Shown: positions 1-64,000 of the stretch, in pieces
Position numbering within the stretch: the stretch's first letter is position 1
Layout: each line of letters opens with the position of its first letter
Assembly: GCA_001784175.1 (NCBI GenBank)
Contig: MFPR01000020.1
Coordinates: forward strand, 124,001 to 188,000
Direction: 5' to 3'
Length of the DNA stretch: 64,000 nt
Source: Candidatus Lindowbacteria bacterium RIFCSPLOWO2_12_FULL_62_27
Lineage (GTDB): Bacteria > Lindowbacteria > 2-12-FULL-62-27
Program-made: the position numbers and the translations under genes
The notes under the pieces: generated by a model
What the model was told of the DNA's origin: nothing
Databases searched by the model: none
The model's input: the letters and a program-made list of their open reading frames with translations, nothing else

Positions 1-695
1 TTGACCAACGCGCGTTCGGCTCGCAGCGCCGTGGCGGTCGGCGCGTCGGTCAGTTCAGAGAAGGCCGGCGCGTCGGCCGTCCTCGATACGAGCATGAGCG
101 CGCCCTGCCCGGGTGCGGGCAAAAAATCGGCGGTGGGAATCCGCGCGTATTTCAATCCGCGCGATTCGATGACACGGGCTGCGCCACCCAGCCGGTTGAT
201 CCCTGCGGCCGCCACCACGACGGCGTCGCACACGGATGGATCGCCCAGAATCTTTCCCAGCCGCGTCTCCACATTGCCCCGGATTTCGACGATCTCAAGA
301 TCCGGGCGCAAATAGAGAAGCTGGGCCGAACGCCTCAGCGACGCGGTCCCCACCCGGCCGCCGGCTGGCAATGCCTTCAAGTCGGCGCCGGTCCGGCTGA
401 CCAGAAGATCCCCGGCGTCCTCGCGGGCCGGCACGGCGGCTACGATCAGGCCGGGCGCTATCTCCACAGGCACGTCTTTCGCGCTGTGCACGGCCAGATC
501 GATCCGGCCGGCCAGGAGCGCCTCGTCCAGCGCCTTCACGAACATTCCCTTGTCACGCAACAGCCCTCTGTCACCCTCCGTCACTATCCCAATCAGTTCA
601 ACCGCCATGTCCCTGTTCCTCAGCAGCCCGGCGACCCACTCCGCCTGCGCAAGGGCCAGCGGACTTTTGCGCGTGCCGATTCTGACGGTTGCCAT
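1..695 (-). CDS. hemC: Hydroxymethylbilane synthase (porphobilinogen deaminase), 3' end beyond window
   Basis: Manual translation from ATG at 695 gives MATVRIGTRKSPLALAQAEWV, later AVHSAKDVP, VGTASLRR and IRGNVETRL; directly downstream of hemA. Confidence 0.95.
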   Translation of the reverse strand, partial: MATVRIGTRKSPLALAQAEWVAGLLRNRDMAVELIGIVTEGDRGLLRDKGMFVKALDEALLAGRIDLAVHSAKDVPVEIAPGLIVAAVPAREDAGDLLVSRTGADLKALPAGGRVGTASLRRSAQLLYLRPDLEIVEIRGNVETRLGKILGDPSVCDAVVVAAAGINRLGGAARVIESRGLKYARIPTADFLPAPGQGALMLVSRTADAPAFSELTDAPTATALRAERALV

Positions 696-699
696 GCGG

Positions 700-1959
700 C
701 TACAATCCGAAAAATTCTTTCAGCGCCTGGACCAGCGCCTGGCGGTCCTGCGCCCGGCCGCCCCTGCGGCTCTTGGCAAACGCCTCCGACAACACGCGGT
801 TCGGGATGCTTTTCTTCAGAGACTCGAGCGAATCCGGCGAAATGTTGGATCGGCGCAGTTCCTCCTCCACGACGCTGGTGATTCGCGCATGAAACCGCCG
901 GAGCGGCTCCTCGAGCTGCGCGTGGGCCAGCCGGTCCCAGAACGACTCCGTCTCCTCCCGGATGATCGCCTCGCAGCGCGGAATTTCCTGCTCGCGCTCA
1001 TGCCGGTGGTCTCGCGCAATTTCGTCCAGGTCGTCGAGGTTGTACAGAAAAACGTTGTCAAGGCCCGCTGACGCAGGGTCGATGTCCCGAGGGATCGCAA
1101 GATCCACCAGAAACAGCGGCCGGCCGGCGCGCTGCTTCTGCGCGATCCGCACGGCGTCGGCCGTGAGAAGCAGGTGTGGCGCGCCGCTGCCGCTGATCAC
1201 GATGTCCGCGTCCGGCAGCCGGCCGGCCAGCGATTCAACCGGCAGGCACGGCGCCGAAAACGAGCGTGCCAGCGCCTCGGCCGGCTCGCGGCTGCGGGTC
1301 GAGAAAATTTCGAGCCGCGCGCCGCGCTCGTGCAGATGTTCGGCCGCAATCGTCGAAATCTCTCCGGCGCCGACCACCAGCACGCGACGGCCCTCCAGCC
1401 GGCCGAATATTTTTTCGCATAGCCGCACCGCCACCGAACTCACCGACACCGGCGTCTCGGCCAGCCGCGTCTCCGCGCGGATGCGCTTGCCGACGGTCAG
1501 CGCGCGTTGAAACAGCATGTTCAGAATCTGGCCGGTCATCCCGTGTTGCCTCGAAATTTCGTACGCCTCCTTGACCTGCCCGAGAATCTGCGTTTCGCCC
1601 AGAACCTGCGCCTCCAGACCGCCGGCCACGGAAAAGAGATGCCGTACCGCGTCTTTTTCCTTGAAGGTCGTCAGGCGGCTGGACAGTTCCGGCGCGAACT
1701 CCGGCGCCCGGCGGCCAATCCATCCGGCGGCGTCACGGTCGGCCGGGGAATAAATTTCAAACCGGTTGCAGGTGGAAAGAATGACGGCTTCCTCGAGCCC
1801 GCAGGTTTCCCGCAGGTCCGCCAGCGCCTCCGGCAGGACCGAAGGCCGCAGATGAATCCGCTCGCGAAGCGACAGGTCCGCGGTGTGATGGGACACGCCG
1901 ACACAAAGTAGTCGGACAGGAACGTCCTGGTGATTCGGGCTAGAACTGGTGTCGGCCAC
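700..1959 (-). CDS. hemA: Glutamyl-tRNA reductase
   Basis: STCNRFE catalytic Cys motif, GETQILGQVK, GAGE NADPH motif, DLAIPRDID. Confidence 0.96.
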   Translation of the reverse strand: MADTSSSPNHQDVPVRLLCVGVSHHTADLSLRERIHLRPSVLPEALADLRETCGLEEAVILSTCNRFEIYSPADRDAAGWIGRRAPEFAPELSSRLTTFKEKDAVRHLFSVAGGLEAQVLGETQILGQVKEAYEISRQHGMTGQILNMLFQRALTVGKRIRAETRLAETPVSVSSVAVRLCEKIFGRLEGRRVLVVGAGEISTIAAEHLHERGARLEIFSTRSREPAEALARSFSAPCLPVESLAGRLPDADIVISGSGAPHLLLTADAVRIAQKQRAGRPLFLVDLAIPRDIDPASAGLDNVFLYNLDDLDEIARDHRHEREQEIPRCEAIIREETESFWDRLAHAQLEEPLRRFHARITSVVEEELRRSNISPDSLESLKKSIPNRVLSEAFAKSRRGGRAQDRQALVQALKEFFGL

Positions 1960-2743
1960 TGGAGATGAAATTCACGGCGAAAAAGGAAATCAGGCAGATC
2001 AGAAATCCCGCCACCACGATCGCCGAATACTGACGGCTCGTCAGACCCGCGCGCTTCCGCGCCGGAACCAGCATCGCATAGAGCGCAAACACAAATCCCG
2101 TCATCACGACCTTCGGCTCCGCCAGGACCGACCACGCCTCCCGGACCGCCCAGCAAAATCCGAACAGGATGCCGCCCCCAAGCGAGCCAAGGCCGATTCC
2201 GATCAGTCTCGGCTGCATCGTCTCCAGCATTTCGAGCGGCGGGAGGCGCAGGATCACGGCCTGGCGGCCCTTTTCCTTCAACCGCCGGTATTCCACCAGA
2301 TAGCCGCAGGCCGCCAGCGCCGCAAGACAAAATGCCGCATAGGAGAAGACGGACAGGCCGATATGAATCGAGGTGACCCAGTCCCTGAGCGCCGGGCGGT
2401 CGACGGCCGGCGGCACGCTGGGAATGAGCCACGTGGGGAGAATGAAAAGCAGGGCTAGGAGCACTGTGAAAAAAGAGAGAATCTCAAACCGGTATCGCAA
2501 GAGCAGCGCTCCGTACAGAAGAACAATGCACCACGAAAAAAACATGAGGGCGTTCCGCAAATCGTACAGCGGAAACATCCCGCTCGCCGCGCCCAGCCGC
2601 ACCAGCTCCGCGCCGTGCATTAGACCCGCCAGAATCAAAAACGTTTTGCCGAGCCGCGCGTTCTTCAGAAGCCCCTTGGCCCAGAGTGCGTGACCGGCCG
2701 CCGCGAGCGCATAACAGGCGCCTGCGGCCCAGAAGAGTTTCAT
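1940..2743 (-). CDS. Cytochrome c assembly protein family (CcsA/HemX-like) membrane protein
   Basis: Multiple TM helices, WVTSIHIG and EPKVV motifs; usual position between sirC/cysG and hemA; start taken at MKLFW (ATG 2743). Confidence 0.8.
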   Translation of the reverse strand: MKLFWAAGACYALAAAGHALWAKGLLKNARLGKTFLILAGLMHGAELVRLGAASGMFPLYDLRNALMFFSWCIVLLYGALLLRYRFEILSFFTVLLALLFILPTWLIPSVPPAVDRPALRDWVTSIHIGLSVFSYAAFCLAALAACGYLVEYRRLKEKGRQAVILRLPPLEMLETMQPRLIGIGLGSLGGGILFGFCWAVREAWSVLAEPKVVMTGFVFALYAMLVPARKRAGLTSRQYSAIVVAGFLICLISFFAVNFISSGRHQF

Positions 2744-2744
2744 G

Positions 2745-3389
2745 TCAGGTCTGTCCTCCCGCCAATTTCTTGAGCGCCGCCTTCCGGTCGCGCGGTGATC
2801 TTCGGGCAAGCCTCGCCAGCGCGCCGGTCTCGATGAGACGGGTCAATATCCGTTTCCGCCGCGCCGGGCTATCGACCGTCTTTTTCAGCAGCGTTCGAAG
2901 GTGCGCCAGCATCCGGAGTTCCTCCGGCACGCTGGACCCGATCGCCCGCTCCAGACGCTTGCGAAGATATTTTACATAACCCGGACTCTGTCCGCCGGAA
3001 AAAATAGCAACCTGCAGGCCTCCGCCCAGCTGCGCCACCGCCGGCACGTGCAGCGCGGACTTCGGCGTGTCCGCGCGGTTCACCCACAGCCCCCGCGCCG
3101 CCGCCCAGCGCTCGATCCGCTTATTGATCACAGGATCATCTGTGCAGGCGAACACCAGCGCTGGCCCGCCGGGCCGCGCGGTTGTGGCCGGCGAAAACCG
3201 CCGCCGTCGCCACACAATCCTTCCTGCGGCAGCCATCTTCCTTACTTCCGGCCGGACCTCCGGCGAAACCACCAGGACCTTCGCGCCGCACCGGCCGAGC
3301 ATCCGGATTTTCCGCAATGCGACCGCGCCGCCGCCCACCACGAGCGCCGGGCGGCCTTCGACGTTCAATCCAACAGGCAACAGGTTCAT
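2745..3389 (-). CDS. Precorrin-2 dehydrogenase / sirohydrochlorin ferrochelatase (SirC/Met8p, CysG N-terminal-like)
   Basis: LVVGGGAVALRKI Rossmann motif, VNRAD, VAIFSGGQSP. Confidence 0.88.
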   Translation of the reverse strand: MNLLPVGLNVEGRPALVVGGGAVALRKIRMLGRCGAKVLVVSPEVRPEVRKMAAAGRIVWRRRRFSPATTARPGGPALVFACTDDPVINKRIERWAAARGLWVNRADTPKSALHVPAVAQLGGGLQVAIFSGGQSPGYVKYLRKRLERAIGSSVPEELRMLAHLRTLLKKTVDSPARRKRILTRLIETGALARLARRSPRDRKAALKKLAGGQT

Positions 3390-3456
3390 GTCTGATCGAT
3401 GCCCTTATACCTTATTTCGTGTTCACAGGCTGCTGGCGCCATGATACGAGAGAGCC

Positions 3457-4368
3457 ATGACGAAGGTTCAGTCGGGGATCGTTCGATGGTCGGTCCGATG
3501 CATCGGGTTTGTGATTTTCGGGTACCTGCTTCACCGGATCGGTCCGGAGAATCTGTGGCGCGCGATCCGGGGCGTGCAGCCCGTTTATTTTCTTGCGGCC
3601 TTGCCCGTCTTTTTTTTCATGATCGGCGTGAAAACTCTCAAAATGCGGGCGCTCCTCCGGAGCCCCATCGGGTTCTCCGAACTGTTTGACCTCAACGCCT
3701 TCGGGTTCTCCATCGGGTCCATCACGCCGGGCCGGCTCGGCGAGTTTTCGAAAATCATTTTTCTCAACCGCCTCAATGTTCCGGTCGCTGAATCCTTCGC
3801 GGTGACGCTCGTGGACCGCATGTCGGATGTGGCGCTCATGCTGGTATGCGCGGTGGGCGGACTGTTCGTCTTCTTCGGCCCGCCGGCCGGCTGGCTCGGC
3901 GTGGCGGCGGTGGCGGCGGCGACGGCCGCGGCGGGGTCGCTCTGGTTTTCGGATCGCGTGCTTCGCAAACTGACGTGGGGGAAACTCCGGGAGCTGGTGA
4001 CGCTCGAAGGCGCCACGATCCGGGCGTTTCTCGCGCGCGTGCCCCCCGGCGTGTGGGCCGCCGCCGCGGCCCTGACGGTCGCCTATCTTGGATTGTACTT
4101 TCTTCAAATGTGGATCCTGGCCAAAGGACTGAATCTGCCGATCACGTATGTCCAGACCACCATGGCGATCTCCGCCTCGGCTGTGCCGGCCATCCTGCCC
4201 ATCAGCGTCTTCAACGTGGGCCCGCGGGACGCGGTCCTTGCCGCGATTTTCTCTCGAATGGGCTGGGGCGCGGAAAATGGCGTCGCGCTTTCCACGCTGA
4301 TCCTCGCGCTCTTCCTGGTCAACGGCTGTTTTGGACTTCTCTTCGTTCCGCGCGAAACCCGGCCATGA
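3457..4368 (+). CDS. Lysylphosphatidylglycerol synthase TM-domain (UPF0104) flippase-like membrane protein
   Basis: TPGRLGE, VDRMSD and PIS..NVGPRD motifs; highly hydrophobic. Confidence 0.8.
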   Translation: MTKVQSGIVRWSVRCIGFVIFGYLLHRIGPENLWRAIRGVQPVYFLAALPVFFFMIGVKTLKMRALLRSPIGFSELFDLNAFGFSIGSITPGRLGEFSKIIFLNRLNVPVAESFAVTLVDRMSDVALMLVCAVGGLFVFFGPPAGWLGVAAVAAATAAAGSLWFSDRVLRKLTWGKLRELVTLEGATIRAFLARVPPGVWAAAAALTVAYLGLYFLQMWILAKGLNLPITYVQTTMAISASAVPAILPISVFNVGPRDAVLAAIFSRMGWGAENGVALSTLILALFLVNGCFGLLFVPRETRP

Positions 4369-4614
4369 TATGCAGAAAAAAAATTCCCCCAATCCACGGT
4401 GAGGTGGATCGGGGGCCGCGACCGCTGCTGCGTGTGCTGTTGCGTCTGGTCTGCGTCTTGTTCCGCGGTTGGTATAAGTGTTCAAGGACGACCCTATGAT
4501 AAAAAAAGAGGCCATCGAGTTTGCCCGCGTCGGGCATCCGTCCATGGCCCTCTTTGCCTATCCGTTAGGCTTGTATGATGGAGCGGGCTTTCGCCCGCCC
4601 GTACCAACTATCGG

Positions 4615-5031
4615 ATGAAACGGATGGAAACTTTACCAAACGGAATGAGATTTCAGGTGGGCGTGGACATCGCCGAAGTGGACCGGATCGCTGCGTCCTT
4701 GAAAAAGTTCGGCGACCGGTTCAAGGAACGGAATTTCAGCCCGGCGGAAATCGCTTATTGCGACGCGAAGCGCCAGCCCGAAATGCACTACGCGGGCCGG
4801 TGGGCCGCCAAGGAGGCGTTCCTCAAGGCCGTCGGGATCGGCATCATGCGCGGGGTGCCCATGAGCGCGATGTCGATCACGGCGCCCGCCGGACGCACCC
4901 GCCCCGTCCTCACGGTGACCGCCGCAGCGGCGGCTGTGCTGAAGGCGCGCAAGGTCACTGCGTGGGACCTCAACATCACGCACAGCCGGACACTCGCCGT
5001 CGCCTGCGCGGTGGCGTTTTTTTCGGAGTGA
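4615..5031 (+). CDS. acpS: Holo-[acyl-carrier-protein] synthase
   Basis: GVDIAEVDRI, AGRWAAKEAFLKA, NITHS; true start may be ATG 4645. Confidence 0.93.
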   Translation: MKRMETLPNGMRFQVGVDIAEVDRIAASLKKFGDRFKERNFSPAEIAYCDAKRQPEMHYAGRWAAKEAFLKAVGIGIMRGVPMSAMSITAPAGRTRPVLTVTAAAAAVLKARKVTAWDLNITHSRTLAVACAVAFFSE

Positions 5032-5035
5032 TCTG

Positions 5036-6541
5036 ATGATGGAAATTCTCACCGCCGCCCAGATGCGCGAAGCGGATCGAGTCGCCATCGTTGAAATGAA
5101 AATCCCCGGGCTCCGCCTTATGGAATCCGCCGGCTTGGCGGTCGCGCGGGAGGCGGCGCGGATGGTCCGGAAAAAATCCGGCCGCATCGCTGTCCTATGC
5201 GGAAAAGGCAACAACGGCGGCGACGGCCTCGTCGCAGCGAGACTCCTCGCCCGGCAGGGCCGCCTGGTCTCCGCAGTTTTGCTGTCAAAAGACTTCTCGC
5301 CGGACGCGGCCACACAGTTTCGGCGTTTGCCCGGGCGCGTTGAGGTTGTCCGTGCCCACTCGCAGGCCTTGTGGAACCGCGCTTGCCGCCGCCTCGAAAC
5401 TTGCGCGCTGGTGATCGATGCCATCTTCGGCACCGGCCTCGGCCATCCGCTGGGAGGGTTGATGAAACAGGTCGTCGACGATCTGAATCGCCTCTCGATT
5501 CCAGTTCTGGCGGTCGACATTCCGAGCGGCGTCGATGCCACGACGGGCAGAATTCTCGGCGCCGCCGTCCGCGCCTCGGTCACGGTCACCTTCGCCAGGC
5601 CCAAACTCGGCCACATCCTTTTCCCGGGCGCCGCGCACACCGGCCGGCGGGTCACGGCCGATATCGGGATTCCGGACACGGCGATCTCGCGGGCACGGCC
5701 CGACACGTATTTGATCGACCGGAATCTCGCCGCTCGACTCCTTCCGCCCAGACCCGACGACAGCCATAAGGGAACGTACGGCCGAAGCGTCATTCTGGCG
5801 GGATCGCGCGGCATGATCGGCGCGGCGGTCCTGGCGGCCGAGGCGGCCATGCGGATCGGATCGGGCCTGACCCGGCTCTGCGTGCCGGCCTCCGTCTACT
5901 CGATCGCGGCGCGCAAACTGCCGCCGGAAGCGATGTGCGCCCCAGTGTCGGAAAAATCGATTGCAAAATATTTGAATGACGCCACCGCCGTGCTGATCGG
6001 CCCCGGCCTCGGCCGCGACCCGCGGACCCTCCGATGGGTCGGGCGCGTCGCAAAATCGCTGAGACACGATCAACGATGCGTCCTGGATGCCGACGCACTC
6101 TTCGCACTCGCAGCCCTTCCGCCCGCCGCCGACACCGTCCTCACGCCCCACGCGGGTGAAATGGCAAGACTCATCGGAAAATCCCGCGCGGCAGTCGAGG
6201 CTGACAGCTGCGCGGTCGCGCGGAGTTTCGCGCGGCGATGCAGGCTGTCGGTAGTTCTCAAAGGCAGCCGGACAAAAATCGCCGACCGATACGGCGACGT
6301 TTACGTCAACCCCACCGGCAACGCAGCGCTCGCCAAAGGCGCCACCGGCGACGTCCTGGCCGGCCTCATCTGCGGCCTCGCGGCGCAGGGTCTCTCCGCC
6401 TTCGACGCCGCGCGCTTGGCCGTCTATCTGCACGGTCGCGCGGCCGACCTCGCGGTGGAACAGGGCCGGGACAAACGGACGTTTCTGGCGTCCGATATTT
6501 TCAAGTACTTGGACGCGGCGCTCCTCGAGCTTTCGGGCTGA
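5036..6541 (+). CDS. nnr: Bifunctional NAD(P)HX epimerase/dehydratase
   Basis: CGKGNNGGDG, DAIFGTG, HKGTYG, GPGLG, LTPHAGEM, GATGDVLAG. Confidence 0.93.
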   Translation: MMEILTAAQMREADRVAIVEMKIPGLRLMESAGLAVAREAARMVRKKSGRIAVLCGKGNNGGDGLVAARLLARQGRLVSAVLLSKDFSPDAATQFRRLPGRVEVVRAHSQALWNRACRRLETCALVIDAIFGTGLGHPLGGLMKQVVDDLNRLSIPVLAVDIPSGVDATTGRILGAAVRASVTVTFARPKLGHILFPGAAHTGRRVTADIGIPDTAISRARPDTYLIDRNLAARLLPPRPDDSHKGTYGRSVILAGSRGMIGAAVLAAEAAMRIGSGLTRLCVPASVYSIAARKLPPEAMCAPVSEKSIAKYLNDATAVLIGPGLGRDPRTLRWVGRVAKSLRHDQRCVLDADALFALAALPPAADTVLTPHAGEMARLIGKSRAAVEADSCAVARSFARRCRLSVVLKGSRTKIADRYGDVYVNPTGNAALAKGATGDVLAGLICGLAAQGLSAFDAARLAVYLHGRAADLAVEQGRDKRTFLASDIFKYLDAALLELSG

Positions 6542-7172
6542 TCAGCTTCGAGCGAAGTTTCCGCACCTCACCCCGCAGCGCGCGTTCCGGATCGATGCCG
6601 CGTTGCGCCGCCGCAAGCGCCAGCGCCAGCAGGCGCCGGCCGATGGCCCGGGCGGAGAGCCGCCGTGCCGATCTTCGCTTTCGGACCAGTTTGAGCCGCG
6701 CCGCCTTTTCGTAGATGCGTTTCGCCTGATAAAGGGCCGGCAGATGAACGGGAACGCTCTCGATCGGATGGCGGCCGCGCCGTGCGGCTTTCATGGTTTC
6801 CCACTGGACCAGAATCTGGTCCGGCGTCATCCGCCGCCTCGACTTGAAGACGTGCGGGTGACGGGAAATGTATTTGGCCGCCGTGTCCCGGACCAGATCG
6901 CGATACGTCAGGCGCCCACGCGATTCGCACGCGTGAACGATCGACAGCAACAAAAAAAGCAGGTCGCCGAGTTCCTCGCCGGTGGCTGCGATCCGGCGCC
7001 GCTCGATCGCCTCCACCGCCTCGTGCGCCTCCTCGATGAGCAGCGGCGCCAGGCTCTCGGCCGTCTGCCGCCGGTCCCACGCGCATCCGTGCGGCCCGCG
7101 CAGAACGGTGATCAGCTTCCGGATTTTTTCCGCGTCATTCTTCAAACGCAAAATCGGCTGGGCGGTTGGCAT
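6501..7172 (-). CDS. MazG-family nucleoside triphosphate pyrophosphohydrolase (one clear domain)
   Basis: GCAWDRRQT, EEAHEAVEAI, EELGDLL, RHPHVF; start taken at ATG 7172. Confidence 0.85.
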   Translation of the reverse strand: MPTAQPILRLKNDAEKIRKLITVLRGPHGCAWDRRQTAESLAPLLIEEAHEAVEAIERRRIAATGEELGDLLFLLLSIVHACESRGRLTYRDLVRDTAAKYISRHPHVFKSRRRMTPDQILVQWETMKAARRGRHPIESVPVHLPALYQAKRIYEKAARLKLVRKRRSARRLSARAIGRRLLALALAAAQRGIDPERALRGEVRKLRSKLISPKARGAPRPST

Positions 7173-7186
7173 CGTCGAGGGGGTGG

Positions 7187-8239
7187 TCAGGCCGTGACGG
7201 CCAGTTGCCCGCAGGCCGCGCTCACGTCCAGGCCCTGGCTCCACCGGATGTACGCCTGCAGTTCCGAATCCCAGAGAACTTTCTGAAACGCGAGGACCTG
7301 CTGCGGATCCGGCCGCTTGAAGTCCGAACCCGGAAATGGATTGAACGGAATGAGATTCACTTTGCACCGGATGCCGCTCAAGAGCCGCACCAGTTCCTTT
7401 GCCTGCGCTGTCTGGTCGGTCACGCCCGCCAGAAGCACATATTCAAACGTGACGGGCTTCCGCCGCGTTTTTCCGACCTCCCGCGCGGCTTCCAGGAGCG
7501 CCGCGAGGTCGTGCCGCTCGGCGACGCGCGGCATGAGGCCCAGCCGGAGTTTTGCGGACGGGGCGTTCAGGGAAATCGCGATGTTCACCGCGAAGCGCTC
7601 GGCCAGTTCCGTCAGGCGCGGCGCGACGCCGGCGGTCGACACGGTGATCCGCGCCGGCGATATCCCGAGCGCTTCCGGCGACGTCAGATTCGCCAGCGCC
7701 ACGCACACGTTGTCAAAGTTCAGCAGCGGCTCGCCCATGCCCATGAAGACGATGTTGCTCAGCCGTTTTCCCCGCTCCTCCAGCCGAAGCAGGGCCAGAA
7801 TCGCCTGTCCGAGGATTTCCGACGGCGCGAGGTTCCGTTTGAAGCCCATGGCGGCGGTCGCGCAAAACCGGCAGTCGAGCGCGCAGCCGGCCTGGCTCGA
7901 CACGCACAGCGTCATCCGCTCGTCCGCCGGCATCAGCACGCTCTCGATCCGGTGCGGCTCCCCGGTTTTCTTGTCCACGGTCGCCAGCCGCAGCAGAAAT
8001 TTTTCGGTCCCATCCTCCGCGGTGACCTGCCGCTCCACGGCCGGAAAGCCCACCTCCCATTCCTCCGCGATCCGCCGCCGCAGCGCCTCCGGCAGATTGC
8101 TCATCCGGCCCGGATCGGACACGCGCTTCGCGTAGATCCACTCGAAGACCTGCTTCGCGCGATACGCCGGCTCTGCATACTCGGCCATCCGGCCCGACAG
8201 CTCCTCCATCGTGACGTCGTAAATGTTCGGTTTGGACAT
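7187..8239 (-). CDS. rlmN: 23S rRNA/tRNA m2A methyltransferase (radical SAM)
   Basis: CVSSQAGCALDCRFC, MGMGEPL, C-terminal AACGQL. Confidence 0.95.
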   Translation of the reverse strand: MSKPNIYDVTMEELSGRMAEYAEPAYRAKQVFEWIYAKRVSDPGRMSNLPEALRRRIAEEWEVGFPAVERQVTAEDGTEKFLLRLATVDKKTGEPHRIESVLMPADERMTLCVSSQAGCALDCRFCATAAMGFKRNLAPSEILGQAILALLRLEERGKRLSNIVFMGMGEPLLNFDNVCVALANLTSPEALGISPARITVSTAGVAPRLTELAERFAVNIAISLNAPSAKLRLGLMPRVAERHDLAALLEAAREVGKTRRKPVTFEYVLLAGVTDQTAQAKELVRLLSGIRCKVNLIPFNPFPGSDFKRPDPQQVLAFQKVLWDSELQAYIRWSQGLDVSAACGQLAVTA

Positions 8240-8245
8240 GAATCC

Positions 8246-8274
8246 ATCCTATCAGTACTTCCGGTTTCTGTAAA
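8246..8274 (-). promoter_or_regulatory. Sigma70-type promoter of rlmN, probably leaderless
   Basis: TTTACA-N17-TAGGAT with extended TG; ATG 6 nt downstream of the -10. Confidence 0.6.
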
Positions 8275-8357
8275 AAGCTCTTGCCCTTCCGCCCGGCCTG
8301 ACATAGAGTCTGGGGTCAGGTGTCATTGAAACCAACGATCGTAAAGGAGGTTTGTCC

Positions 8358-9101
8358 ATGAATGTCCGCCCCGTACAGGTGATCGCAGCGCTCCTGAGCG
8401 TCCTGTGCCTCGGCTTTATGACCGGCTCCCTGATTTATCTGCTCCTCACGACCGTGTTCCTTCCCGATCCGCAATCCCTCGAAAATATCGGATTGATCAT
8501 TTATGACGAGGGTGGATCGATCGCGGCCATCGTCGGCCATTTCTTCATGATCACGGCCTTTGGGGTCGCCGCCGCCTACATCCTCGGACGCGAAACGGGC
8601 CGGTTCCTTGCAGAATCCGCCGGCACCCCCAATTGGAGCTACCGGCTGCTCGTGACCCTCACCGTCTACCTCTCCCGCTTCCCGGCGATCTTCATCGGGC
8701 TGGTCGGGTACTTCCTTCTCGTCATCCAGTTCGGCGCGCCTTGGACCTTGCCGACCCAGTGCCTCGTGTTTTTCCTGATGGTTCTGCCGACGGCCATCGA
8801 CGTGTGCCGGATCGGAAAGGACGACCCCAAGGCCGTCGGGGACGGGGTGCTCCTCGGCACCATCCGCGTCTGGCTCGAATTCCTCGTCATGTTCTGGATC
8901 ATCGCCTTCACGGCATACGATTACACCAAGCCCGATCCGGAAACCCATCGCTCGATCGCCGACTTTGTGTCCTCTGTCTGCGAAAGCGGCATCATGCCCA
9001 ATAACCCGGTGAACGCGCTCATGGTCTCGCTCCTCGCCGTCAGCTCCATCACGGCCCTCATCAACTGGTTCTTCCGCAACTACGCGCTGAGACAGAAATA
9101 A
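8358..9101 (+). CDS. Integral membrane protein, weakly resembling PstA/PstC-type ABC permeases
   Basis: AAAGGAGG RBS before ATG 8358; about 6 TM segments; SRFPAIFIGLVG and LMVLPTAI segments. Confidence 0.6.
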   Translation: MNVRPVQVIAALLSVLCLGFMTGSLIYLLLTTVFLPDPQSLENIGLIIYDEGGSIAAIVGHFFMITAFGVAAAYILGRETGRFLAESAGTPNWSYRLLVTLTVYLSRFPAIFIGLVGYFLLVIQFGAPWTLPTQCLVFFLMVLPTAIDVCRIGKDDPKAVGDGVLLGTIRVWLEFLVMFWIIAFTAYDYTKPDPETHRSIADFVSSVCESGIMPNNPVNALMVSLLAVSSITALINWFFRNYALRQK

Positions 9102-9111
9102 GACTCTGCCA

Positions 9112-9149
9112 CCCCTCCCGCCGCCGGCGGGAGAGGGTCGGGGTGAGGG
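9112..9149. repeat. REP-like palindromic element (CCCTCACCCC..CCCTCTCCC..GGGAGAGGG family), reverse orientation
   Basis: Reverse complement CCCTCACCCCGACCCTCTCCCGCC..GGCGGGAGGGG resembles the copy at 60290-60333. Confidence 0.75.
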
Positions 9150-9156
9150 TGGCCGA

Positions 9157-9186
9157 TTGACAGAGGTTCGCCGGTACTTTTATACT
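9157..9186 (+). promoter_or_regulatory. Sigma70-type promoter of the surface-protein operon
   Basis: TTGACA-N18-TATACT about 10 nt upstream of ATG 9197. Confidence 0.7.
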
Positions 9187-9196
9187 GAATGTGTAT

Positions 9197-12100
9197 ATGA
9201 CGAAGTCTCTCTCTTGCTCATTGTTCACCGTGATGGCTCTCTGTTTGGTCTGCGCGCCCGGCATTCCGGAAGCGCGGGCCGGTGCGGACGAGGACTACCA
9301 GACGGCCCTGACGTACCTGGATGACACCAGCAACCTCCACGTCGATTCGGCCCTGATCTACTTGCATTCCGCGCTCGCCTCCAGTCCCTCCCACGGCGCG
9401 GCCAACGTGTTCGCCGCCGTCCTCGAGTTCGCCCAGATGGTGGACGACCGCGCCCTCGTGGCCTACCGCAAGAGTTTCTCCAACAACGCCGACTCGGCGA
9501 GCTTGAGCGAGTACCTCTCGCGGCTCATCGGCCGGGAGGAGCATTTTGATTCGATGGTCGATTACCGCGACTACTCCTGGGGTTCCGACCCGGTGGCGTC
9601 GGATGTCCAGTCGATCCTCAACCACATTCTGGCCGACTCGATCCCTCACATCGAAAGCCACATCCTGACGGCGATCCAGACGAGCGCGGTTTTTGATTTC
9701 CCGAAGAACCTCATCGAAGAAGGCAAGCGAAGTGACACGTTCGAGATCGACAAGACCGAGCTCTACGCGCTCCATTCCGGGCTCCTCGCGATCAAGGCCC
9801 TTTTGGTGATCCTGACCTCCTACGATCTCGACGTCCGCGACACCCTTGACCGGATCCCCGACACTGTGAGCTGGGACGATTTCCGCGATTCCTACCCGAA
9901 CCTGCTCGGCGGCAAGGGCGACTGGGACACGGCCTGGGCGGCCCTCCAGCAAATCGATACGAACCTCTATGAAGGTCTGACCTACCTCAATTCCGAAAGC
10001 GATTCGCAGGATTCGGATTTCATCCGCCGCATCTCCAACGCCGATACGGACAACGACCGTTACATCAACGACACCCACTTGAGCGACGCGCTCGACTGGC
10101 ATTCCGACACCCTCCAGCGGCTCATCTACAAGGGTGATTCCCTCGCCGGTGACCCGGACGATGGCAACGAGGAACTGGACAGCTTCTATTTCGTCCCCAG
10201 CGCGCTCTTCGCCGCTCCCCCCGACCGGACGGATTTCGGGGGGCTGAGACTGGGCCCGCGCGGCCGGGGATTGGAATGGAACGACGAGGCGTGGATCGAT
10301 CCGACCTTCGGGGGCATCTTCCCGCGCATGACGCTCGACAACCTTTTCCTGCACGCGTTTCACCCGGACACGTTTTTCATCATCTCTTCCGAACAACAGA
10401 CGATTGATATCAACAGTCTCTTTCCATACTGGAACTGGACGCCTGAAATCATCGACCTCCGTTTCGACGCCGCCGCGCCCGTCACCCTCATCCGCCGCAA
10501 CAGCTACTACGACACGCGGCTCTGGAAAATCGACATCACGCCCAAGACCACCGGGTTCCACGTCCGGCTGCTGTTCGATCGCTTCGACGACGAGGATTTC
10601 TTCCCGTGGGAAACTTATAAAATCCACCGGTTCGGCGATTTCTCCGGCCCGACGCTCCGTGTGGTGCCATGGTCGGCGAGCGGCGGCCAGGCCTCGGACG
10701 CGGGGTCGTCCGCGTCCGCGTTCGACGCGAAATTCACGTCCTTCAAAGTCGCCAACTCGTGGCTCACCTATGGCGCCGACACCCTCCAGATGTATGCCAT
10801 GCGGAACGGCAAAGCCTTCTTTGACACGATCGCGTCTTCGACCATCATCCCCTCCTCCAATGACACGACTCTCGTGAGCGGCGCCGCCACTGAACTTGGC
10901 TGGTTCATCCCCGGTGCGCCCGCGACGCCGTCCGATTCGGTCCAGATCGTCGCAAATTACACGTGGCTTACCGGCGATACGGGTTCGCCGCTCTCCAGCG
11001 ATTTCGTCGTGAAGGTCTCGAAACGCAAGATATTCACGGATACGCGGTATGGATTCTTTACCGATACGAACACGGATGTCCCGCTCAGCGGAGAGACGGT
11101 CACGTTCAGCGTGGTCGATTATCCTTCCGGCGCGACGGGGTTCGATCTCGATACAGAATCCGCCGTGACGAACTCGTCCGGCTACGCATACACGCGGCTG
11201 ACGCTCGGAAACAAGCCCGGTGTCTACGTGGTGAAAGCGTCTCTCGTGGCGGCCAGCGGCGGCGCGGATGCCCTCATGTTCGGAGCGACAGCGGGGATCG
11301 CCTACTGGTATGGCGTGGCGGCCAAGACCGGCCCCTGGTTCATTTTCTCGCTCCCCCGGACACCTTCCAGCCTGGTTCCGTCCTCAGTCATCGAGTCGAG
11401 AACATTTTCCTCGGGTGACTGGAAGATGTACGAATACAATACGTCCGCCGGCGCATACGAAGTGCCGGCCGCGTTGGAGTTGGGCGCCGCCTACTGGCTG
11501 AAAACTCTCGATGAAGGTCTCATCGATCTGAGCGCCGCCTCATCGTTGAGCACGACGCAATATATCCCGCTCGCCGCCGGCTGGAATATGGTTGGAATTC
11601 CGTTTGAGCAGGCGTATTCGACAAGGAACCTGTTCGTGCAAACAGCGGCCGGCAATACCGTATCCATCGATACGGCCATCGACAGCGGGATTCTGGAGCG
11701 TTACTTTCACTCTTGGGATGGTTCCACCTATGACAAATGCCCCGACGAGACCTTTGACCGGTCTGGCTGCTACTTTTATCCCTACGAAGGTCAGTGGGTC
11801 TACGCCGCCCAAGCCTGCACCTTGGTCGCGCCGCCGGTCTCTACGGCGGCATTCACCGGGCCGCGGATCACCAGCGCCACCTATCGGGCGCCCAACTTTT
11901 CGGCAGGCATGGGCCGGTCGGCAAAACTGCTCTCAAGCGCGCCGCTGGCGCCCAAGAAAAGCGATGACTGGACCGTCCAGCTCATCGCGCGGAGCGGATC
12001 GTATTCGGACATGTCCAACGCCATAGGCGTCCGGCCGACTTCGGTGGAACCGATCCGCAAGGCGCCCAAACCTCCGGCCGGGGTACATCTGGCGATACGG

Positions 12101-12529
12101 TCGGCGGGGACCGGCTACTCGTCGCTCTTCGCTTCGCCCGCCGATCCGCGCGAATGGGAGTTCGATGTTACGTCCACGTCGGCCGGCGTGGTCCACGTCA
12201 GCGCGGCGAACATCGAGTCCGTCCCGGACGACGTGCCGCTGACCCTCATGGATCAGTCGACCGGCCACAAGGTTGATCTGCGGCAAAGCGCGTCCTATTC
12301 GTATTTCTCCGGCGCCGCCGAATCGCGTTCGTTCCTCCTGTCGACCGGCGGGTTTAGCGTCCTTGATAAGCTCGCCTATCCCGCCGCGTGCGTCGTCCGG
12401 CGCGCGGTCGGATTTGACGGCGCCGTCACGGAGTTGCTCCGGCGGTGGCGCGACGGCTGGCTCGCAAACTCCTTCGGCCGGCGCCTCACGCGTACCTATT
12501 ACGGCTGGTTTGGGTCTCCGCTGCCATGA
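9197..12529 (+). CDS. Large secreted/surface protein with Big_1-like Ig domain and C-terminal CFI-box-CTERM-like segment
   Basis: Signal peptide ending EARA; VPLSGETVTFSV..AVTNSSGYAYTRLTLG; LAAGWNMVGIP; C-terminal CVVRRAVG..LRRWRD..GRRLTRTYY. Confidence 0.75.
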   Translation: MTKSLSCSLFTVMALCLVCAPGIPEARAGADEDYQTALTYLDDTSNLHVDSALIYLHSALASSPSHGAANVFAAVLEFAQMVDDRALVAYRKSFSNNADSASLSEYLSRLIGREEHFDSMVDYRDYSWGSDPVASDVQSILNHILADSIPHIESHILTAIQTSAVFDFPKNLIEEGKRSDTFEIDKTELYALHSGLLAIKALLVILTSYDLDVRDTLDRIPDTVSWDDFRDSYPNLLGGKGDWDTAWAALQQIDTNLYEGLTYLNSESDSQDSDFIRRISNADTDNDRYINDTHLSDALDWHSDTLQRLIYKGDSLAGDPDDGNEELDSFYFVPSALFAAPPDRTDFGGLRLGPRGRGLEWNDEAWIDPTFGGIFPRMTLDNLFLHAFHPDTFFIISSEQQTIDINSLFPYWNWTPEIIDLRFDAAAPVTLIRRNSYYDTRLWKIDITPKTTGFHVRLLFDRFDDEDFFPWETYKIHRFGDFSGPTLRVVPWSASGGQASDAGSSASAFDAKFTSFKVANSWLTYGADTLQMYAMRNGKAFFDTIASSTIIPSSNDTTLVSGAATELGWFIPGAPATPSDSVQIVANYTWLTGDTGSPLSSDFVVKVSKRKIFTDTRYGFFTDTNTDVPLSGETVTFSVVDYPSGATGFDLDTESAVTNSSGYAYTRLTLGNKPGVYVVKASLVAASGGADALMFGATAGIAYWYGVAAKTGPWFIFSLPRTPSSLVPSSVIESRTFSSGDWKMYEYNTSAGAYEVPAALELGAAYWLKTLDEGLIDLSAASSLSTTQYIPLAAGWNMVGIPFEQAYSTRNLFVQTAAGNTVSIDTAIDSGILERYFHSWDGSTYDKCPDETFDRSGCYFYPYEGQWVYAAQACTLVAPPVSTAAFTGPRITSATYRAPNFSAGMGRSAKLLSSAPLAPKKSDDWTVQLIARSGSYSDMSNAIGVRPTSVEPIRKAPKPPAGVHLAIRSAGTGYSSLFASPADPREWEFDVTSTSAGVVHVSAANIESVPDDVPLTLMDQSTGHKVDLRQSASYSYFSGAAESRSFLLSTGGFSVLDKLAYPAACVVRRAVGFDGAVTELLRRWRDGWLANSFGRRLTRTYYGWFGSPLP

Positions 12530-13995
12530 CCGCCTTGCGAATTTCTCTATGGATGTTTCTCCTGTTATCCCTGACCTGTTATCCATTGCCGTCGTATGCC
12601 CAGCAGTCCGAAGAGGAGGCGCGCGTCGGGATGGTCGAGTCGGTCGAGGAGATGCGCTACACGGAGGAACTGACCGCCACCGCGTTCCGCGCGCGGCGCG
12701 ACAAACTCGGCTGGTTGTTCGATTACGGATACACCGCCGGCTTTTCCTACACCGCCGCTGAGGAGGGCGACCGCGACCGGACCTCGCAGGACGATCCGGA
12801 CCACACGTGGGACCACGAGTTCAATATCTTCGGCGCGGTCGCGAGCGTCGACCGCAAGGCCAAGGTTTATGCGCGCGCGAAAACGGTCTACACCGACAAC
12901 GCCAAGATTTCGCCCACCACGCGGGAGTCGGACGTCGACCAGCCGAAAATCGACATGATGTATTACGAGCGCGTCTTCAAGGGGCAGCGCCTCAAACACA
13001 CGCTGACGGTCGGCCGGCAGTTCTACAAGTTCGGCCGCGGGATCGCCTACGGCCTGACCGCCGACGGGTTTTTGTGGGAGTCGAAGGGCCGGAAAATGCA
13101 GATCAACGCGATGTTTTCGCGGCAAAAACCCGGCGACAACAATATTGACAACCTCGCGCCCGGATCGGGACGCACCAAACGATGGTTTTTCGGCGGCGAG
13201 TACAAACACAAATTCAAAGGATGGCTCAAGCTCGACGTGTTCGGGCTCATGAACATCGACCGCAACACCGAAGAAGCCTACGCGCCCGCCGCCGGACTCG
13301 TCCAGCGCAGCCAGTTCGATTCCCGGTATTTCGGGCTGGGGCTGGATGGGACGTTTTTCTCCAAACTCAATTACTGGTGGGAATACATCGTCGTTCAGGG
13401 AAAAACCTACAATGCCGCCCTGGCCGCCGCCGCGGCGTCCAAGGTCAGCGTGAACGCGGACGCGCTCGATTTCGGTCTCCGCTATCTCTTCGGCGGCGAC
13501 CTCGCGCCCACGCTCTTCACCGAATACGCCTTCGGCAGCGGCGATGCCGACCGCGGAAATAATGTCACCTCCTCCAGTTTCGGATCGCAGTTCGGCAAGG
13601 ACTCGGTGTTCCGGTCGTTTGGCGGCCTGCCCATGGGTCACGCGCTGGCCCCAAGCCTTGCCAATATCCGCATCGGCAAAATCGGCGGTAGCGTCCAGCC
13701 CTTCGGCCGGATGGCCTCGGCGCGGTGGAATGATATGACCCTCAACTTGACCGCCTACACCTACTGGGCCGACGCCCCGGGCGGCCCGACGTCCGACGGA
13801 GGGAAGATTTTTCCGACGGTGGCGTCGGAAGCCTCGGACGATGTCGGCGACGAATATGACCTCACGGTCTCATGGAAATTCTTTAACGACGTCAACTACC
13901 AGCTCAAATGGGGCGTCTTCATGCCGGGCCCCGCCTACGGCGGCAATCGCGCGCATGAAGAGTACATGAAACTGAAAGTGTCGTTCGACTTATGA
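12526..13995 (+). CDS. Outer-membrane beta-barrel protein (alginate export-like)
   Basis: Signal peptide, alternating aromatic beta-strands, TVGRQ, YAFGSGD, DVGDEYDL, C-terminal KLKVSFDL; ATGA overlap with upstream gene. Confidence 0.72.
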   Translation: MTALRISLWMFLLLSLTCYPLPSYAQQSEEEARVGMVESVEEMRYTEELTATAFRARRDKLGWLFDYGYTAGFSYTAAEEGDRDRTSQDDPDHTWDHEFNIFGAVASVDRKAKVYARAKTVYTDNAKISPTTRESDVDQPKIDMMYYERVFKGQRLKHTLTVGRQFYKFGRGIAYGLTADGFLWESKGRKMQINAMFSRQKPGDNNIDNLAPGSGRTKRWFFGGEYKHKFKGWLKLDVFGLMNIDRNTEEAYAPAAGLVQRSQFDSRYFGLGLDGTFFSKLNYWWEYIVVQGKTYNAALAAAAASKVSVNADALDFGLRYLFGGDLAPTLFTEYAFGSGDADRGNNVTSSSFGSQFGKDSVFRSFGGLPMGHALAPSLANIRIGKIGGSVQPFGRMASARWNDMTLNLTAYTYWADAPGGPTSDGGKIFPTVASEASDDVGDEYDLTVSWKFFNDVNYQLKWGVFMPGPAYGGNRAHEEYMKLKVSFDL

Positions 13996-14474
13996 GGACG
14001 ATCGTAATTATTCTCCTCCTCCTGACCTCCGGTCTCACCGGCTGGGCGCAGAGCGAAAACGATTTTTACCGGGACATGATCAAAAAACCGGTCGCGTCCA
14101 AGGAGGACCTGGTCCGGGCCGTGGCGAGATTCCGGGGATACCGCGGGCCGGACATGGCGCAGGAGGAGGCGCAGCACCTCCTGAACCAGGGCGTGCGGTT
14201 CAGGAAGAGCATCATGAAGGCCATTCGCGCGCCGGTCACGAAGGGCGAGGCTGTCAACCTGTTTTTGAACGCGATGGACTCCGCCGCCGACCAGCGCGGC
14301 CTCATGGGCCGGCTGTTCACCCGGAGCGTCCGCTACGCCGCGCGTGACGGGATGGCGCAGAAGTTGCTCCCGTCGGGCAGCTACGCGCACGAATTCATGA
14401 GCGGCGCCGAGCTTTTGGCCATGCTCGGCCGCGCGGTCGAACAAGCGCAGAAGAAGGGAGGCGCCGCGCCATGA
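13992..14474 (+). CDS. Exported hypothetical protein, SLH-like motifs
   Basis: Signal peptide; PVTKGEAV and MSGAELLAML segments; coupled to both neighbours by ATGA overlaps. Confidence 0.65.
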   Translation: MRTIVIILLLLTSGLTGWAQSENDFYRDMIKKPVASKEDLVRAVARFRGYRGPDMAQEEAQHLLNQGVRFRKSIMKAIRAPVTKGEAVNLFLNAMDSAADQRGLMGRLFTRSVRYAARDGMAQKLLPSGSYAHEFMSGAELLAMLGRAVEQAQKKGGAAP

Positions 14475-15613
14475 GAACGCTCCGCAGGGTTTCACTGGTT
14501 GTCCTCTGTTGCCTGACTCATCCCGCTCACGCGGCCGAACAGAAAACCGCGCTGATCGGCACGATCGCCGAATCGGCCGGCGCCGTCGAGGTGCTCAAAC
14601 GCGGCAGCACGGAATGGGTCCGCGTGACGGTCGGCACAAAAGTCGGCACGGGGGACCAGATCAACACGGGGATCGATGGCCGGGCCGTTTTGAAATTCGA
14701 CAACAGCGCAACCGAAATCCGGCCGCTCACACAATTCGTCGTCGGGCGCGCCATGCAGGACGACAAGGAATTCACCACCGAGATGTTCCTGCAGGTCGGC
14801 AAGCTCGTGAATTCGGTGGACAAGGAGAGCGGCAAGAAGAACAAATTCACGGTGACGACGCCCACGGCCGTCGCGGGGATCCGCGGCACTCAGCAGGAAA
14901 TCGGATTCGGCGAGGGATTCGGCACGGAATGCAAGATTGAGGACGGCGAAGGTTACATGGCGCCCGTTCAGGCCGAAAAGTTGCCGCCGGCCGTGCAGAT
15001 GGCCCTCGGCGTCGGGCCGGCCGCCGCAGCGGCGCCGGCGGGTCTTGCCGCCGGAGGCGAACCCAGGGCGGAAGCCGGAGCGCCGGGCGCCGGCGGTCCG
15101 CCTGGTGCGGGCGGCGCCGTCTCAGAAGCCGCAACAGGCGCGGCCGGCGGTGGACAGGCAACGGCCGAAGCGGTCGCTGCGGCGCTCGACAATTGGCTGC
15201 AGGCTTCCTTTGACGACAAGGTTGCCGGTGAAGAGGGCGGCGCCGAAGAAGCGCCTGCCGAGGAGATTCCGCTGGAGGAGGCGCAAGGCGGAGAAGAAAT
15301 TGTGATCGGCGACGGTGAGGAGGCTGGAGTCAGAGATCCGGACGATGTCGAGGGTAACGTGGACCCGCTGGACGTCATCCTCGTGCAATCTGTGACCAAC
15401 ATCACCTCGGCCGCCGCGTCCGAGGCCGAACAGGAAGCCGCGCTGATCTCAACGGAAGTCTCCGATGTGCCGGCGTCCGAAACCGCACTGGACGAGGCCG
15501 AAAAAGCCGCCGAGGAGGTCGCAAAGGACGTCGGTCAGACGACGGGCGACGGAACGACCACAGCGGAACTGGAGGATCTTTTCGGCAACCCGCCCGCTCA
15601 CCCAACAAATTAG
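14471..15613 (+). CDS. FecR-domain exported protein with long acidic Ala/Gly-rich tail
   Basis: GDQINTGIDGRA, FTVTTPTAVAGIRGT. Confidence 0.82.
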   Translation: MRTLRRVSLVVLCCLTHPAHAAEQKTALIGTIAESAGAVEVLKRGSTEWVRVTVGTKVGTGDQINTGIDGRAVLKFDNSATEIRPLTQFVVGRAMQDDKEFTTEMFLQVGKLVNSVDKESGKKNKFTVTTPTAVAGIRGTQQEIGFGEGFGTECKIEDGEGYMAPVQAEKLPPAVQMALGVGPAAAAAPAGLAAGGEPRAEAGAPGAGGPPGAGGAVSEAATGAAGGGQATAEAVAAALDNWLQASFDDKVAGEEGGAEEAPAEEIPLEEAQGGEEIVIGDGEEAGVRDPDDVEGNVDPLDVILVQSVTNITSAAASEAEQEAALISTEVSDVPASETALDEAEKAAEEVAKDVGQTTGDGTTTAELEDLFGNPPAHPTN

Positions 15614-15620
15614 CTTACAG

Positions 15621-17578
<1,958 letters not shown>

Positions 17579-17582
<4 letters not shown>

Positions 17583-18196
17583 TTCAGGCCCGCCGCTTGC
17601 GACTCGACCGCCGCCACCGCCGCCTCCTCCGCCGCCTTCACCTGCGCCTCCGTGCCCGACATCCACAACCGCCCGTAGACGCCGCGCACCCGCGCGTCGA
17701 TCAGCCGGATCGACCCGATCGCCTTCTCGGCTGCGTTCGCCGCCAGCACGCTGTTCACCGCCGGCTGGACCTCGAGAATAAACAGGGATTCACCCGCCAC
17801 GATCATGTTCCCGTACCGGTCCCGGTTCAGGACCTGCGCGTGATAGGGATTGATGCCGGTGATGATCTGGCTGGTGAGGATTTTCGGCTTGAGGACGTCC
17901 TTCAGGGTGAGCCGGTAGTGGTCCAGCACCTTTTGCGCGGAATTTCGGACCTCCTCCTGCGAGTACGAGTGAAACTCCAGGATCCCGAACTCGCGCTCCT
18001 CAATCAGCGTCGCCGGCCGGACCTCCGTCTGCTTGAGCGCAATGTCCGCCACCCGGTTGATCTCCACGCCGGGGATGACCTCGATCCACTGCGAGGCCAT
18101 CCCCTCCACCGGGATGTCCCCCACGGCGGTCTTGGCCATGAGCGTCGCCAGTTGCGGCTGCAATCGGTCCAGATACACGTACGATCGGAGTTCCAT
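17579..18196 (-). CDS. Bacterial microcompartment tandem-domain shell protein (BMC-T, CcmP/CsoS1D-like)
   Basis: [56 protein letters not shown] match the permuted double-stacking BMC-T pattern. Confidence 0.88.
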
Positions 18197-18269
18197 CTGA
18201 AGCCGCCAAACTAATATAGGGCGGCTCAAAATGAAAGATCATACTCCTCAAAAGGAAAGCATACCGGCG

Positions 18270-19505
18270 TCAGTTGAACAAATATTTCAAAATATCGCCG
18301 ACCCGCGCGGACCACGCGCGCTCCGAATGATCCGCGCCCTCCGCGACGAACTCCATGAAGTCCCGGCCGCGCGCGTATCCCTTTTTCTCGAGAAGACTGC
18401 CGAGCCGCCGGAGCGTGTCGACGTTGAATTCCGGATGGCCGCCCTCGGCGGTGCCCATATCGATCCACAGCCGGGAAATTTTCGGAGGCCGCTGCGACCG
18501 CTCGATCCGCCGGAAAATCTCGCCGTCGGCCCACCAGAGCGCCGGGGAGACGACGCCGGCGCGGGAAAAAACGTCCGACCTCTCCCACGCCAGGCGCAGC
18601 GACAGAAGCCCGCCAAGGGACGATCCCATGACCGCCGTGTGCTCGCGGCCGCGCTTCGTCCGGTAGACGCGGTCGATGTATGGCTTGACTTCCTCGATCA
18701 GAAACTTCTCGTACAACCGCCCGCGCCCGCCCTGCCCGTGTCCGGTGTCGACGGCGGTCGTGTATTCGCTCATCCGGTCGTCGCTGTTCCAGACGGCGAC
18801 GACGATCACCGGCGGAATTTCGCCGCTCTCGATCAACTCTTGGCACCGCTCGTCGATCCCCCACTCGACGCCGATGACCGACGAATGAGCGTCAAAGGCG
18901 TTCTGGCCGTCGTGAACGTACAGCACCGGGTATCGGGCCTTCGACGTCTCGTATCCGGGCGGCAGATACACGGCGATCGTCCGCTCGTTGCCGAGATGCC
19001 GGGAGCCGAACCGCTCGTGAAACCGGATGTCTCCTGTCAACGTCGACGCCGGGCGCGGAGCCGCGTCGGCCCAAGCGGCCACGTCGGCGCGCACAACAAC
19101 GCCGTCCCTGCCGTGTTCGCTTGCCGCCGGGACGACAAAAAGACGGTTTGGAATATCCTCGTAGGCGGAGTCCTTCTCAACCGTCGACCACGATCCCCGC
19201 GTGATCTTGTACTCCAGGACCGACCCCGCCGGCAGCCGCGCGACGCCGACCGCCAGATCGTGCCCGTTCCGATCGAGCGCCATCCCGTCCGGCCTCCACG
19301 CGCCCGCTTCCTTCAGATTGCCCGAAAGGTAGATCGTGTCCGGGGAAGATACGGCCGGAAACCGGACCTCGAACCGGACAGCGACCCGCGCCTCCGCAGC
19401 AGCCTTCCGGTTCTCCACTTTCCTCGTCCTTGTTGTTTTGCTCGACACGCTTACCCCTCCCGCCAACAGGACGGCCAAGGCCGCCCCAAGAATGATGTGG
19501 ACCAT
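18270..19505 (-). CDS. Alpha/beta-hydrolase (esterase family) with N-terminal CBM20-like domain
   Basis: IYLSGN..GAW, EYKITRGSW, YPVLYVHDGQN, GSSLGG nucleophile elbow, HSERAW. Confidence 0.87.
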   Translation of the reverse strand: MVHIILGAALAVLLAGGVSVSSKTTRTRKVENRKAAAEARVAVRFEVRFPAVSSPDTIYLSGNLKEAGAWRPDGMALDRNGHDLAVGVARLPAGSVLEYKITRGSWSTVEKDSAYEDIPNRLFVVPAASEHGRDGVVVRADVAAWADAAPRPASTLTGDIRFHERFGSRHLGNERTIAVYLPPGYETSKARYPVLYVHDGQNAFDAHSSVIGVEWGIDERCQELIESGEIPPVIVVAVWNSDDRMSEYTTAVDTGHGQGGRGRLYEKFLIEEVKPYIDRVYRTKRGREHTAVMGSSLGGLLSLRLAWERSDVFSRAGVVSPALWWADGEIFRRIERSQRPPKISRLWIDMGTAEGGHPEFNVDTLRRLGSLLEKKGYARGRDFMEFVAEGADHSERAWSARVGDILKYLFN

Positions 19506-19649
19506 AAGAAGGGCATCGAATCACAGACCAAAAGAGGGATCAACCGTTTACGTGTCGCCGGAAGGTGTCACAGGTGCTTATTCAGAAACTCGATGACATC
19601 TGTTTTTCAGCGGCCTGTTATGGCGCGGAATTTGGTACACTGGCCGCCA

Positions 19650-21056
19650 ATGAAAATGTCCCGGAGGTTGCGGCTGGTCTTTGTGATTCTGCTTGCGGCT
19701 GTGGCGGTGGTCATTGCGGTGGCTTGTATGTGGGGTCCCCGGTGGGCGATCGAGTATCTGAACCGGCCGGACACGGATCTCAGGCGGAAGATTTCCGAAA
19801 CGCTGTCCGGCGCGCTCGGCGAGCCCGTGCGGCTGGCGTTCACGGTATCGGATGCGCGGCTCACACCCGCGTTCAAGATTGAAATTGAGCTTTCGCCTGT
19901 CGAAATATCCTCCCCAACCTTTGACCGGCTGGGCGGCCGGATTGACGCCGCTTTCTTTGAAATACCGCTGATCGAATGCATTCTCCACCGCACGGCGCGG
20001 GTCGACCGGGTGCGCGTGCATGCGCCGTTTCTTCGGATCAGTCCGGAACCGAACGGTTCATGGCCCTTCCAAACACGTCCCGGATCCGTCCACGACAACA
20101 CCCCGCCGAAGACAGCGGTGGCCCCTTCGAACCGGCCTCCGCCGGGATTGCCGGAAATGGAATTGCGGATCGATTCGGCGATGGTGCGATTTCGGGCGCC
20201 TCCGGAAAATTCGGACTGGCACCATCTCCAACACATCAATGTCCAAATCCTCCCGGCGCAGAAACCCGGCGTATTCCTTCTGGACGGCCGCATTCGTTCC
20301 ATCAATGGCTACCCCGCCGGCCTCGCCTTTCGCGCCGGCCCTGACCTCGCACGGCCGGGCGCATGGAAGGGTCATATCGAGGCCGAGCAGATCGTCCTGA
20401 AAGAAAACGTCCGATTGTCGGGAAATGCGGACATCCAGGTCGACCTGCATAACGTGTCGGACAATCTCAAAACGATGTCGGGGTCCGTGTCACTCTCCGG
20501 AACCTCCGTGCGCGTGATCGGCCTGCCGACCTTCAGCGCGCTCGCGCATACCCTGAACGACATCGCGGACGCGCTCGGAAAAATCCTCGAAGGCCGATGG
20601 ATCGCGTCGCTCTCGGACCTCCTGGACCGCGTCACGCGGTCGAAACAGACCCTGGTCACGGAACAGGGAACAACGGCGTTCGACCGCGTGGTCGCGGAGG
20701 CGCGAATCGCCGATGGCCGGGCGCAAATCGACCGCGCGCGCTTTGAAAACGCCGAGATGGACATCTCCGCCGAGGGATCCGTCGGACTGGAAAAAGGGGA
20801 AATGGATCTCACCACCCGGATCACCTTCCGGGCGCCGGCGCTGCAGAAGGTCGAATCGCGCCTCGCGCGCGCCGCCCTCGCGCGGGGATTCGTCCTTCAC
20901 ATCCGCGGGACCCTCGACCGTCCGGTATTCGACAAGGAGTCCGTCCTCAAACCGTTTTTGCGCGAAGCGAAAGAGAAAATTCTGAATGGAAAGGTGGGCG
21001 ATTTCCTCTTCAAAAAGTTGGGCGTGCGCCGTTCAGGGAACGATGTCCAGCAATAA
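19650..21056 (+). CDS. AsmA-like protein
   Basis: N-terminal TM anchor, beta-rich body, C-terminal ISAEGSVGL..LHIRGTLDRP; real start at MKMSRR, not the 941-aa ORF start. Confidence 0.72.
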   Translation: MKMSRRLRLVFVILLAAVAVVIAVACMWGPRWAIEYLNRPDTDLRRKISETLSGALGEPVRLAFTVSDARLTPAFKIEIELSPVEISSPTFDRLGGRIDAAFFEIPLIECILHRTARVDRVRVHAPFLRISPEPNGSWPFQTRPGSVHDNTPPKTAVAPSNRPPPGLPEMELRIDSAMVRFRAPPENSDWHHLQHINVQILPAQKPGVFLLDGRIRSINGYPAGLAFRAGPDLARPGAWKGHIEAEQIVLKENVRLSGNADIQVDLHNVSDNLKTMSGSVSLSGTSVRVIGLPTFSALAHTLNDIADALGKILEGRWIASLSDLLDRVTRSKQTLVTEQGTTAFDRVVAEARIADGRAQIDRARFENAEMDISAEGSVGLEKGEMDLTTRITFRAPALQKVESRLARAALARGFVLHIRGTLDRPVFDKESVLKPFLREAKEKILNGKVGDFLFKKLGVRRSGNDVQQ

Positions 21057-22004
21057 CCCGACGTTGAGCGCGAACCCCGTGGCCGCGATCGCCTTTCCGT
21101 ACGCGTCCGCCAGCCGGTCGTACCGGCCGCCCGAGGCGATCGGCTGGCCGATCCGGCGCGCATAGGCTTCAAAGACGGCGCCGGTGTAATAGTCGAGGGA
21201 TTGAACCACGCCGAGATCCACGGTGGCGCGCTCGCCCAGGCCGCCCTTCGATTCCGGCACGGCCAGCGATTCGTAGACGCGACGCAGGGTCCCCAGACCC
21301 TCACGGCTTCGATCGCTCTCCACCCTTGACTCGGCGAGTCCGAATACTTCCCGGCCGCCAAACCACGATGGCATCGATTCGAGCGCGCGCATCTTGGGAT
21401 CCGGCAGACCCGATTTTCCAAGCGCCATTTTGAGTGCGCCGGAATCCTTGCGGTGAATCGCCTCCCGAATGTCGGCCAGCACGTCCGCGGGAATTTGCGT
21501 GCCGTCCACGATGCCCTTGAAGACCTCGACGGTGCCGAGATCCACGTGAAAGTCCGACAGGCCGACGGCCCGGAGGGTCCGGGCGAGGACCCGGACGATC
21601 TCGATGTCGGTCTCCACGCCGCTTCCGCCGAGAATCTCCGCGCCGATCTGCGCGACCTCCACGATGCCGCCGGTCAGTTTCTGCCGGCGAAACACGACGC
21701 CCGTGTAGAAAAGCCGGGCCGGCAGCTCGAAGGATTCCTGCGTGGCGATGAACCGGATGAGCGAGGCGGTGTGATCGTACCGGAGACCCAGGAGCCGGCC
21801 GTCGGGCGCGACGAATTTGCAGCGGTCGTCCGCGCCGCCGGCCGCATCCTCTGCAGGCGCGTATTCCAGCGTCGGCAGCTCAATCGGAGAAAATCCGGCC
21901 TCCGACAAACTCGTAGACGCGGCGCGCTCGATTTTCTGTTTCTTGATCGCCAGCGCCGGCGGAAGGCACAAGCCTCCCTCGGGCCAGCCCAACCCGTTGG
22001 CCAT
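21033..22004 (-). CDS. hisZ: ATP phosphoribosyltransferase regulatory subunit
   Basis: LRYDHTAS, QIGAEILG, LDYYTGAVFE, SGGRYDRL; lacks the HisRS anticodon domain. Confidence 0.9.
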   Translation of the reverse strand: MANGLGWPEGGLCLPPALAIKKQKIERAASTSLSEAGFSPIELPTLEYAPAEDAAGGADDRCKFVAPDGRLLGLRYDHTASLIRFIATQESFELPARLFYTGVVFRRQKLTGGIVEVAQIGAEILGGSGVETDIEIVRVLARTLRAVGLSDFHVDLGTVEVFKGIVDGTQIPADVLADIREAIHRKDSGALKMALGKSGLPDPKMRALESMPSWFGGREVFGLAESRVESDRSREGLGTLRRVYESLAVPESKGGLGERATVDLGVVQSLDYYTGAVFEAYARRIGQPIASGGRYDRLADAYGKAIAATGFALNVGLLLDIVP

Positions 22005-22955
22005 CTAGTTGACGACGTTGATCGCGCGGTTGGATTTGAAAAATTCGATGATCTGGCTCGACAGCATCTCCGCGCAGGTGTCCTGGGACTCGCCCGTGGC
22101 CGCGCCGATGTGCGGCGTCAGGATCAGCCGCTCGTCCTCCAAAAGCGCCTTGTAGGCGGGCGGCTCCTCCGAGTAGACGTCGAGGGCGGCGCCGGCGACC
22201 TTGCCGTCGTGCAGGTATCGCATGAGGGCCTTTTCATCGAGTATGCCGCCGCGCGCGGCGTTGATGATCCGGACGCCCGGTTTCATGAGGTCGAAGGCCT
22301 CATGGCTGACCATCCCGCGGGTTTCGTCGGTGAGAGGCGTGTGAATGGAGATGAAATCGGACCGGCGATAAATATCCTCCGGCGTTTTGACCGGCTCGCA
22401 AACCGACCGCAGGGTCTTTTCGTCCAGATACGGATCGTATCCGAGGATCGACATCCCGAACGCCTTCGCGCGCCGCGCAACTTCCGCGCCGATCCGGCCG
22501 ACCCCAAGCAACCCGAGGACCTTGCCCTTGAGCTCGATCCCCTTCAGCGTCTTTTTCTCCCACTGGCCCGACTTCATCGACCGGTCGGCCTTCGGGATCT
22601 GGCGCGCGAGCGCCAGCATGAATCCCAGGGTCAGCTCCACCACGGCGTTGGCGTTGCCGCCGGGCGTGTTCATGACCTTGACCTTCGCGGCGGTCGCGGC
22701 CTTCACGTCGATGTTGTCGACCCCGACGCCGGCCCGGCCCACGAGCTTCAGGCCGCCGGCCGACACGAACACGGGCTGGGTGACCGTGGTGGAACTGCGG
22801 ACCACGAGGCACTCGACCGGGCGCGCGCGCAACCTGTCAATCAGGTCGTTCTCCTTGAGGGCCGGCGTCTCCTCGATTTCAAAGCCCGCCTCGGCCAGCA
22901 TCGTGACGGCTTTTTTCGCCACGCCGTCGCACAAGAGTGCCTTGGTCGCCATCAC
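22005..22955 (-). CDS. serA: D-3-phosphoglycerate dehydrogenase-like hydroxyacid dehydrogenase (no ACT domain)
   Basis: RAGVGVDNID, GVGRIG, INAARGG, TPHIGAAT. Confidence 0.82.
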   Translation of the reverse strand: MMATKALLCDGVAKKAVTMLAEAGFEIEETPALKENDLIDRLRARPVECLVVRSSTTVTQPVFVSAGGLKLVGRAGVGVDNIDVKAATAAKVKVMNTPGGNANAVVELTLGFMLALARQIPKADRSMKSGQWEKKTLKGIELKGKVLGLLGVGRIGAEVARRAKAFGMSILGYDPYLDEKTLRSVCEPVKTPEDIYRRSDFISIHTPLTDETRGMVSHEAFDLMKPGVRIINAARGGILDEKALMRYLHDGKVAGAALDVYSEEPPAYKALLEDERLILTPHIGAATGESQDTCAEMLSSQIIEFFKSNRAINVVN

Positions 22956-24094
22956 GGTTTCTCCTCGATGACCTTCATCGCCGCTCCCATGCCCGCTCCG
23001 ATGTCGACCCGGTGGCCCAGCCGGCCCAGCCCCATGCCGAGGGCGCCCAACGCGGCCAGGCCGTCGAAGGGATCCATGTATCCCATGTGCGCGATCCGGA
23101 CCACCTTGCCTTTGATGGCGTCCTGCCCGCCGGCCACGGTGATCCCGAAATCGGTTTCGAACATCTTCTTCAGTTTCCCGCCGTCCACGCCCGCCGGGAC
23201 GTTCACGGCCGTTGCGACGTCCACTGGGCGCTTCGCGAACAGCGTCAGGCCCATCGCCCCGACCCCCTCGCGCATCGCGCGGCCGAGGCGCTGGTGTCGC
23301 TCAAAAATCGCATCCATGCCCTCGGCCACCATCCGGTCCAGCGCGGCCTTCAGCGCAAAGATGAGCGACACGGCCGGCGTGTAGGGCGTCGTGTCCTTGG
23401 CGATGTTCTTGTGGTGCTTGTCAAACGAAAAATAATACTTGGGCAGATTCGATTCCTTGACCTTCGCCCACGCGCGGTCGGATACCGACGCCATGGCGAG
23501 GCCGGGCGGAATCATGAGCGCCTTCTGCGAACCCGCGATGACCACGTCCACCTGCCACTCGTCCGTGCGGCATTCCTGGCCGCCAAGCCCGGAAATGCCG
23601 TCCACGACGAGCACGGTGTCGGTCGCGCGCGTGATCGCGCCGAGGTCCCGGATCGGATGCGCGACGCAGGTCGATGTTTCGGACAGCGTCGTGAACACGG
23701 CGCTCGTCTGGGGCTTCGCCTTCAGATGCTTCTCCACCAGCGCCGGATCAACGGCCTCACCCCACGGAACGTCGATGACGTCCGTCGGCACGCCGTAGGC
23801 CTTCGTGATCTCGCCCCAGCGCTCCCCGAATTTCCCGCCGCGGATCACCAGCGCCGGCCGGTCGGTCCGGCAGAGGTTCGCGACGGCGGCCTCCATGGCG
23901 CCGGTACCGGAACTGGTAAAGAGCAGGACCGGCGATTTCGTCAGGAACACCGTCTTCAACTGTTCGAACACCTGCTTGAGTACTGCGTTAAACTCGTCTG
24001 TCCGGTGATGAATCATGGGCCGGGCCGACGCCAGAAGCGCGTCTTCCAAAACGGGCGTGGGTCCGGGCGCGAGCAATCTTCGTTTGTAGAACAT
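22952..24094 (-). CDS. Class V PLP aminotransferase (serine-pyruvate/phosphoserine type)
   Basis: PGPTPV, SSGTGAME, GSQKALMIPPG, RIAHMG; coupled to serA. Confidence 0.9.
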   Translation of the reverse strand: MFYKRRLLAPGPTPVLEDALLASARPMIHHRTDEFNAVLKQVFEQLKTVFLTKSPVLLFTSSGTGAMEAAVANLCRTDRPALVIRGGKFGERWGEITKAYGVPTDVIDVPWGEAVDPALVEKHLKAKPQTSAVFTTLSETSTCVAHPIRDLGAITRATDTVLVVDGISGLGGQECRTDEWQVDVVIAGSQKALMIPPGLAMASVSDRAWAKVKESNLPKYYFSFDKHHKNIAKDTTPYTPAVSLIFALKAALDRMVAEGMDAIFERHQRLGRAMREGVGAMGLTLFAKRPVDVATAVNVPAGVDGGKLKKMFETDFGITVAGGQDAIKGKVVRIAHMGYMDPFDGLAALGALGMGLGRLGHRVDIGAGMGAAMKVIEEKP

Positions 24095-24131
24095 GTCCTT
24101 GGCCTCCTTATCAGTCCTTTATGGTTTCAAC

Positions 24132-26555
24132 TCAGTGCGCCGCGTGCAGCGGAATCGCGCCGCGCGCGGGTTCGGCCTCGGGGGATACCGTGCGGCTCGG
24201 ACGATCGGTCCCGCCGGTGGCTGGAAACAATAGCGTCATCGCCTCCGAAATACTTTCCACGTAGCGCAATTTCAATCCCTGTATTTCGTTGGCCGGTATT
24301 TCGCTCACCTGCGCCTCGTTTTCCTTCGGCAGTATCACCTCTTCCATTCCATATCGTTGCGCCGCCAGAAGCTTGGACCGAAGTCCCCCCACGGGCAGAA
24401 CGCGGCCGCGCAGCGTGATTTCTCCGGTCATGGCCACGGCCGGCCTGACCGGCCGGCCCAGGAGGGCCGAGAGGAGCGCGGCGGCGAGGGTGATGCCGGC
24501 GGACGGGCCGTCTTTTGGAATCGCTCCCTCGGCCACATGGATGTGGAAATCATTTTTTCGGAATACTTCCGGCATAAGTCCGAGTTGCCCGCACATGCTC
24601 CGTGCAAACGTCAGCGCGGCCTGCCCCGACTCTTTCATTACTTCGCCCAACCGCCCGGTCAGAATCAGCGTTCCCCGGCCCGGCACCAGCGCGGCCTCGA
24701 CCAGGAGTACGTCGCCGCCGAGTTCCGTCCACGCGAGGCCCGCCGCTGCGCCGGCTTCCATCCGCGCTGAAAGGAGCGTCCGCTTTTCGTGCACCTGCGG
24801 CACGCCCAGGATTTTCTGCAGGTGTCCCGCCTGAACCGCGCGCGGCCCCTTGCGGCCCTCGGCCACGCGTTTTGCGCTCTGCCGCAGAACCTTGCCGATG
24901 TTCCGCTCGAGGTCCCGGACGCCGGCTTCGTTGGTGTACCGCCGGACGATGACGCGGATCGCGGCGTCGGCGATCCGGACGGGCGTCGATTCAAGTCCAT
25001 TTTCGCGCATTTGCTTCGGCAGGAGAAACTGCCTGGCGATTTGAAGTTTCTCCGGTTCGGTGTAGCCCGGCAGATCGATCACTTCCATCCGGTCCAGCAG
25101 CGGATACGGGATCGCGAAGCGGACGTTTGCCGTCGTGATGAACAGGCACTCGGACAGGTCAAAGCCGAGTTCGAGATAGTGGTCGACAAAATGGTGGTTC
25201 TGTTCCGGATCGAGTACCTCGAGGAGCGCCGAGGAGGGATCGCCGCGGAAATCCACGCTCATCTTGTCGACCTCGTCCAGGAGAAATACCGGGTTTTTCG
25301 ATTTGGCCTTCGCCAGAAGCTGCAGGATGCGCCCTGGCAGGGCGCCGATGTACGTCCGGCGGTGGCCCCGGATCTCCGCCTCGTCCCGCACGCCGCCCAG
25401 GGACATCCGCACAAACTCCCGGCCCAGGGCGCGAGCAATCGACCGGCCCAGGCTTGTCTTGCCGACGCCGGGCGGGCCGACGAAACAGAGGATAGGCCCT
25501 TTGATTTTCCCCGCGAGCTTGCAGACCGCGAGGTACTCCAGAATCCGCTCCTTGGGTTTCTCCAGCCCGTAATGGTCCTCGTCCAGGATTTTTTTCGCCC
25601 GCCGCACGTCATGAACGTCGGTCGTCCGCCGGTTCCATGGTAGGTCCGTCAGCCACGTGAGGTACGATCGCGCGACGGTGGCCTCGGGCGTCAGCGACGG
25701 CATCTTCTCGAGCCGGCCCAGCTCCTTTTCGGCCTTCTCCCGCGCCTCGTCCGGCATCTCCGCCTTGCGGATCGCCTCCCGGATCGCGTCGAATTCTTCC
25801 CGACTGTCCGGCTTGCCCAGTTCCCGCTGGATCGCCTTGACCTGCTCGTTCAGATAATACTCGCGCTGCAGCGTCTCCATCTGCTTGCGGACCCGCGACC
25901 GGATTTTGTTCTCAAGGTTCGCGATCTCGATCTCGCGCTCAAGAATCTCTGACAGGGAAAACAGCCGGGCGGGAACGGCGGTCTCGTCCAGGAATTTCTG
26001 GCGGATGTCCGTGTGGACCGCAAGGTGCGCCGCGACGGCGTCGGCGAGCTTGTCCGGATCCTCCAGATGCAGAATGGCCATCGCCGCCTCGGCGGGCAAC
26101 TTCTGCGTCAGTTTGATGTATTCCTCAAACCGGTGCCGAACGTTTCGCGCGAGCGCCTCCAGCTCCTCCATCGGCGCGTCGCCCGGCGTGGTCTCGATGG
26201 GCTGGACGTGGGCCGTGAGATGATCGCGCCCGGCGGCGACTTTCTCGATCCGCGCCCGCTGGAGGCCCTCCACCAGCACCTTGAGCGTGCCGTCCGGAAG
26301 CCGCGTTACCTGGGAAATTTCGACGATGCAGCCGGTGTCATGCAGGTGTTCCCGCTTCGGATCCTGAATGTCGGAATTCTTCTGCGCGACGACGAACAGC
26401 CGGTTCCTTTTTCCGGCCGACTCCACCGCCCCCACCGACCCCGCCCGGCCGACAAACAACGGCACCGACATCCCCGGGAACACCACCATGTCCCGAAGCG
26501 GCAGGCAGGGCAACAGGAGTACGGCCTTCTGGGTCTGCGAATCCGACGTCATCAC
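24132..26555 (-). CDS. lon: ATP-dependent protease La
   Basis: [32 protein letters not shown]. Confidence 0.97.
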
Positions 26556-26635
26556 TCCAACCTCCGGGAGGACTCGCTCGTGCGGCCCTCACAAACGGCG
26601 AGTCTCTCTCAGGCGCGGCGAAAACACAATAGAGA

Positions 26636-27037
26636 TCACCCGCCGTCGCCGAGCATGCGGATGAGCGCCGCGGAGAGTTCATCGACGGGCGACGGCTTCG
26701 GGACGAAGGTCGTCGCGGCGTAAGTCTCGGCGTGGAGGTGGTCCTCCGGCTCGCCGTAGACGACCAGCGGCGCGGGGTAGTGGCGGGACTTTTTGATGAA
26801 CCGGATGAGATCCATGCCGTTGATGTCGGAGGCGGTATGGCCGAAGTCGGCATCGAGAATGACGGCGTCGGGCCTTTCCGACGAGAAAAAGTCTACGGCG
26901 CTATGCCACGTGAAGGCCTGCAGGACGCGGCAGCCGTCCGTTTCCAGGCGCGCCTTGAGGGTTTTCTGTAACGCGTCCTCTTCGGCGACGACCAGGATTT
27001 TCGGAGACTGCCGCGGCACCATTTCACACGCCTCCAT
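26636..27037 (-). CDS. Single-domain response regulator (atypical receiver)
   Basis: KILVVAEE, PDAVILD, NGMDL, FVPKP. Confidence 0.75.
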   Translation of the reverse strand: MEACEMVPRQSPKILVVAEEDALQKTLKARLETDGCRVLQAFTWHSAVDFFSSERPDAVILDADFGHTASDINGMDLIRFIKKSRHYPAPLVVYGEPEDHLHAETYAATTFVPKPSPVDELSAALIRMLGDGG

Positions 27038-27040
27038 CCA

Positions 27041-27487
27041 TCACTTCTTGGGCGCTTCGACCATGATCAGGCGCGAATACCCGTCACTGTAAACATCCAC
27101 GGCCGCCGCTCGGTCGATCTTGAGGCCGTTCACCCACTTCACGAAGTCTTCGCCGGGTTTGTACTTCTTGCTGTCCTTGTCCTCGAACCACCGAACGTGG
27201 ATCATGACCTTCTTGCCCTTCAATGCGTCCGGCTTCTTCGCCTTGTTCCACTGGGCGTACTTCGGCACGGTCTTGACTTTTTCGACCTTGATCACAAACG
27301 CGGTCCCGGTGTCGTCTTTCGTCAGGACTTTGCCTTCCAGCGTTCCCGCGAACCCGCGCGCCAAAATCGGCAGAGCGTCCGGCTCGGCCGCCTTCTTTTT
27401 GTCGGCGGCCGGGACCGGATTCGTCGCGGACAGCAAAAATACAAAGGCCGCCAGGCACGCGCAATAAATGGAAAAATACTTCTTCAT
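27041..27487 (-). CDS. Exported Lys-rich hypothetical protein
   Basis: AAAGGGG RBS, signal peptide MKKYFSIY..PVPA. Confidence 0.7.
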   Translation of the reverse strand: MKKYFSIYCACLAAFVFLLSATNPVPAADKKKAAEPDALPILARGFAGTLEGKVLTKDDTGTAFVIKVEKVKTVPKYAQWNKAKKPDALKGKKVMIHVRWFEDKDSKKYKPGEDFVKWVNGLKIDRAAAVDVYSDGYSRLIMVEAPKK

Positions 27488-27693
27488 GGTGTATCCCCTT
27501 TCATTCGGTTTTGGCGTCCGCACAGCACATGTCGGATCGCCTGTTCTCCTTTCCATTCGCAAACGCCGGTCCCGGATCGACCGGCGGCAGGATTCCCGTC
27601 GCAACTGCTCATTCCAGTGATGGATCGGAAACGGGACCCGGCCGCCGGTGGCGCGCCGGAAGGGGATACTGTTAACGGGGGAAGGTTAAAGTG

Positions 27694-29061
27694 TTAAGCG
27701 GATTTCAGGTCTTTGACGTTGATGCGGAACTGCCGGATCTTTTTCCAGACGGTAACGCGGCTGACCCCCAGGAGTTTTGCGGCGTCCCGCTGGTTGCCGC
27801 CGGTCTTTCGCAGGGCGTCGAGAAGTTGTTGCCGTTCGGTTTTCACATCTCCTTCACCCGATTTCCGTCCCGCGATCTCGTCCGGCAAATCGAAAAGCTT
27901 GATTTGGTTACCGGACGCCGTGACAAAGGCGCGCTCGATGGCGTTGCGCAGCTCCCGGACGTTGCCGGGCCAGCCGTGTTTCATGAGCCGCTCAAGCGCG
28001 GTTCGGGCGATCCCGACCTCCGCCCGGTGATAGGACTTCGAAAATTCGGACAGGAACTGCTTCACGAGAAGAGGGATATCCTCCTTGCGATGGCGCAGGG
28101 CGGGCAGAAGAATTTCAAAGACCCGGATGCGATAGTAAAAATCCTCCCGGAGCGTGCCGGCGGACAAAAGCCCGGAGAGGTCTTTGTTGGTGGCCGTGAT
28201 GAGCCGCACATCTATTTTTTCCGGCCGGCCGGCCCCGACCGGATGGATTTCCCGCTCCTGCAAAACGCGCAGAAGCTTCTGCTGAAGGGCGCCGTCCATG
28301 TCGCCGACCTCGTCGAGAAAGATCGTTCCGCCGTTCGCGACCTGGAAGATGCCGGCCTTGTCGCGGATCGCGCCCGTAAACGACCCCCGCACATGGCCGA
28401 AGAGCTCGGACGCCAGAAGCGTTTCCGGCATCGCCGAACAGTTGACACCGATGAAGGGCCGGTCCTTTCTGGCGCTCATCGAATGGATGCCGCGCGCCAC
28501 CAGCTCCTTGCCGGTGCCCGATTCGCCCAGAATGAGGACCGTCACGTCGGACTGCGCGGCCAGCCGGAGGCGCCGGAAGATTTCCTGCATCGGCTCGCTT
28601 TTTCCCGTGATTCCCGCAAACGCCTCGCGGCTCCGCGATTGTTCCTCAAACAGGGCGATCTTTTCGTTCGCTTGAAACAGGCTGTTCCGCTCCTGTACCC
28701 GATGCTCCGCGATCGCCAGCCGCACCCGCAACAGTTTCGGCTCGACCGGTTTCGTCAGGTAATCGTCCGCGCCGGCGGCCAGCGCCGCCTGAAGGTCCTC
28801 CGGAGAATCCTTGGCCGTGACCACCAGGACCGTGCCGTATTCTCCCTGCGGCGTCGCGCGCAGCCTCCGGCAGAATTCAAGGCCGTCCATGCCCGGGAGG
28901 GTCAGGTCCAGAACCACCAGCGCGTGCGCGTCGCGCCGGAAGACCTCCCACGCGGTTTCGGCGTCCGGGCAGGCGGTCACGTCATGGCCTTGCGACCGGA
29001 GGACGTCCTCCAAAAGACGGCGCATGGCGGGTTCGTCCTCGACGAGAAGCGTCTTGATCAA
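27694..29061 (-). CDS. Sigma54-dependent response regulator (REC-AAA+-HTH, NtrC family)
   Basis: LLVEDE, LDLTLPGMDG, GESGTGKE, ELFGHVRGSFTGA, WPGNVREL; TTG start overlaps the kinase stop. Confidence 0.92.
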   Translation of the reverse strand: MIKTLLVEDEPAMRRLLEDVLRSQGHDVTACPDAETAWEVFRRDAHALVVLDLTLPGMDGLEFCRRLRATPQGEYGTVLVVTAKDSPEDLQAALAAGADDYLTKPVEPKLLRVRLAIAEHRVQERNSLFQANEKIALFEEQSRSREAFAGITGKSEPMQEIFRRLRLAAQSDVTVLILGESGTGKELVARGIHSMSARKDRPFIGVNCSAMPETLLASELFGHVRGSFTGAIRDKAGIFQVANGGTIFLDEVGDMDGALQQKLLRVLQEREIHPVGAGRPEKIDVRLITATNKDLSGLLSAGTLREDFYYRIRVFEILLPALRHRKEDIPLLVKQFLSEFSKSYHRAEVGIARTALERLMKHGWPGNVRELRNAIERAFVTASGNQIKLFDLPDEIAGRKSGEGDVKTERQQLLDALRKTGGNQRDAAKLLGVSRVTVWKKIRQFRINVKDLKSA

Positions 29062-30863
29062 CGGCGAACCTCGACGGCCTGAAGACAGTTTGTAAATTCG
29101 CGCAGGCGCGCCCGGACCTCTTCGGCGTTCTTGTTTTTCGCGCCCTCTTCGATCGCCCGGCCGCCCGCCGATAGTTCCGGAAAGCCGTAACTTCCGCCGC
29201 ATCCCTTGATGCCGTGGCCCAGCCGGCGGACGGTTTCAAAATCGTTCCGCGCCACGGCCTCCTCCATCTCCTTCAAATGTTCACGCATGTCCGCGAGAAA
29301 TTGCGGGATGAGATGTTCGAGCGCGGGATCGACGCGCCCTTGCGGAAGCGACCGGGTGAGGTCGTGGATGCATTTCAGGAGGGTCGGCCGGGTCAGGGGT
29401 TTGGTCAGATGCGCGTCGCACCCCACGGCAAGGCTTCTTTCGGCCTCCTCCTTCAAGGCGTGCGCGGTGAGGGCGACGATCGGCGTCGGCGTCGACCCGT
29501 TGCGCCGCTCCCACTCGCGGATTTCCCGGACGGCCGTGTAGCCGTCCATGACCGGCATCTGCACATCCATGAGAACGAGGTCGTAGGCGCGCGATTGGAA
29601 TTTCGCAAGCGCCTCCCGGCCGTCTTCGGCGATGTCCATCTCGTGGGTGATGCCCTTCAGATAAGCCTCGACCACCACCCGATTGGATTTGATGTCCTCC
29701 GCCAAAAGAATTCGGATTGGTCGGGCACCGCGGTTCAGGGCCGGCGCCCAATCGATGTCCTCCGGCGGGGGCTCGGATACTTTTACCACCGGCCGGGTGT
29801 GGGCTTCCAGGGGGATCGTCACGTGGAACGTGCTCCCACGCCCGGTCGCGCTTTTCGCGGCGATCCGGCCGCCCATGCCTTGCGCCAGGATTCTCGAAAT
29901 ATGCAGCCCCAATCCCGTGCCGCCATGTTGACGCGTCAAAGACGGATCAGCCGTTGCGAACCGCTCGAAAATCACGTCCAGTTTTTCCGGCGATATGCCG
30001 ATGCCGGTGTCGGACACCGAAAAACGGATCTGGCCGGGCGCCGATCTGTTCGGGTCCCGCTCGACCCGCACCCGGATTTCCCCCCGTTCCGTGAACTTGA
30101 TGGAATTGCCGATGATGTTCAAAAGCACCCGGCGCAAACAATCCGCGTCCCCGATCACCCGCGGCGGAACGTCCGGGTCGATGGCGCACGCAAGCGTCAG
30201 CCCTTTTTCAGCGGCCCGGACGGATTGGGCCGAAACGAGTCGGTCGACCAGCCGCAGCAGGTCGAAATCCTTTTTTTCAAACTCGAACATCCCCGCTTCG
30301 ACCTTGGACAGATCCAAAATGTCATTGATGATCCGCAGAAGATGCTCGCCCTCCGTTTTTAAAATCTCCGCATATTTCCGCCCATCGGGCGTCGTCAGGA
30401 GAGGCGCCACGAGATCGGACATGGCGATGACGGCATTCATCGGCGTGCGGATTTCGTGGCTCATGTTGGCGAGAAACTCGGATTTCACGCGGGAGGCCAG
30501 CAGGGCCGCCTGCTGGGCCTTGCGCTCGCGCTCGACGGTGACCCGCAGTTTCGAGAGAATGAGGGCGATCAACAGGAACACGGTCAGCCTCATGAGGGCG
30601 TTCCAATAGGGAGTGAAGGGATGCGTATAGGTGTCCTGCAAATCGGCGGCCAGCCATTCGAGCGTGCAAAGGATTGACACGAAAGCCCCGTATCGCAGAC
30701 CAATGTACCAGGCCATCATGGAGACGGGGATGGTGTAAAACACGGAGAAACTGACCTGCACCCCGGTCAGATAATCGATGATGCCCACGAGAACGGCCAG
30801 CCCCACACTCAATACGAACAACCACGACCGGGGCTTCTTATCGAGGTATTCGAGGATGCCCAT
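29058..30863 (-). CDS. Hybrid membrane sensor kinase (HisKA-HATPase-REC-Hpt)
   Basis: [36 protein letters not shown], Hpt LGHGIKG. Confidence 0.93.
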
Positions 30864-30876
30864 GGACAGGGACCGC

Positions 30877-31470
30877 TTACCGCGACCGCGAGTACAGGCC
30901 GATCAGCGTCGCCTCCGACAGAATGTGGCCCTTCATCGCCGCTTCAAGGCCCGCCTTCAAGGTCCGGGCCGGCAGCTTCAGGACGGTGTCCAGCGCGTAC
31001 AACTTGAAAAAATACCGGTGCGTCCCCGACGGCGGACACGGCCCCCAGTAGCCGACGCGGTCGCCATCGTCCACGCCCCAGCACAGTCCCTGCACCGCGC
31101 CGTTCGGCAATGTTTCAGACCTCGGCAGGTTCTCGCCCAGGCTTGTCGTGTCGCCCGGGATGTTCCAGAGGATCCAGTGCACCCACGCGCCGGATGACGC
31201 GTCCGGATCGTCGTTGATGATCGCAAAGCTTTTTGCGCCCTTCGGCGCGCCGGACCAGGCAAACGCCGGCGATAGGTCTTCGCCGTCGCAGGTGTGCCTG
31301 GAAGGGATCTTCGCGTTGTGCGCGAACGACGGGCTGGTCAACGTCATGGCCATGGGAGTTGCTCCTTTGGTTTTTTTCTTTTTTTTAACAACCGCCGCGC
31401 CCTCCGCCGCGCCGCCGAACAGAAGCGCCAGACCCAGAACGGGCATCAGAATGGAATTTCGCGGCGTCAT
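30877..31470 (-). CDS. YbhB/YbcL (PEBP, Raf kinase inhibitor-like) protein
   Basis: DDPDA, WVHW, GPCPPSGTHRYFFKLYALD; signal peptide. Confidence 0.9.
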   Translation of the reverse strand: MTPRNSILMPVLGLALLFGGAAEGAAVVKKKKKTKGATPMAMTLTSPSFAHNAKIPSRHTCDGEDLSPAFAWSGAPKGAKSFAIINDDPDASSGAWVHWILWNIPGDTTSLGENLPRSETLPNGAVQGLCWGVDDGDRVGYWGPCPPSGTHRYFFKLYALDTVLKLPARTLKAGLEAAMKGHILSEATLIGLYSRSR

Positions 31471-31477
31471 GGCGCAA

Positions 31478-31506
31478 AGCCTAATCCGCCCCCGGCCGCC
31501 TGTCAA
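31478..31506 (-). promoter_or_regulatory. Sigma70-type promoter of the YbhB gene, probably leaderless
   Basis: TTGACA-N17-TAGGCT, ATG 7 nt downstream. Confidence 0.6.
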
Positions 31507-31606
31507 TCCTCGCCCCGTATTTCTGCTTGACATTTTCCCCATAACCGGCGAGAATCCCAGCTTCTCGACACGACCACGTCGATATTACACTAGGGGAGGC
31601 GACTTG

Positions 31607-32275
31607 ATGAAAAACTTTCGTAGGACCGCTTGTGTATTCATGTTGAGTCTCTTGATCCTGACGCCGGCGGTTTGGGCGCAGGAGGAAACGGCGGCGCCCG
31701 CGGCGGCCGCGCCTGAAGGCAAGCTCCTGCGGCTCGATGGACAGGCCCAGATCAAAGGGCCGGCCGATACGGAGTTCCGCGCTGTCTCCGGCGGCGACAT
31801 GCTCCCGCTCGCCGGGACCTTTCGCGTCCTGCCCGGCGGCAAGGCGCAGATCGAATTGCCCAACGGCGGGATCATTCTCGTCAAGGAATTCACGGTCGTT
31901 CAGCTCGACCAGATCGCCAAGGACCAGAACGCGCAAATTTCCATTCCCGTGGGGGAATTCTTGATCGGCTTTAAGGCGCCGCTCCCGTCCGGACAGGTCT
32001 TCAAGGTCCGAACGCCGGCGGCGGTCGCCGGCATCCGCGGCACGCTTTTCTGGGGACTTTCCGCGCCCGATCTCACCACCACCTTCGCCTGCTTCCACGA
32101 CACCATCACGCTCGAAGCCGGCGGCAAGACGGTGGACCTGGTGCCGGGCATGGTGAGCTCCACGAAATACGGAGAGGCCCCGGCCGACCCGGCGCCCCAC
32201 AGCGTCCCGGCGAGCTATTTGGAAACGTTCGCGGTGGAGGGAAATCTCGAAGGATTGCCGGACCTGCTCAAATAA
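31607..32275 (+). CDS. FecR-domain exported protein
   Basis: GGGGAGG RBS, signal peptide AVWA, FKVRTPAAVAGIRGT. Confidence 0.82.
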   Translation: MKNFRRTACVFMLSLLILTPAVWAQEETAAPAAAAPEGKLLRLDGQAQIKGPADTEFRAVSGGDMLPLAGTFRVLPGGKAQIELPNGGIILVKEFTVVQLDQIAKDQNAQISIPVGEFLIGFKAPLPSGQVFKVRTPAAVAGIRGTLFWGLSAPDLTTTFACFHDTITLEAGGKTVDLVPGMVSSTKYGEAPADPAPHSVPASYLETFAVEGNLEGLPDLLK

Positions 32276-32278
32276 CGG

Positions 32279-33538
32279 TCAGGCCGTCGCTTTTTCTTCC
32301 TTGAGCGCAATGAGAGGCTTCGCCTTGCGGGCGACCGCCTCTTCGGTGATGACGATCTCCTTGATGTTCGTGTTGGAGGGAATTTCGTACATGAGTTCCA
32401 GCATGATGTCCTCGAGGATGGCCCGGAGCGCCCTCGCGCCCGTGCCGCGTTCCCGGGCGAGCGTGGCGACCTCTTGCAGGGATTCCGGCGTGAAGATGAG
32501 GTTGACACCCTCCATCTCGAAGAATCTCTGATACTGCTTCGCCAGCGCGTTCTTCGGCTCCGTCAGCACCTTCACCAGCGCCCGCTCGTCGAGGTCGTCC
32601 AGGACGGTGAGGACCGGCAGCCGGCCGACAAACTCCGGGATCATGCCGAACTTCAATAAATCCTCCGGCACCAGTTCCCTGAGCACGTTGTCGGTCCGCT
32701 TCTCCAGGCGCGTCTTGATATCGGCCGTGAATCCCATCTGCTTCTTGCCGATCCGGCTCTCCACGATCTTGTCCAGGCCCACAAAGGCGCCCCCGCAGAT
32801 GAAGAGGATGTTGGTCGTGTTGATCTGGATGAAATCCTGGTGCGGGTGCTTCCGGCCCCCCTGCGGCGGCACATTGGCGATGGTGCCCTCCAGAATCTTC
32901 AGGAGCGCCTGCTGCACGCCTTCGCCCGACACGTCCCGCGTGATGGACGGGTTGTCGCCCTTGCGGGCGATCTTGTCGATCTCGTCGATGTAGATGATCC
33001 CTTTCTGCGCGCGGGCCAGGTCGAAATCGGCGTTCTGCAGGAGCCTGAGCAGTATGTTTTCAACGTCTTCGCCCACGTAGCCGGCCTCCGTCAGGGCGGT
33101 CGCGTCGGCGATCGCGAACGGGACGTTCAATATCCTGGCGAGGACCTGCGCCATCAAAGTCTTGCCCACGCCGGTCGGGCCCACGAGAAGCACGTTGCTC
33201 TTCTGAAGCTCAACGTCCTCCTTCGCCGTCTTTTTGCCGCCTTCGATCAGAATGCGCTTGTAATGGTTGTAGACCGCCACCGACAGCGCCTTCTTCGCGT
33301 GGTCCTGGCTGACCACGTAGCTGTCAAGCAGGGCTTTGATCTCCTTGGGCGTGTGGAGGCCGTCGGTCCGGGTTGCAACCTGGGCCGCGTCCTCGCCGAT
33401 GATCTGGAAACACGTTTCGATGCACTCGTCGCAGATCGCGGCCGTCGGCGCCGTGATCAGACGGCGACGCACGTCCTCCTGGGCCTTGCCGCAAAAACTG
33501 CACCGCTGGCTGCCCGCGCCCTCGGTGAATCTCACCAT
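32279..33538 (-). CDS. clpX: ATP-dependent Clp protease ATP-binding subunit
   Basis: CSFCGK zinc finger, [22 protein letters not shown]. Confidence 0.97.
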
Positions 33539-33539
33539 C

Positions 33540-34160
33540 CTAGATTCGCTCTTTCTTCTGGCTGCTCGGCGGAAGTTCCCGCTTCTCGATCACGCGGTCG
33601 ATGAGCCCGTACGTGCAGGCGGATGGCCCGTCCATGAAAAAGTCCCGGTCGGTGTCTTTCCGGACCTTCTCGAGCGTCTGCGCGGTGTGCTTGACGAGGA
33701 TGTCGTTGATGATGTCCCTCATGCGGAGGATCTCCTTGGCGCGGATGTCGATGTCCGTCGCCTGGCCCTCCACCCCGCCCAGGGGCTGGTGGATCATGAT
33801 CCGCGCATTCGGCAGCGAAAACCGCTTGTCCTTCGTGCCGGCACACAACAAGAGCGCGCCCATCGACGCCGCCTGGCCCACGCAGATCGTCGAAACTGGG
33901 CACTTGATGTACTGCATCGTGTCGTAGACTGCCAGACCCGCGGTGACCGAACCGCCGGGACTGTTGAGATAGAGATGGATGTCCTTGTCGGGGTCCTCCG
34001 CCTCCAGAAACAGCATCTGTGCGATCACCACGTTGGCGACCAGGTCGTCGATCGGAACACCCAGGAATATGATCCGGTCCTTGAGCAACCGCGAGTAGAT
34101 GTCGTAGGACCGCTCCCCGCGGCTGGTCTGTTCAATCACGAATGGAATCATATAGGACAT
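33540..34160 (-). CDS. clpP: Clp protease proteolytic subunit
   Basis: [30 protein letters not shown]. Confidence 0.97.
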
Positions 34161-34181
34161 TGTTGGCCCCTTCCCCTCTTT

Positions 34182-35486
34182 CTATCGAATATCGGCGTGT
34201 TCGAGGAGGAACTGAACCACCTTCTCGTCCAGAATGGAATACCGAAGGTCCTCCAGCCGGTCCTCCTTCGCCAGCGCATTGCGCACGGCGTCGGGCGTGG
34301 CCTGACTCTGGTCGGCGATCCGCGCGATCCGGGTCTCGACGTCCTCGTCGGTTACATGGATGTGCTTGAATTTCGCGACCGCGTCAAGAATCAAACTGTT
34401 TTTCACCTGACGGCGCGCCCGCGCGCGCAGGTCCGCGTCCAGGTCCGCCTCTGTCTTGCCTTCCTTCGCCAATTGGTCGACCATCTCCTGCCGGCCGCCG
34501 CGGTACTGGCGCTCGAGGTTCTTCTGAAGGTTCTCCGCCTGCCGGTCCACAAACGATTTCGGCGGATCAAACGTGATCTGCTCGTCCAGCGCGCGGAACA
34601 GCGCCTGCCGCAACTCCTGTTCCGCCACCTCCCGCGCGCCCCGCTCCATGTCGGCGCGGATCTTCGCGCGCATGTCGGCCAGATTCTCGTAGCCGGCGTC
34701 CTTCGCAAACTGGTCCGTCAAGTCCGCCATCAGGCGCTTCTTGATCGATCGCAGCGTGACATGAAAATAGGCGGCCCGGTCGCGCAAATCCTCGTCGTAA
34801 AAATCCTTGGGAAAAACGATCTCTATCCGTTTCTGGTCGCCCGCCTTCATTCCCACCACATGCTCGTCAAACCCGGGCAGAAACCGGCCGCTTCCCATCT
34901 CCATCAGCGCCCCCTCGCCCTTGCCGCCCTCCAGGGCCTTGTCGGTGTCCTTCATGAAGCCCTCATAATCGACGACGGCAAAATCTCCGTTCCGCGCCGG
35001 ACGGTCCTCCAGTTCCGGTTGGAACGTCGCTTGGGCGCGGCGTTCGTTTTCGAGCGCTGCGTCCACGTCCGCATCGGTCACCGACATCCCTTCCGGCTTC
35101 GACAGACGAATCCTCAGGATCTGTTCGTCGGTCAGCTTCACCTCCGGTTTCACTTCCACGGTGACGCGGAACCGGATCCGGCCGTCGTCCATCTTGATGT
35201 CCGAAATCTTCGGCGTGTCGATCGGAGAGAGCTTCTGCCGCTCGAATGCCTCCTGCACCGCCTCCTTCAACAGACCGTCCAGTCCCTCCGCCGTCGCCTG
35301 CGACCCGAATCGCTTCTCGAGAATGGACTTCGGCACGTGTCCCTTCCGGAATCCCGGCAACTCTATCCGGTCCCGCAGGTCCGCGAGGATCGTGTCCTTC
35401 CGGCTCTCCAGTTCGCTGCCCGGCACCGAGATGGATAAATCAATCTGATTGCCTTCCGTTTTCTCAACCTCTACGGCCAGTTCCAT
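34182..35486 (-). CDS. tig: Trigger factor
   Basis: PGFRKGHVP ribosome-binding motif, FKBP-like FLPGFDEH; start ATG 35486. Confidence 0.95.
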   Translation of the reverse strand: MELAVEVEKTEGNQIDLSISVPGSELESRKDTILADLRDRIELPGFRKGHVPKSILEKRFGSQATAEGLDGLLKEAVQEAFERQKLSPIDTPKISDIKMDDGRIRFRVTVEVKPEVKLTDEQILRIRLSKPEGMSVTDADVDAALENERRAQATFQPELEDRPARNGDFAVVDYEGFMKDTDKALEGGKGEGALMEMGSGRFLPGFDEHVVGMKAGDQKRIEIVFPKDFYDEDLRDRAAYFHVTLRSIKKRLMADLTDQFAKDAGYENLADMRAKIRADMERGAREVAEQELRQALFRALDEQITFDPPKSFVDRQAENLQKNLERQYRGGRQEMVDQLAKEGKTEADLDADLRARARRQVKNSLILDAVAKFKHIHVTDEDVETRIARIADQSQATPDAVRNALAKEDRLEDLRYSILDEKVVQFLLEHADIR

Positions 35487-35495
35487 AAGTTGGAA

Positions 35496-35525
35496 ACTAT
35501 ACGTCGGTCCGGCAGGCACCGTCAA
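35496..35525 (-). promoter_or_regulatory. Sigma70-type promoter of tig-clpP-clpX
   Basis: TTGACG-N18-TATAGT, 9 nt upstream of the ATG. Confidence 0.65.
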
Positions 35526-35579
35526 GGACTCCCTGTGTCTTGGCGCACACAAGGACCGCCCGGCTAATCCTCCAACCTC

Positions 35580-35609
35580 TGAGTCCCGATTGGGACTCAT
35601 TCTTTTTTT
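35580..35609 (+). terminator. Intrinsic terminator-like hairpin
   Basis: TGAGTCCC-GATT-GGGACTCA followed by TTCTTTTTTT. Confidence 0.65.
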
Positions 35610-35642
35610 CTGCTGTGGGTGCTTCAGGGACGCGACGTTTGT

Positions 35643-35738
35643 TTAAGATCCTTCGACAAAAAAGATCGAAACAAACATCAAAATCGCCAGAAACGCTAGA
35701 TACGCTACAAAAAATTTCTCTTCTTTCAGAAGAGTCAT
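35643..35738 (-). CDS. Small 31-aa single-TM protein (not in ORF track)
   Basis: GGAGGT RBS 7 nt before ATG; MTLLKEEKFFVAYLAFLAILMFVSIFFVEGS*. Confidence 0.6.
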   Translation of the reverse strand: MTLLKEEKFFVAYLAFLAILMFVSIFFVEGS

Positions 35739-35936
35739 TCGAACCACCTCCAATGTCAATCTATGCCGAAGGCATCCTCGTTTGTATCAGCAAAATCCGC
35801 CCCAATACCGTTTCTATATCGGCATATTTTATAATTTTATGAGCAATATATTTTTAGTGGACCTGTGGAAAACTTGGCGGCTGGCAGACTTTGGAGCTTT
35901 TCTTCCCACTTTTGAATACACACCGTCTGCTTTTGT

Positions 35937-36353
35937 TTAGTAATGATACAATAGTGTATAAACTACAATTCCTGTAATAGATACATATAACCACACAGGG
36001 AATGTCCATCTCGCCAGCCGGCGGTGCTCATCAATCCGCTCTTTTTCAGCAAGATACAGTAAGCGAAGAACCAACGGCACTGTGACTACGGCCAGCGCCA
36101 TGTGGCTATATAATATTGATATATATATAAGCTTTGCTGCTCCCGTACCCTGAAAATGGGTTGTCCCGGTCAGCGCATGCCGCGTCAGATAGCCGGTCAG
36201 AAAAAGCGTCGAAGCGACGACCGCGCCAAGCATACAGATCCGATGAGCTTGAATTTGTTTGCGCCGAACATAGACCAAGCCCGCGATCAGAAGAGTGGCG
36301 CTTGTGGCGTTCATCGACGCATTGAAATGAGGGAGGATCTGGGAGAAAGACAC
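35937..36353 (-). CDS. DUF420 membrane protein
   Basis: LPHFNASMN, HRICM, HRRLARWTFPVWLYVSITG. Confidence 0.88.
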   Translation of the reverse strand: MSFSQILPHFNASMNATSATLLIAGLVYVRRKQIQAHRICMLGAVVASTLFLTGYLTRHALTGTTHFQGTGAAKLIYISILYSHMALAVVTVPLVLRLLYLAEKERIDEHRRLARWTFPVWLYVSITGIVVYTLLYHY

Positions 36354-36359
36354 GGTGAA

Positions 36360-37259
36360 TCAGAAACCAGACACGAGAGCGCCAAAAAGGACGACGAGAT
36401 AAACTATGGAATAAAGGAAAAACCGGCGGCACCACTGTTCTTCCCCCCCGATTTGATGACCCTGAAGGGCCAGACCCAGGAAAATGGCTCCTGTACTCAA
36501 GGCAATACACAAATAAACCGGGCCCGCGCCCAGCACGCCATAAGGCAGGAGACTCACGGGCACCAAAGCGGCCGTATAGAGCAGAATCAAATCCAGAGTC
36601 TTCCCGCTTCCCTCCACCACCGGATACATCGGCAGGCCTGCTTCCTCGTACTCGCAACGTCTCGCCAGTGCGAGGGCCAGAAAATGCGGGATCTGCCATA
36701 GAAACTGGATGGAAAACAAAACAAACGCCAGCCCATCCACCTCCGCCCGGATGGCCGCCCAGCCGATGACCGGAGGAAGCGCTCCCGGAACGGCGCCGAT
36801 CAGCGTGCAGAGCGGGGAACGGGATTTTAGCGGCGTGTAAATGCCGACGTAGGCGCCGAAGGCCAGCATCGTCAGATAGGCCGTGAGAGGATTGACGAGA
36901 AAGTAAAGCAGGAAATAGGAACATATCCAAAAGAGAGTTCCCAGCGCCAGCGCTTCCACCGGTTTCATCCGCCCGCTCGCCAGCGGCCGGTGGGCCGTGC
37001 GGGCCATCCGCGCGTCCCGGTCCCGCTCGATGAAACAGTTCAGCGCGCCGCCCGCGCCGACCGCCAGCGCCACGCCGATCAGCGTGGGCCAGGCCATCCC
37101 GAGGGCCGGCCACGATCCGCCGGCGGCGACGGCCATGGTGCCGTAGACCGTCAGGAGGACGAGAAGCAGGATCCGGGGCTTGATGAGATCCAGATAATCC
37201 AGCGCCTTCTGCCGAAACGGCGTGGAACGATCCTGCGCCAGCTCCGCCGGAATGCTCAT
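36360..37259 (-). CDS. ctaB: Protoheme IX farnesyltransferase (heme O synthase)
   Basis: LIKPRI, DRDARMARTAHRPL, GAVPGALPPVIGW, WQIPHF. Confidence 0.94.
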   Translation of the reverse strand: MSIPAELAQDRSTPFRQKALDYLDLIKPRILLLVLLTVYGTMAVAAGGSWPALGMAWPTLIGVALAVGAGGALNCFIERDRDARMARTAHRPLASGRMKPVEALALGTLFWICSYFLLYFLVNPLTAYLTMLAFGAYVGIYTPLKSRSPLCTLIGAVPGALPPVIGWAAIRAEVDGLAFVLFSIQFLWQIPHFLALALARRCEYEEAGLPMYPVVEGSGKTLDLILLYTAALVPVSLLPYGVLGAGPVYLCIALSTGAIFLGLALQGHQIGGEEQWCRRFFLYSIVYLVVLFGALVSGF

Positions 37260-38098
37260 GAAGTTTTCGCCGCCGGAACCGCAAGGCACAGGATCAGCGC
37301 CATCGCGAGTCCCAGATGGACCATGACCGACCCTAGGGACAGTTTCGTCAGAACGGCGGCCATGCCCGCCAGAACCTGTGTCACACATAGTGCCAGTGCC
37401 ACAGCCGACCACTGCCGTAGTGCCTCGACGCGCCGGCAGGCGAGAAAAACCCATGACACCGCCGCCACCGCCGCCACTGCGCCGTAGCGGTGAAGCATGT
37501 GTAACCCGCCGGGCGTTTGTATCGGAGGCAGCCAGGTCCCATGACAGTACGGAAGATCCGGACAGGCGCCGCCGGACTCTGTGTGGCGCACGAACGCGCC
37601 AAGAATCGTCTGGCAGTATACAAGCACGATCCCGGTCCAGATCGCAGCCCGGCAGGCGCTCGCCTCCGGGCTTGGCGATGAATCCTGACCACGGGCGGTT
37701 TTGACGGAGAGAACCACAAGCAACGCAAAAAAAGCCGTCCCGACCGCAAGATGCGCCGTGGAGACCAAGTCCGGCAAACGATAAATCACCGTGAGGCCGC
37801 CCAAAATGATCTGCACGACAATCGCCAGAACCGCCGCCACGACCAAGGGCCGCAGCGTCGCGCGCTCTTTGAACCACACCAGGGCGGACGTGATCAGTGT
37901 GAGAATCCCCACCGTGCCGGCGATCAGGCGGTGGCTGTGCTCAAACCGGATGTTGCCGACCATCGGCGGAAGCCACATGCCGTAACAGAGCGGCCAGTCC
38001 GGGCAGGCCAGCCCTGCGCCGGTGCTGTGAACGAGGCCGCCCGCCAAAAGGAGGATGTAGGTGGCGGCGGCGGTGACTACGGCGGTGCGATGGGCCAT
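37256..38098 (-). CDS. ctaA: Heme A synthase (COX15/CtaA)
   Basis: GLACPDWPLC, EHSHR, second CPDLPYC and HMLHR. Confidence 0.9.
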   Translation of the reverse strand: MAHRTAVVTAAATYILLLAGGLVHSTGAGLACPDWPLCYGMWLPPMVGNIRFEHSHRLIAGTVGILTLITSALVWFKERATLRPLVVAAVLAIVVQIILGGLTVIYRLPDLVSTAHLAVGTAFFALLVVLSVKTARGQDSSPSPEASACRAAIWTGIVLVYCQTILGAFVRHTESGGACPDLPYCHGTWLPPIQTPGGLHMLHRYGAVAAVAAVSWVFLACRRVEALRQWSAVALALCVTQVLAGMAAVLTKLSLGSVMVHLGLAMALILCLAVPAAKTS

Positions 38099-38264
38099 CA
38101 AAGCGCCAGAAACAACCCCGCGCCAAGGGCGGGCGGGACCGCGATCCATATCCAGTCAAAATTCGAAGTCGCCCCTTGGCGGGCGCGCCGGTATGCTACG
38201 TAACAGAAAACCGCCGCGGACAGCAGAAGCGCCAGCGCGAAGGCGCCGCGATACAATAACGCCA

Positions 38265-39038
38265 TTACGCCCCGGGGGCGCTGAAGGTGAAGTTGGCCTC
38301 CACGGTTTTGCCGGTCTCGACCGTCACGGCCGATTCCTGGGCGCCAAACTTCTCATGCCAGGCTTCCAGCGTGTACTGGCCCGGCGGGATCATCTCCAGC
38401 TTGAATGCGCCGTCCGCGCCGGTGACGGCCGCTGGCGACTCCAGGACCGCCACGTAGGCCCGCATCCACGGGTGGACATCGCACTTGAACGAAATGATTT
38501 CCGGTTTGCTGAATTTCGCGTCGATCTCGCTCGGCGTCGGCTGCGCGCGGTTGAACGCCTGATTGAGTTTCGGCTCCGCGTGCACGTTGTGCAGCGTGTT
38601 GTCGCTGCTCTTGATCTTCAGCACACCGGGCTTCATGACCAGAATGTGCGGCGTATACATGCAGCCGTTCTGGTCCAGCATCGGCGACTCGGCCGGGGCC
38701 GGGTAGCTGTATTCCTCCAAACCTTTCTTCACGTACACCACAACGTTCATCAGCGTGCCGTCGCTGTTGACCATCACCGACTGGTCCCGGACCGTCTCAG
38801 CGTGCTTCCCGGCGCAGAACGCGTCCGCGCCCATGTCCAGCTTGCCCATCTTCGGCGTCGCGCCGGTGAACATCACCTTGCCGGACACCGACCCGGCGGT
38901 CGCGGCGTCCACGCTCTTCTTGGCCGCCGGCCCCGCCGTCTGCAGGGTGACGTCCTCTTCTGCCTTGCCTCCGCAGGCCGCGAAACCGACGGCCAGCGCC
39001 AGGATTGGTACAGTTCTCTTCCAGAATGTTGTGCTCAT
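38265..39038 (-). CDS. Lipoprotein with carboxypeptidase-regulatory-like/cupredoxin-like domains
   Basis: Lipobox FAAC, LDQNGCMYTPH, HNVH, CDVHPWM, PPGQYTLEAWHE; AGGAGG RBS. Confidence 0.8.
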   Translation of the reverse strand: MSTTFWKRTVPILALAVGFAACGGKAEEDVTLQTAGPAAKKSVDAATAGSVSGKVMFTGATPKMGKLDMGADAFCAGKHAETVRDQSVMVNSDGTLMNVVVYVKKGLEEYSYPAPAESPMLDQNGCMYTPHILVMKPGVLKIKSSDNTLHNVHAEPKLNQAFNRAQPTPSEIDAKFSKPEIISFKCDVHPWMRAYVAVLESPAAVTGADGAFKLEMIPPGQYTLEAWHEKFGAQESAVTVETGKTVEANFTFSAPGA

Positions 39039-39185
39039 GATGAACCCTCCTTTTTTCCGGATTGCGCCCTCTTGGCCCGACGGGCCGTACGGGGAATCGC
39101 CGATACTTAATCTTCACCCGCTGGTCCTGTCAATCCCCGAGCCGAGCCCCTTGCAACCGCCGCCGGACGGACGTAGGGTTGGGGC

Positions 39186-39800
39186 GTGCGGCGGAAAAAC
39201 GCGACGATGTTTCTGGAGGACGTTCTGGTGCTGGAAAACGGCCGGCCGGGCGCGGCCGGCGCCGAAAATATCGTGCTCGTGAGTCTCATCTGGCCCCGGC
39301 CCATGATCGACCTTCGCACGGCGGCCAAATCGGTGCGGCTGGAGGACGGGCACGTGGCCGTTTTTTCGGACAAGCCCTTTCATGAAAAAATACTGTTCAA
39401 GGAAATCGTCGGGGGGCCGTTCGGTGTGACGGTCGAGGTCACGGAACGCAAGAGCCCCGGGGTGATCGCGCAGTTTCTCGCCGCCATCGCTTCCGATCTC
39501 GTCAACGCCGCTTTCCCCCTTCCCCCCTCCAGCGAAACATTCCGGCGGATCGTTCATGCCGGCGTGAGCGGCGTCGGGCAGAAGATTCGCACGGCGCCCA
39601 GGGAATCGTTCCTCCGGATTGCGTTCGGTCATGCCCTCATCGATCCGGCGACGGCCACGTCCGGGAGACTCGAAATTCCTCTGTCCGCGCCCGAAACTCT
39701 CTCGGCGCCGTCCACCGGCCGCTCCCGAAAAACACCATACCTCGTCCGAGGACAACCCAACGGCACGGCGGCGATCCGTTACAGAATCGAGGAGGATTAA
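39186..39800 (+). CDS. Hypothetical protein
   Basis: Only plausible ORF in the gap; TTGCAA-N17-TAGGGT 6 nt upstream of the GTG (alternative ATG 39207). Confidence 0.6.
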   Translation: MRRKNATMFLEDVLVLENGRPGAAGAENIVLVSLIWPRPMIDLRTAAKSVRLEDGHVAVFSDKPFHEKILFKEIVGGPFGVTVEVTERKSPGVIAQFLAAIASDLVNAAFPLPPSSETFRRIVHAGVSGVGQKIRTAPRESFLRIAFGHALIDPATATSGRLEIPLSAPETLSAPSTGRSRKTPYLVRGQPNGTAAIRYRIEED

Positions 39801-41443
39801 GGCACTCTGACAAGGCCCCCAAGCCGGTCCCGCAGCTCTGTCAGAATCGTACGCTCGAGCCCGCCCTGTTCGCCGCCGTAGCGGCTCACCGCAACCACCG
39901 GCTGCACGACCGACTCGATGACGTCCCGGATGTCCGATGCCGCCAGCGCCTCATCCAGCTGGTCCGCGCTGGAAAAATTGCCTGGCGCCAGGAATTTTTC
40001 GAGGTTCCGCCGGAAGTCCGACAGCGCTTCGCGAATCCACGGGTTCGTCACGCGGCCGTTCACAGGCAGTTTCGAATGGAACATGCGCTCGTCAAATCCC
40101 GTGGGGAATCGTTCAGCCGGCATCCTTGTCGCGCCGTCCGTCGGCAGAAATTCGGCCAATAAGCCGGTCGAATGGAGGAGGACAGTGGGCTGCGCCGTCC
40201 GGCCGATTTCGTCCTTGAACCAGCGGTAGTAATTGTACAGGTTGTCCTGGGTGGCCCGGCCTGATACGACGCGCTCGGTCCGCTCCTGCTTCATGCGGTA
40301 CATTTTGTGTTCCACCGGCTCGAACCGGTATTGCGCCTCCGCCGCCCGCCGCTCGTAGGCGACGCCCCGGCAGTAGATGCGGTGGGCCGAGAAGGAAAGA
40401 TCGATTCCGGTGAAGTAGATCGGCGAACAGCCGGCCTGACGCGCCAGATCGAACGCGCTCGTCGCCACGCTCCCGCCCTGCTTCAGGCTTCCCGCTTGAA
40501 ACTGCCCGCGCCTCTCCAGCCACGACAAGAGTCCCTGATCGCAGCTCGCCACCAGGAGATTCCGCCACCGGCGCTCGAAGACCGACGGGTGCACGTCCAG
40601 CGAGACCGCCAGGTTCTGCGCGCCGGCATCGATCCGTTCGACCAGGCGCGAGTTTTCATACTGGCTGTCGAGGAGAAACGCGAGATGGGGAACCACGCCG
40701 TGCGTTTGCATGGGCTCCAGCGCCGTGTCGACCGCCAGTTTCAGGACCTCGGCTCGTTGGACAATCTCCCAGGAGTTGTCCAGGCTCGGCCCGGCGCCGA
40801 TGACGAGCGCCGCGGGCGGCGCCGCCCGCAGGGCGGGCGCGATCTGGTTGAGAAAGGGCAGGTCCGGCAGGCGCGGCGCGTTTCGGAGGGCGTTTTCGAT
40901 CCACTCGAATCCGAATCCCCAGCCGGTCGTCAGCGACATCGCGATCTGGTCGACGGTCGCGTGAATCTGGGCCAGAATCGTCTGATAGCTCGCCGGGTCC
41001 AGCTCAACGGACGGCGGATGGCCGGCGATCAGAATGTCGTTGATCCGCGTCGGCGTCAGCACCTCCGCCACCGCGTCCACCACGTCTTGCGGCCGGGGGT
41101 TGGGCCACAGCCGCACGTTGTCGATGCTCTGTTTCACCTTGGCGGCATAGGTGGTCACCAGCTCGGTGACGGGCTCGAACACCACAATCGGCGCGCCGGC
41201 CGGCAGCGCCTCCCGGAGCGCCCGGATGTGATAGGCGAATCCCATGCCCAGGATGACCGCCACCTGGGCGTTCGGCTTGAGGGCCAGTTTCTCCTGAACC
41301 CACCGGCGGGCCTCGGCTTCGGGATCGTACCGGCTGTGCAATGTCTTCCCGTTCACCACCGGCACCGGCCGCCCGCTTCGGGATTCAACCACGTCGATCG
41401 TATAGAGGCTCTTCGATGGCCGGAGCGGGGCGCGTATGTCCAT
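39797..41443 (-). CDS. DUF115 / motility-associated factor (Maf)-like protein
   Basis: LHSRYDPEAEA, IGAGPSL, GGSVATSA, IYFTGIDLSF. Confidence 0.82.
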   Translation of the reverse strand: MDIRAPLRPSKSLYTIDVVESRSGRPVPVVNGKTLHSRYDPEAEARRWVQEKLALKPNAQVAVILGMGFAYHIRALREALPAGAPIVVFEPVTELVTTYAAKVKQSIDNVRLWPNPRPQDVVDAVAEVLTPTRINDILIAGHPPSVELDPASYQTILAQIHATVDQIAMSLTTGWGFGFEWIENALRNAPRLPDLPFLNQIAPALRAAPPAALVIGAGPSLDNSWEIVQRAEVLKLAVDTALEPMQTHGVVPHLAFLLDSQYENSRLVERIDAGAQNLAVSLDVHPSVFERRWRNLLVASCDQGLLSWLERRGQFQAGSLKQGGSVATSAFDLARQAGCSPIYFTGIDLSFSAHRIYCRGVAYERRAAEAQYRFEPVEHKMYRMKQERTERVVSGRATQDNLYNYYRWFKDEIGRTAQPTVLLHSTGLLAEFLPTDGATRMPAERFPTGFDERMFHSKLPVNGRVTNPWIREALSDFRRNLEKFLAPGNFSSADQLDEALAASDIRDVIESVVQPVVAVSRYGGEQGGLERTILTELRDRLGGLVRVP

Positions 41444-41472
41444 ACATCTTACTTATCGACCCGTGCGGGAAT

Positions 41473-41501
41473 TTGACTTGACCCCCCTCGAACCATATAC
41501 T
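41473..41501 (+). promoter_or_regulatory. Sigma70-type promoter of the sigH-like gene, probably leaderless
   Basis: TTGACT-N17-TATACT, ATG 41509 7 nt downstream. Confidence 0.65.
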
Positions 41502-41508
41502 TGGGCTA

Positions 41509-42081
41509 ATGGTTTATTCGACACCTTTGTCCGTGGAGGATATGAACCGGCAGGTGAGGCCGGCTCTGGAAGGGGAGAGCGAGGCACAGCGGAAGCTGCT
41601 CCGGTACTTTGCCGTGTACATCCGGTCGTGCGCCAGGAAATTTTTCCTCGCCGAGGAGGATCGGCAGGACCTTCAGCAGGAGGGCCAGATCGCCCTGTTT
41701 CGCGCCATCGAACGGTACCGCGAGGCGCGCGGCCCCTTTGGTCCGTACGCCCGCCTGGTGATCCGGCGGCACATCAACCGCGCGGCGGAAAAAATGATTC
41801 ATCGCAACGCCGTCGAGCGCGCGAGGGACCTATCCGAAGACATCGGTGAGATGACGAACTTTCGGCAAATCGGCGACCCCGAAACCGAGGTGATGGAACG
41901 GGAGCGGTTCCGGGAACTGGAGACGCAAATGCGGAACAAATTGACGGACCTCGAATCCGGGGTCCTCGCCATGTTCCTGCAGGGCCACACGTACAGGGAA
42001 ATCGGCCGGCGGCTCAAAAAGCCCACCAAGTCGATCGACAACGCGCTCCGCCGCATTCGCGTCAAAATCAAAACTGCGTAA
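41509..42081 (+). CDS. RNA polymerase sigma factor, SigH (Spo0H)-like
   Basis: DLQQEGQIALFRAI; C-terminal TYREIG..KSIDNALRRIRVKI typical of SigH. Confidence 0.85.
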   Translation: MVYSTPLSVEDMNRQVRPALEGESEAQRKLLRYFAVYIRSCARKFFLAEEDRQDLQQEGQIALFRAIERYREARGPFGPYARLVIRRHINRAAEKMIHRNAVERARDLSEDIGEMTNFRQIGDPETEVMERERFRELETQMRNKLTDLESGVLAMFLQGHTYREIGRRLKKPTKSIDNALRRIRVKIKTA

Positions 42082-42760
42082 GTTTTTTTTTGCTGCGGCT
42101 GTCCTGCTCTGTCTGGATATCCCTGTCTGCACACACGCTGAAACATTCCGGCACGGTCCCCGCGCCCGGCCTGCGGTCGCCCTCACGTTTGACGACGCGC
42201 CCTTCGAGCCCTACACGTCACATATCCTGGATATCCTGGACCGGCACAAGGTCCGGGCGACCTTTTTTGTGGTTGGGCTCCACGCCCGAACCTGGCCCCG
42301 GACCTTGAAAAGTATTCTTGCCGCGCACGAGATCGGCAACCACACGGAAATGCACCGCGTATTGAGCGGGCTGGCCAAACCGGCCATCGAAACGGAACTG
42401 CTCAGCCTTCAGGCGTATCTCCGATCCACCTATGGCGTCCGGCCGAGATTCTTCAGGCCGCCGGAGGGAAAAATCAACGGCGATGTGATCGACACGATCC
42501 GGTCGGCGGGGATGGATCTCATCTTGTGGGACGTCGACTCCATCGACTGGACCCGGCCGGGATTCCTCAAAATCGCGCGCACGGTTGCCGAGGAAACCAA
42601 ACCCGGCAGCATCATCCTCATGCACACCCTCAACCCCCAAACCGTCGAAACCCTCCCGGTCCTCATCGAATATCTCCAAGCCGCCGGATTCAGGCTGGTC
42701 CCGGTGTCCGAACTTCTCAATCGACCCGCCTATCTGGACACCTCACCTCCCCCCCCTTAA
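42074..42760 (+). CDS. Polysaccharide deacetylase (CE4/NodB), exported
   Basis: In-frame extension upstream of the ORF-track start gives (C)TG-RKFFFAAAVLLC..VALTFDDAP; also NHTEMH, FRPPEG, DSIDW, IILMH. Confidence 0.85.
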   Translation: MRKFFFAAAVLLCLDIPVCTHAETFRHGPRARPAVALTFDDAPFEPYTSHILDILDRHKVRATFFVVGLHARTWPRTLKSILAAHEIGNHTEMHRVLSGLAKPAIETELLSLQAYLRSTYGVRPRFFRPPEGKINGDVIDTIRSAGMDLILWDVDSIDWTRPGFLKIARTVAEETKPGSIILMHTLNPQTVETLPVLIEYLQAAGFRLVPVSELLNRPAYLDTSPPPP

Positions 42761-42782
42761 AAAGGGGGGGAAAGGGGGGGTT
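42745..42782. repeat. C/G-run palindromic REP-like element between convergent genes
   Basis: CCCCCCCCTT-AAA-AAGGGGGGG..GGGGGGGTT overlapping the deacetylase stop. Confidence 0.55.
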
Positions 42783-42794
42783 ACCTCCTGTTTT

Positions 42795-44363
42795 CTATTT
42801 TTTCTCCAGCGTCACGTAAAACGTGTTGTTGTTTCGTAAAACGAGCAGCAGGATGGTCCGGCCCGATTTTGTATTGTCGTAGGCGTCCTTCAGATCGCTC
42901 ACGGTGTTGATCGGCCGGTTGTTGATTTCGAGAAGAATGTCGTTGGGCCGGAGGTCCACGTCGTCGGCCGGGCTGCCGCGCCGGATCATCACGACCCGCA
43001 GGCCCTGGCCGGGGTCGAGGTCCCGCTCTTCCGATTCTTCCCGCGTCATCGTCCGGACGCGGACGCCCAGTTTTTCGATGTCGCCTTCCGTTTCTTTCGT
43101 CTCCTCGCGCGTCGTCTCCGCTTTCTCCTCGCCGACGTTCGCCGGAAGCTCGGTCAGTTTCACCAGGACGCGCTGGTCCTTGCCGTCGCGGATGATATCG
43201 ATCTGGACGACATCCCCGATGTTCTTGAGCAGGATCTTTTGCTGCAAATCCCGCACGCCCATGAGCGCCGCGCCGTCCACGGATTTGATCACATCGCCGC
43301 GCCCAATCCCCGCCTTCTCCGCCGGGCTGCCCTTGTAGATCTGCGACACCAGGACACCGACCTTGGCCGGCAGATTGAAGTGCCGGGCCTTCTCCGGATC
43401 CAGTTCCTGAATCCCCACGCCCAGCCACGGCCGCTGCACCTTGCCGTGCCGCATCAGGTCCTCGGCCACGCGCTTCGCCATCTTGGACGGGATCGCAAAG
43501 CCGATGCCCATGTATCCGTACGATCGCGTGTAAATCGCGTTGTTGATCCCGATGACCTCCCCGTTCAGATTCACGAGCGGGCCGCCGGAATTTCCCGGAT
43601 TGATCGCGGCATCCGTCTGGATGAAATTCTCGAACCGGCCCGGATGGTCGAATATCCCGCCCCGGCCCAGCGCCGACACCACGCCCACCGTCACGGTGTG
43701 GTCGAATCCAAACGGGTTGCCGATCGCGATGACCCACTGGCCCGGCGCCATCTTGTCCGAATCACCGAACTTCACGGCCGGCAGCGTCTCCCGAGACGTG
43801 ATTTTTAGAACCGCCACGTCCGTCTTTTCGTCTTTCCCGATCACCTTCGCCTTGAAACTGTCCACCAGCTTGCTGGTCCGCACCTGAACGGTGATCTGGT
43901 CGGCGCCTTCAATGACATGCGCGTTGGTCAGGATGTGGCCGGCCCCATCGAGGATGATCCCGGACCCCAGGCTCGTCCGTTTCTGCGCGCTCTCCGGCAT
44001 CTCAAACTCGAAAAACCGGCGGAACATCTCGTCAAACGGCTCGCCTTGCGGATCCTCCGGATCAATGAACGGATGCCGGGACGGCCGGCGCTGCGTCTTG
44101 ATTTCTTGCTCCGTGTAGATGCTCACCACGCTCTCCGAAACCTGCCGCGCGACACGGCTGAAGGCTTCCTGGAGTTGCTCCGCAACGGCGATGCCGGTGA
44201 TGCCGGCGCTCGACGTCGCCGGCGCCGCGGGACTTTCGACCGCGGCGGCTTCCTCCGTTGTCCGGCGGAGAATATCGGCCGGCGCCGGCGCCCGACGCCA
44301 TGTGCGCGCGGCCAGGATCGCCACGACCACGGCCATCAATGCAATGAGCAGCGCTTTTTTCAT
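42795..44363 (-). CDS. degP: Do/DegQ (HtrA) serine endoprotease with two PDZ domains
   Basis: LTNAHV, TDVAVLK, TDAAINPGNSGGPL. Confidence 0.93.
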   Translation of the reverse strand: MKKALLIALMAVVVAILAARTWRRAPAPADILRRTTEEAAAVESPAAPATSSAGITGIAVAEQLQEAFSRVARQVSESVVSIYTEQEIKTQRRPSRHPFIDPEDPQGEPFDEMFRRFFEFEMPESAQKRTSLGSGIILDGAGHILTNAHVIEGADQITVQVRTSKLVDSFKAKVIGKDEKTDVAVLKITSRETLPAVKFGDSDKMAPGQWVIAIGNPFGFDHTVTVGVVSALGRGGIFDHPGRFENFIQTDAAINPGNSGGPLVNLNGEVIGINNAIYTRSYGYMGIGFAIPSKMAKRVAEDLMRHGKVQRPWLGVGIQELDPEKARHFNLPAKVGVLVSQIYKGSPAEKAGIGRGDVIKSVDGAALMGVRDLQQKILLKNIGDVVQIDIIRDGKDQRVLVKLTELPANVGEEKAETTREETKETEGDIEKLGVRVRTMTREESEERDLDPGQGLRVVMIRRGSPADDVDLRPNDILLEINNRPINTVSDLKDAYDNTKSGRTILLLVLRNNNTFYVTLEKK

Positions 44364-44406
44364 GATCCCGCTTTAACTTTTATCTCCGAACTTGTAAACT
44401 GCCTTC

Positions 44407-45465
44407 ATGCGACTGGTCCAATGGCTCGAACCCAAATCGCGGCGCCGACACGTGGGGATGCTTCGGGAGGAACAGGGCGAGGAGCGCGCAGTGAGCGCGA
44501 CGTCCATATTCCCCAAACTGAAAACCACGTTGGATGTTCTCCGTGCTCGCGAGATCGGACGCCCGCGGGGGGATGCGGATCGGGCGTTCTGGGATCGTTT
44601 CTCTCGCGCCACCCGTCGACCATGGCCCGATCTGTGGAACACGCCCTTCGACGCTTCGTCCCCCCATCTGCTCCCGCCCATCGATGTCCCCGAAAATCCC
44701 TATGCCTTCACGCTCTGGGGCGCCGGCGTGACGCATCTGCGCAGCGCCAAGGCGAGAGAAGAGGAGGCCAAGGCCGTCCGGGGCCGGCCCGCGTCGTTTT
44801 ACGATCTCATCTATCAGACGGGTCTCGCCGGCGGCAAACCCAGGAGGCTCCCGGGCGCGCGGCCCGAAATATTTTACAAGGCGGACGGCTATTATGCCGT
44901 CGGTCCCAACCAGCCGCTTCGCATCGCCCGGTCTGCCGTCCGGTGCGTGCCGGAACCTGAAATCGTTTCCTACTATGCCGCCCGGAGCGGCCGTCTGAAG
45001 ACGCATATCATATATGGAGGGGCGGCCGTCAGGCTGGGGTACACCTTGGGCAACGATTTTTCCGACCAGGGATGGGAATCCCAAAACCCGCTGTATCTGC
45101 CGCACGCCAAGACCCAAAGGGGCCTGGCCGCCATCGGCCCCATTTTCGTGACGGTCGACGATGCTCTCTTCGATTCGCGCGAAATCGCGATCCGCTGTCG
45201 CGTGTTTCGGCGCGGCGCGGTCCAGCAGGACAGCGGCGCCTTGCGGACCGGAGAAAAACACATGGCCCACAGCCTCGCCAACCTCGAGTGCCACCTCTTC
45301 GACAACCGCCCCCTGCGCCCGGCCGAAATCCGCGGCCTCTTCTGGGGCACCAGTGCCGTCTTCAAACTTCCCCTCAAATCGGGCGATCGCATCGAAATCG
45401 AAGCCTCCTCGGGACTCGGCGCGCTCCGCAACCCCGTCCTTGACTCCCGCCCGGGGATGGGATAA
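44407..45465 (+). CDS. Fumarylacetoacetate hydrolase family protein (AraD1/XylX dehydratase-like)
   Basis: RPEIFYK, PEPE, LGYTLGNDFSD, NPLYLPHAK. Confidence 0.78.
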   Translation: MRLVQWLEPKSRRRHVGMLREEQGEERAVSATSIFPKLKTTLDVLRAREIGRPRGDADRAFWDRFSRATRRPWPDLWNTPFDASSPHLLPPIDVPENPYAFTLWGAGVTHLRSAKAREEEAKAVRGRPASFYDLIYQTGLAGGKPRRLPGARPEIFYKADGYYAVGPNQPLRIARSAVRCVPEPEIVSYYAARSGRLKTHIIYGGAAVRLGYTLGNDFSDQGWESQNPLYLPHAKTQRGLAAIGPIFVTVDDALFDSREIAIRCRVFRRGAVQQDSGALRTGEKHMAHSLANLECHLFDNRPLRPAEIRGLFWGTSAVFKLPLKSGDRIEIEASSGLGALRNPVLDSRPGMG

Positions 45466-45477
45466 AGTATTTATCCA

Positions 45478-46401
45478 TTGAAAAAAGACGACCGCTACAC
45501 CCTGCTCCTCGTCCCTCAAACCGGAGGGCCTACGAGGAAAATCAGCTTCTCCGAAGGCCGCCTGCGGGTGTGGAAACGCGTGGTGGTGGGCATTGGAGCG
45601 CTCCTCTTCGCCAATGTCACTTTGTTCGTTTATCTCTACGCGATTGATCGCGGCAACATTTTGAAATATCTCTCTTTTAAATCTGAAAACGCCAGGCTCC
45701 GGACGGAACAGAAACGCGAAATGCTCGACCTCCGCGTCCGGCTGCAGAAGCTGACCGAACTCCACGAAGCGTCGCTGACCAAAATGGTCGAAATCGAGAC
45801 CATCACCGGATTTCGGGCGTTTGATCCCCAGCAGTTCCTCAACGCCATGGGCGGGCCCGAAGGCCGGGCCGTTCAGGCGGCTGCGGCGGCGACGACCGAG
45901 AGCCTGCGGCAAAAGATCGAGAACATCGACTCGGAACACAATACGCTGGACGAGCGGATGAAGAAAATTCATCTCTTCGTCCGCGCCAACGAAGAGCGCA
46001 TGCGGCATACGCCGGCCGGCTGGCCGGTCAATGGCTGGATGTCGTCCTCCTTCGGCTGGCGAAGGGACCCATGGACGCTCCGGAGCGAACATCACGACGG
46101 CCTCGACATCTCGGCCTGGTACGGAACGCCGGTACGCGCGCCGGCCGACGGCGAGGTCCGGTTCGCCGCAAGGTCCGGCGGGTATGGACAAATGGTCGTT
46201 CTTGCGCATAATTATGGGTATGAAAGTTATTTCGGGCATATGAGCCGGCTGGCCGTGCGGCCGAAACAGAAAGTGGCGCGCGGTGATGTCATCGGATATG
46301 TGGGATCCAGCGGGCGCTCGACGGGCGCCCACACCCACTACGAAATTCGGGTCAACAACCGGCCGGTCGATCCCTGGCCGTACCTTGGCCTGATGCCTTA
46401 A
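45478..46401 (+). CDS. M23 family metallopeptidase with N-terminal TM and coiled coil
   Basis: HDGLD, GYG, STGAHTHYE. Confidence 0.92.
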   Translation: MKKDDRYTLLLVPQTGGPTRKISFSEGRLRVWKRVVVGIGALLFANVTLFVYLYAIDRGNILKYLSFKSENARLRTEQKREMLDLRVRLQKLTELHEASLTKMVEIETITGFRAFDPQQFLNAMGGPEGRAVQAAAAATTESLRQKIENIDSEHNTLDERMKKIHLFVRANEERMRHTPAGWPVNGWMSSSFGWRRDPWTLRSEHHDGLDISAWYGTPVRAPADGEVRFAARSGGYGQMVVLAHNYGYESYFGHMSRLAVRPKQKVARGDVIGYVGSSGRSTGAHTHYEIRVNNRPVDPWPYLGLMP

Positions 46402-46421
46402 ACGCAAAAGGAGGAACGGAT

Positions 46422-46892
46422 ATGCTCAAAAAGTTCATGAACCAGGTGGCGGCGACGGCGCCGGCCGGCGAAACCATCGACACCGTCCTCGGCGCTTCGA
46501 CCCATGTGAAGGGCGTCCTCACGTTCGAAGGCTCCGTCCGAATCGACGGGAAATTCGACGGGGAAATATCGGCCGGGGGAACGCTTGTGATCGGGGAAGG
46601 GTCCATCGTGAACGCCAACGTTCGCGTCGCTCGCGTGGTCGTCGCCGGGCAGGTCCACGGCGATATCGCGGCCACCGAGTCTTTGGAGGTCCAGCCGACC
46701 GGCCGGATTTACGGCGACATCCAGACACCGGAACTCCAGCTCTCCCGCGGGGTGACCTTGGAAGGCAAGTGCGTCATCAATCGCAAACCCGATGGATCCC
46801 TGGCGGTGAACATCGGCGAGCCCCAGTCGCCCAGGGCCCAGGCATCCGGACGGGACGGCAACACTCTGAGAGTCGCGCAGAACGTCGGGTAA
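46422..46892 (+). CDS. Bactofilin (polymer-forming cytoskeletal protein)
   Basis: TVLGASTHVKG..VRIDGKFDGEI beta-helix repeats; usual M23-bactofilin pairing; GGAGG RBS. Confidence 0.9.
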   Translation: MLKKFMNQVAATAPAGETIDTVLGASTHVKGVLTFEGSVRIDGKFDGEISAGGTLVIGEGSIVNANVRVARVVVAGQVHGDIAATESLEVQPTGRIYGDIQTPELQLSRGVTLEGKCVINRKPDGSLAVNIGEPQSPRAQASGRDGNTLRVAQNVG

Positions 46893-46913
46893 GTTCCGGC
46901 GGCCTCTGCCTCT

Positions 46914-47597
46914 TTGTTTCTTCCGGTGCGCGGATTTTTCCTGACGTTGGAGGGACCGGAAGGCAGCGGCAAGTCCACCCAGGCCGTCAAAATCGTCGCC
47001 TATCTTCGGCGGCTCGGCCGGCGGGTCGTTCATACCCGCGAGCCCGGCGGCACGCCCCTCGGGGAATCCATACGAAAACTTCTCCTCGACCCCGCCTATC
47101 ACTCGGTCTGCCCCGAAACGGAATTTCTCCTCTACGAAGCCGTTCGCGCCCAGCATACGCGCGAGAAAATTCTCCGGCACCTGCGGGGCGGCGGCGTGGT
47201 CGTCTGCGAGCGCTATTCCGACGCTTCCCTGGCCTATCAGGGATTTGGCCGCGGCCTGAACCTTCGAACGCTCATGGCGGTCGACCGGTTCGCGACCGCC
47301 GGCCTGAAACCCTCGCTCACCCTTCTCTTCGATCTGCCTGTTGAAACGGGCCTGCGGAAGGCCGTCGCGGCCAAGAAGGAATTCGCCGCGCGCGGCGACC
47401 GCATTGAACGCGCGGGTCTCGCGTTCCACCGCCGCGTTCGACGCGGGTATCTCACCCTCGCCAAACGCTCGAAGCGCCTCCGGGTCATCCCCATCGTCCC
47501 GGCCTCCACCCCGGAGTCCACCTTCGGGATCGTCCGAAAGATATTGGACGGGTACTTGAACAAATCGGCAGCCGATGCGCGTCACGCGAAAAGGTGA
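46914..47597 (+). CDS. tmk: Thymidylate kinase
   Basis: EGPEGSGKST, TREPGGT, ERYSDASLAYQG. Confidence 0.95.
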   Translation: MFLPVRGFFLTLEGPEGSGKSTQAVKIVAYLRRLGRRVVHTREPGGTPLGESIRKLLLDPAYHSVCPETEFLLYEAVRAQHTREKILRHLRGGGVVVCERYSDASLAYQGFGRGLNLRTLMAVDRFATAGLKPSLTLLFDLPVETGLRKAVAAKKEFAARGDRIERAGLAFHRRVRRGYLTLAKRSKRLRVIPIVPASTPESTFGIVRKILDGYLNKSAADARHAKR

Positions 47598-48090
47598 AGT
47601 CGTCACGGGCGGCTCCGAGGGCCAGTCCGGCGCAGGCGCAGAGGTGGTCAGGTCCGGAAAGCCGGTCCCGATGGCCGACGTCGTCGGGCCGGCCAAGGGT
47701 CAGCCGTTCGTGGATCGCCTCTTCAGCGCCGTCCTGTCGGAAATCCACGCCGATCTCGAGACCCTCCTCGGGAGCGTCGATCGCACGGCCAAGGCGCTCG
47801 TGGCGCAGCCCAATCAGGTCAACGTCGACGCCTACAAGGAAGCCGTGTCTCATTTTCTCGCGCTCATCATCGACCAGACATCCGCCGTTCGGGAAGTTCA
47901 GGCGCTGAAGCGCGCAAAGGACGGCAAACCCAAAATGCTCCTGCGGGTGGAGATCATCAATCAGAAACTGGCGGACCTCGCGGCGGAAATCCTCCGCACA
48001 CAAAAACCGGTCATTGATCTGGTGGCCAACCGCCTGGACGAAATCAGGGGATTGCTCGTCGATCTGTATGACTGGAAGTCCCCCGGATGA
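47575..48090 (+). CDS. YaaR / DUF327 family protein
   Basis: YKEAVSHFL, INQKLADLA, LDEIRGLLVDL; between tmk and holB. Confidence 0.8.
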   Translation: MRVTRKGEVVTGGSEGQSGAGAEVVRSGKPVPMADVVGPAKGQPFVDRLFSAVLSEIHADLETLLGSVDRTAKALVAQPNQVNVDAYKEAVSHFLALIIDQTSAVREVQALKRAKDGKPKMLLRVEIINQKLADLAAEILRTQKPVIDLVANRLDEIRGLLVDLYDWKSPG

Positions 48091-49022
48091 AACCGCCGGC
48101 CGGATCAGCGCCTCCGGCGCCCCAAGTGCCGGCGTCTCCGACGCCGGCCCTCCCCGCGCGCCATCTCGCGGCGCTGGCGCGTAGCGCGCAGCCGGTCTTT
48201 CTTGTCGGCCTCAGCCACTTCGCGCGACGCGTCGCCGCCAACGCCATTCTCCAGAAGTGGATCGGCGCGGATATGGATTCGGCCGCGCCGCCTGTGGACC
48301 TCGCCCTGCTCTTGCCGGCGGCCCGGGAGGACGGCAGTCCCGGAAGGTCGATCGGCATCGACGCCGTCAAATCCTTTGTCGACCGGCTCTGCCTCACGCC
48401 CTATGCGGGGCCGCTTCGCGCCGGATTCGTCGAGCCGGCTTCGGCGCTTACCATCGAGTCACAGAACGCGCTCCTTCGGTACGTCGAAGAACCTACCGTT
48501 ACCAGCCGCATCCTCTTCTCATCCCGCCGGTCCGATGACCTCATCCCCACGCTCCTTTCCAGATGCCGCGTCGTTCGGCTGCCCGGCAGCGCCGGCGACC
48601 GGGGCGAGGCGAAGTGGATCATGAACCTTTCGGGAAGCGAAGAAACCGAAGAAACCGTTCTCAAGCTCTATGAAATTCTCGACGATGCGGAGGCCGTCGA
48701 AAAGATTCTGGAATTCCGGCTCGCGCGCAAGGCGATCGATCTGTTCGACGCCGTTTCGGCCGGCAAGCGCCCATCCGACAAATCGGTGGCGGCCTTCATG
48801 GACCGCCGGATTCCCGCGGCCGACGGGTCGGCGCTCCTGGTCGAAATCGTCCTCGCCGCTGTCTGCTCCAATCTCCGGCATCCCGAGCCCGACCGGCGCC
48901 TCCTCGACGTCGCCCGGCGCCTTCTTGTGTTGCAGGCCGAACTCCGATACAATCCAAGCCGACTGCTGGTGTTCTCGGCAGTTCAAGAATGGCTGGATGG
49001 CCTCAGCGAAGGATATGGATAG
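48087..49022 (+). CDS. holB: DNA polymerase III delta-prime subunit (divergent)
   Basis: IGIDAVK, SQNALLRYVEEP, PTLLSRC; position between tmk and ricT. Confidence 0.8.
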   Translation: MKPPAGSAPPAPQVPASPTPALPARHLAALARSAQPVFLVGLSHFARRVAANAILQKWIGADMDSAAPPVDLALLLPAAREDGSPGRSIGIDAVKSFVDRLCLTPYAGPLRAGFVEPASALTIESQNALLRYVEEPTVTSRILFSSRRSDDLIPTLLSRCRVVRLPGSAGDRGEAKWIMNLSGSEETEETVLKLYEILDDAEAVEKILEFRLARKAIDLFDAVSAGKRPSDKSVAAFMDRRIPAADGSALLVEIVLAAVCSNLRHPEPDRRLLDVARRLLVLQAELRYNPSRLLVFSAVQEWLDGLSEGYG

Positions 49023-49850
49023 ATGGCATCAGGACTGACCTGCGCACCGCCCCGGGCCGTGGCGGTACGGTTCGAGCCGGTGACGCAACCCAAATATTAT
49101 ACGTGCGCCGACCCCGATCTTCCGGCGGGAGGCCTCGTGGTCGTGCAGGAGGAGAAATGCCTCGAAAGCGGCACGGTCGTTCATCCGCTGCAGGAATTGA
49201 AGGATCCCTCCACGCTCATCTCAGGAAAAATCCTGCGCGCGGCCTCCGAAGATGACCGGCTCGTCATCGTCAAGAACAGCCTGTCGGCCCGGCAGGCGCT
49301 TGTCCAGGCGAAGGTCCAGGTCGAACGCCGGCAGCTTCCCATGGCGCTCTTTCACGCCCGATACAGCTTCGACCGCACCCGCCTGACCTTCCAGTTTACC
49401 GCCGAGGGACGGATCGATTTTCGCGAACTCCTGAAAGACCTCGCCGCGCTCTTCCGCGCGCGAATTGAACTGAGGCAGGTGGGCGCCCGGGAGGAAACGC
49501 GCGTCATCGGCGGATTCGGTCCCTGCGGCCGCCGCACCTGCTGCTCGACCTTTCTGGCCGACTTGCGGTCGATCTCGATCAAGATGGCCAAGGACCAGGG
49601 ATTGCAGCAGAATCCCAATAAAGTCACGGGACTCTGCGGCAAGCTCATGTGTTGTCTCCGGTACGAAGTCGAGTTTTACAGAAACACGCTCGCGGCCTAT
49701 CCCCCCATCGATTCGCAGGTCGTGGGGGACAATATTCGTGGAACGGTCATCCATCAGAATCCCGTCAAGGGCACGGTCACGCTCGGTGTCGCCGAGGGTC
49801 TGACGCGGGAAGTCCCGGTCGGCGCCGTTCAGGCCGTTCAAACGGCCTGA
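49023..49850 (+). CDS. ricT: PSP1-domain protein (YaaT/RicT)
   Basis: RIDFRELLKDL, RIELRQVG, GPCGRRTCC, GLCGKLMCCL. Confidence 0.9.
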   Translation: MASGLTCAPPRAVAVRFEPVTQPKYYTCADPDLPAGGLVVVQEEKCLESGTVVHPLQELKDPSTLISGKILRAASEDDRLVIVKNSLSARQALVQAKVQVERRQLPMALFHARYSFDRTRLTFQFTAEGRIDFRELLKDLAALFRARIELRQVGAREETRVIGGFGPCGRRTCCSTFLADLRSISIKMAKDQGLQQNPNKVTGLCGKLMCCLRYEVEFYRNTLAAYPPIDSQVVGDNIRGTVIHQNPVKGTVTLGVAEGLTREVPVGAVQAVQTA

Positions 49851-49867
49851 CGGGTTTCGAGTCTCCC

Positions 49868-51754
49868 ATGCCTGCCGCGCGGCCGATCCTCATCACCACG
49901 CCGATCTATTACGTCAATGACGTGCCCCACATCGGTCATGCCTACACCACCATCGCGGCGGACGTCGTCGCGCGGCATCACCGGGCGTTCGGCCGGCCCG
50001 TGTTCTTCCTCACGGGAACCGACGAGCACGGCCTCAAGGTGCAGAAGGCGGCGGAGGAGCGCGGCGTCAGTCCCAAACGGCATTGCGACGAAACGGTCGA
50101 ACGGTTCCTGAGCCTCTGGCGCGTTCTCAACATCTCCTTCGATGCCTTCATCCGCACGACCGACTCCGACCACGAGCAATTCGTCCGCGGCGCGCTCGAG
50201 GATCTTTGGAAAAAGGGCGAAATCGTGGCCCGGGATTATGTCGGGTGCTATTGCGTGCCTTGCGAGCGCTTCTGGACGGACAAGGATCTTCAGGACGGTA
50301 ATTGCCCCGATTGCCGCAGGCCGGTCGAACGGCTCTCGGAAAAAAATTATTTTTTCTTGATGAGCCGCCGGCAGGACGAACTCCGCGCAGCGATCCGGAG
50401 CGGCCGCATGTCGGTCCTGCCGGAGTCCCGGAGAAACGAGGTGCTGGGATTCCTGGAAAAACCGCTGGAGGATCTCTGCATCTCGAGACCCAAAAAACGG
50501 CTCGAATGGGGAATTCCCCTGCCCTTTGACGCCGACTACGTCACCTACGTCTGGTTTGACGCCCTGCTCAATTACGCCTCCGCGCTTGTCTACACCCCGC
50601 GCGGCCGGCCCGGCGCAACGCCGCCCGACTGGCAGACGGCCGACATCGTGCATCTGATCGGAAAAGACATCCTCACGACGCACTCGGTCTACTGGCCCTC
50701 GATGCTGCTCGGCCTCGGATGGGCATTGCCCGCGCGGATCGTCGCGCACGGATGGTGGACGGTCGAAGGCCAGAAGATGTCGAAGTCGCTTGGAAACGCG
50801 ATCGATCCAAATGTCATCACCGCAACCTACGGGGTCGACGCGTTCCGGTATTTTCTGCTCCGAGAAGTTCCTTTCGGCCAGGACGGCGATTTTTCGGCGG
50901 CGGGACTGCTCGGCCGGATCCATCACGACCTCGCCGACGAGTTCGGAAATCTGGTCGGCCGGCTGGCGGCGCTGGTCAAGCAGAAGGAGAACGGAAAGAT
51001 CGCGTTGGATGCGTTTCGGCCGGAGGCGGCCAGGCGAAAGCTGCTGGACGACGCCCGGGCGGCCACCGAATCGTTCCAATTCTCCGTCGCCCTCACGGCA
51101 TTGAGTGCGCTCTTCGCCGATCTCAACAAAAAAATAAACGACGAGCGGCCATGGGAATCCGAGGCCTCCCGGCGGCGCGAGACGCTCGCCACCGCCGCGG
51201 TGGAACTTGCGCGCGCCGTCTTCCTGCTCTCCGCCTACACGCCGGACCTCGCGAAAAGTGCGGCAGAGCGGCTGGGCTGCGCGCGCGATTTCCAGGACGC
51301 CGCGCGGCTTTTTTCGGACGACGAGGTTCGTCGCGCGGCGCCGTGGACGGTGTCGGCGGGAAAACCGCTGGTTGAAAAACTGGTTATCCCTTTATCCCCG
51401 GCAACTCTTCCTGAAGGCAAGGCTGTGATTGACTTCGCTGACTTTCAGAAAATCGAACTCAAAACCGCCAGGATCCTCACGGCCGAACGCGTTGCGGGCA
51501 GCGACAAGCTCATCCGGCTGGAGGTGGCGCTCGGGGAGGAACCTGTAATCAAACGCCAGCTCGTCGCCGGCATCGGCCGCCGGTACGCGCCGGAACAGCT
51601 TGTCGGCAAGTCCGTGATCGTGGTGGCCAACTTGAAGCCCAGAAAAATCTTCGGCGTCGAATCCAACGGCATGATCCTGGCGGCCGGAACCGAAACGGGC
51701 CTCTGCCTTCTGACGCCGGACGGCGAGATCGACCCGGGAACGCCCGTTCAGTAA
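49868..51754 (+). CDS. metG: Methionyl-tRNA synthetase with C-terminal tRNA-binding domain
   Basis: PHIGHAY, GTDEHG, KMSKS, ANLKPRKIFGVESNGM. Confidence 0.96.
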   Translation: MPAARPILITTPIYYVNDVPHIGHAYTTIAADVVARHHRAFGRPVFFLTGTDEHGLKVQKAAEERGVSPKRHCDETVERFLSLWRVLNISFDAFIRTTDSDHEQFVRGALEDLWKKGEIVARDYVGCYCVPCERFWTDKDLQDGNCPDCRRPVERLSEKNYFFLMSRRQDELRAAIRSGRMSVLPESRRNEVLGFLEKPLEDLCISRPKKRLEWGIPLPFDADYVTYVWFDALLNYASALVYTPRGRPGATPPDWQTADIVHLIGKDILTTHSVYWPSMLLGLGWALPARIVAHGWWTVEGQKMSKSLGNAIDPNVITATYGVDAFRYFLLREVPFGQDGDFSAAGLLGRIHHDLADEFGNLVGRLAALVKQKENGKIALDAFRPEAARRKLLDDARAATESFQFSVALTALSALFADLNKKINDERPWESEASRRRETLATAAVELARAVFLLSAYTPDLAKSAAERLGCARDFQDAARLFSDDEVRRAAPWTVSAGKPLVEKLVIPLSPATLPEGKAVIDFADFQKIELKTARILTAERVAGSDKLIRLEVALGEEPVIKRQLVAGIGRRYAPEQLVGKSVIVVANLKPRKIFGVESNGMILAAGTETGLCLLTPDGEIDPGTPVQ

Positions 51755-51755
51755 G

Positions 51756-52550
51756 CTGATTTACGCCGCCGACACTCACTGTCACCTCGATGATCCGGCC
51801 TTTGCGCCGGATCTGGCCGAAGTCATCCAACGGGCGGCGGAAGCCGGCGTTCGGCCGATTGTCGCGCCGGCCGAATCTCTGCCTTCCGCAAAACGCATCC
51901 TCGAAATCGCGGCGGTTCACCCCTCCGTCCTTCCCTGTGTCGGCGTTCATCCGCACAAGGCGCAGTCGTTCGATGAATCTCAAATGCCTCTCTTTGAGTC
52001 GATGGCCGCCCGCCCAGAGGTCGTCGGGATCGGGGAAATCGGCCTCGATTATTATTATGAATTCAGCCCGCCCGACACCCAGATGCGGACGCTCTCCTTT
52101 TTTCTAGAAATGGCCGCACGGCTCAACAAGCCGGCTTGCCTCCACGTGCGGGACAAGTCCGGGGAGAGTCGCGCCGTGGATGATCTTCTGGGCGCGCTCC
52201 GACCGCTGGCGGGCCGGCTCCGCGGCGTCGTCCACTGCTTTTCCGGCGGTCTCGAGGATGCCCGCCGCATCCTTGATCTGGGACTCCACCTGTCCTTCAC
52301 CGGCATCCTGACGTTCAAGAATGCGTCCGCCCTTCGCGATGTCTTCGCGCGCCTTCCTGCCGACCGGATCCTGCTCGAAACCGACGCGCCGTATCTCGCG
52401 CCCGACCCCCATCGGGGACACCGCAACGAACCCATGTTTCTCACGCGCATCTTTACCCTCTCGGCCGGCCTCCTGCGCCTCGCCGAACCCGACTGGTCCG
52501 ACCGCCTGCGGCTGAACCAGACGCAGGTGTTCGGCCGGGCCTGCGCATGA
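51756..52550 (+). CDS. tatD: TatD family deoxyribonuclease
   Basis: In-frame DTHCHLD just after the metG stop, GEIGLDY, HCFSG, ETDAPY; only CTG/ATT available as a start. Confidence 0.92.
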   Translation: MIYAADTHCHLDDPAFAPDLAEVIQRAAEAGVRPIVAPAESLPSAKRILEIAAVHPSVLPCVGVHPHKAQSFDESQMPLFESMAARPEVVGIGEIGLDYYYEFSPPDTQMRTLSFFLEMAARLNKPACLHVRDKSGESRAVDDLLGALRPLAGRLRGVVHCFSGGLEDARRILDLGLHLSFTGILTFKNASALRDVFARLPADRILLETDAPYLAPDPHRGHRNEPMFLTRIFTLSAGLLRLAEPDWSDRLRLNQTQVFGRACA

Positions 52551-52702
52551 GGAAGCGCCGCCCCTGTTAAAAAAATCCTATTGACAGGAGGCGCCCGATC
52601 AGGTTTAAGGAGGATACAGGAAGAGAGATACGGCATCCGAACATACAATGTGTTTTTTGTTTTCGGATTTTTCTCATAACTTTTGACACTGAGGGGTGTC
52701 GG

Positions 52703-55183
52703 GTGCCGTGTAAGCACGAGCAGGACGTGAAGGCGGGGTTGTGCACTCGAAGGCCGTATTATCTCTCGGTCTTTCTCTCCATATTGATATGGTCCTCCCT
52801 CGGATCGAGTTCTCTTGCCCTCACTCCCCGAGAGGAACTGCAACAGATTCTGAATCAAATCCCCGCCGAGTGGTGGAACGGCGGATGGGACAAGCTCGCC
52901 GAATTGGAATCGTTTATCCAAGCCTATCCGGATAAACCCGAACTTTGCGCCACGGCGCAGTTTTACATCGGGGCGTATTACAACGGCGTCAAACAATATG
53001 AAAAATCCGTCGAGGCCCATCAGACGTTGCTGACGAAATATCCAACGGCAAAGGAATGCGTGAAATCTCTGTGGGAAATCGGCTATATCCAGCAACATAG
53101 GTTGAAGAACCTGTCTGAAGCTCTTCAGGCCTATAAGCGGATCATCAATCAATATGGAGAGAGCGCCGAGACGCCGAAGGCGATGCTGGCGGCGGGCATT
53201 ATCTATCACCGGGCCAAACAACCCGATGTGGCGATCCAGACTTATCAAGACTTGATCCGAGCACATCCAGAGGCCGATGAATCTCCACGGGCTCTGTTGA
53301 AAACAGGGATCATCTACCGCGAGGTGAAGAAAAGAGATCAGGAACTCCAACCGTATGAGCAGGTGCTTCAAACTTATGGCCACACCAAGTATGCTCCGGA
53401 GGCCAAATTGTTGATCGGCGAATATCATATGCGAGCGAAGGACCATGAGAAGGCCATCGCCATATTTCAGGAAATGATCCAGGATTATCCGAGCGCGGAA
53501 AAAGTGCCGGAGGCATTGATCAATATTGGCGTGTGTTACCGGGAGCAAAGGAAATGGAAAGAGGAGATGACAGCCTATCAGGAGGTGCTGAAAAAATATG
53601 GAAACACGGAATATGCGCCCCGCGCGAAATTTGAGATGGGGGAGTGCTATCAGATCGCGAAGGACTACAACACGGCCATAGAAGTTCTGCGGGATCTGAT
53701 CTGGAAATATCCGAAATCGGAGGAGGCCCCGCGGGCGTTGTTAAAGATCGGGCTTATCTACCGCCAGTTGAATGATTTTGACCAAGAGTTGGCAACGTAC
53801 CAGAAGGTAGTCGAGCATTTTGGAAGCACCAAATACGCGGCGGCCGCCCAACTCAAGATCGGAGGGGTTTACCAACGGGCCAAGAAATACGAGAAAGCGA
53901 TCGAGGCGTATGGTGATTTGGTTAGTAACGTCCCGGATGTGGATGAAGCTCCGCGCGCGCTTATGAACACGGCCGAATGCTATTTATTGTTGAAGGATCC
54001 CGCACGTGCCATCCGGACGTTTCAGCAAGTGAGCGAGTCCTATCCCACAGGCGAATACGCGGCGAGGGCAAAACTCGCAATAGGGCGTCAGTATCTCACC
54101 TTGGGAGAAGTTGAAAAGGCAAGGGCATATCTTTCTCAAGTAGTGTCAGATCAAAAACTGATTCCCGGCCGGCCTTTAATGGAAGCACGTTTGGTGATGG
54201 GAGATATTGCAAGATCAATGGGAGAACGCGGGGAGGCATTCGGTCACTACAAAGAAGCGTATCGTGAGCCATATCACAATGTGAAATTGCTGAAGGAGGT
54301 GATCGAGAAACTATATCACGAATTTTATCACCAAGATCGCAATTATAATCGAGCAAACCGTTTCATCGCGTATCAGGCGTATGGGCCCACCGGAGAAGAT
54401 GGAGCGGGAGGAACAACAGATGACCTGAAAGACCCGTTAATTGAGGATGCGCTTGAGGCGGCGAGCATCATCCAGCGGAGGAATGAGGCATTGAGCCAAG
54501 AGGATTTGTTGGAATTGTTAAGCTATCTATTACCGAAAATAGGCAAGTTTGAGGCGGCCGAAGCCGCGAGCAAAGAAGCGATGTCAATGCAGACAAGTAA
54601 GGCGATTGATCCGACGGTCACGGTAGGGGTACGGGTGACAGCGTTGAAACAGTTGGTGAAGAATGTGGCCGCAAGTCCATTACCAATGAGCCATGTTGAA
54701 TTGTATCGGGAGGCGATCTGGAGAAAGCAGCAGAGATATAGAGATATCATTCCGTTGGTGAGGCAGTCATTGGTGGAGTACGGCGGAGCGACTGCGATTC
54801 GGGAGGTGCAGGCTGAAGCGGAGAATCTGATCGCGAATGCGTATGAACTGCTCGGCGATCTGGATCGAAGCATTCAGGAATATGAGATTCTGGCAAACAA
54901 CGCGCCGACACTGGATTGGGAATTGTTCTGGCGGTTTATTCTGGCCGAGTTATATATTGACAAGGGCGAAGATGAGAAAGGGATATCGATTTATCGCAGC
55001 GTGATTCAGAATCATTTTCAGCATGAGAACTGGCCTGCCTCTGCGCATTTTGAACTGGCGATATATTTCAAGGATATAGGGGAAGTCGCCCAAGCACGTA
55101 AAGAATTACAGGAGATCGTGGCACATTATCCGAAATCGGCATGGTTCGACCCTGCGACAATAAATCTGACGACATGGAAATGA
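52703..55183 (+). CDS. Exported tetratricopeptide-repeat protein
   Basis: Many ~37-aa repeats (YP.S..AP.AL..IG..Y); signal-like N-terminus; exact start uncertain. Confidence 0.85.
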   Translation: MPCKHEQDVKAGLCTRRPYYLSVFLSILIWSSLGSSSLALTPREELQQILNQIPAEWWNGGWDKLAELESFIQAYPDKPELCATAQFYIGAYYNGVKQYEKSVEAHQTLLTKYPTAKECVKSLWEIGYIQQHRLKNLSEALQAYKRIINQYGESAETPKAMLAAGIIYHRAKQPDVAIQTYQDLIRAHPEADESPRALLKTGIIYREVKKRDQELQPYEQVLQTYGHTKYAPEAKLLIGEYHMRAKDHEKAIAIFQEMIQDYPSAEKVPEALINIGVCYREQRKWKEEMTAYQEVLKKYGNTEYAPRAKFEMGECYQIAKDYNTAIEVLRDLIWKYPKSEEAPRALLKIGLIYRQLNDFDQELATYQKVVEHFGSTKYAAAAQLKIGGVYQRAKKYEKAIEAYGDLVSNVPDVDEAPRALMNTAECYLLLKDPARAIRTFQQVSESYPTGEYAARAKLAIGRQYLTLGEVEKARAYLSQVVSDQKLIPGRPLMEARLVMGDIARSMGERGEAFGHYKEAYREPYHNVKLLKEVIEKLYHEFYHQDRNYNRANRFIAYQAYGPTGEDGAGGTTDDLKDPLIEDALEAASIIQRRNEALSQEDLLELLSYLLPKIGKFEAAEAASKEAMSMQTSKAIDPTVTVGVRVTALKQLVKNVAASPLPMSHVELYREAIWRKQQRYRDIIPLVRQSLVEYGGATAIREVQAEAENLIANAYELLGDLDRSIQEYEILANNAPTLDWELFWRFILAELYIDKGEDEKGISIYRSVIQNHFQHENWPASAHFELAIYFKDIGEVAQARKELQEIVAHYPKSAWFDPATINLTTWK

Positions 55184-55319
55184 GATCAAACCAGATGCGG
55201 CTCTGTCGATTAGTGTCTCTTCCGGGCCTGGTGGACATCCCTCACATTCGGTCGATATCGAGGGGCTGGCGAAATGGTCGCACAGCAACAATGAGACGAT
55301 TGTTTCCCTTGGAAATACA

Positions 55320-56318
55320 ATGTCGACTTGGAGTCGACAATCATCAGCCAGCTCCGAAGAGTTTTTCATAAGCATGGCCTCTCAGAACGAGTTTCGAACC
55401 CCTCGGCTTGGGCCGAGGCTCGTTGACATAAAATATGTCCTAAAAATGCTCTTCTGGTTTATGCTATGCTCTGCCATCATGATCATCTTTGTCGTCCCTA
55501 TTGCTATAGCTTGGGTTCGAGTAACAATAACGATTCCCGGCTCTGCGGACAGGTGGTTCGTTTATTGTAACGAAACGGTTACTGTCCACGCGAGAGTTCG
55601 CTCAGGATTATGGAGACCCAACAAAGGACATAATGATATTAGTAATCCTAATTATTATCAAATACCCGTCAGCGTTATATGGTCATTGACCACAGATATG
55701 CCGACGGGCGCGGGTTCTATATCTTCGCCGTCGACCACCGATTCCTATGGTCTTACGACCACCACCTATACGGCTCCAGGTACAACCGGAGGACCTTCCA
55801 AGCTTGGGCATACCACAGTTAACGGATTAACGGCCGCGCCCGGCACTGGAGCAAAAAGCTTCCAAATACGTGGCATCCCCTCGAAACCACCTTCGCCGGA
55901 TCCAAGTGCAACTCAGTTCAGCGACTATCTTGCTTTAGTAAAGAAGTATATTAATCTTTCAACAGAACAAACGGCTAAAGATGTCTTGTCTGAACAGGAG
56001 AATGAATGTCCTGCTATCACATATGATCCTTCGCTGCCTGACACCAGGTCCGGGCTCACAAAAATAGACAAAAATACAAATGCATGTAAATCGGTTTCGT
56101 TTGGGAAGAGCGCGTTACGCGATGTTGATGAGTTTATTAAAACCGTAATACACGAGGCCGGACACATTCGGGCAAAGAATAGCACACAACCGGATAAAGA
56201 TAATGATGGTGCTCGCGAGGATTTTGACTTGGACGACAATTCATGGGAACCGAATGCATTAGAAGATTTTCTTCACCAATTCGAAACAGATCATAATCCC
56301 GGTAATATTTGTAGCTAG
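55320..56318 (+). CDS. Exported protein with Ig-like domain and C-terminal HExxH zinc-metallopeptidase motif
   Basis: Hydrophobic leader from ATG 55446 (probable start), TTDSYGLTTTTYTAP, TVIHEAGH. Confidence 0.65.
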   Translation: MSTWSRQSSASSEEFFISMASQNEFRTPRLGPRLVDIKYVLKMLFWFMLCSAIMIIFVVPIAIAWVRVTITIPGSADRWFVYCNETVTVHARVRSGLWRPNKGHNDISNPNYYQIPVSVIWSLTTDMPTGAGSISSPSTTDSYGLTTTTYTAPGTTGGPSKLGHTTVNGLTAAPGTGAKSFQIRGIPSKPPSPDPSATQFSDYLALVKKYINLSTEQTAKDVLSEQENECPAITYDPSLPDTRSGLTKIDKNTNACKSVSFGKSALRDVDEFIKTVIHEAGHIRAKNSTQPDKDNDGAREDFDLDDNSWEPNALEDFLHQFETDHNPGNICS

Positions 56319-56447
56319 TGTTTAGAAAAATGCCAATAATTGATAACGTGCGATCGGCTTCCTAATGGATGTAGATAAGGGTTTAGAGGTTGCGCGACCA
56401 GACGTACTATTCTGCCGACGAGTAAGGAATTTTACAGGAGGTGGGTC

Positions 56448-57485
56448 ATGATGGTAAGAATGAACAAGGCTCTTCTTTCGTTACTTGCACTGGTTATATT
56501 TACATGTGGTTCGCACAGAAATGCGTACCCAGATGATAAGCCGCATGACGATGATATTGATCAAGTACTCTTTATTAAATCGCCCGATCTGAATACTTTT
56601 ATTCTTCATTACTTGAAGCTTAACATTGATTCTGAAAGGGGAAAGAGAAAATCAGGAGAAGCATTCTCGTTTATATTCTCAGGTCAGTTCAATGATGAAG
56701 AAAGGATGGTGTGGCGAAAGGGCGGTCGGATCGGTCGTGAACCGGCACGGAGTATCTGGAGTCTTCGGAGTGCCGGAAAGGGTGTCTTTCCTGATGGCGA
56801 ACGCCAGACGATGAATGAAACCGTAAGAAAAGTTCTGGCTGATGGGGAGCAAAAAATGAACCCCAGGATACTTAGCACGCAGGGGTCCGGAATGATCTAT
56901 GTGGGCGAGGACAATGATTTCGAATTGGTGAGTATGATTGGTATTTATCCACTGACCAAGCAGGAATTATCGTCATTCCAAGAGGACATTACTTATACGC
57001 CGATTGAATCGGCATATTTGCAGATTGACGAATTATTCTCGAAAGCTGCTTGGACGGTCCCGGCGGATACACCAATCCGACTTGCCATGTTTCTTGTCGA
57101 TCAAATTGCATCTATTGACAGAGCTAGAAATGGACAGAGGGTGAGGATTGTTCCAGCGATTGAAATTTCACATCAGCTACGAGTAAGGGTCAATATCAAC
57201 GTGAGGGGATATCTGGATAAAACGCAACGCTTGCTTTTGGATAAAATAGCGACAAGTTTCAAGGCCTCGACGGAAAAACACAAGTGGATTAAAATATCTT
57301 TTACCGGTGTGGGACTCGTGGAAACGAAAACCAAGGGTCCACTCAGTGATTTTGAGATGGCACTGATTGAATTGTTGGTTGCCGAGATTCAATCGAAACA
57401 GACAGTTGCTGAGATAAAAATAGACGCGAAATTTAACAAGGGCGTGGGCGATGCCAAGAGCGATAACGACGATCATGATAGGTGA
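56448..57485 (+). CDS. Exported hypothetical protein
   Basis: AGGAGG RBS, signal-like MNKALLSLLALVIFTC, 345-aa ORF. Confidence 0.65.
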   Translation: MMVRMNKALLSLLALVIFTCGSHRNAYPDDKPHDDDIDQVLFIKSPDLNTFILHYLKLNIDSERGKRKSGEAFSFIFSGQFNDEERMVWRKGGRIGREPARSIWSLRSAGKGVFPDGERQTMNETVRKVLADGEQKMNPRILSTQGSGMIYVGEDNDFELVSMIGIYPLTKQELSSFQEDITYTPIESAYLQIDELFSKAAWTVPADTPIRLAMFLVDQIASIDRARNGQRVRIVPAIEISHQLRVRVNINVRGYLDKTQRLLLDKIATSFKASTEKHKWIKISFTGVGLVETKTKGPLSDFEMALIELLVAEIQSKQTVAEIKIDAKFNKGVGDAKSDNDDHDR

Positions 57486-57542
57486 CATTTGACACTCTGT
57501 CCGCTCAAATGCTGGCTAATGGCGAATTATCTGCAATAGGGG

Positions 57543-58371
57543 TTATTGCCTTTCGCCAATCCGCTTTATAATTTCAAGCACAAGCTGTGCCGAAATATCT
57601 GCGGCCATGCGGAACTGTTTACTAAAGTCCCCAGTGGCGTTTGAATTCGCCATATCACTGACGCTTCGAAGTGCCAGATATGGCACTCCCTGTTGCCAAC
57701 AAACCTGTGCGATCGCCGCCGCCTCCATTTCAACCGCGTCGGCGTGGAAAACCTTACGCAAAGACGCCTTTTTTGATGGTGAATGAAATAAATAGGTCAC
57801 CGGATACGATAACGCCTTTTAGAATATGTTGGAATCTCCTGAGTTCGTCGCTTGATTTCAGATTTATTGCAGCCGTCTCGGCGATATTCACAAGCCGAAT
57901 GGCAGCCGGGAAGAAATCCGGATTTCTGCTACCGATGATCGGATTTTTGACGCCTCGACTTGTGGTGGCTCCTTTTTCATCCAACGTTCCAAGGTCGTGT
58001 TGAGCCGTTTTCGTTGCAATTACCACGTCCCCAGTGGAGAGTTCCGGGTTGATGGCTCCGGCAACACCCGTCGAAATTACTTCATTGGGTCTAAAGTGTT
58101 CGATGAGGACGGTGGTGGTCATAGCCGCGTTGACCTTGCCGACGCCGGTGGCTGCTATGACAATTTTCCTTCCACCAATTTCTCCAATGTTGAACCTGAT
58201 TCCCTCGATGATGTGCTCCCGACCATTGCCCAAATCTGTTTTTAACAGCTCTACTTCGACATCCAATGCTCCTATGACAGCGGTTATGGAATCTTGCGCA
58301 TGGGCCATCGAATAAAACAACGGCATGTAAAGTAGGATGATGGTTTGTAGGATTCTGAAAAGGGCAGTCAT
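57543..58371 (-). pseudogene. mtnN: MTA/SAH nucleosidase with signal-like leader, frameshifted near 57770-57785
   Basis: IGALDVE, GVGKVNAA, SGDLFI in one frame; AVEMEAAAIAQV, LRSVSD in the +1 frame. Confidence 0.85.
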
Positions 58372-58441
58372 AAAGGTATATGGCCGCTTCTCGGCCGTCG
58401 GACAGTTTTTTATTTGACCTGAACTTGTATCCTGATAAGAC

Positions 58442-58585
58442 TTAATTTCGCGCTCCGGACGCGGCTTGGGATTTCGATATTTTATTGTAGCACCCTTTCC
58501 TGACCTTGGCGGATTGAGGATGCCGCTTTTCAAAAACAGAGAGTTTTTGAGATTTCTTTTTACCACCAGCATAGGCACCGGGCAT
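58442..58585 (-). CDS. Small 47-aa basic protein (not in ORF track)
   Basis: AAAAGGAGG RBS 7 nt before ATG; MPGAYAGGKKKSQKLSVFEKRHPQSAKVRKGCYNKISKSQAASGARN*. Confidence 0.45.
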   Translation of the reverse strand: MPGAYAGGKKKSQKLSVFEKRHPQSAKVRKGCYNKISKSQAASGARN

Positions 58586-58624
58586 AAGTAAGCCTCCTTT
58601 TGAATTATTCTAGTGAATATGAAA

Positions 58625-58774
58625 AATGGAGCCTAGGCTTGCCTTAACAAGCCACGCTTAAACTGGCGAAGTGTCATGGGATGTTAATACTTACTTTCAA
58701 AAATGTAGCGAAAATTAGAACTCGTTCTGGTTTTCGCTGCAACTCATTGCCAGTGAGCGTTTGTTGGCTCCATT
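58625..58774. ncRNA. Putative structured non-coding element adjoining the RT stop codon
   Basis: 9-bp terminal inverted repeat AATGGAGCC/GGCTCCATT enclosing nested stems, including an ~17-18 bp hairpin at 58704-58741. Confidence 0.55.
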
Positions 58775-60284
58775 AGGAAGTCAAGCTAACTCGGCGTTGC
58801 TTGTCAACCTTGCCGCCTTCTATTTTTAAGGTCCGAATCCAGCCCTCCAATTCTTCGGCGGCGTGGGTAAAAAACACACGATGAAAATATTGACCCCACG
58901 ATCTCGCGGTCCGATAGAACAATTCTGTTTTTTCTTCTGGGGTGTAGGGTGATGACAAAATATCAAGAAGTGCTTCCTTGCACAACTCGATGTTTTCTTT
59001 GCTCGGCTGAACCACCCCCTTCTCAATGTCGAATCCAAGCAAAGAGACGGGCTCGGTGTGCACATCGCGGGTTCCGCTCTTGCTCATGTTGATGATGAGT
59101 CCCAAATGGGTCTCAAGATATTCTTTGGCTTGGGTCAGGGTTTTTTCAGCGCCGAACTTTTTTCTGGCCACGAAGGTGACATCGTCGGCAAACCGCACCA
59201 TACGAAAGCCTTTTTGCTTGGCCCACACATCCAGCCGATGGAGAACCATGTTGCCTAGCATGGGCGACAGTGGCCCGCCCTGTGGGACACCCCGACCCCG
59301 CCGAACAAGCTCTCCATTCTCCTTTACGAGCTTGGCTCTGGCCTGGGCCATGATCCATGTGACGAGTCGCCAGTCTCCACGAAGGTCTTGCTTCAAAATC
59401 TTTCTCAATACGGGATGTGGGATCGAATCGAAAAAGTCCTTGATGTCGATGGCCACGACCCAGCGGTATCCCTCGTCCAGATAACTTCTGAAACACCGCA
59501 GCGCGTCGACCGCGCTTCTGCCGGGCCTGAACCCGAACGAAGAGGGCAGGAAGTAGGTTTCGGTGTACGGGCCGAGGACCTCGAACATCGCCGCCTGAAT
59601 GAGATGGTCTCGGACGGCGGGGATGGCCAATTCACGAACCCGCCCGTCCTTCTTGGGGATGAGCTTCTGCCGCAGCGGCCTGGGCTGAACCTGGTCCTCC
59701 AGAAATCGTTGCCGGACATCGTTGATAAACTCATCATGATTCTTAATCCGGTCGACGGATATCCCATCAACCCCGGCCGCCGGCCCGCGTTGCAGCAATC
59801 TATGCATGGCCGACTCCAGGACAAATCGTTGAGGGATCAGCGCCGACAACGGGAAGCGGATGGGATAATAGATGGACAACGACGCCGGTATGCCGCCGCG
59901 CCGAAGAGAGATCATGGCGCCTTTGGCCCTCCGCATATCGCCCGTGGGCGCCGGCGTGCGGATTCGACAGTCGCCGCCGTCCTTCGGCCGGATCAAAATT
60001 TCGCCGTTTTCGTAAGCGATGGCCGCAGGATAGAAATGAACACGGGACGCGTACCGTTGCGGAACCCATGCGTCTATGTCCCGTATGACAGGGAAGAAAT
60101 ACGGCAGTTTGGGGATGAAAAGTTTTTCCTCGTAGGGAAGGATTTCGTCCGGCTGAACACTGTCGCTTGTCAGCGCCTCCTGGAGTTGCCGTTCGGACAA
60201 TTGGGCCAGCATGAGGCGCGTGTCCGGCGCGGCAGACAAATAGTCTGTTATCACCTCTGCCAATAGCGGTGGGGGCTTGGTCAA
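58773..60284 (-). CDS. Group II intron-like reverse transcriptase with N-terminal extension
   Basis: RT0 AAGVDG, IPKKDGRVRELAIPAVRD, SFGFRPGRS, DIKDFFDSI, GVPQGGPLSP, RFADD, LLGFDI, thumb-like RSWGQYF; no HNH domain. Confidence 0.93.
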   Translation of the reverse strand: MTKPPPLLAEVITDYLSAAPDTRLMLAQLSERQLQEALTSDSVQPDEILPYEEKLFIPKLPYFFPVIRDIDAWVPQRYASRVHFYPAAIAYENGEILIRPKDGGDCRIRTPAPTGDMRRAKGAMISLRRGGIPASLSIYYPIRFPLSALIPQRFVLESAMHRLLQRGPAAGVDGISVDRIKNHDEFINDVRQRFLEDQVQPRPLRQKLIPKKDGRVRELAIPAVRDHLIQAAMFEVLGPYTETYFLPSSFGFRPGRSAVDALRCFRSYLDEGYRWVVAIDIKDFFDSIPHPVLRKILKQDLRGDWRLVTWIMAQARAKLVKENGELVRRGRGVPQGGPLSPMLGNMVLHRLDVWAKQKGFRMVRFADDVTFVARKKFGAEKTLTQAKEYLETHLGLIINMSKSGTRDVHTEPVSLLGFDIEKGVVQPSKENIELCKEALLDILSSPYTPEEKTELFYRTARSWGQYFHRVFFTHAAEELEGWIRTLKIEGGKVDKQRRVSLTS

Positions 60285-62683
60285 CGATCACCCTCACCCC
60301 AGCCCTCTCCCGCAAGCGGGAGAGGGGGAGGGGCGCCGGTCAATTCGGTGCCTGTATCCAGATTTCGGGCGATGTGAATTCTCTGGCCGGCGTCTCTGAT
60401 TGCTTCCAGCCGGTAGACTACAAAAAATATGGCGCATTTATAAATTTCAGAAAATTCCCGGAGCAGTTCAAGGATTTCCGTTTCCAAGCCGGGGTCCAGG
60501 GCGTCGATGACCTCGTCCAGCAGCAAGATTTTTGGCCTGCGCAGGAGCGCGCGCGCCAAGGCCAATCGTTTCCGTTCTCCGTGGGACAGCGATTGTGGGC
60601 CATCCAGTTTCAGGAGCAGCCCGCCCCGCCGCTCGATCATGTCCCATAATTTTACCTTTCTCAGAATTCCCTCGGCTTCGTCGGCGTCCGGCGGTCGGTT
60701 CAGTCCCAAGGACAGATTTTCCAGGACCGTGCCGTGAACGATCACGTCATCCGTTGGGACCATGACGACATGATTGCCCCATTCGATTTCACCGATTGAA
60801 TGGATCGGGATTTTGTCGATTCTGATCTCTCCGCTCGTGGGTAGAACGGTTTGATTTAGAACCAGCAGGAAAGTCGTCTTCCCTGCCCCGCTCGGTCCTG
60901 TGATCGCCGTCAATCCCTCCAATCTGTATTTCCCATGTACCGTCCAAAGAAGATGGCCGCCGTCTGGAGCATAACAAGTCAGCTTTTCCAAACGCAGGGT
61001 CTTGGGATTCTCGGGGAATTTTTCCCGGCCGGGCGCGATGCCGTCCATGGCGTCGTGTTGCCGATAGACCTCAAGGAACCTTCTGGCCCTGACAAGCACC
61101 CGCTGGATGTCCGGGCCGATATCGAACAGATCGAGGATGGGCGACAGGATCAGGGCGAACCAAGCGCCGATTCCAAAGGCGAAGCCCGGATCGAGTTCGC
61201 CATTTTTGACCGCAAGGATGGCCTGAACGATCAAGAGGACCGGCCCGATGGTCGCCAATGCATGGACCGCGACGTGGACCGCGCCGGATATGATTTGAAG
61301 TTTGACCTGTTCGTCCCTGAAGGGCGATGCCTTCTCTCGTACCCGGCGAAGCGCGTCTCGCAGGATGCGCATGGCGCGGATCGAATCCGCCTTGCCAAGA
61401 ACCTCCACCATCCGTTCGTTGGTCTGGCCGCGCAGACGCGCTATGCCCCACGAGTAGTGATAAACAAGGGCGCTGAAAACGGCGTATAAAACACCGATGA
61501 CTACGACGAGAACGGTTAGTTGTACGACGAAGTTCAGCGGCAACATAAACAGAAAAATCGGCAGTGGAAGCAAATGGGCCAGCCCTGTCGCAAATGTTGT
61601 GACGATTGAAATGGTTCCATCGAAGGCGGCATCGGCGTCGTCGAATCGCGTCAACAACTCCCCGGCCGGGTAACGCGTTTTGCGCTTCAGGACTCGTTGC
61701 ACAAATTTCAGTTGCCATTGCAGCCACAAGGAACTCACGGCGGAGGATTCGTAGGCTTCTTTCGTTGCGGAAACAACCAAGCCCACAACGACCAATAGTC
61801 CGATGATCCCGGCGCCCATGAGAATTTCGTTTATTTCGCCCGCGTGCCATATCGACGCGATGAGAAACGGCACAGGAACGAGGAGCAATGAGGAGACGAT
61901 GTCGAAAACGAACAATGTGGCGGGAATTCGCCAGTAAGGTTTCAGGAGCCGCAGCATTCCAAAGATGGGCCAGAGGCGCGATCTTTCCTGCCGGAAAAGG
62001 TCTGTAAAGAAAGTGAACGGGTGCCAGAAAACAGATAAGGGTCCGAAACGTTCCTGTGACATCCATCGTCGTGTAAACGACCTCGGCGGTGGAAAAGTCT
62101 CTTTCAAAATATTGATGAACCGATGAAGTCCTTCCAGTTTGTCGGCGATGTTGTTCAACCGGACCACGTCACCAGCCGTGATGGATAGTTGCAAGTCGAT
62201 GTCAGCCAGCCGGGGAATTCTTTGGCCCGGTGGCGGGGCCCATCGACAGGCCAGTGCGAAGGCCGCGTCGATCGCCGCCCAGAGCGCGATGTCAAGAAGG
62301 GGGAGAGCATCCGCGCTGCCGCCCGCCCGAAGCGCCGCGTCCCGTTTTGAAAAAAAGTCTTCCCACAGACTTGCGGCCTCTGACGGGGTGAGGGGATGGG
62401 GTCTTTCCCACGCTTGGGATGCCATCGATATAAACGTGTCGGCCATGCCGGAAACAGCTTTCCCCTGAGCGATCTTTCGGAAGAAGGGGCCGTTTCGTTG
62501 TCTTCGCGCCGTTATTCTCTCTATGAGGTCGCTTCGGCTCGTGTAATCGACAACGAAGTCCCGGACGTTCTCCGAGTGGGTCTCTCGGGTTCTCGGGCCG
62601 GCGGTTGTGACAACCAGAAATTCGTTGTCCGAGAACCGGATGACCGCTTCTGTTCCGGAGGACTTTAGAAAATCAAGAGCCAT
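60281..62683 (-). CDS. ABC exporter (TMD+NBD, type I secretion/bacteriocin-export-like) with unknown ~240-aa N-terminal domain
   Basis: TMD from LRLLKPYWR, GELLTRF; Walker A GPSGAGKT, LSHGERKRLALARALL, Walker B ILLLDE. Confidence 0.9.
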   Translation of the reverse strand: MALDFLKSSGTEAVIRFSDNEFLVVTTAGPRTRETHSENVRDFVVDYTSRSDLIERITARRQRNGPFFRKIAQGKAVSGMADTFISMASQAWERPHPLTPSEAASLWEDFFSKRDAALRAGGSADALPLLDIALWAAIDAAFALACRWAPPPGQRIPRLADIDLQLSITAGDVVRLNNIADKLEGLHRFINILKETFPPPRSFTRRWMSQERFGPLSVFWHPFTFFTDLFRQERSRLWPIFGMLRLLKPYWRIPATLFVFDIVSSLLLVPVPFLIASIWHAGEINEILMGAGIIGLLVVVGLVVSATKEAYESSAVSSLWLQWQLKFVQRVLKRKTRYPAGELLTRFDDADAAFDGTISIVTTFATGLAHLLPLPIFLFMLPLNFVVQLTVLVVVIGVLYAVFSALVYHYSWGIARLRGQTNERMVEVLGKADSIRAMRILRDALRRVREKASPFRDEQVKLQIISGAVHVAVHALATIGPVLLIVQAILAVKNGELDPGFAFGIGAWFALILSPILDLFDIGPDIQRVLVRARRFLEVYRQHDAMDGIAPGREKFPENPKTLRLEKLTCYAPDGGHLLWTVHGKYRLEGLTAITGPSGAGKTTFLLVLNQTVLPTSGEIRIDKIPIHSIGEIEWGNHVVMVPTDDVIVHGTVLENLSLGLNRPPDADEAEGILRKVKLWDMIERRGGLLLKLDGPQSLSHGERKRLALARALLRRPKILLLDEVIDALDPGLETEILELLREFSEIYKCAIFFVVYRLEAIRDAGQRIHIARNLDTGTELTGAPPPLPLAGEGWGEGDR
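60290..60333. repeat. REP-like palindromic element inside the 3' end of the ABC gene
   Basis: CCCTCACCCCAGCCCTCTCCCGCAAGCGGGAGAGGGG; same family as 9112-9149. Confidence 0.75.
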
Positions 62684-62689
62684 GGGGGG

Positions 62690-63472
62690 CTATTGTCCAA
62701 ACTTGATAACCGCTCCCTCCGGCCTTTGGGCCAGGAGCACACCAAACAGAGAGCCTTTGTAATGTACGGCCTCGACGACCACTTCCGATCCGATTGGAGG
62801 GACGGTCGTATCCGTGAATGCGACGGTGCAGTTGACATGAGATTCATAAGAACGGTTCGGCCGGATGAGGCCAACACCCCGGAAAACAACTCTGCCTGAA
62901 TAACGCTTGCCCCAGACATCCGTTATCGAAACAAGAGAGCCTTCGCCAAACGCCCTAAACCCGCGTTCGGGCACAGGCACATCAATTGTCGGAGAATCCG
63001 ATTGATAAATACGAAACAGCGGTCGGTCTTCGATGACCGTGCGGCCTTCCTCCAAAAAATCGAATAATTCGACGATCCCGGTCACGGGTGCGCGAAGAAC
63101 CACGGCCTTCATATTCTCTTCGAGCCGCTGCATCCGCGTTTTGACGTGTTCATCTCGCGGGAGCGGTATGTCAATCCATCCAGTTTCGAGTTTGGATTGT
63201 AAAGATGAGATTTCATCTGCGAAGCCGCCCGTATCCAGAATCAGGACGGGATCGCCCGCAGAAACCTTCACGCCTGTTGAGGCGACGATTTTTTTCAGAG
63301 GCGCCTTAAACGGTGCGGAGACCAGGATGGTCTTGCCGGTCACTGTTCCGGCCGCCGGAACCACGATGCGGACGGGAACGAATATTGTCAGGGCGACAGC
63401 GACCATGACCGCGAGGCCCAAAACGGTCCTGCCGATTCGAGCGATGAATTTGGGTGAAATCCAGCGGTTCAT
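62690..63472 (-). CDS. HlyD-family membrane fusion protein (short)
   Basis: N-terminal TM, lipoyl-like halves VSAGDPVLILD and LRAPVTGIV around a short helical hairpin. Confidence 0.78.
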   Translation of the reverse strand: MNRWISPKFIARIGRTVLGLAVMVAVALTIFVPVRIVVPAAGTVTGKTILVSAPFKAPLKKIVASTGVKVSAGDPVLILDTGGFADEISSLQSKLETGWIDIPLPRDEHVKTRMQRLEENMKAVVLRAPVTGIVELFDFLEEGRTVIEDRPLFRIYQSDSPTIDVPVPERGFRAFGEGSLVSITDVWGKRYSGRVVFRGVGLIRPNRSYESHVNCTVAFTDTTVPPIGSEVVVEAVHYKGSLFGVLLAQRPEGAVIKFGQ

Positions 63473-64000
63473 TCTTCCACGTCCGTCGATTTTTCTTCAA
63501 TCAGTTCCTTGTTCAAGGCGACAAGAGACGATCCCGGTGAGCCCGGATAGGGCGTTGGATTCTCCATAAACAGTCTGTCGCACTGGGGACAGCTTGTCAC
63601 ATCCGGCTGTAAATCGAGAGACCTCTTTTTTCCATCCTCGCGCGGTGGGACAAGGTGAACGAAACTCGACGGCGAGTACCATTCGGCGGGAGGCTTGCCG
63701 CCCACGCGCCTGAGAAGGTCCTCCGCCAGATCCAACAGCGTCTTCACCGCGCTCATGAACGCCGTTTTTGAAGCGGAGGCTCGGCCAAGATAAGGCGACA
63801 TGCCGCGGGCCAGGTCGTGACTGTTGGTGATCCGGCGGCTGATGCTCGCCACTTCCAGATAAATCTTGAACAGGAGGTCCATCGATTGGTCCCCTCGGGC
63901 CAACAGTTCATTGAGGTTGTCGATCCACGTATCGAGACGAATCCGGTGATGGAACAATTCGCGCGATGGGATGAGGCGCGTTCGATGAGCGTTCTCGGCG
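63469..64000 (-). CDS. Hypothetical protein, 5' end beyond window, C-terminal CxxC
   Basis: Frame stays open to the window edge (AENAHRTRLIPSRELFHHR..); CPQC; ATGA overlap with the HlyD gene. Confidence 0.65.
   Translation of the reverse strand, partial: AENAHRTRLIPSRELFHHRIRLDTWIDNLNELLARGDQSMDLLFKIYLEVASISRRITNSHDLARGMSPYLGRASASKTAFMSAVKTLLDLAEDLLRRVGGKPPAEWYSPSSFVHLVPPREDGKKRSLDLQPDVTSCPQCDRLFMENPTPYPGSPGSSLVALNKELIEEKSTDVEE

Follow-up and report, generated by a model that had tools for sequence, protein, structure and literature searches.

Reverse transcriptases (RTs) that are nearest to the RTs of group II introns and lack an intron RNA are defined as group II-like (G2L) RTs in the available parts of the literature (PMC2602772; PMC8632793). 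One of them, the G2L4 RT, works alone as a repair enzyme according to the available portion of the report (PMC12337344). The neighbourhoods of G2L RTs hold queuosine-pathway, YaaA and sulfatase genes, not transporters, as far as the accessible text describes them. To our knowledge each domesticated prokaryotic RT that has been worked out (retrons, DGRs, CRISPR-RTs, DRTs and G2L4) revealed an unexpected use. Like the G2L RTs, the RT described here is nearest to group II RTs, has no intron RNA and has kept the thumb/X domain, as far as the G2L sources at hand allow the comparison, and since it is nearest to group II RTs and without intron RNA it represents a new G2L lineage by the operational definition. 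Unlike them it carries a private N-terminal extension of 150 aa, and its gene comes last in an exporter cassette of four genes. With retrons, the DRT/UG systems and AbiA/K it shares a possible adjacent structured RNA, effector genes and a sporadic distribution, but by model scores it lies outside those clades. The candidate effector would be a true membrane exporter together with its adaptor, and no such effector was found for the multi-gene RT defence systems in the available parts of their descriptions. The preliminary description of this DNA had not recognised the architecture as a described system, and in the literature searched, RT surveys included, we likewise found no account that combines an RT with an ABC/HlyD exporter, to the extent that these texts were available.

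The locus is situated at the end of the window, i.e., the whole stretch of 64,000 nucleotides which was analyzed, and comprises the following features:

58442–58585, minus strand: basic 47-aa open reading frame with a strong Shine-Dalgarno sequence (ORF call)
58621–58775, minus strand: predicted structured RNA (fold from the RT stop codon, with a U-run after it)
58773–60284, minus strand: reverse transcriptase, 503 aa, TTG start (RVT_1, TIGR04416, match to GsI-IIC RT)
60303–60326, no strand assigned: core of a REP-like palindrome (junction sequence, genome-wide copies)
60281–62683, minus strand: ABC exporter half-transporter, 800 aa (ABC_tran, ABC_membrane, BmrA alignment)
61964–62683, minus strand: additional cytoplasmic domain at the N-terminus of the ABC protein, residues 1–240, ~230 aa (ESM Atlas comparison)
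62690–63472, minus strand: HlyD-like membrane-fusion adaptor, 260 aa (HlyD_3, TIGR01843, RND_mfp, 8dck_C)
63469–64000, minus strand: 3′ part of gene A (ORF; the window end cuts the gene)

Gene A (297 aa when complete) and the genes of the HlyD-like adaptor (260 aa), the ABC exporter (800 aa) and the RT (503 aa) thus form a tightly packed, co-oriented series on the minus strand. The open reading frames and all three junctions were re-read in the sequence and agree with the preliminary description: gene A and the HlyD-like gene overlap by ATGA at 63469–63472, six nucleotides (CCCCCC) lie between the HlyD-like stop codon TAG and the ABC start codon ATG, and at 60281–60284 the sequence TTGA joins the ABC stop to the RT start. 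The identities given there to the RT, ABC and HlyD genes are also supported by Pfam and NCBIfam (RVT_1, 2.8e-29; ABC_tran, 2.8e-24, with a weak ABC_membrane match at 1.1e-4; weak HlyD_3 and type_I_hlyD matches). Three features had escaped notice: the nucleotidyltransferase fold of gene A, a domain that the ABC protein carries in addition at its N-terminus, and a REP element where ABC and RT meet. The GC content of the cassette is 55–58% versus 61.3% genome-wide, and that of an adjoining stretch is 42–48%. The neighbours include TPR proteins, a nucleosidase, a peptide deformylase and an IS; no known defence genes were found among those flanking the cassette and PADLOC gave no system-level match for it. 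The cassette is a very rare accessory unit in an uncultured groundwater bacterium.

The RT, which is single copy in the genome, consists of the private extension (residues 1–150), the RT0-7 fingers/palm region with the FADD motif and a thumb/X domain; only 18 aa follow the thumb alignment, and neither a D nor an En domain is present. Of the family models the best match is TIGR04416 (group II intron RT/maturase; 242.1 bits, aligned at 156–485), for which the curated cut-off of 300 bits is not reached, and the closest solved structure is the GsI-IIC RT (165.7 bits, residues 155–485) with the alignment continuing through the thumb. The last 85 aa match GIIM weakly (E 0.016). The TIGR04416 score is far above those of the retron and Drt models, in line with the group II type claimed previously, and the solved G2L4 RTs reach only 38.6 bits.

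Among the matches listed, only three other clusters are close to the RT (70–72% identity, 754–850 bits), and the next match falls to 192 bits. No listed intron RT exceeds 40% identity, and the maturase domain PF08388, present in all other listed RT matches (P0005–P0120), is found in none of the four family members. Of the three findings that would have refuted the preliminary reading (closest homologues that are ordinary intron RTs with intact intron RNAs in unrelated contexts, ABC/HlyD homologues that never co-occur with an RT, or cas1/CRISPR just outside the window), none was obtained. The private extension is kept in the three close relatives (58–69% conserved) with a start common to the family, and FADD and more than 200 columns are invariant in the family alignment. 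Phylogenetically the four members make up one clade (support 100, stem of 2.63 substitutions per site), which is nested in none of the sampled intron clades of a tree without labelled G2L references.

The preliminary description had suggested a domesticated RT. Consistent with this, an Rfam search over 57500–64000 detected no intron RNA at E≤10 (neither group-II-D1D4 nor Intron_gpII), and two short permissive scans around the RT were also blank for intron RNA, while seven of eight control loci with ordinary intron RTs, two of these from the same genome, were positive. We considered whether the RT frame might be the remnant of a decaying group II intron that had inserted behind the terminator-like REP hairpin of the ABC gene. 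There are bacterial group II introns whose insertion sites lie behind terminator-like hairpins, ordinary group II introns are present in this genome (loci L002 and L003), and the RNA downstream of the RT contains a hairpin whose AGC, close to the base, bears a loose resemblance to intron domain V. But ribozyme domains were detected on neither side, even in the permissive scans, the 450 nt that precede the RT domain encode conserved protein, the catalytic motifs are invariant across four lineages, and the family sits on a long separate branch with one genomic copy. This explanation is largely refuted and we regard it as highly improbable. Although the RT aligns over RT0-7 and the thumb with the GsI-IIC RT like a mobile group II intron RT/maturase, a mobile intron is also rejected because of the missing ribozyme and D/En domains and the score below the cut-off. 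Judged from its sequence the RT descends from group II intron RTs, with the ribozyme and the DNA-binding and endonuclease domains being absent and the private extension gained.

The retron models scored far below their cut-offs (retron_St85_RT 72.6 versus 235 bits, Ec67 53 versus 450 bits), as did the DRT models (Drt3a 48.1 versus 200, Drt2 44.6 versus 390, Drt4 19.4 versus 450 and Drt5 16.5 versus 550 bits); the PADLOC model UG17, which has no stated cut-off, gave 114 bits. A CRISPR-associated RT was rejected as well: in the genome cas1 occurs only on contigs C6 and C4, neither fused nor adjacent to the RT, and the open reading frames beyond the window together with an array scan revealed neither cas1 nor a CRISPR array within ±10 kb of the cassette. 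Template and variable repeats of a DGR were sought in 14 kb around the cassette, where no direct repeat longer than 28 nt was found.

The ABC protein has a true six-TM exporter core (TMD and NBD, residues ~232–778), to which residues 7–556 of BmrA can be aligned at 232–778. Walker A, the LSHGE signature and the Walker B glutamate are intact. In the local copy only, the H-loop histidine is replaced by Tyr757, whereas the three homologues keep the histidine; this copy may be impaired. Models for CydC, MsbA and bacteriocin exporters all remained far below their cut-offs, and type_I_sec_HlyB reached 92.6 bits with a cut-off of 725.55. In front of the core lies the extra cytoplasmic domain, for which there was no Pfam match at E≤10, C39 included. 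Its ESM Atlas model has a TM score of 0.59–0.66 to NTP_transf_2/KNTase_C clusters, and with a poor AF2 model (pLDDT 45) the best Foldseek match was 3c18 (E 0.13). The domain contains a conserved S18-[DE]19-x-[ED]21 motif and is 51–75% conserved among homologues. According to these models the domain may be nucleotidyltransferase-like.

The adaptor gene encodes a single N-terminal TM helix (residues 20–38 by hydropathy) and matches HlyD_3 (E 1.3e-3), TIGR01843 (29 bits, cut-off 208.65) and RND_mfp (30.5 bits) only weakly; the membrane-fusion protein of PDB 8dck_C matches over residues 17–97 only (E 5.3e-5). As in the HlyB/HlyD and PCAT1 exporters there is a half-transporter with a cytoplasmic N-terminal domain, and a membrane-fusion adaptor is encoded just upstream. 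In contrast to these exporters the N-terminal domain lacks a C39 match and is maybe nucleotidyltransferase-like, the adaptor has about half the length of HlyD (260 versus 478 aa), an RT belongs to the operon, and neither a TolC-like gene nor a substrate gene was seen among the open reading frames within 10 kb, those beyond position 64000 included. A type I secretion system was rejected on account of the HlyB score, the missing C39 match and the adaptor, which is not a full-length HlyD.

The extra domain occupies the position of the cargo-recognising domain of bacteriocin and haemolysin exporters (PCAT/HlyB), possibly with a nucleotide- or 3′-OH-binding fold. Together with the six-TM core, the periplasmic adaptor and the predicted structured RNA adjoining the RT, this might point to a product (DNA, RNA–DNA or nucleotidylated) of the RT and the nucleotidyltransferase-fold modules, which the N-terminal domain would recognise in the way a C39 or C39-like domain does its cargo, and which the exporter and adaptor would secrete. 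We know of no ABC exporter that moves nucleic acid, the adaptor is half-size, the fold of the N-terminal domain is uncertain, and no TolC-like or substrate gene was seen within 10 kb; we consider such a product-exporting machine improbable. The same low probability applies to its nucleic-acid version, in which the RT would copy the adjacent RNA into DNA, the modules would hold or tail the 3′ end of this DNA, and the ABC protein, by way of its N-terminal domain, and the adaptor would pump the product out.

Gene A had been described as an unknown protein with a CxxC motif. A small CxxCxR tail is indeed present at the C-terminus, but the gene had been cut by the window end: the whole gene (L004:1469–2362) extends 362 nt past the window, up to position 188362 of contig C20 of the source genome, and the contig of a relative (L028) bears out ATG as the start codon. 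By sequence the protein matches neither Pfam nor the PDB. Its AF2 model (pLDDT 79.7) retrieved with Foldseek the PDB entry 3c18 (E 5e-7), annotated as nucleotidyltransferase-like, and ANT(4′)/KNTase structures (5e-5 to 5e-4), and residues 1–228 superpose on both KNTase domains (VIA Z 11.4–12.1, 203–216 residues aligned). According to this model the product of gene A is cytoplasmic and folds in two domains as a nucleotidyltransferase of the KNTase/ANT(4′) type. It differs from KNTase/ANT(4′) and 3c18 in its low identity (8–13%), in the extra tail and apparently in G-[GS] ... D-x-[DE], the canonical nucleotidyltransferase catalytic motif: by inspection of a nine-sequence alignment of the family, the positions expected for G-[GS] and D-x-[DE] vary. 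Invariant in this alignment are E55, G59, R61, G63, F109, D110, C258, C261 and R263.

The structural matches of gene A also include HalB (E 1.4e-3, Z 8.9). In the Hailong system the nucleotidyltransferase HalB reportedly makes oligodeoxyadenylate and has a membrane partner. Both loci would then pair a nucleotidyltransferase-fold protein with the handling of a DNA product, but Hailong contains neither an RT nor an ABC exporter and the match covers mainly the N-terminal domain (86 residues). Among the best structural matches of gene A are aminoglycoside and lincosamide nucleotidyltransferases, and the ABC core resembles multidrug exporters such as BmrA. The cassette could accordingly be a drug or toxin resistance pump, in which KNTase-like proteins, like ANT(4′), bind or modify a small-molecule antibiotic, the exporter and its adaptor expel it, and the RT has a side role or none. 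We find this quite doubtful, as the canonical motif does not appear to be conserved in gene A and a co-conserved RT with a private extension would be left unexplained.

The TTGA overlap of the ABC and RT genes, read previously as coupling, is present but is not an old coupling signal. It falls within a REP-like palindrome with 109 copies in the 4.39 Mb genome. The C-terminal ~17 residues of the ABC protein (tail ...PLPLAGEGWGEG) are read from this palindrome, from which the purine-rich stretch ahead of the TTG of the RT also comes. Since only one of three homologues (P0125) has a tail of this type, the overlap is a side effect of the repeat. The Logan contigs listed for the source genome break at the REP hairpin, and none of the listed pieces spans it with 31 nt on each side.

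We therefore examined whether the linkage of RT and exporter recurs. Only three ABC clusters are close (78, 72 and 56% identity) before the matches fall to 104 bits, the same phyletic pattern as that of the RT. The RT P0002 and the ABC protein P0124 each lie on a Logan contig of 24,048 nt, and P0003 and P0125 each on one of 6,920 nt; the contigs are equated by their exact length. On this footing two of the three close RT clusters match close ABC homologues in contig, so that the pair recurs at the level of shared contigs, the order of the genes aside. Divergence is alike for both proteins (RT 72 and 71%, ABC 78 and 72%). For gene A there are one close and seven distant clusters among 1.84 billion representatives. 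In the three other genomes of the phylum gene A is missing (0/3), no close ABC protein was found (best 26–27%), and the closest RT matches have 37% identity in two of them (G002 and G003), the third (G001) having none at E≤1e-20.

It could be argued that a stand-alone domesticated RT, used for G2L4-like repair or single-gene DRT-like defence, merely sits below an unrelated efflux operon. The relatives are close (about 70–78% identity; diverged by only 22–30%), so plain inheritance could account for the shared synteny; between ABC and RT stands a REP hairpin, an element typical of intergenic 3′ ends; the RT start is a weak TTG; and G2L4 acts without partners, as the available part of its report states (PMC12337344). 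Against independent neighbours, the RT, the ABC protein and gene A share an extremely narrow distribution, on the 6,920-nt contig no more than ~3 kb remain besides the two genes, and no promoter-like site was found between ABC and RT. In a relative, moreover, gene A and a conserved TPR gene are placed differently to each other, a hint at rearrangement or movement of the cassette. We judge independent neighbours to be unlikely. The genetic linkage of RT and exporter is supported by the data, and at the level of sequence the RT belongs to the cassette as a fixed, conserved component, while every biochemical step is conjectural.

A structured element of ~150 nt at the RT stop codon, as proposed before, was recovered as a fold prediction. 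It is closed by AAUGGAGCC/GGCUCCAUU, has a folding energy of −58.9 kcal/mol (z −4.47, 0 of 200 shuffles as good) and is the lowest of 53 windows (z −4.5; the other 52 have a mean of −0.39, an sd of 1.24 and a minimum of −3.67). The element is single copy in the genome, and Rfam assigned no family at E≤10 save a chance-level RatA row on the other strand. From its predicted fold it may act as a terminator, serve the RT as a partner RNA, or do both. The 47-aa frame likewise has the strong ribosome binding site ascribed to it, AAAGGAGG standing 7 nt ahead of the ATG; this predicted frame has no genomic paralogue and no Pfam match.

Taking the evidence together, we propose a new domesticated RT lineage which is fixed in an exporter cassette and probably serves in conflict or defence, a reading that we hold with about as much confidence as doubt. 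The cassette would most likely act against phages, by anti-phage defence or abortive infection, or against competitors. The RT would copy an RNA template into DNA, possibly the structured RNA right after its gene, and the nucleotidyltransferase-fold modules (the gene A product, perhaps joined by the ABC N-terminal domain) would bind or extend the 3′ end of that nucleic acid. These modules would thereby control the ABC/adaptor machine, which would be the membrane effector. The system does not extend beyond a tiny groundwater phylum without cultured members, which leaves heterologous expression as the only way to test it.

The set of partners of this RT, an exporter and nucleotidyltransferase-fold proteins, appears in none of the RT surveys searched, in the parts available, and in the cargo-recognition position the exporter carries a domain which resembles none of the known peptidase domains. 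Should the link be functional, the cassette would represent a new type of effector for RT-based immunity or an exit route for RT products; if the secretion reading is true, an RT would here be seen to feed an ABC exporter for the first time.

Four genes lie tightly packed on the minus strand at the end of the window, and the open reading frames together with the junction sequences bear out the close packing and the overlaps which the preliminary description had reported. The window corresponds to G000:C20:124001-188000 of the source genome, and the features discussed here are:

58773-60284, minus strand: reverse transcriptase (RT), 503 aa, TTG start (ORF listing)
60281-62683, minus strand: ABC protein, 800 aa (ORF listing)
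62690-63472, minus strand: HlyD-like protein (adaptor), 260 aa (ORF listing)
L004:1469-2362, minus strand: gene A, 297 aa; it crosses the window end and is given whole in L004, which extends into the 20 kb past that end
60303-60326 of the window: REP-like palindrome of the CCCTCTCCC...GGGAGAGGG family
58621-58775, minus strand: predicted structured RNA
58442-58585, minus strand: 47-aa ORF

Gene A and the HlyD-like gene overlap by ATGA (GAAGAATGAACC), the HlyD-like and ABC genes are joined as TAG-CCCCCC-ATG, and the ABC and RT genes overlap by TTGA (CGTTGACC). Upstream of gene A there are a divergent TPR gene and a peptide deformylase gene, and the unit therefore consists of four genes. No sigma-70-like site was found between the ABC and RT genes. 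The cassette has a GC content of 55-58% compared with 61.3% for the genome, and it adjoins a stretch of 42-48% GC. This low-GC stretch (window 55000-59000) overlaps the RT gene at its 3' end and holds two secreted-looking unknown proteins, encoded at 55320-56318 (with a HEAGH motif) and 56448-57485. A transposase-like ORF of 498 aa, IS-type as judged by eye, is located about 9 kb past the cassette (L004:11008-12504). No known defence genes were found beside the cassette, and a tRNA-linked integration was dropped as an explanation, there being no tRNA within 20 kb.

The last ~17 codons of the ABC gene (...PLPLAGEGWGEGDR) form the palindrome CCCTCTCCCGC-TT-GCGGGAGAGGG on the coding strand, which belongs to a REP-like family. 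The 4.39 Mb of the genome contain 109 copies of it, one at a distance of 7 kb (G000:C20:191164-191190). Among the three close ABC clusters a tail of the same kind is present in P0125 and is not found in P0124 and P0126. Given the repeat family and this distribution of the tail, we therefore regard the TTGA overlap as recent and incidental. The REP hairpin may lower the expression of the RT relative to that of the ABC protein. Translated in frame, the palindrome gives ORFs PLP..GEG..G tails, and public unitig-type contigs break at this site and have a very high depth there.

The RT matches Pfam RVT_1 (2.8e-29), and its best NCBIfam model is that of the group II intron RT/maturase, aligned over residues 156-485 with 242.1 bits, below the cut-off of 300. 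With the retron and Drt models it reaches 16-73 bits, their cut-offs being 200-600. Of the solved proteins the GsI-IIC intron RT is nearest (165.7 bits, residues 155-485), compared with 90.4 bits for Cas6-RT-Cas1 and 38.6 bits for the solved G2L4 RTs. The RT of the cassette ends 18 residues past the thumb and so has neither a DNA-binding nor an endonuclease domain. A search of 5.8 billion clustered proteins found only three close clusters, P0002 (72%), P0003 (71%) and P0004 (70%), after which the match scores drop from 754 to 192 bits. The further matches P0005-P0120, among those listed, are 31-40% identical to the RT and all carry the maturase domain PF08388, which is absent from all four members of the RT family. 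These four can be aligned from their first residues, with RFADD and over 200 columns unchanged in all of them. Identity is 75-79% in the core, and the N-terminal extension of 150 aa is coding sequence with 58-69% conservation. Against the PDB the extension gave a single marginal match, 3i4q (E 0.02; RT residues 60-121, window 59922-60107), which we take from its sequence to be a family I inorganic pyrophosphatase. This match is a lead only, because the acidic residues in the alignment vary within the RT family. We found no relatives of the RT family in the GTDB species genomes or in the IMG/VR viral contigs, and none of the extension in plasmids.

A quick maximum-likelihood tree was calculated from 56 RTs, namely the four family members, 39 of the 116 further matches (every third of P0005-P0120) and 13 RT ORFs sampled from the source genome and other genomes; the loci L003, L010 and L018 are absent, being either left out or without an ORF bearing the motif. 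The four family members form one clade (SH-aLRT 100) whose stem measures 2.63 substitutions per site, and this clade lies outside every sampled intron clade. As the tree holds no labelled G2L, CRISPR or UG references, the RT can be assigned to no named clade by it. The RT is an intact-looking member of a new intron-derived lineage.

The preliminary description had named intron RNA, Cas1/CRISPR, DGR, retron or DRT loci as the usual settings of group II-type RTs, and the model scores and the following searches gave no sign of any of them here. Scanning 57500-64000 with Rfam at E<=10 returned four rows, all at chance level and none of an intron family; two short scans with the laxest filters, one of the RNA after the stop codon and one of the 5' region plus junction, recovered no intron family either. 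In the control, group II domains scored above the gathering score at seven of eight loci with ordinary intron RTs, L006 being the negative one and L002 and L003 of the source genome being among the positives. This genome also carries ordinary group II introns, L002 (G000:C10:17856-21593) with ribozyme domains D1-D4 of class 6 and domains V/VI, and L003 (G000:C4:227877-231164) with domains V/VI. No cas1 was found near the cassette, the gene being confined to contigs C6 and C4 of the genome, and within ~10 kb on either side there are no tandem arrays; the preliminary description had held cas1 or CRISPR just outside the window against its own reading. The open frame around the Cas1 match at G000:C6:52155-53030 has 581 aa, more than a plain Cas1, and may be a fusion. 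Direct repeats longer than 28 nt were not found around the cassette. A G2L RT is operationally defined as a group II intron-like RT without intron RNA in the parts of PMC2602772 and PMC8632793 available to us, and by this definition the RT is a group II-like (G2L) RT.

Over its core, residues 232-778, the ABC protein aligns with complete exporters, BmrA for example; it has about six hydrophobic segments, and Walker A, the LSHGE signature and the Walker B-Glu are intact. The H-loop His, present in all three homologues, is replaced by Tyr757 in the source genome (codon 60413-60415), and judging from this residue the exporter may hydrolyse ATP poorly. Residues 1-231 are extra, without a Pfam match at E<=10, and constitute a novel N-terminal domain. 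A profile of this domain gave only chance-level rows against PDB sequences, an AF2 model based on four sequences was of low quality (pLDDT 45), and Foldseek returned no match at E<=0.001, the best row being 3c18 at E 0.13. The Atlas model of the domain resembles NTP_transf_2/KNTase_C clusters (TM 0.59-0.66 over ~200 residues), and there is a conserved stretch S18-[DE]19-x-[ED]21, which resembles the S-D-I-E motif of KNTase. We treat a nucleotidyltransferase-like fold as a lead for this domain, somewhat more likely right than not. The adaptor has one TM helix, and all its HlyD and RND-adaptor matches are weak and far below the cut-offs; with the HlyD-type protein 8dck_C only residues 17-97 align, and compared with HlyD the adaptor is about half the size.

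By sequence, gene A matches nothing in Pfam, NCBIfam, PADLOC or the PDB; its profile gave only chance-level rows against PDB sequences, and a Pfam search with nine gene A relatives yielded nothing below E 0.029. The AF2 model of the nine-sequence family (pLDDT 79.7) matched the 'nucleotidyltransferase-like' structure 3c18 (Foldseek E 5e-7), ANT(4')/kanamycin nucleotidyltransferase (5e-5 to 5e-4) and Hailong HalB (1.4e-3). VIA gave Z scores of 12.1 and 11.4-11.9 (203-216 residues), with HalB at 8.9 and the MntA antitoxin at 8.2, and the ESM Atlas concurs. By these models gene A has a predicted nucleotidyltransferase fold, and any catalytic activity of it would be putative. Invariant in the family are E55, G59, R61, G63, F109, D110, G221, G222, C258, C261 and R263. 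The canonical nucleotidyltransferase motif, G-[GS] followed by D-x-[DE], is missing from its expected position. Between gene A and the ABC N-terminal domain a local alignment was no better than shuffles, and hhalign gave no signal (probability 0.4%).

The distribution of the ABC protein parallels that of the RT: there are three close clusters (P0124, 78%; P0125, 72%; P0126, 56%), followed by a drop to 104 bits for the next match. The records of P0002 (RT) and P0124 (ABC) come from the same source and each name one contig, 24,048 nt in size in both cases; those of P0003 (RT) and P0125 (ABC) each name one contig too, here of 6,920 nt. Because two exact size matches are very unlikely to arise by chance, we take the RT and the ABC protein to be contig-mates in two further lineages, a reading based on equal contig sizes and not on gene order or strand; if both are on the 6.9-kb contig, they are at most ~3 kb apart. 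The co-occurrence of ABC homologues with the RT, on which the preliminary description had placed weight, is thus supported. The relatives are close to the source lineage, so the shared contigs might also reflect inherited synteny.

Gene A is just as rare, with one close cluster (84%) in a word-indexed search and eight relatives in all, seven of them at 29-41%, among 1.84 billion representatives; none were found in GTDB species genomes, IMG/VR viral contigs or plasmids. In the JGI metagenomes it occurs on the window's own contig and on a 1.6-kb fragment of a relative (L028) only. On this fragment, at L028:7-723 and 1356-1589, gene A and a TPR gene are divergent; the window homologue of this TPR gene (52703-55183) is 3.5 kb beyond the RT, and the arrangement therefore differs in the relative. 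We also compared four genomes of the phylum, belonging to four genera of one family, the three other than the source being 81-91% complete. None of these three has gene A. The ABC protein finds at best 26-27% identity in them, in matches that leave out its N-terminal domain, and their closest RTs are ordinary and 37% identical in G002 and G003, with none at E<=1e-20 in G001. Four sequencing runs contain the organism's DNA, their listed contigs being identical to the window and all breaking at the ABC/RT repeat, so that the arrangement in a relative is shown by none of them, and this DNA was found in groundwater and soil metagenomes. Among the runs listed with this DNA there is no RNA run. The cassette is confined to a handful of uncultured lineages from groundwater and soil.

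Downstream of the RT, a 205-nt stretch that begins shortly before the stop codon folds with a predicted energy of -58.9 kcal/mol (z -4.47), and our own window scan gave z -4.5 compared with 52 local windows (mean -0.39, sd 1.24, minimum -3.67). A 9-bp stem starting within the stop codon closes a multi-branched fold, with UUUUU after it; the genome contains a single copy of the element. The structured ncRNA-like element proposed at the RT stop therefore stands as a predicted fold, and its role as a partner is putative: it could be a terminator, the RNA partner of the RT, or both. The 47-aa ORF with a strong ribosome-binding site reported after the element is present as well; it is basic, occupies the gap ahead of a nucleosidase gene and showed no tie to the cassette. 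A double-glycine leader in this ORF was discarded, GG at residues 7-8 being too near the N-terminus. The PNP_UDP_1 nucleosidase (57543-58578, minus strand) consists of two overlapping frames, 57754-58578 and 57543-57800, a split which resembles a frameshift; contigs of the sequencing runs X2, X3 and X6 show no differences over this stretch. Its N-terminus resembles a signal peptide.

A domesticated RT working with an export apparatus had been suggested. What stands of this is a new RT lineage recurring with an exporter; that the four genes act together we infer. In such a scheme the RT would copy an RNA into DNA, whose 3' end the nucleotidyltransferase-fold modules would recognise or extend, and this recognition or extension would control the ABC/adaptor machine. 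Nucleotidyltransferase-fold proteins combined with membrane effectors are a known theme in defence, Hailong being one example. According to the available parts of PMC2602772 and PMC8632793, conflict or defence is the role of almost every non-intron prokaryotic RT that has been characterised. We favour a conflict or defence system, because such roles prevail among these characterised RTs, because the cassette is sporadic and compositionally foreign, and because it fits the nucleotidyltransferase/membrane-effector theme; the missing defence neighbours, the non-canonical motif of gene A and the H-loop Tyr count against it.

In a full-text literature search, supplements aside, we did not find a system of an RT with an ABC transporter or HlyD, in line with the earlier impression that the architecture is unlike any described one. 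The text available of PMC8632793 does not mention ABC, transporter or secretion, that of PMC2602772 does not mention transporter or membrane, and in that of PMC8934634 the sole transporter is an MFS transporter near retrons. The gene context of the cassette is thus not described in the literature searched, as far as these texts extend. A domesticated group II-like RT is a known kind of enzyme, and the novelty lies in its lineage and in its gene context.

Follow-up and report, generated by a model that had tools for sequence, protein, structure and literature searches.

The window analysed here, a 64-kb stretch of DNA from Candidatus Lindowbacteria bacterium RIFCSPLOWO2_12_FULL_62_27, encodes a reverse transcriptase (RT) related to those of group II introns, with a conserved N-terminal domain of its own. 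The RT is very probably a domesticated, intron-less enzyme kept under selection. The explanation preferred here, and considered likely, is that it is a free-standing RT of the group II-like (G2L) type rather than a mobile intron. Its gene closes an accessory cassette of four genes. The chances that the RT and the cassette with its ABC exporter act as one functional unit are regarded as about even.

The reverse transcriptase gene and its catalytic core

The RT gene is located at 58773..60284 on the minus strand and encodes 503 aa from a TTG start codon, with RT0-RT7 and the thumb at aa 156-485. In the Pfam scan, RVT_1 was matched at aa 209-419 (E 2.8e-29) and no other family was found. The group II RT/maturase model TIGR04416 covers aa 156-485, which correspond to model positions 4-343 of 353, with a score of 242.1 bits against a cut-off of 300. 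From this alignment span it follows that about 155 residues precede RT0 and that the thumb is present. Three thumb helices were predicted by AF2 (429-443, 449-469 and 473-484). Both RT0-RT7 and the X/thumb domain, by which a group II intron-encoded protein is recognised, are therefore found in the RT. All three catalytic Asp are present, D280 of RT3 included. The RT5 catalytic motif reads RFADD (aa 364-368, codons at 59181..59195, minus strand); F365 is common to the family members (4/4), whereas Tyr occupies the position in 40/40 group II RTs of alignment A3. The C-terminus lies 18 aa past the last aligned thumb residue, and aligned intron RTs run about 90 residues further. An HNH/En or D domain was absent according to the Pfam scan, the alignment and the AF2 model.

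The initial annotation had described a group II-like RT with intact RT0-RT7 and thumb, RFADD instead of YADD as the catalytic motif, and no endonuclease domain. Each of these points was confirmed, the last one by the short C-terminus and by the lack of any match to an En/HNH family. Because the fingers, palm and thumb of the group II type are complete and all three Asp are kept, the RT is probably an active polymerase, as far as its sequence can tell.

The start codon was checked by alignment, as the initial annotation had proposed. An in-frame TGA is found two codons upstream of TTG 60284, a GAGG motif lies 7 nt upstream, and RT residues 4-17 are conserved in two homologues (P0002 and P0003) and in the metagenomic contig L025. 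These features favour TTG 60284 over the internal TTG and ATG codons that other gene callers selected, with 488-aa and 479-aa versions in the same 90% cluster as a result. The peptide quoted in the initial annotation corresponds to aa 56-100 of the RT open reading frame.

Search for intron RNA

No Rfam model matched at gathering score across the whole 64-kb window. At E<=10, intron models were absent from positions 56000-64000, where two chance snoRNA-like matches were the only result. The same approach detected the true intron of the same genome (contig C10, locus L002), used as a positive control, with 132.8 bits for RF02005 and 47.1 bits for RF00029. Domain V was also found by Rfam at another locus of this genome (L003), and intron RNA was present at 14/29 metagenomic loci of RT relatives (4/9 and 10/20 in two scans). 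A blastn search for a residual ribozyme, with 59800-60330 against 16 intron-bearing loci, matched a REP-like hairpin only.

A mobile group II intron is recognised by its ribozyme RNA (D1-D4, D5/D6) and by a TIGR04416 score of at least 300 bits. Here, Rfam found no such RNA and the score was 242.1 bits. The initial annotation had reported no recognisable intron RNA, suggested a search for domain V near the gene and called the RT non-mobile. The Rfam results agree with its first statement, the search near the gene found no domain V, and the missing RNA, the missing En/D domain, the score below the cut-off and the separate clade described below all support its view of mobility.

The N-terminal domain

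The orphan N-terminal domain (aa 1-155) is encoded by 59820..60284 on the minus strand and is conserved in P0002, P0003, P0004 and L025. Its alignment is gap-free in four proteins, and frameshifts and stops are absent from the four family proteins, which are 69-74% identical. Comparison of the domain with L025 over 69 codons gave pN 0.128, pS 0.728 and an omega (dN/dS) of 0.053, against an omega of 0.105 over 143 codons of the ABC 3' end; the omega values are approximate, with synonymous sites near saturation (pS 0.68-0.73), and the contrast is still clear. Given the gap-free conservation and the low omega, the domain is judged to be real coding sequence, lineage-specific and under strong purifying selection. 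Therefore, the scenario by which the initial annotation would have been overturned, namely an N-terminal region that is absent from homologues and represents domains I-III of a decayed intron, is refuted. The region is present in every close homologue, with a dN/dS of 0.05.

A related explanation regards the gene as a decaying group II intron remnant, in which the 155-aa extension would be an accidental read-through of ribozyme sequence without function. The intron RNA is indeed gone, as is the D domain; the extension lacks relatives and folds poorly in AF2, and its 465 nt appear to lie where intron domains I-III would be. Nevertheless, this reading is disfavoured and has hardly any chance of being correct. 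The omega of 0.053 in the extension, the four proteins free of frameshifts and stops at 69-74% identity, and the retention of the RT motifs and of the 3 Asp all count against it, as does the extension DNA, which is unlike the 16 intron-bearing loci, the REP-like hairpin aside.

The domain is confined to a very small family. A search of 5.8 billion proteins yielded 8000 scored candidates, 2584 of them at E<=0.001. Among the 8000 scored, the N-terminus was covered, outside the query's own cluster, only by P0002 (72% identity), P0003 (71%) and P0004 (70%); the next best relative was 34% identical and aligned with the RT part alone. HMMER with residues 1-155 over 1.84 billion representatives gave three matches, none from outside this family. 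They are its representative, P0127 (encoded by the chimeric contig L025) and P0128, a misread ORF in which the ABC 3' end is fused to the RT 5' end. Pfam at E<=10 returned 0 families for the domain and the ESM Atlas returned no usable match for residues 1-155. Nothing below E 0.03 emerged when the domain was compared by BLASTP with the cassette proteins and 11 further RT ORFs, or by tblastn with the complete genome. When the complete RT was modelled by AF2 from 44 aligned rows, pLDDT was <50 for residues 1-86 and about 45-70 for the beta-rich residues 87-141. Foldseek with this model matched the RT part only and left the N-terminal domain without a match. The earlier observation that some 155 residues precede RT0 and resemble nothing recognisable is thus borne out, with the addition that the region is conserved in all close homologues and that the HMMER matches come from its own family.

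Relationships of the reverse transcriptase

The AF2 model of the RT has a mean pLDDT of 73.9 and is of high confidence over aa 150-488. When it was compared with the PDB by Foldseek, the GsI-IIC RT ranked first (6ar1; E 8e-26, 32% identity, TM 0.73 by target) and the G2L4 RT (9d4s) 27th. The phmmer search against PDB sequences gave 166 bits for GsI-IIC, 90 bits for Cas6-RT-Cas1 and 38.6 bits for G2L4. The RT therefore shares the RT0-RT7 and thumb fold of GsI-IIC, an En-less class C intron RT. It differs from GsI-IIC and other group II intron RTs in the missing intron RNA and D domain, the score below the TIGR04416 cut-off, the F for Y exchange in RT5, the additional 155-aa N-terminal domain and the position in a long-stemmed clade of its own. 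On TIGR04416, five intron RTs (P0005, P0028, L002, L006 and L010) scored 304-447 bits and the intron-less RTs 300 (L007), 243 (L008), 241 (L009) and 196 bits (L033). The four family members scored 242-251 bits, all under the cut-off of 300.

A quick IQ-TREE analysis was made with 42 RT cores and 339 columns, drawn solely from database hits. The partial ORFs L023, L029, L030, L032 and L034 were left out, and so were L025, L031 and every locus numbered L036 or higher apart from L039 and L040. With 100% support, the four family members group together in a clade whose stem measures 1.56 changes per column and which is not nested in any sampled intron class. At the level of deep branching, this clade, the intron classes and a further clade, whose proteins measure about 980 aa, meet in a polytomy. 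Two of these 980-aa proteins, L009 and L012, proved to be RT-Cas1 fusions in a PADLOC scan.

Phe replaces Tyr at RT5 in the four family rows and in L008, L009, L011, L012, L016 and L033. Intron RNA was detected in 0/6 of these non-family rows, and Tyr is present in 13/13 rows that are positive for intron RNA. According to the accessible part of PMC4244168, 66% of CRISPR-associated RTs have F at this position. Because F-bearing rows occur without detected intron RNA and F prevails in CRISPR-associated RTs (PMC4244168, in the same part), FADD is interpreted as a recurrent feature of domesticated relatives and not as a sign of inactivity.

These findings could point to an orphaned CRISPR-associated RT, or to a retron- or DRT-like RT with a nearby ncRNA template. 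Such an origin is very unlikely. FADD is indeed common to the RT-Cas1 fusions and the intron-less L008, the 6/6 other F rows lack detected intron RNA, the 66% of F in CRISPR-associated RTs (PMC4244168, accessible part) points the same way, and the 231 nt across the RT stop (58560-58790) fold somewhat better than shuffled sequences (z -2.7). The divergence from intron RTs is also similar, with TIGR04416 scores of 196-243 for CRISPR-associated RTs (RT-Cas1, Cas6-RT-Cas1, 7kft) and 242-251 for the family. However, the RT has no Cas1 fusion, and there are no cas genes and no array nearby. No CRISPR array was detected in the 64 kb, in which the sole tandem repeat has a 12-nt period, and PADLOC found no Cas match among the 7 neighbouring ORFs scanned. 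Moreover, the family stands apart from the RT-Cas1 clade in the tree, with the deep branching unresolved. As for other RT-based defence, PADLOC gave no system-level match, and the partner genes of retron, DRT/UG and Abi systems are absent; the RT therefore does not match these known defence RT systems as modelled in PADLOC. Its score with the UG17 model was 114 bits, compared with 141-171 bits for true intron RTs. The best PADLOC model for the RT, PDLC01136 (196.5 bits), was rejected as generic, true intron RTs scoring 196-293 bits with it.

G2L RTs are described in the accessible parts of PMC2602772 (Simon & Zimmerly 2008), PMC4244168 (Toro & Nisa-Martinez 2014) and the review PMC8632793 as being near intron RTs and without intron RNA, some groups keeping the maturase/thumb motif. 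All these defining features, as given there, hold for the present RT: its closest relatives are intron RTs and intron RNA was not found. It fits the broad, paraphyletic G2L category. It does not belong to G2L4, which has a YIDD active site (PMC4244168, in part) where RFADD is present here, and it reaches 38.6 bits with 9d4s against 166 with GsI-IIC. Likewise, G2L5 is characterised in the accessible part of PMC2602772 by DN in place of DD at RT5 together with some 500 extra N-terminal aa; DD is kept here and the extension is 155 aa, a distinction drawn from the description of G2L5 only. An association of G2L RTs with ABC or HlyD genes was not found in the literature consulted, parts of which were accessible, and this is a thin basis for novelty. 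The RT is regarded as a new domesticated lineage among the group II-like RTs, and its gene association as new too.

Organisation of the cassette

The cassette is encoded on the minus strand in the order 297-aa gene, HlyD-like gene, ABC gene and RT gene. The 3' part of the first gene occupies 63469..64000, and the gene continues to the window-equivalent position 64362 (L004:1469-2362). The HlyD/membrane-fusion-like adaptor of 260 aa (62690..63472) overlaps it by 4 nt, and the gene for the 800-aa ABC exporter (60281..62683) follows 6 nt after the adaptor gene. The RT start (TTG) and the ABC stop (TGA) overlap in a TTGA at 60281..60284; ATGA is found at the same place in L025. A GC-rich hairpin, CCCTCTCCC-loop-GGGAGAGGG (60303..60326, minus strand), is located within the ABC 3' end, 19 nt before the RT start. 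It belongs to a hairpin family with 91 copies in the genome, and the same spot is occupied in L025. The initial annotation overlooked this cassette context with the ABC exporter; its interpretation is supported in part, as regards a non-mobile RT, and the interaction or effector role that it proposed for the added domain is putative.

The ABC exporter consists of an orphan N-domain (about aa 1-250), a transmembrane domain and a nucleotide-binding domain. Its NCBIfam scores are far below the cut-offs, the best being CydC with 144.7 vs 329. For the N-domain, Pfam at E<=10 gave 0 families, and AF2 with a 4-row alignment reached a pLDDT of 44.7. The H-loop His is replaced by Tyr in the window's copy, a substitution that may weaken the ATPase. 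The family scores of the adaptor were all below the cut-offs (HlyD_3, 19.9 bits vs 22.2). The 297-aa protein had no match in Pfam (E<=10) or NCBIfam. In the ESM Atlas it falls near KNTase-like nucleotidyltransferases (feature score 0.92, TM 0.48-0.58), and this offers a lead that it could be a KNTase-like nucleotidyltransferase. An Rx4H motif (RITNSH) was noticed in it by eye.

Compared with bacteriocin and type I secretion ABC exporters, the half-transporter layout and the preceding HlyD-like gene are alike. The N-domain, in contrast, is not a recognisable C39 peptidase (0 Pfam matches at E<=10), the NCBIfam scores are far below the cut-offs, the adaptor has only 260 aa, and an RT is present in the operon.

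Conservation and surroundings

A search with ABC residues 1-330 returned 4 proteins, the window's own, P0122 (76% identity), P0123 (74%) and P0124 (53%). P0122 and the RT P0002 are each on a 24048-base contig. P0123, the RT P0003 and P0134, which is 85% identical to the window's 297-aa protein, are each on a 6920-base contig. The RT-ABC linkage for both pairs (P0002/P0122 and P0003/P0123) was deduced from equal contig sizes and not from read sequence. P0124 lies on a 3011-base contig, and a 297-aa homologue was not found for the 24048-base contig. The 1055-base chimeric contig L025 contains the ABC 3' end, the same hairpin and the ATGA overlap with the RT start. An ABC gene followed by the RT is thus found in 5 loci: the window, the two size-inferred contigs, L025 and P0128. 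The stop/start overlap is present in both loci with readable DNA, the window and L025.

The family is rare; its roughly five loci come without exception from uncultured groundwater or soil assemblies, and the RT and the ABC N-domain show the same tiny distribution. Full-length RT, ABC N-domain and 297-aa protein were not found in 3 genomes of the same taxonomic family (88, 91 and 81% completeness). Alignment scans of species-representative genome contigs with RT and ABC gave no relative, nor did a scan of viral contigs. In the metagenome scan, the N-terminal domain of the RT was matched only by the identical contig L005 and by L025.

The GC content is 55-58% in the cassette, 43-51% in the adjoining 53-59 kb stretch and 61.3% in the genome. 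The flanking genes are metG, tatD, holB-like, def and htpX-like (M48 peptidase), and the neighbourhood is not a recognisable defence island.

Possible roles of the cassette

The 4-nt overlap suggests that the ABC and RT genes share a transcript and that their translation is coupled. As a point against coupling, the hairpin that separates the end of the ABC domain from the RT start could instead have an attenuating effect on read-through. According to the preferred explanation, the orphan N-terminal domain of the RT would be the adaptor through which cDNA synthesis or nucleic-acid binding is linked to another cassette protein, most likely to the cytoplasmic N-domain of the ABC protein. A complex prediction for the RT with ABC residues 1-250 had a score of 0.00; it was made without control runs and counts neither way. 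The cassette as a whole would be a single module that is of use under particular conditions, related to stress or phage, and not a housekeeping exporter. Observations counted against the preferred explanation include the H-loop Tyr in the ABC copy, the lack of a 297-aa homologue for the 24048-base contig, the linkage deduced from contig sizes, and the 53-85% identity among family members, with which the gene order may reflect shared ancestry only. An anti-phage role in particular is doubtful, and the housekeeping flanks and the lack of a PADLOC system were counted against a defence module.

Alternatively, the RT may be self-sufficient, a DNA-repair or template-switching polymerase like G2L4, and its place behind the ABC gene may reflect the old landing of a class C intron after the hairpin, in which case the other cassette proteins would not matter to it. 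This explanation has a modest chance of being right. Class C introns insert after stem-loops, the closest solved relative of the RT is the class C intron RT GsI-IIC, and the GC-rich hairpin is found 19 nt before the RT start in both the window and L025. Furthermore, the family consists of close kin, so that a common gene order says little about a common function. G2L4 itself shows that a domesticated group II-like RT can act alone in repair, according to the accessible parts of PMC12337344 and 10.1101/2022.03.14.484287. The similarity to G2L4 is low, however (38.6 bits), with FADD in place of YIDD. The stop/start overlap has also been retained at two loci with saturated synonymous sites (pS 0.68-0.73), and the RT and the orphan ABC N-domain are equally narrow in distribution. 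That the 465-nt extension stands in place of a former ribozyme 5' half is speculation, and neither Rfam nor blastn against 16 loci revealed residual similarity to intron 5' regions.

A more far-reaching version of the preferred cassette explanation, considered unlikely, is a new RT-based system in which an active RT is tethered through its N-terminal domain to the ABC exporter and adaptor, with the KNTase-like protein alongside. In such a system, reverse transcription, or the detection of foreign RNA, would be linked to an effector that acts at the membrane or in export. Compatible with this system, and as speculative, is a de novo birth of the N-terminal domain, which would have overprinted the 5' half of the ribozyme of a class C intron behind the terminal hairpin of the operon. 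To our knowledge, no RT system has been described in which the RT is tethered to an ABC exporter, an adaptor and a nucleotidyltransferase.

Significance for group II-like reverse transcriptases

Domesticated group II-like RTs are the source of the RTs of CRISPR spacer acquisition and of the DNA-repair RT G2L4. We know of no role for most free-standing group II-like RT lineages. The present lineage adds a case in which selection acts on an orphan domain and the RT has a fixed place in the operon of a membrane transporter, and the compact four-gene cassette provides a concrete test system. If the link between RT and ABC exporter is functional, a partner at the membrane or in export would be added to RT-based systems. 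Otherwise, the cassette would show how an intron RT was captured behind a host operon and kept.

Genomic context of the RT cassette

The group II-like reverse transcriptase (RT) and its cassette lie in a region recognized by GC content, which spans about 52700-64000 in the window, continues to 64400 and is located between tatD/metG and def. The GC content of this island is 43-58%, compared to 61.3% for the genome. Besides the RT cassette, it contains a gene for an 826-aa TPR protein, a nucleosidase gene and two ORFs, of 332 and 345 aa, without an assigned family. Downstream of the RT on the minus strand (57543-58578), the nucleosidase gene (MTA/SAH nucleosidase) is broken across two frames. 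An ORF of 274 aa covers positions 3-155 of the 233 profile positions, and an overlapping 85-aa ORF apparently holds the remainder, as read by eye. The break reflects either a frameshift or an error in the assembly near 57754-57800.

The genome has 91 copies of a REP-like hairpin (CCCTCTCCC-loop-GGGAGAGGG), one of them at 60303-60326 in the window. When translated, the hairpin generates 'PLP.AGEGWGEG' tails on several ORFs, including the C-terminus of the ABC exporter and ORFs in L002 (a locus on contig C10 of the same genome) and L004 (the locus with the first cassette gene).

Comparison with other RTs

Locus L002 has a bona fide group II intron together with the RT that it encodes (377 bits against the group II RT/maturase model TIGR04416). 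A second domain V, adjoining a short RT fragment, was found at locus L003 on contig C4 of the same genome. The loci bearing on the comparison of the first YADD residue are L007, L008, L009, L011, L012, L016 and L033. Among the sampled RTs, Phe at this position goes with those for which no intron RNA was detected, namely RT-Cas1 fusions and L008. L007, likewise intron-less, retains Tyr, and His is found at this position in L040.

Cassette proteins

The ABC exporter (60281-62683, minus strand) has an LSHGE signature motif. Residue 757 is Tyr in the window's copy, flanked by the invariant V756 and R758, and the equivalent position is His in all three homologues; we take it to be the putative H-loop histidine position of the ABC ATPase. 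In the 1055-base metagenome contig L025, which carries the 3' end of the ABC gene and the 5' end of the RT gene, the ORF departs from the RT beyond residue 71 into unrelated sequence with a DHR..DG motif, presumably with some likeness to 2-oxoacid dehydrogenase acyltransferase. This contig is probably a chimeric low-coverage assembly.

The first cassette gene (L004:1469-2362, minus strand) encodes a 297-aa protein with a single invariant CPxC close to the C-terminus. It shares 85% identity with its homologue P0134, compared to 71-74% for the RT and ABC homologues presumed to lie on the same contig as P0134. By sequence identity, the 297-aa protein is thus the best conserved of the cassette members.
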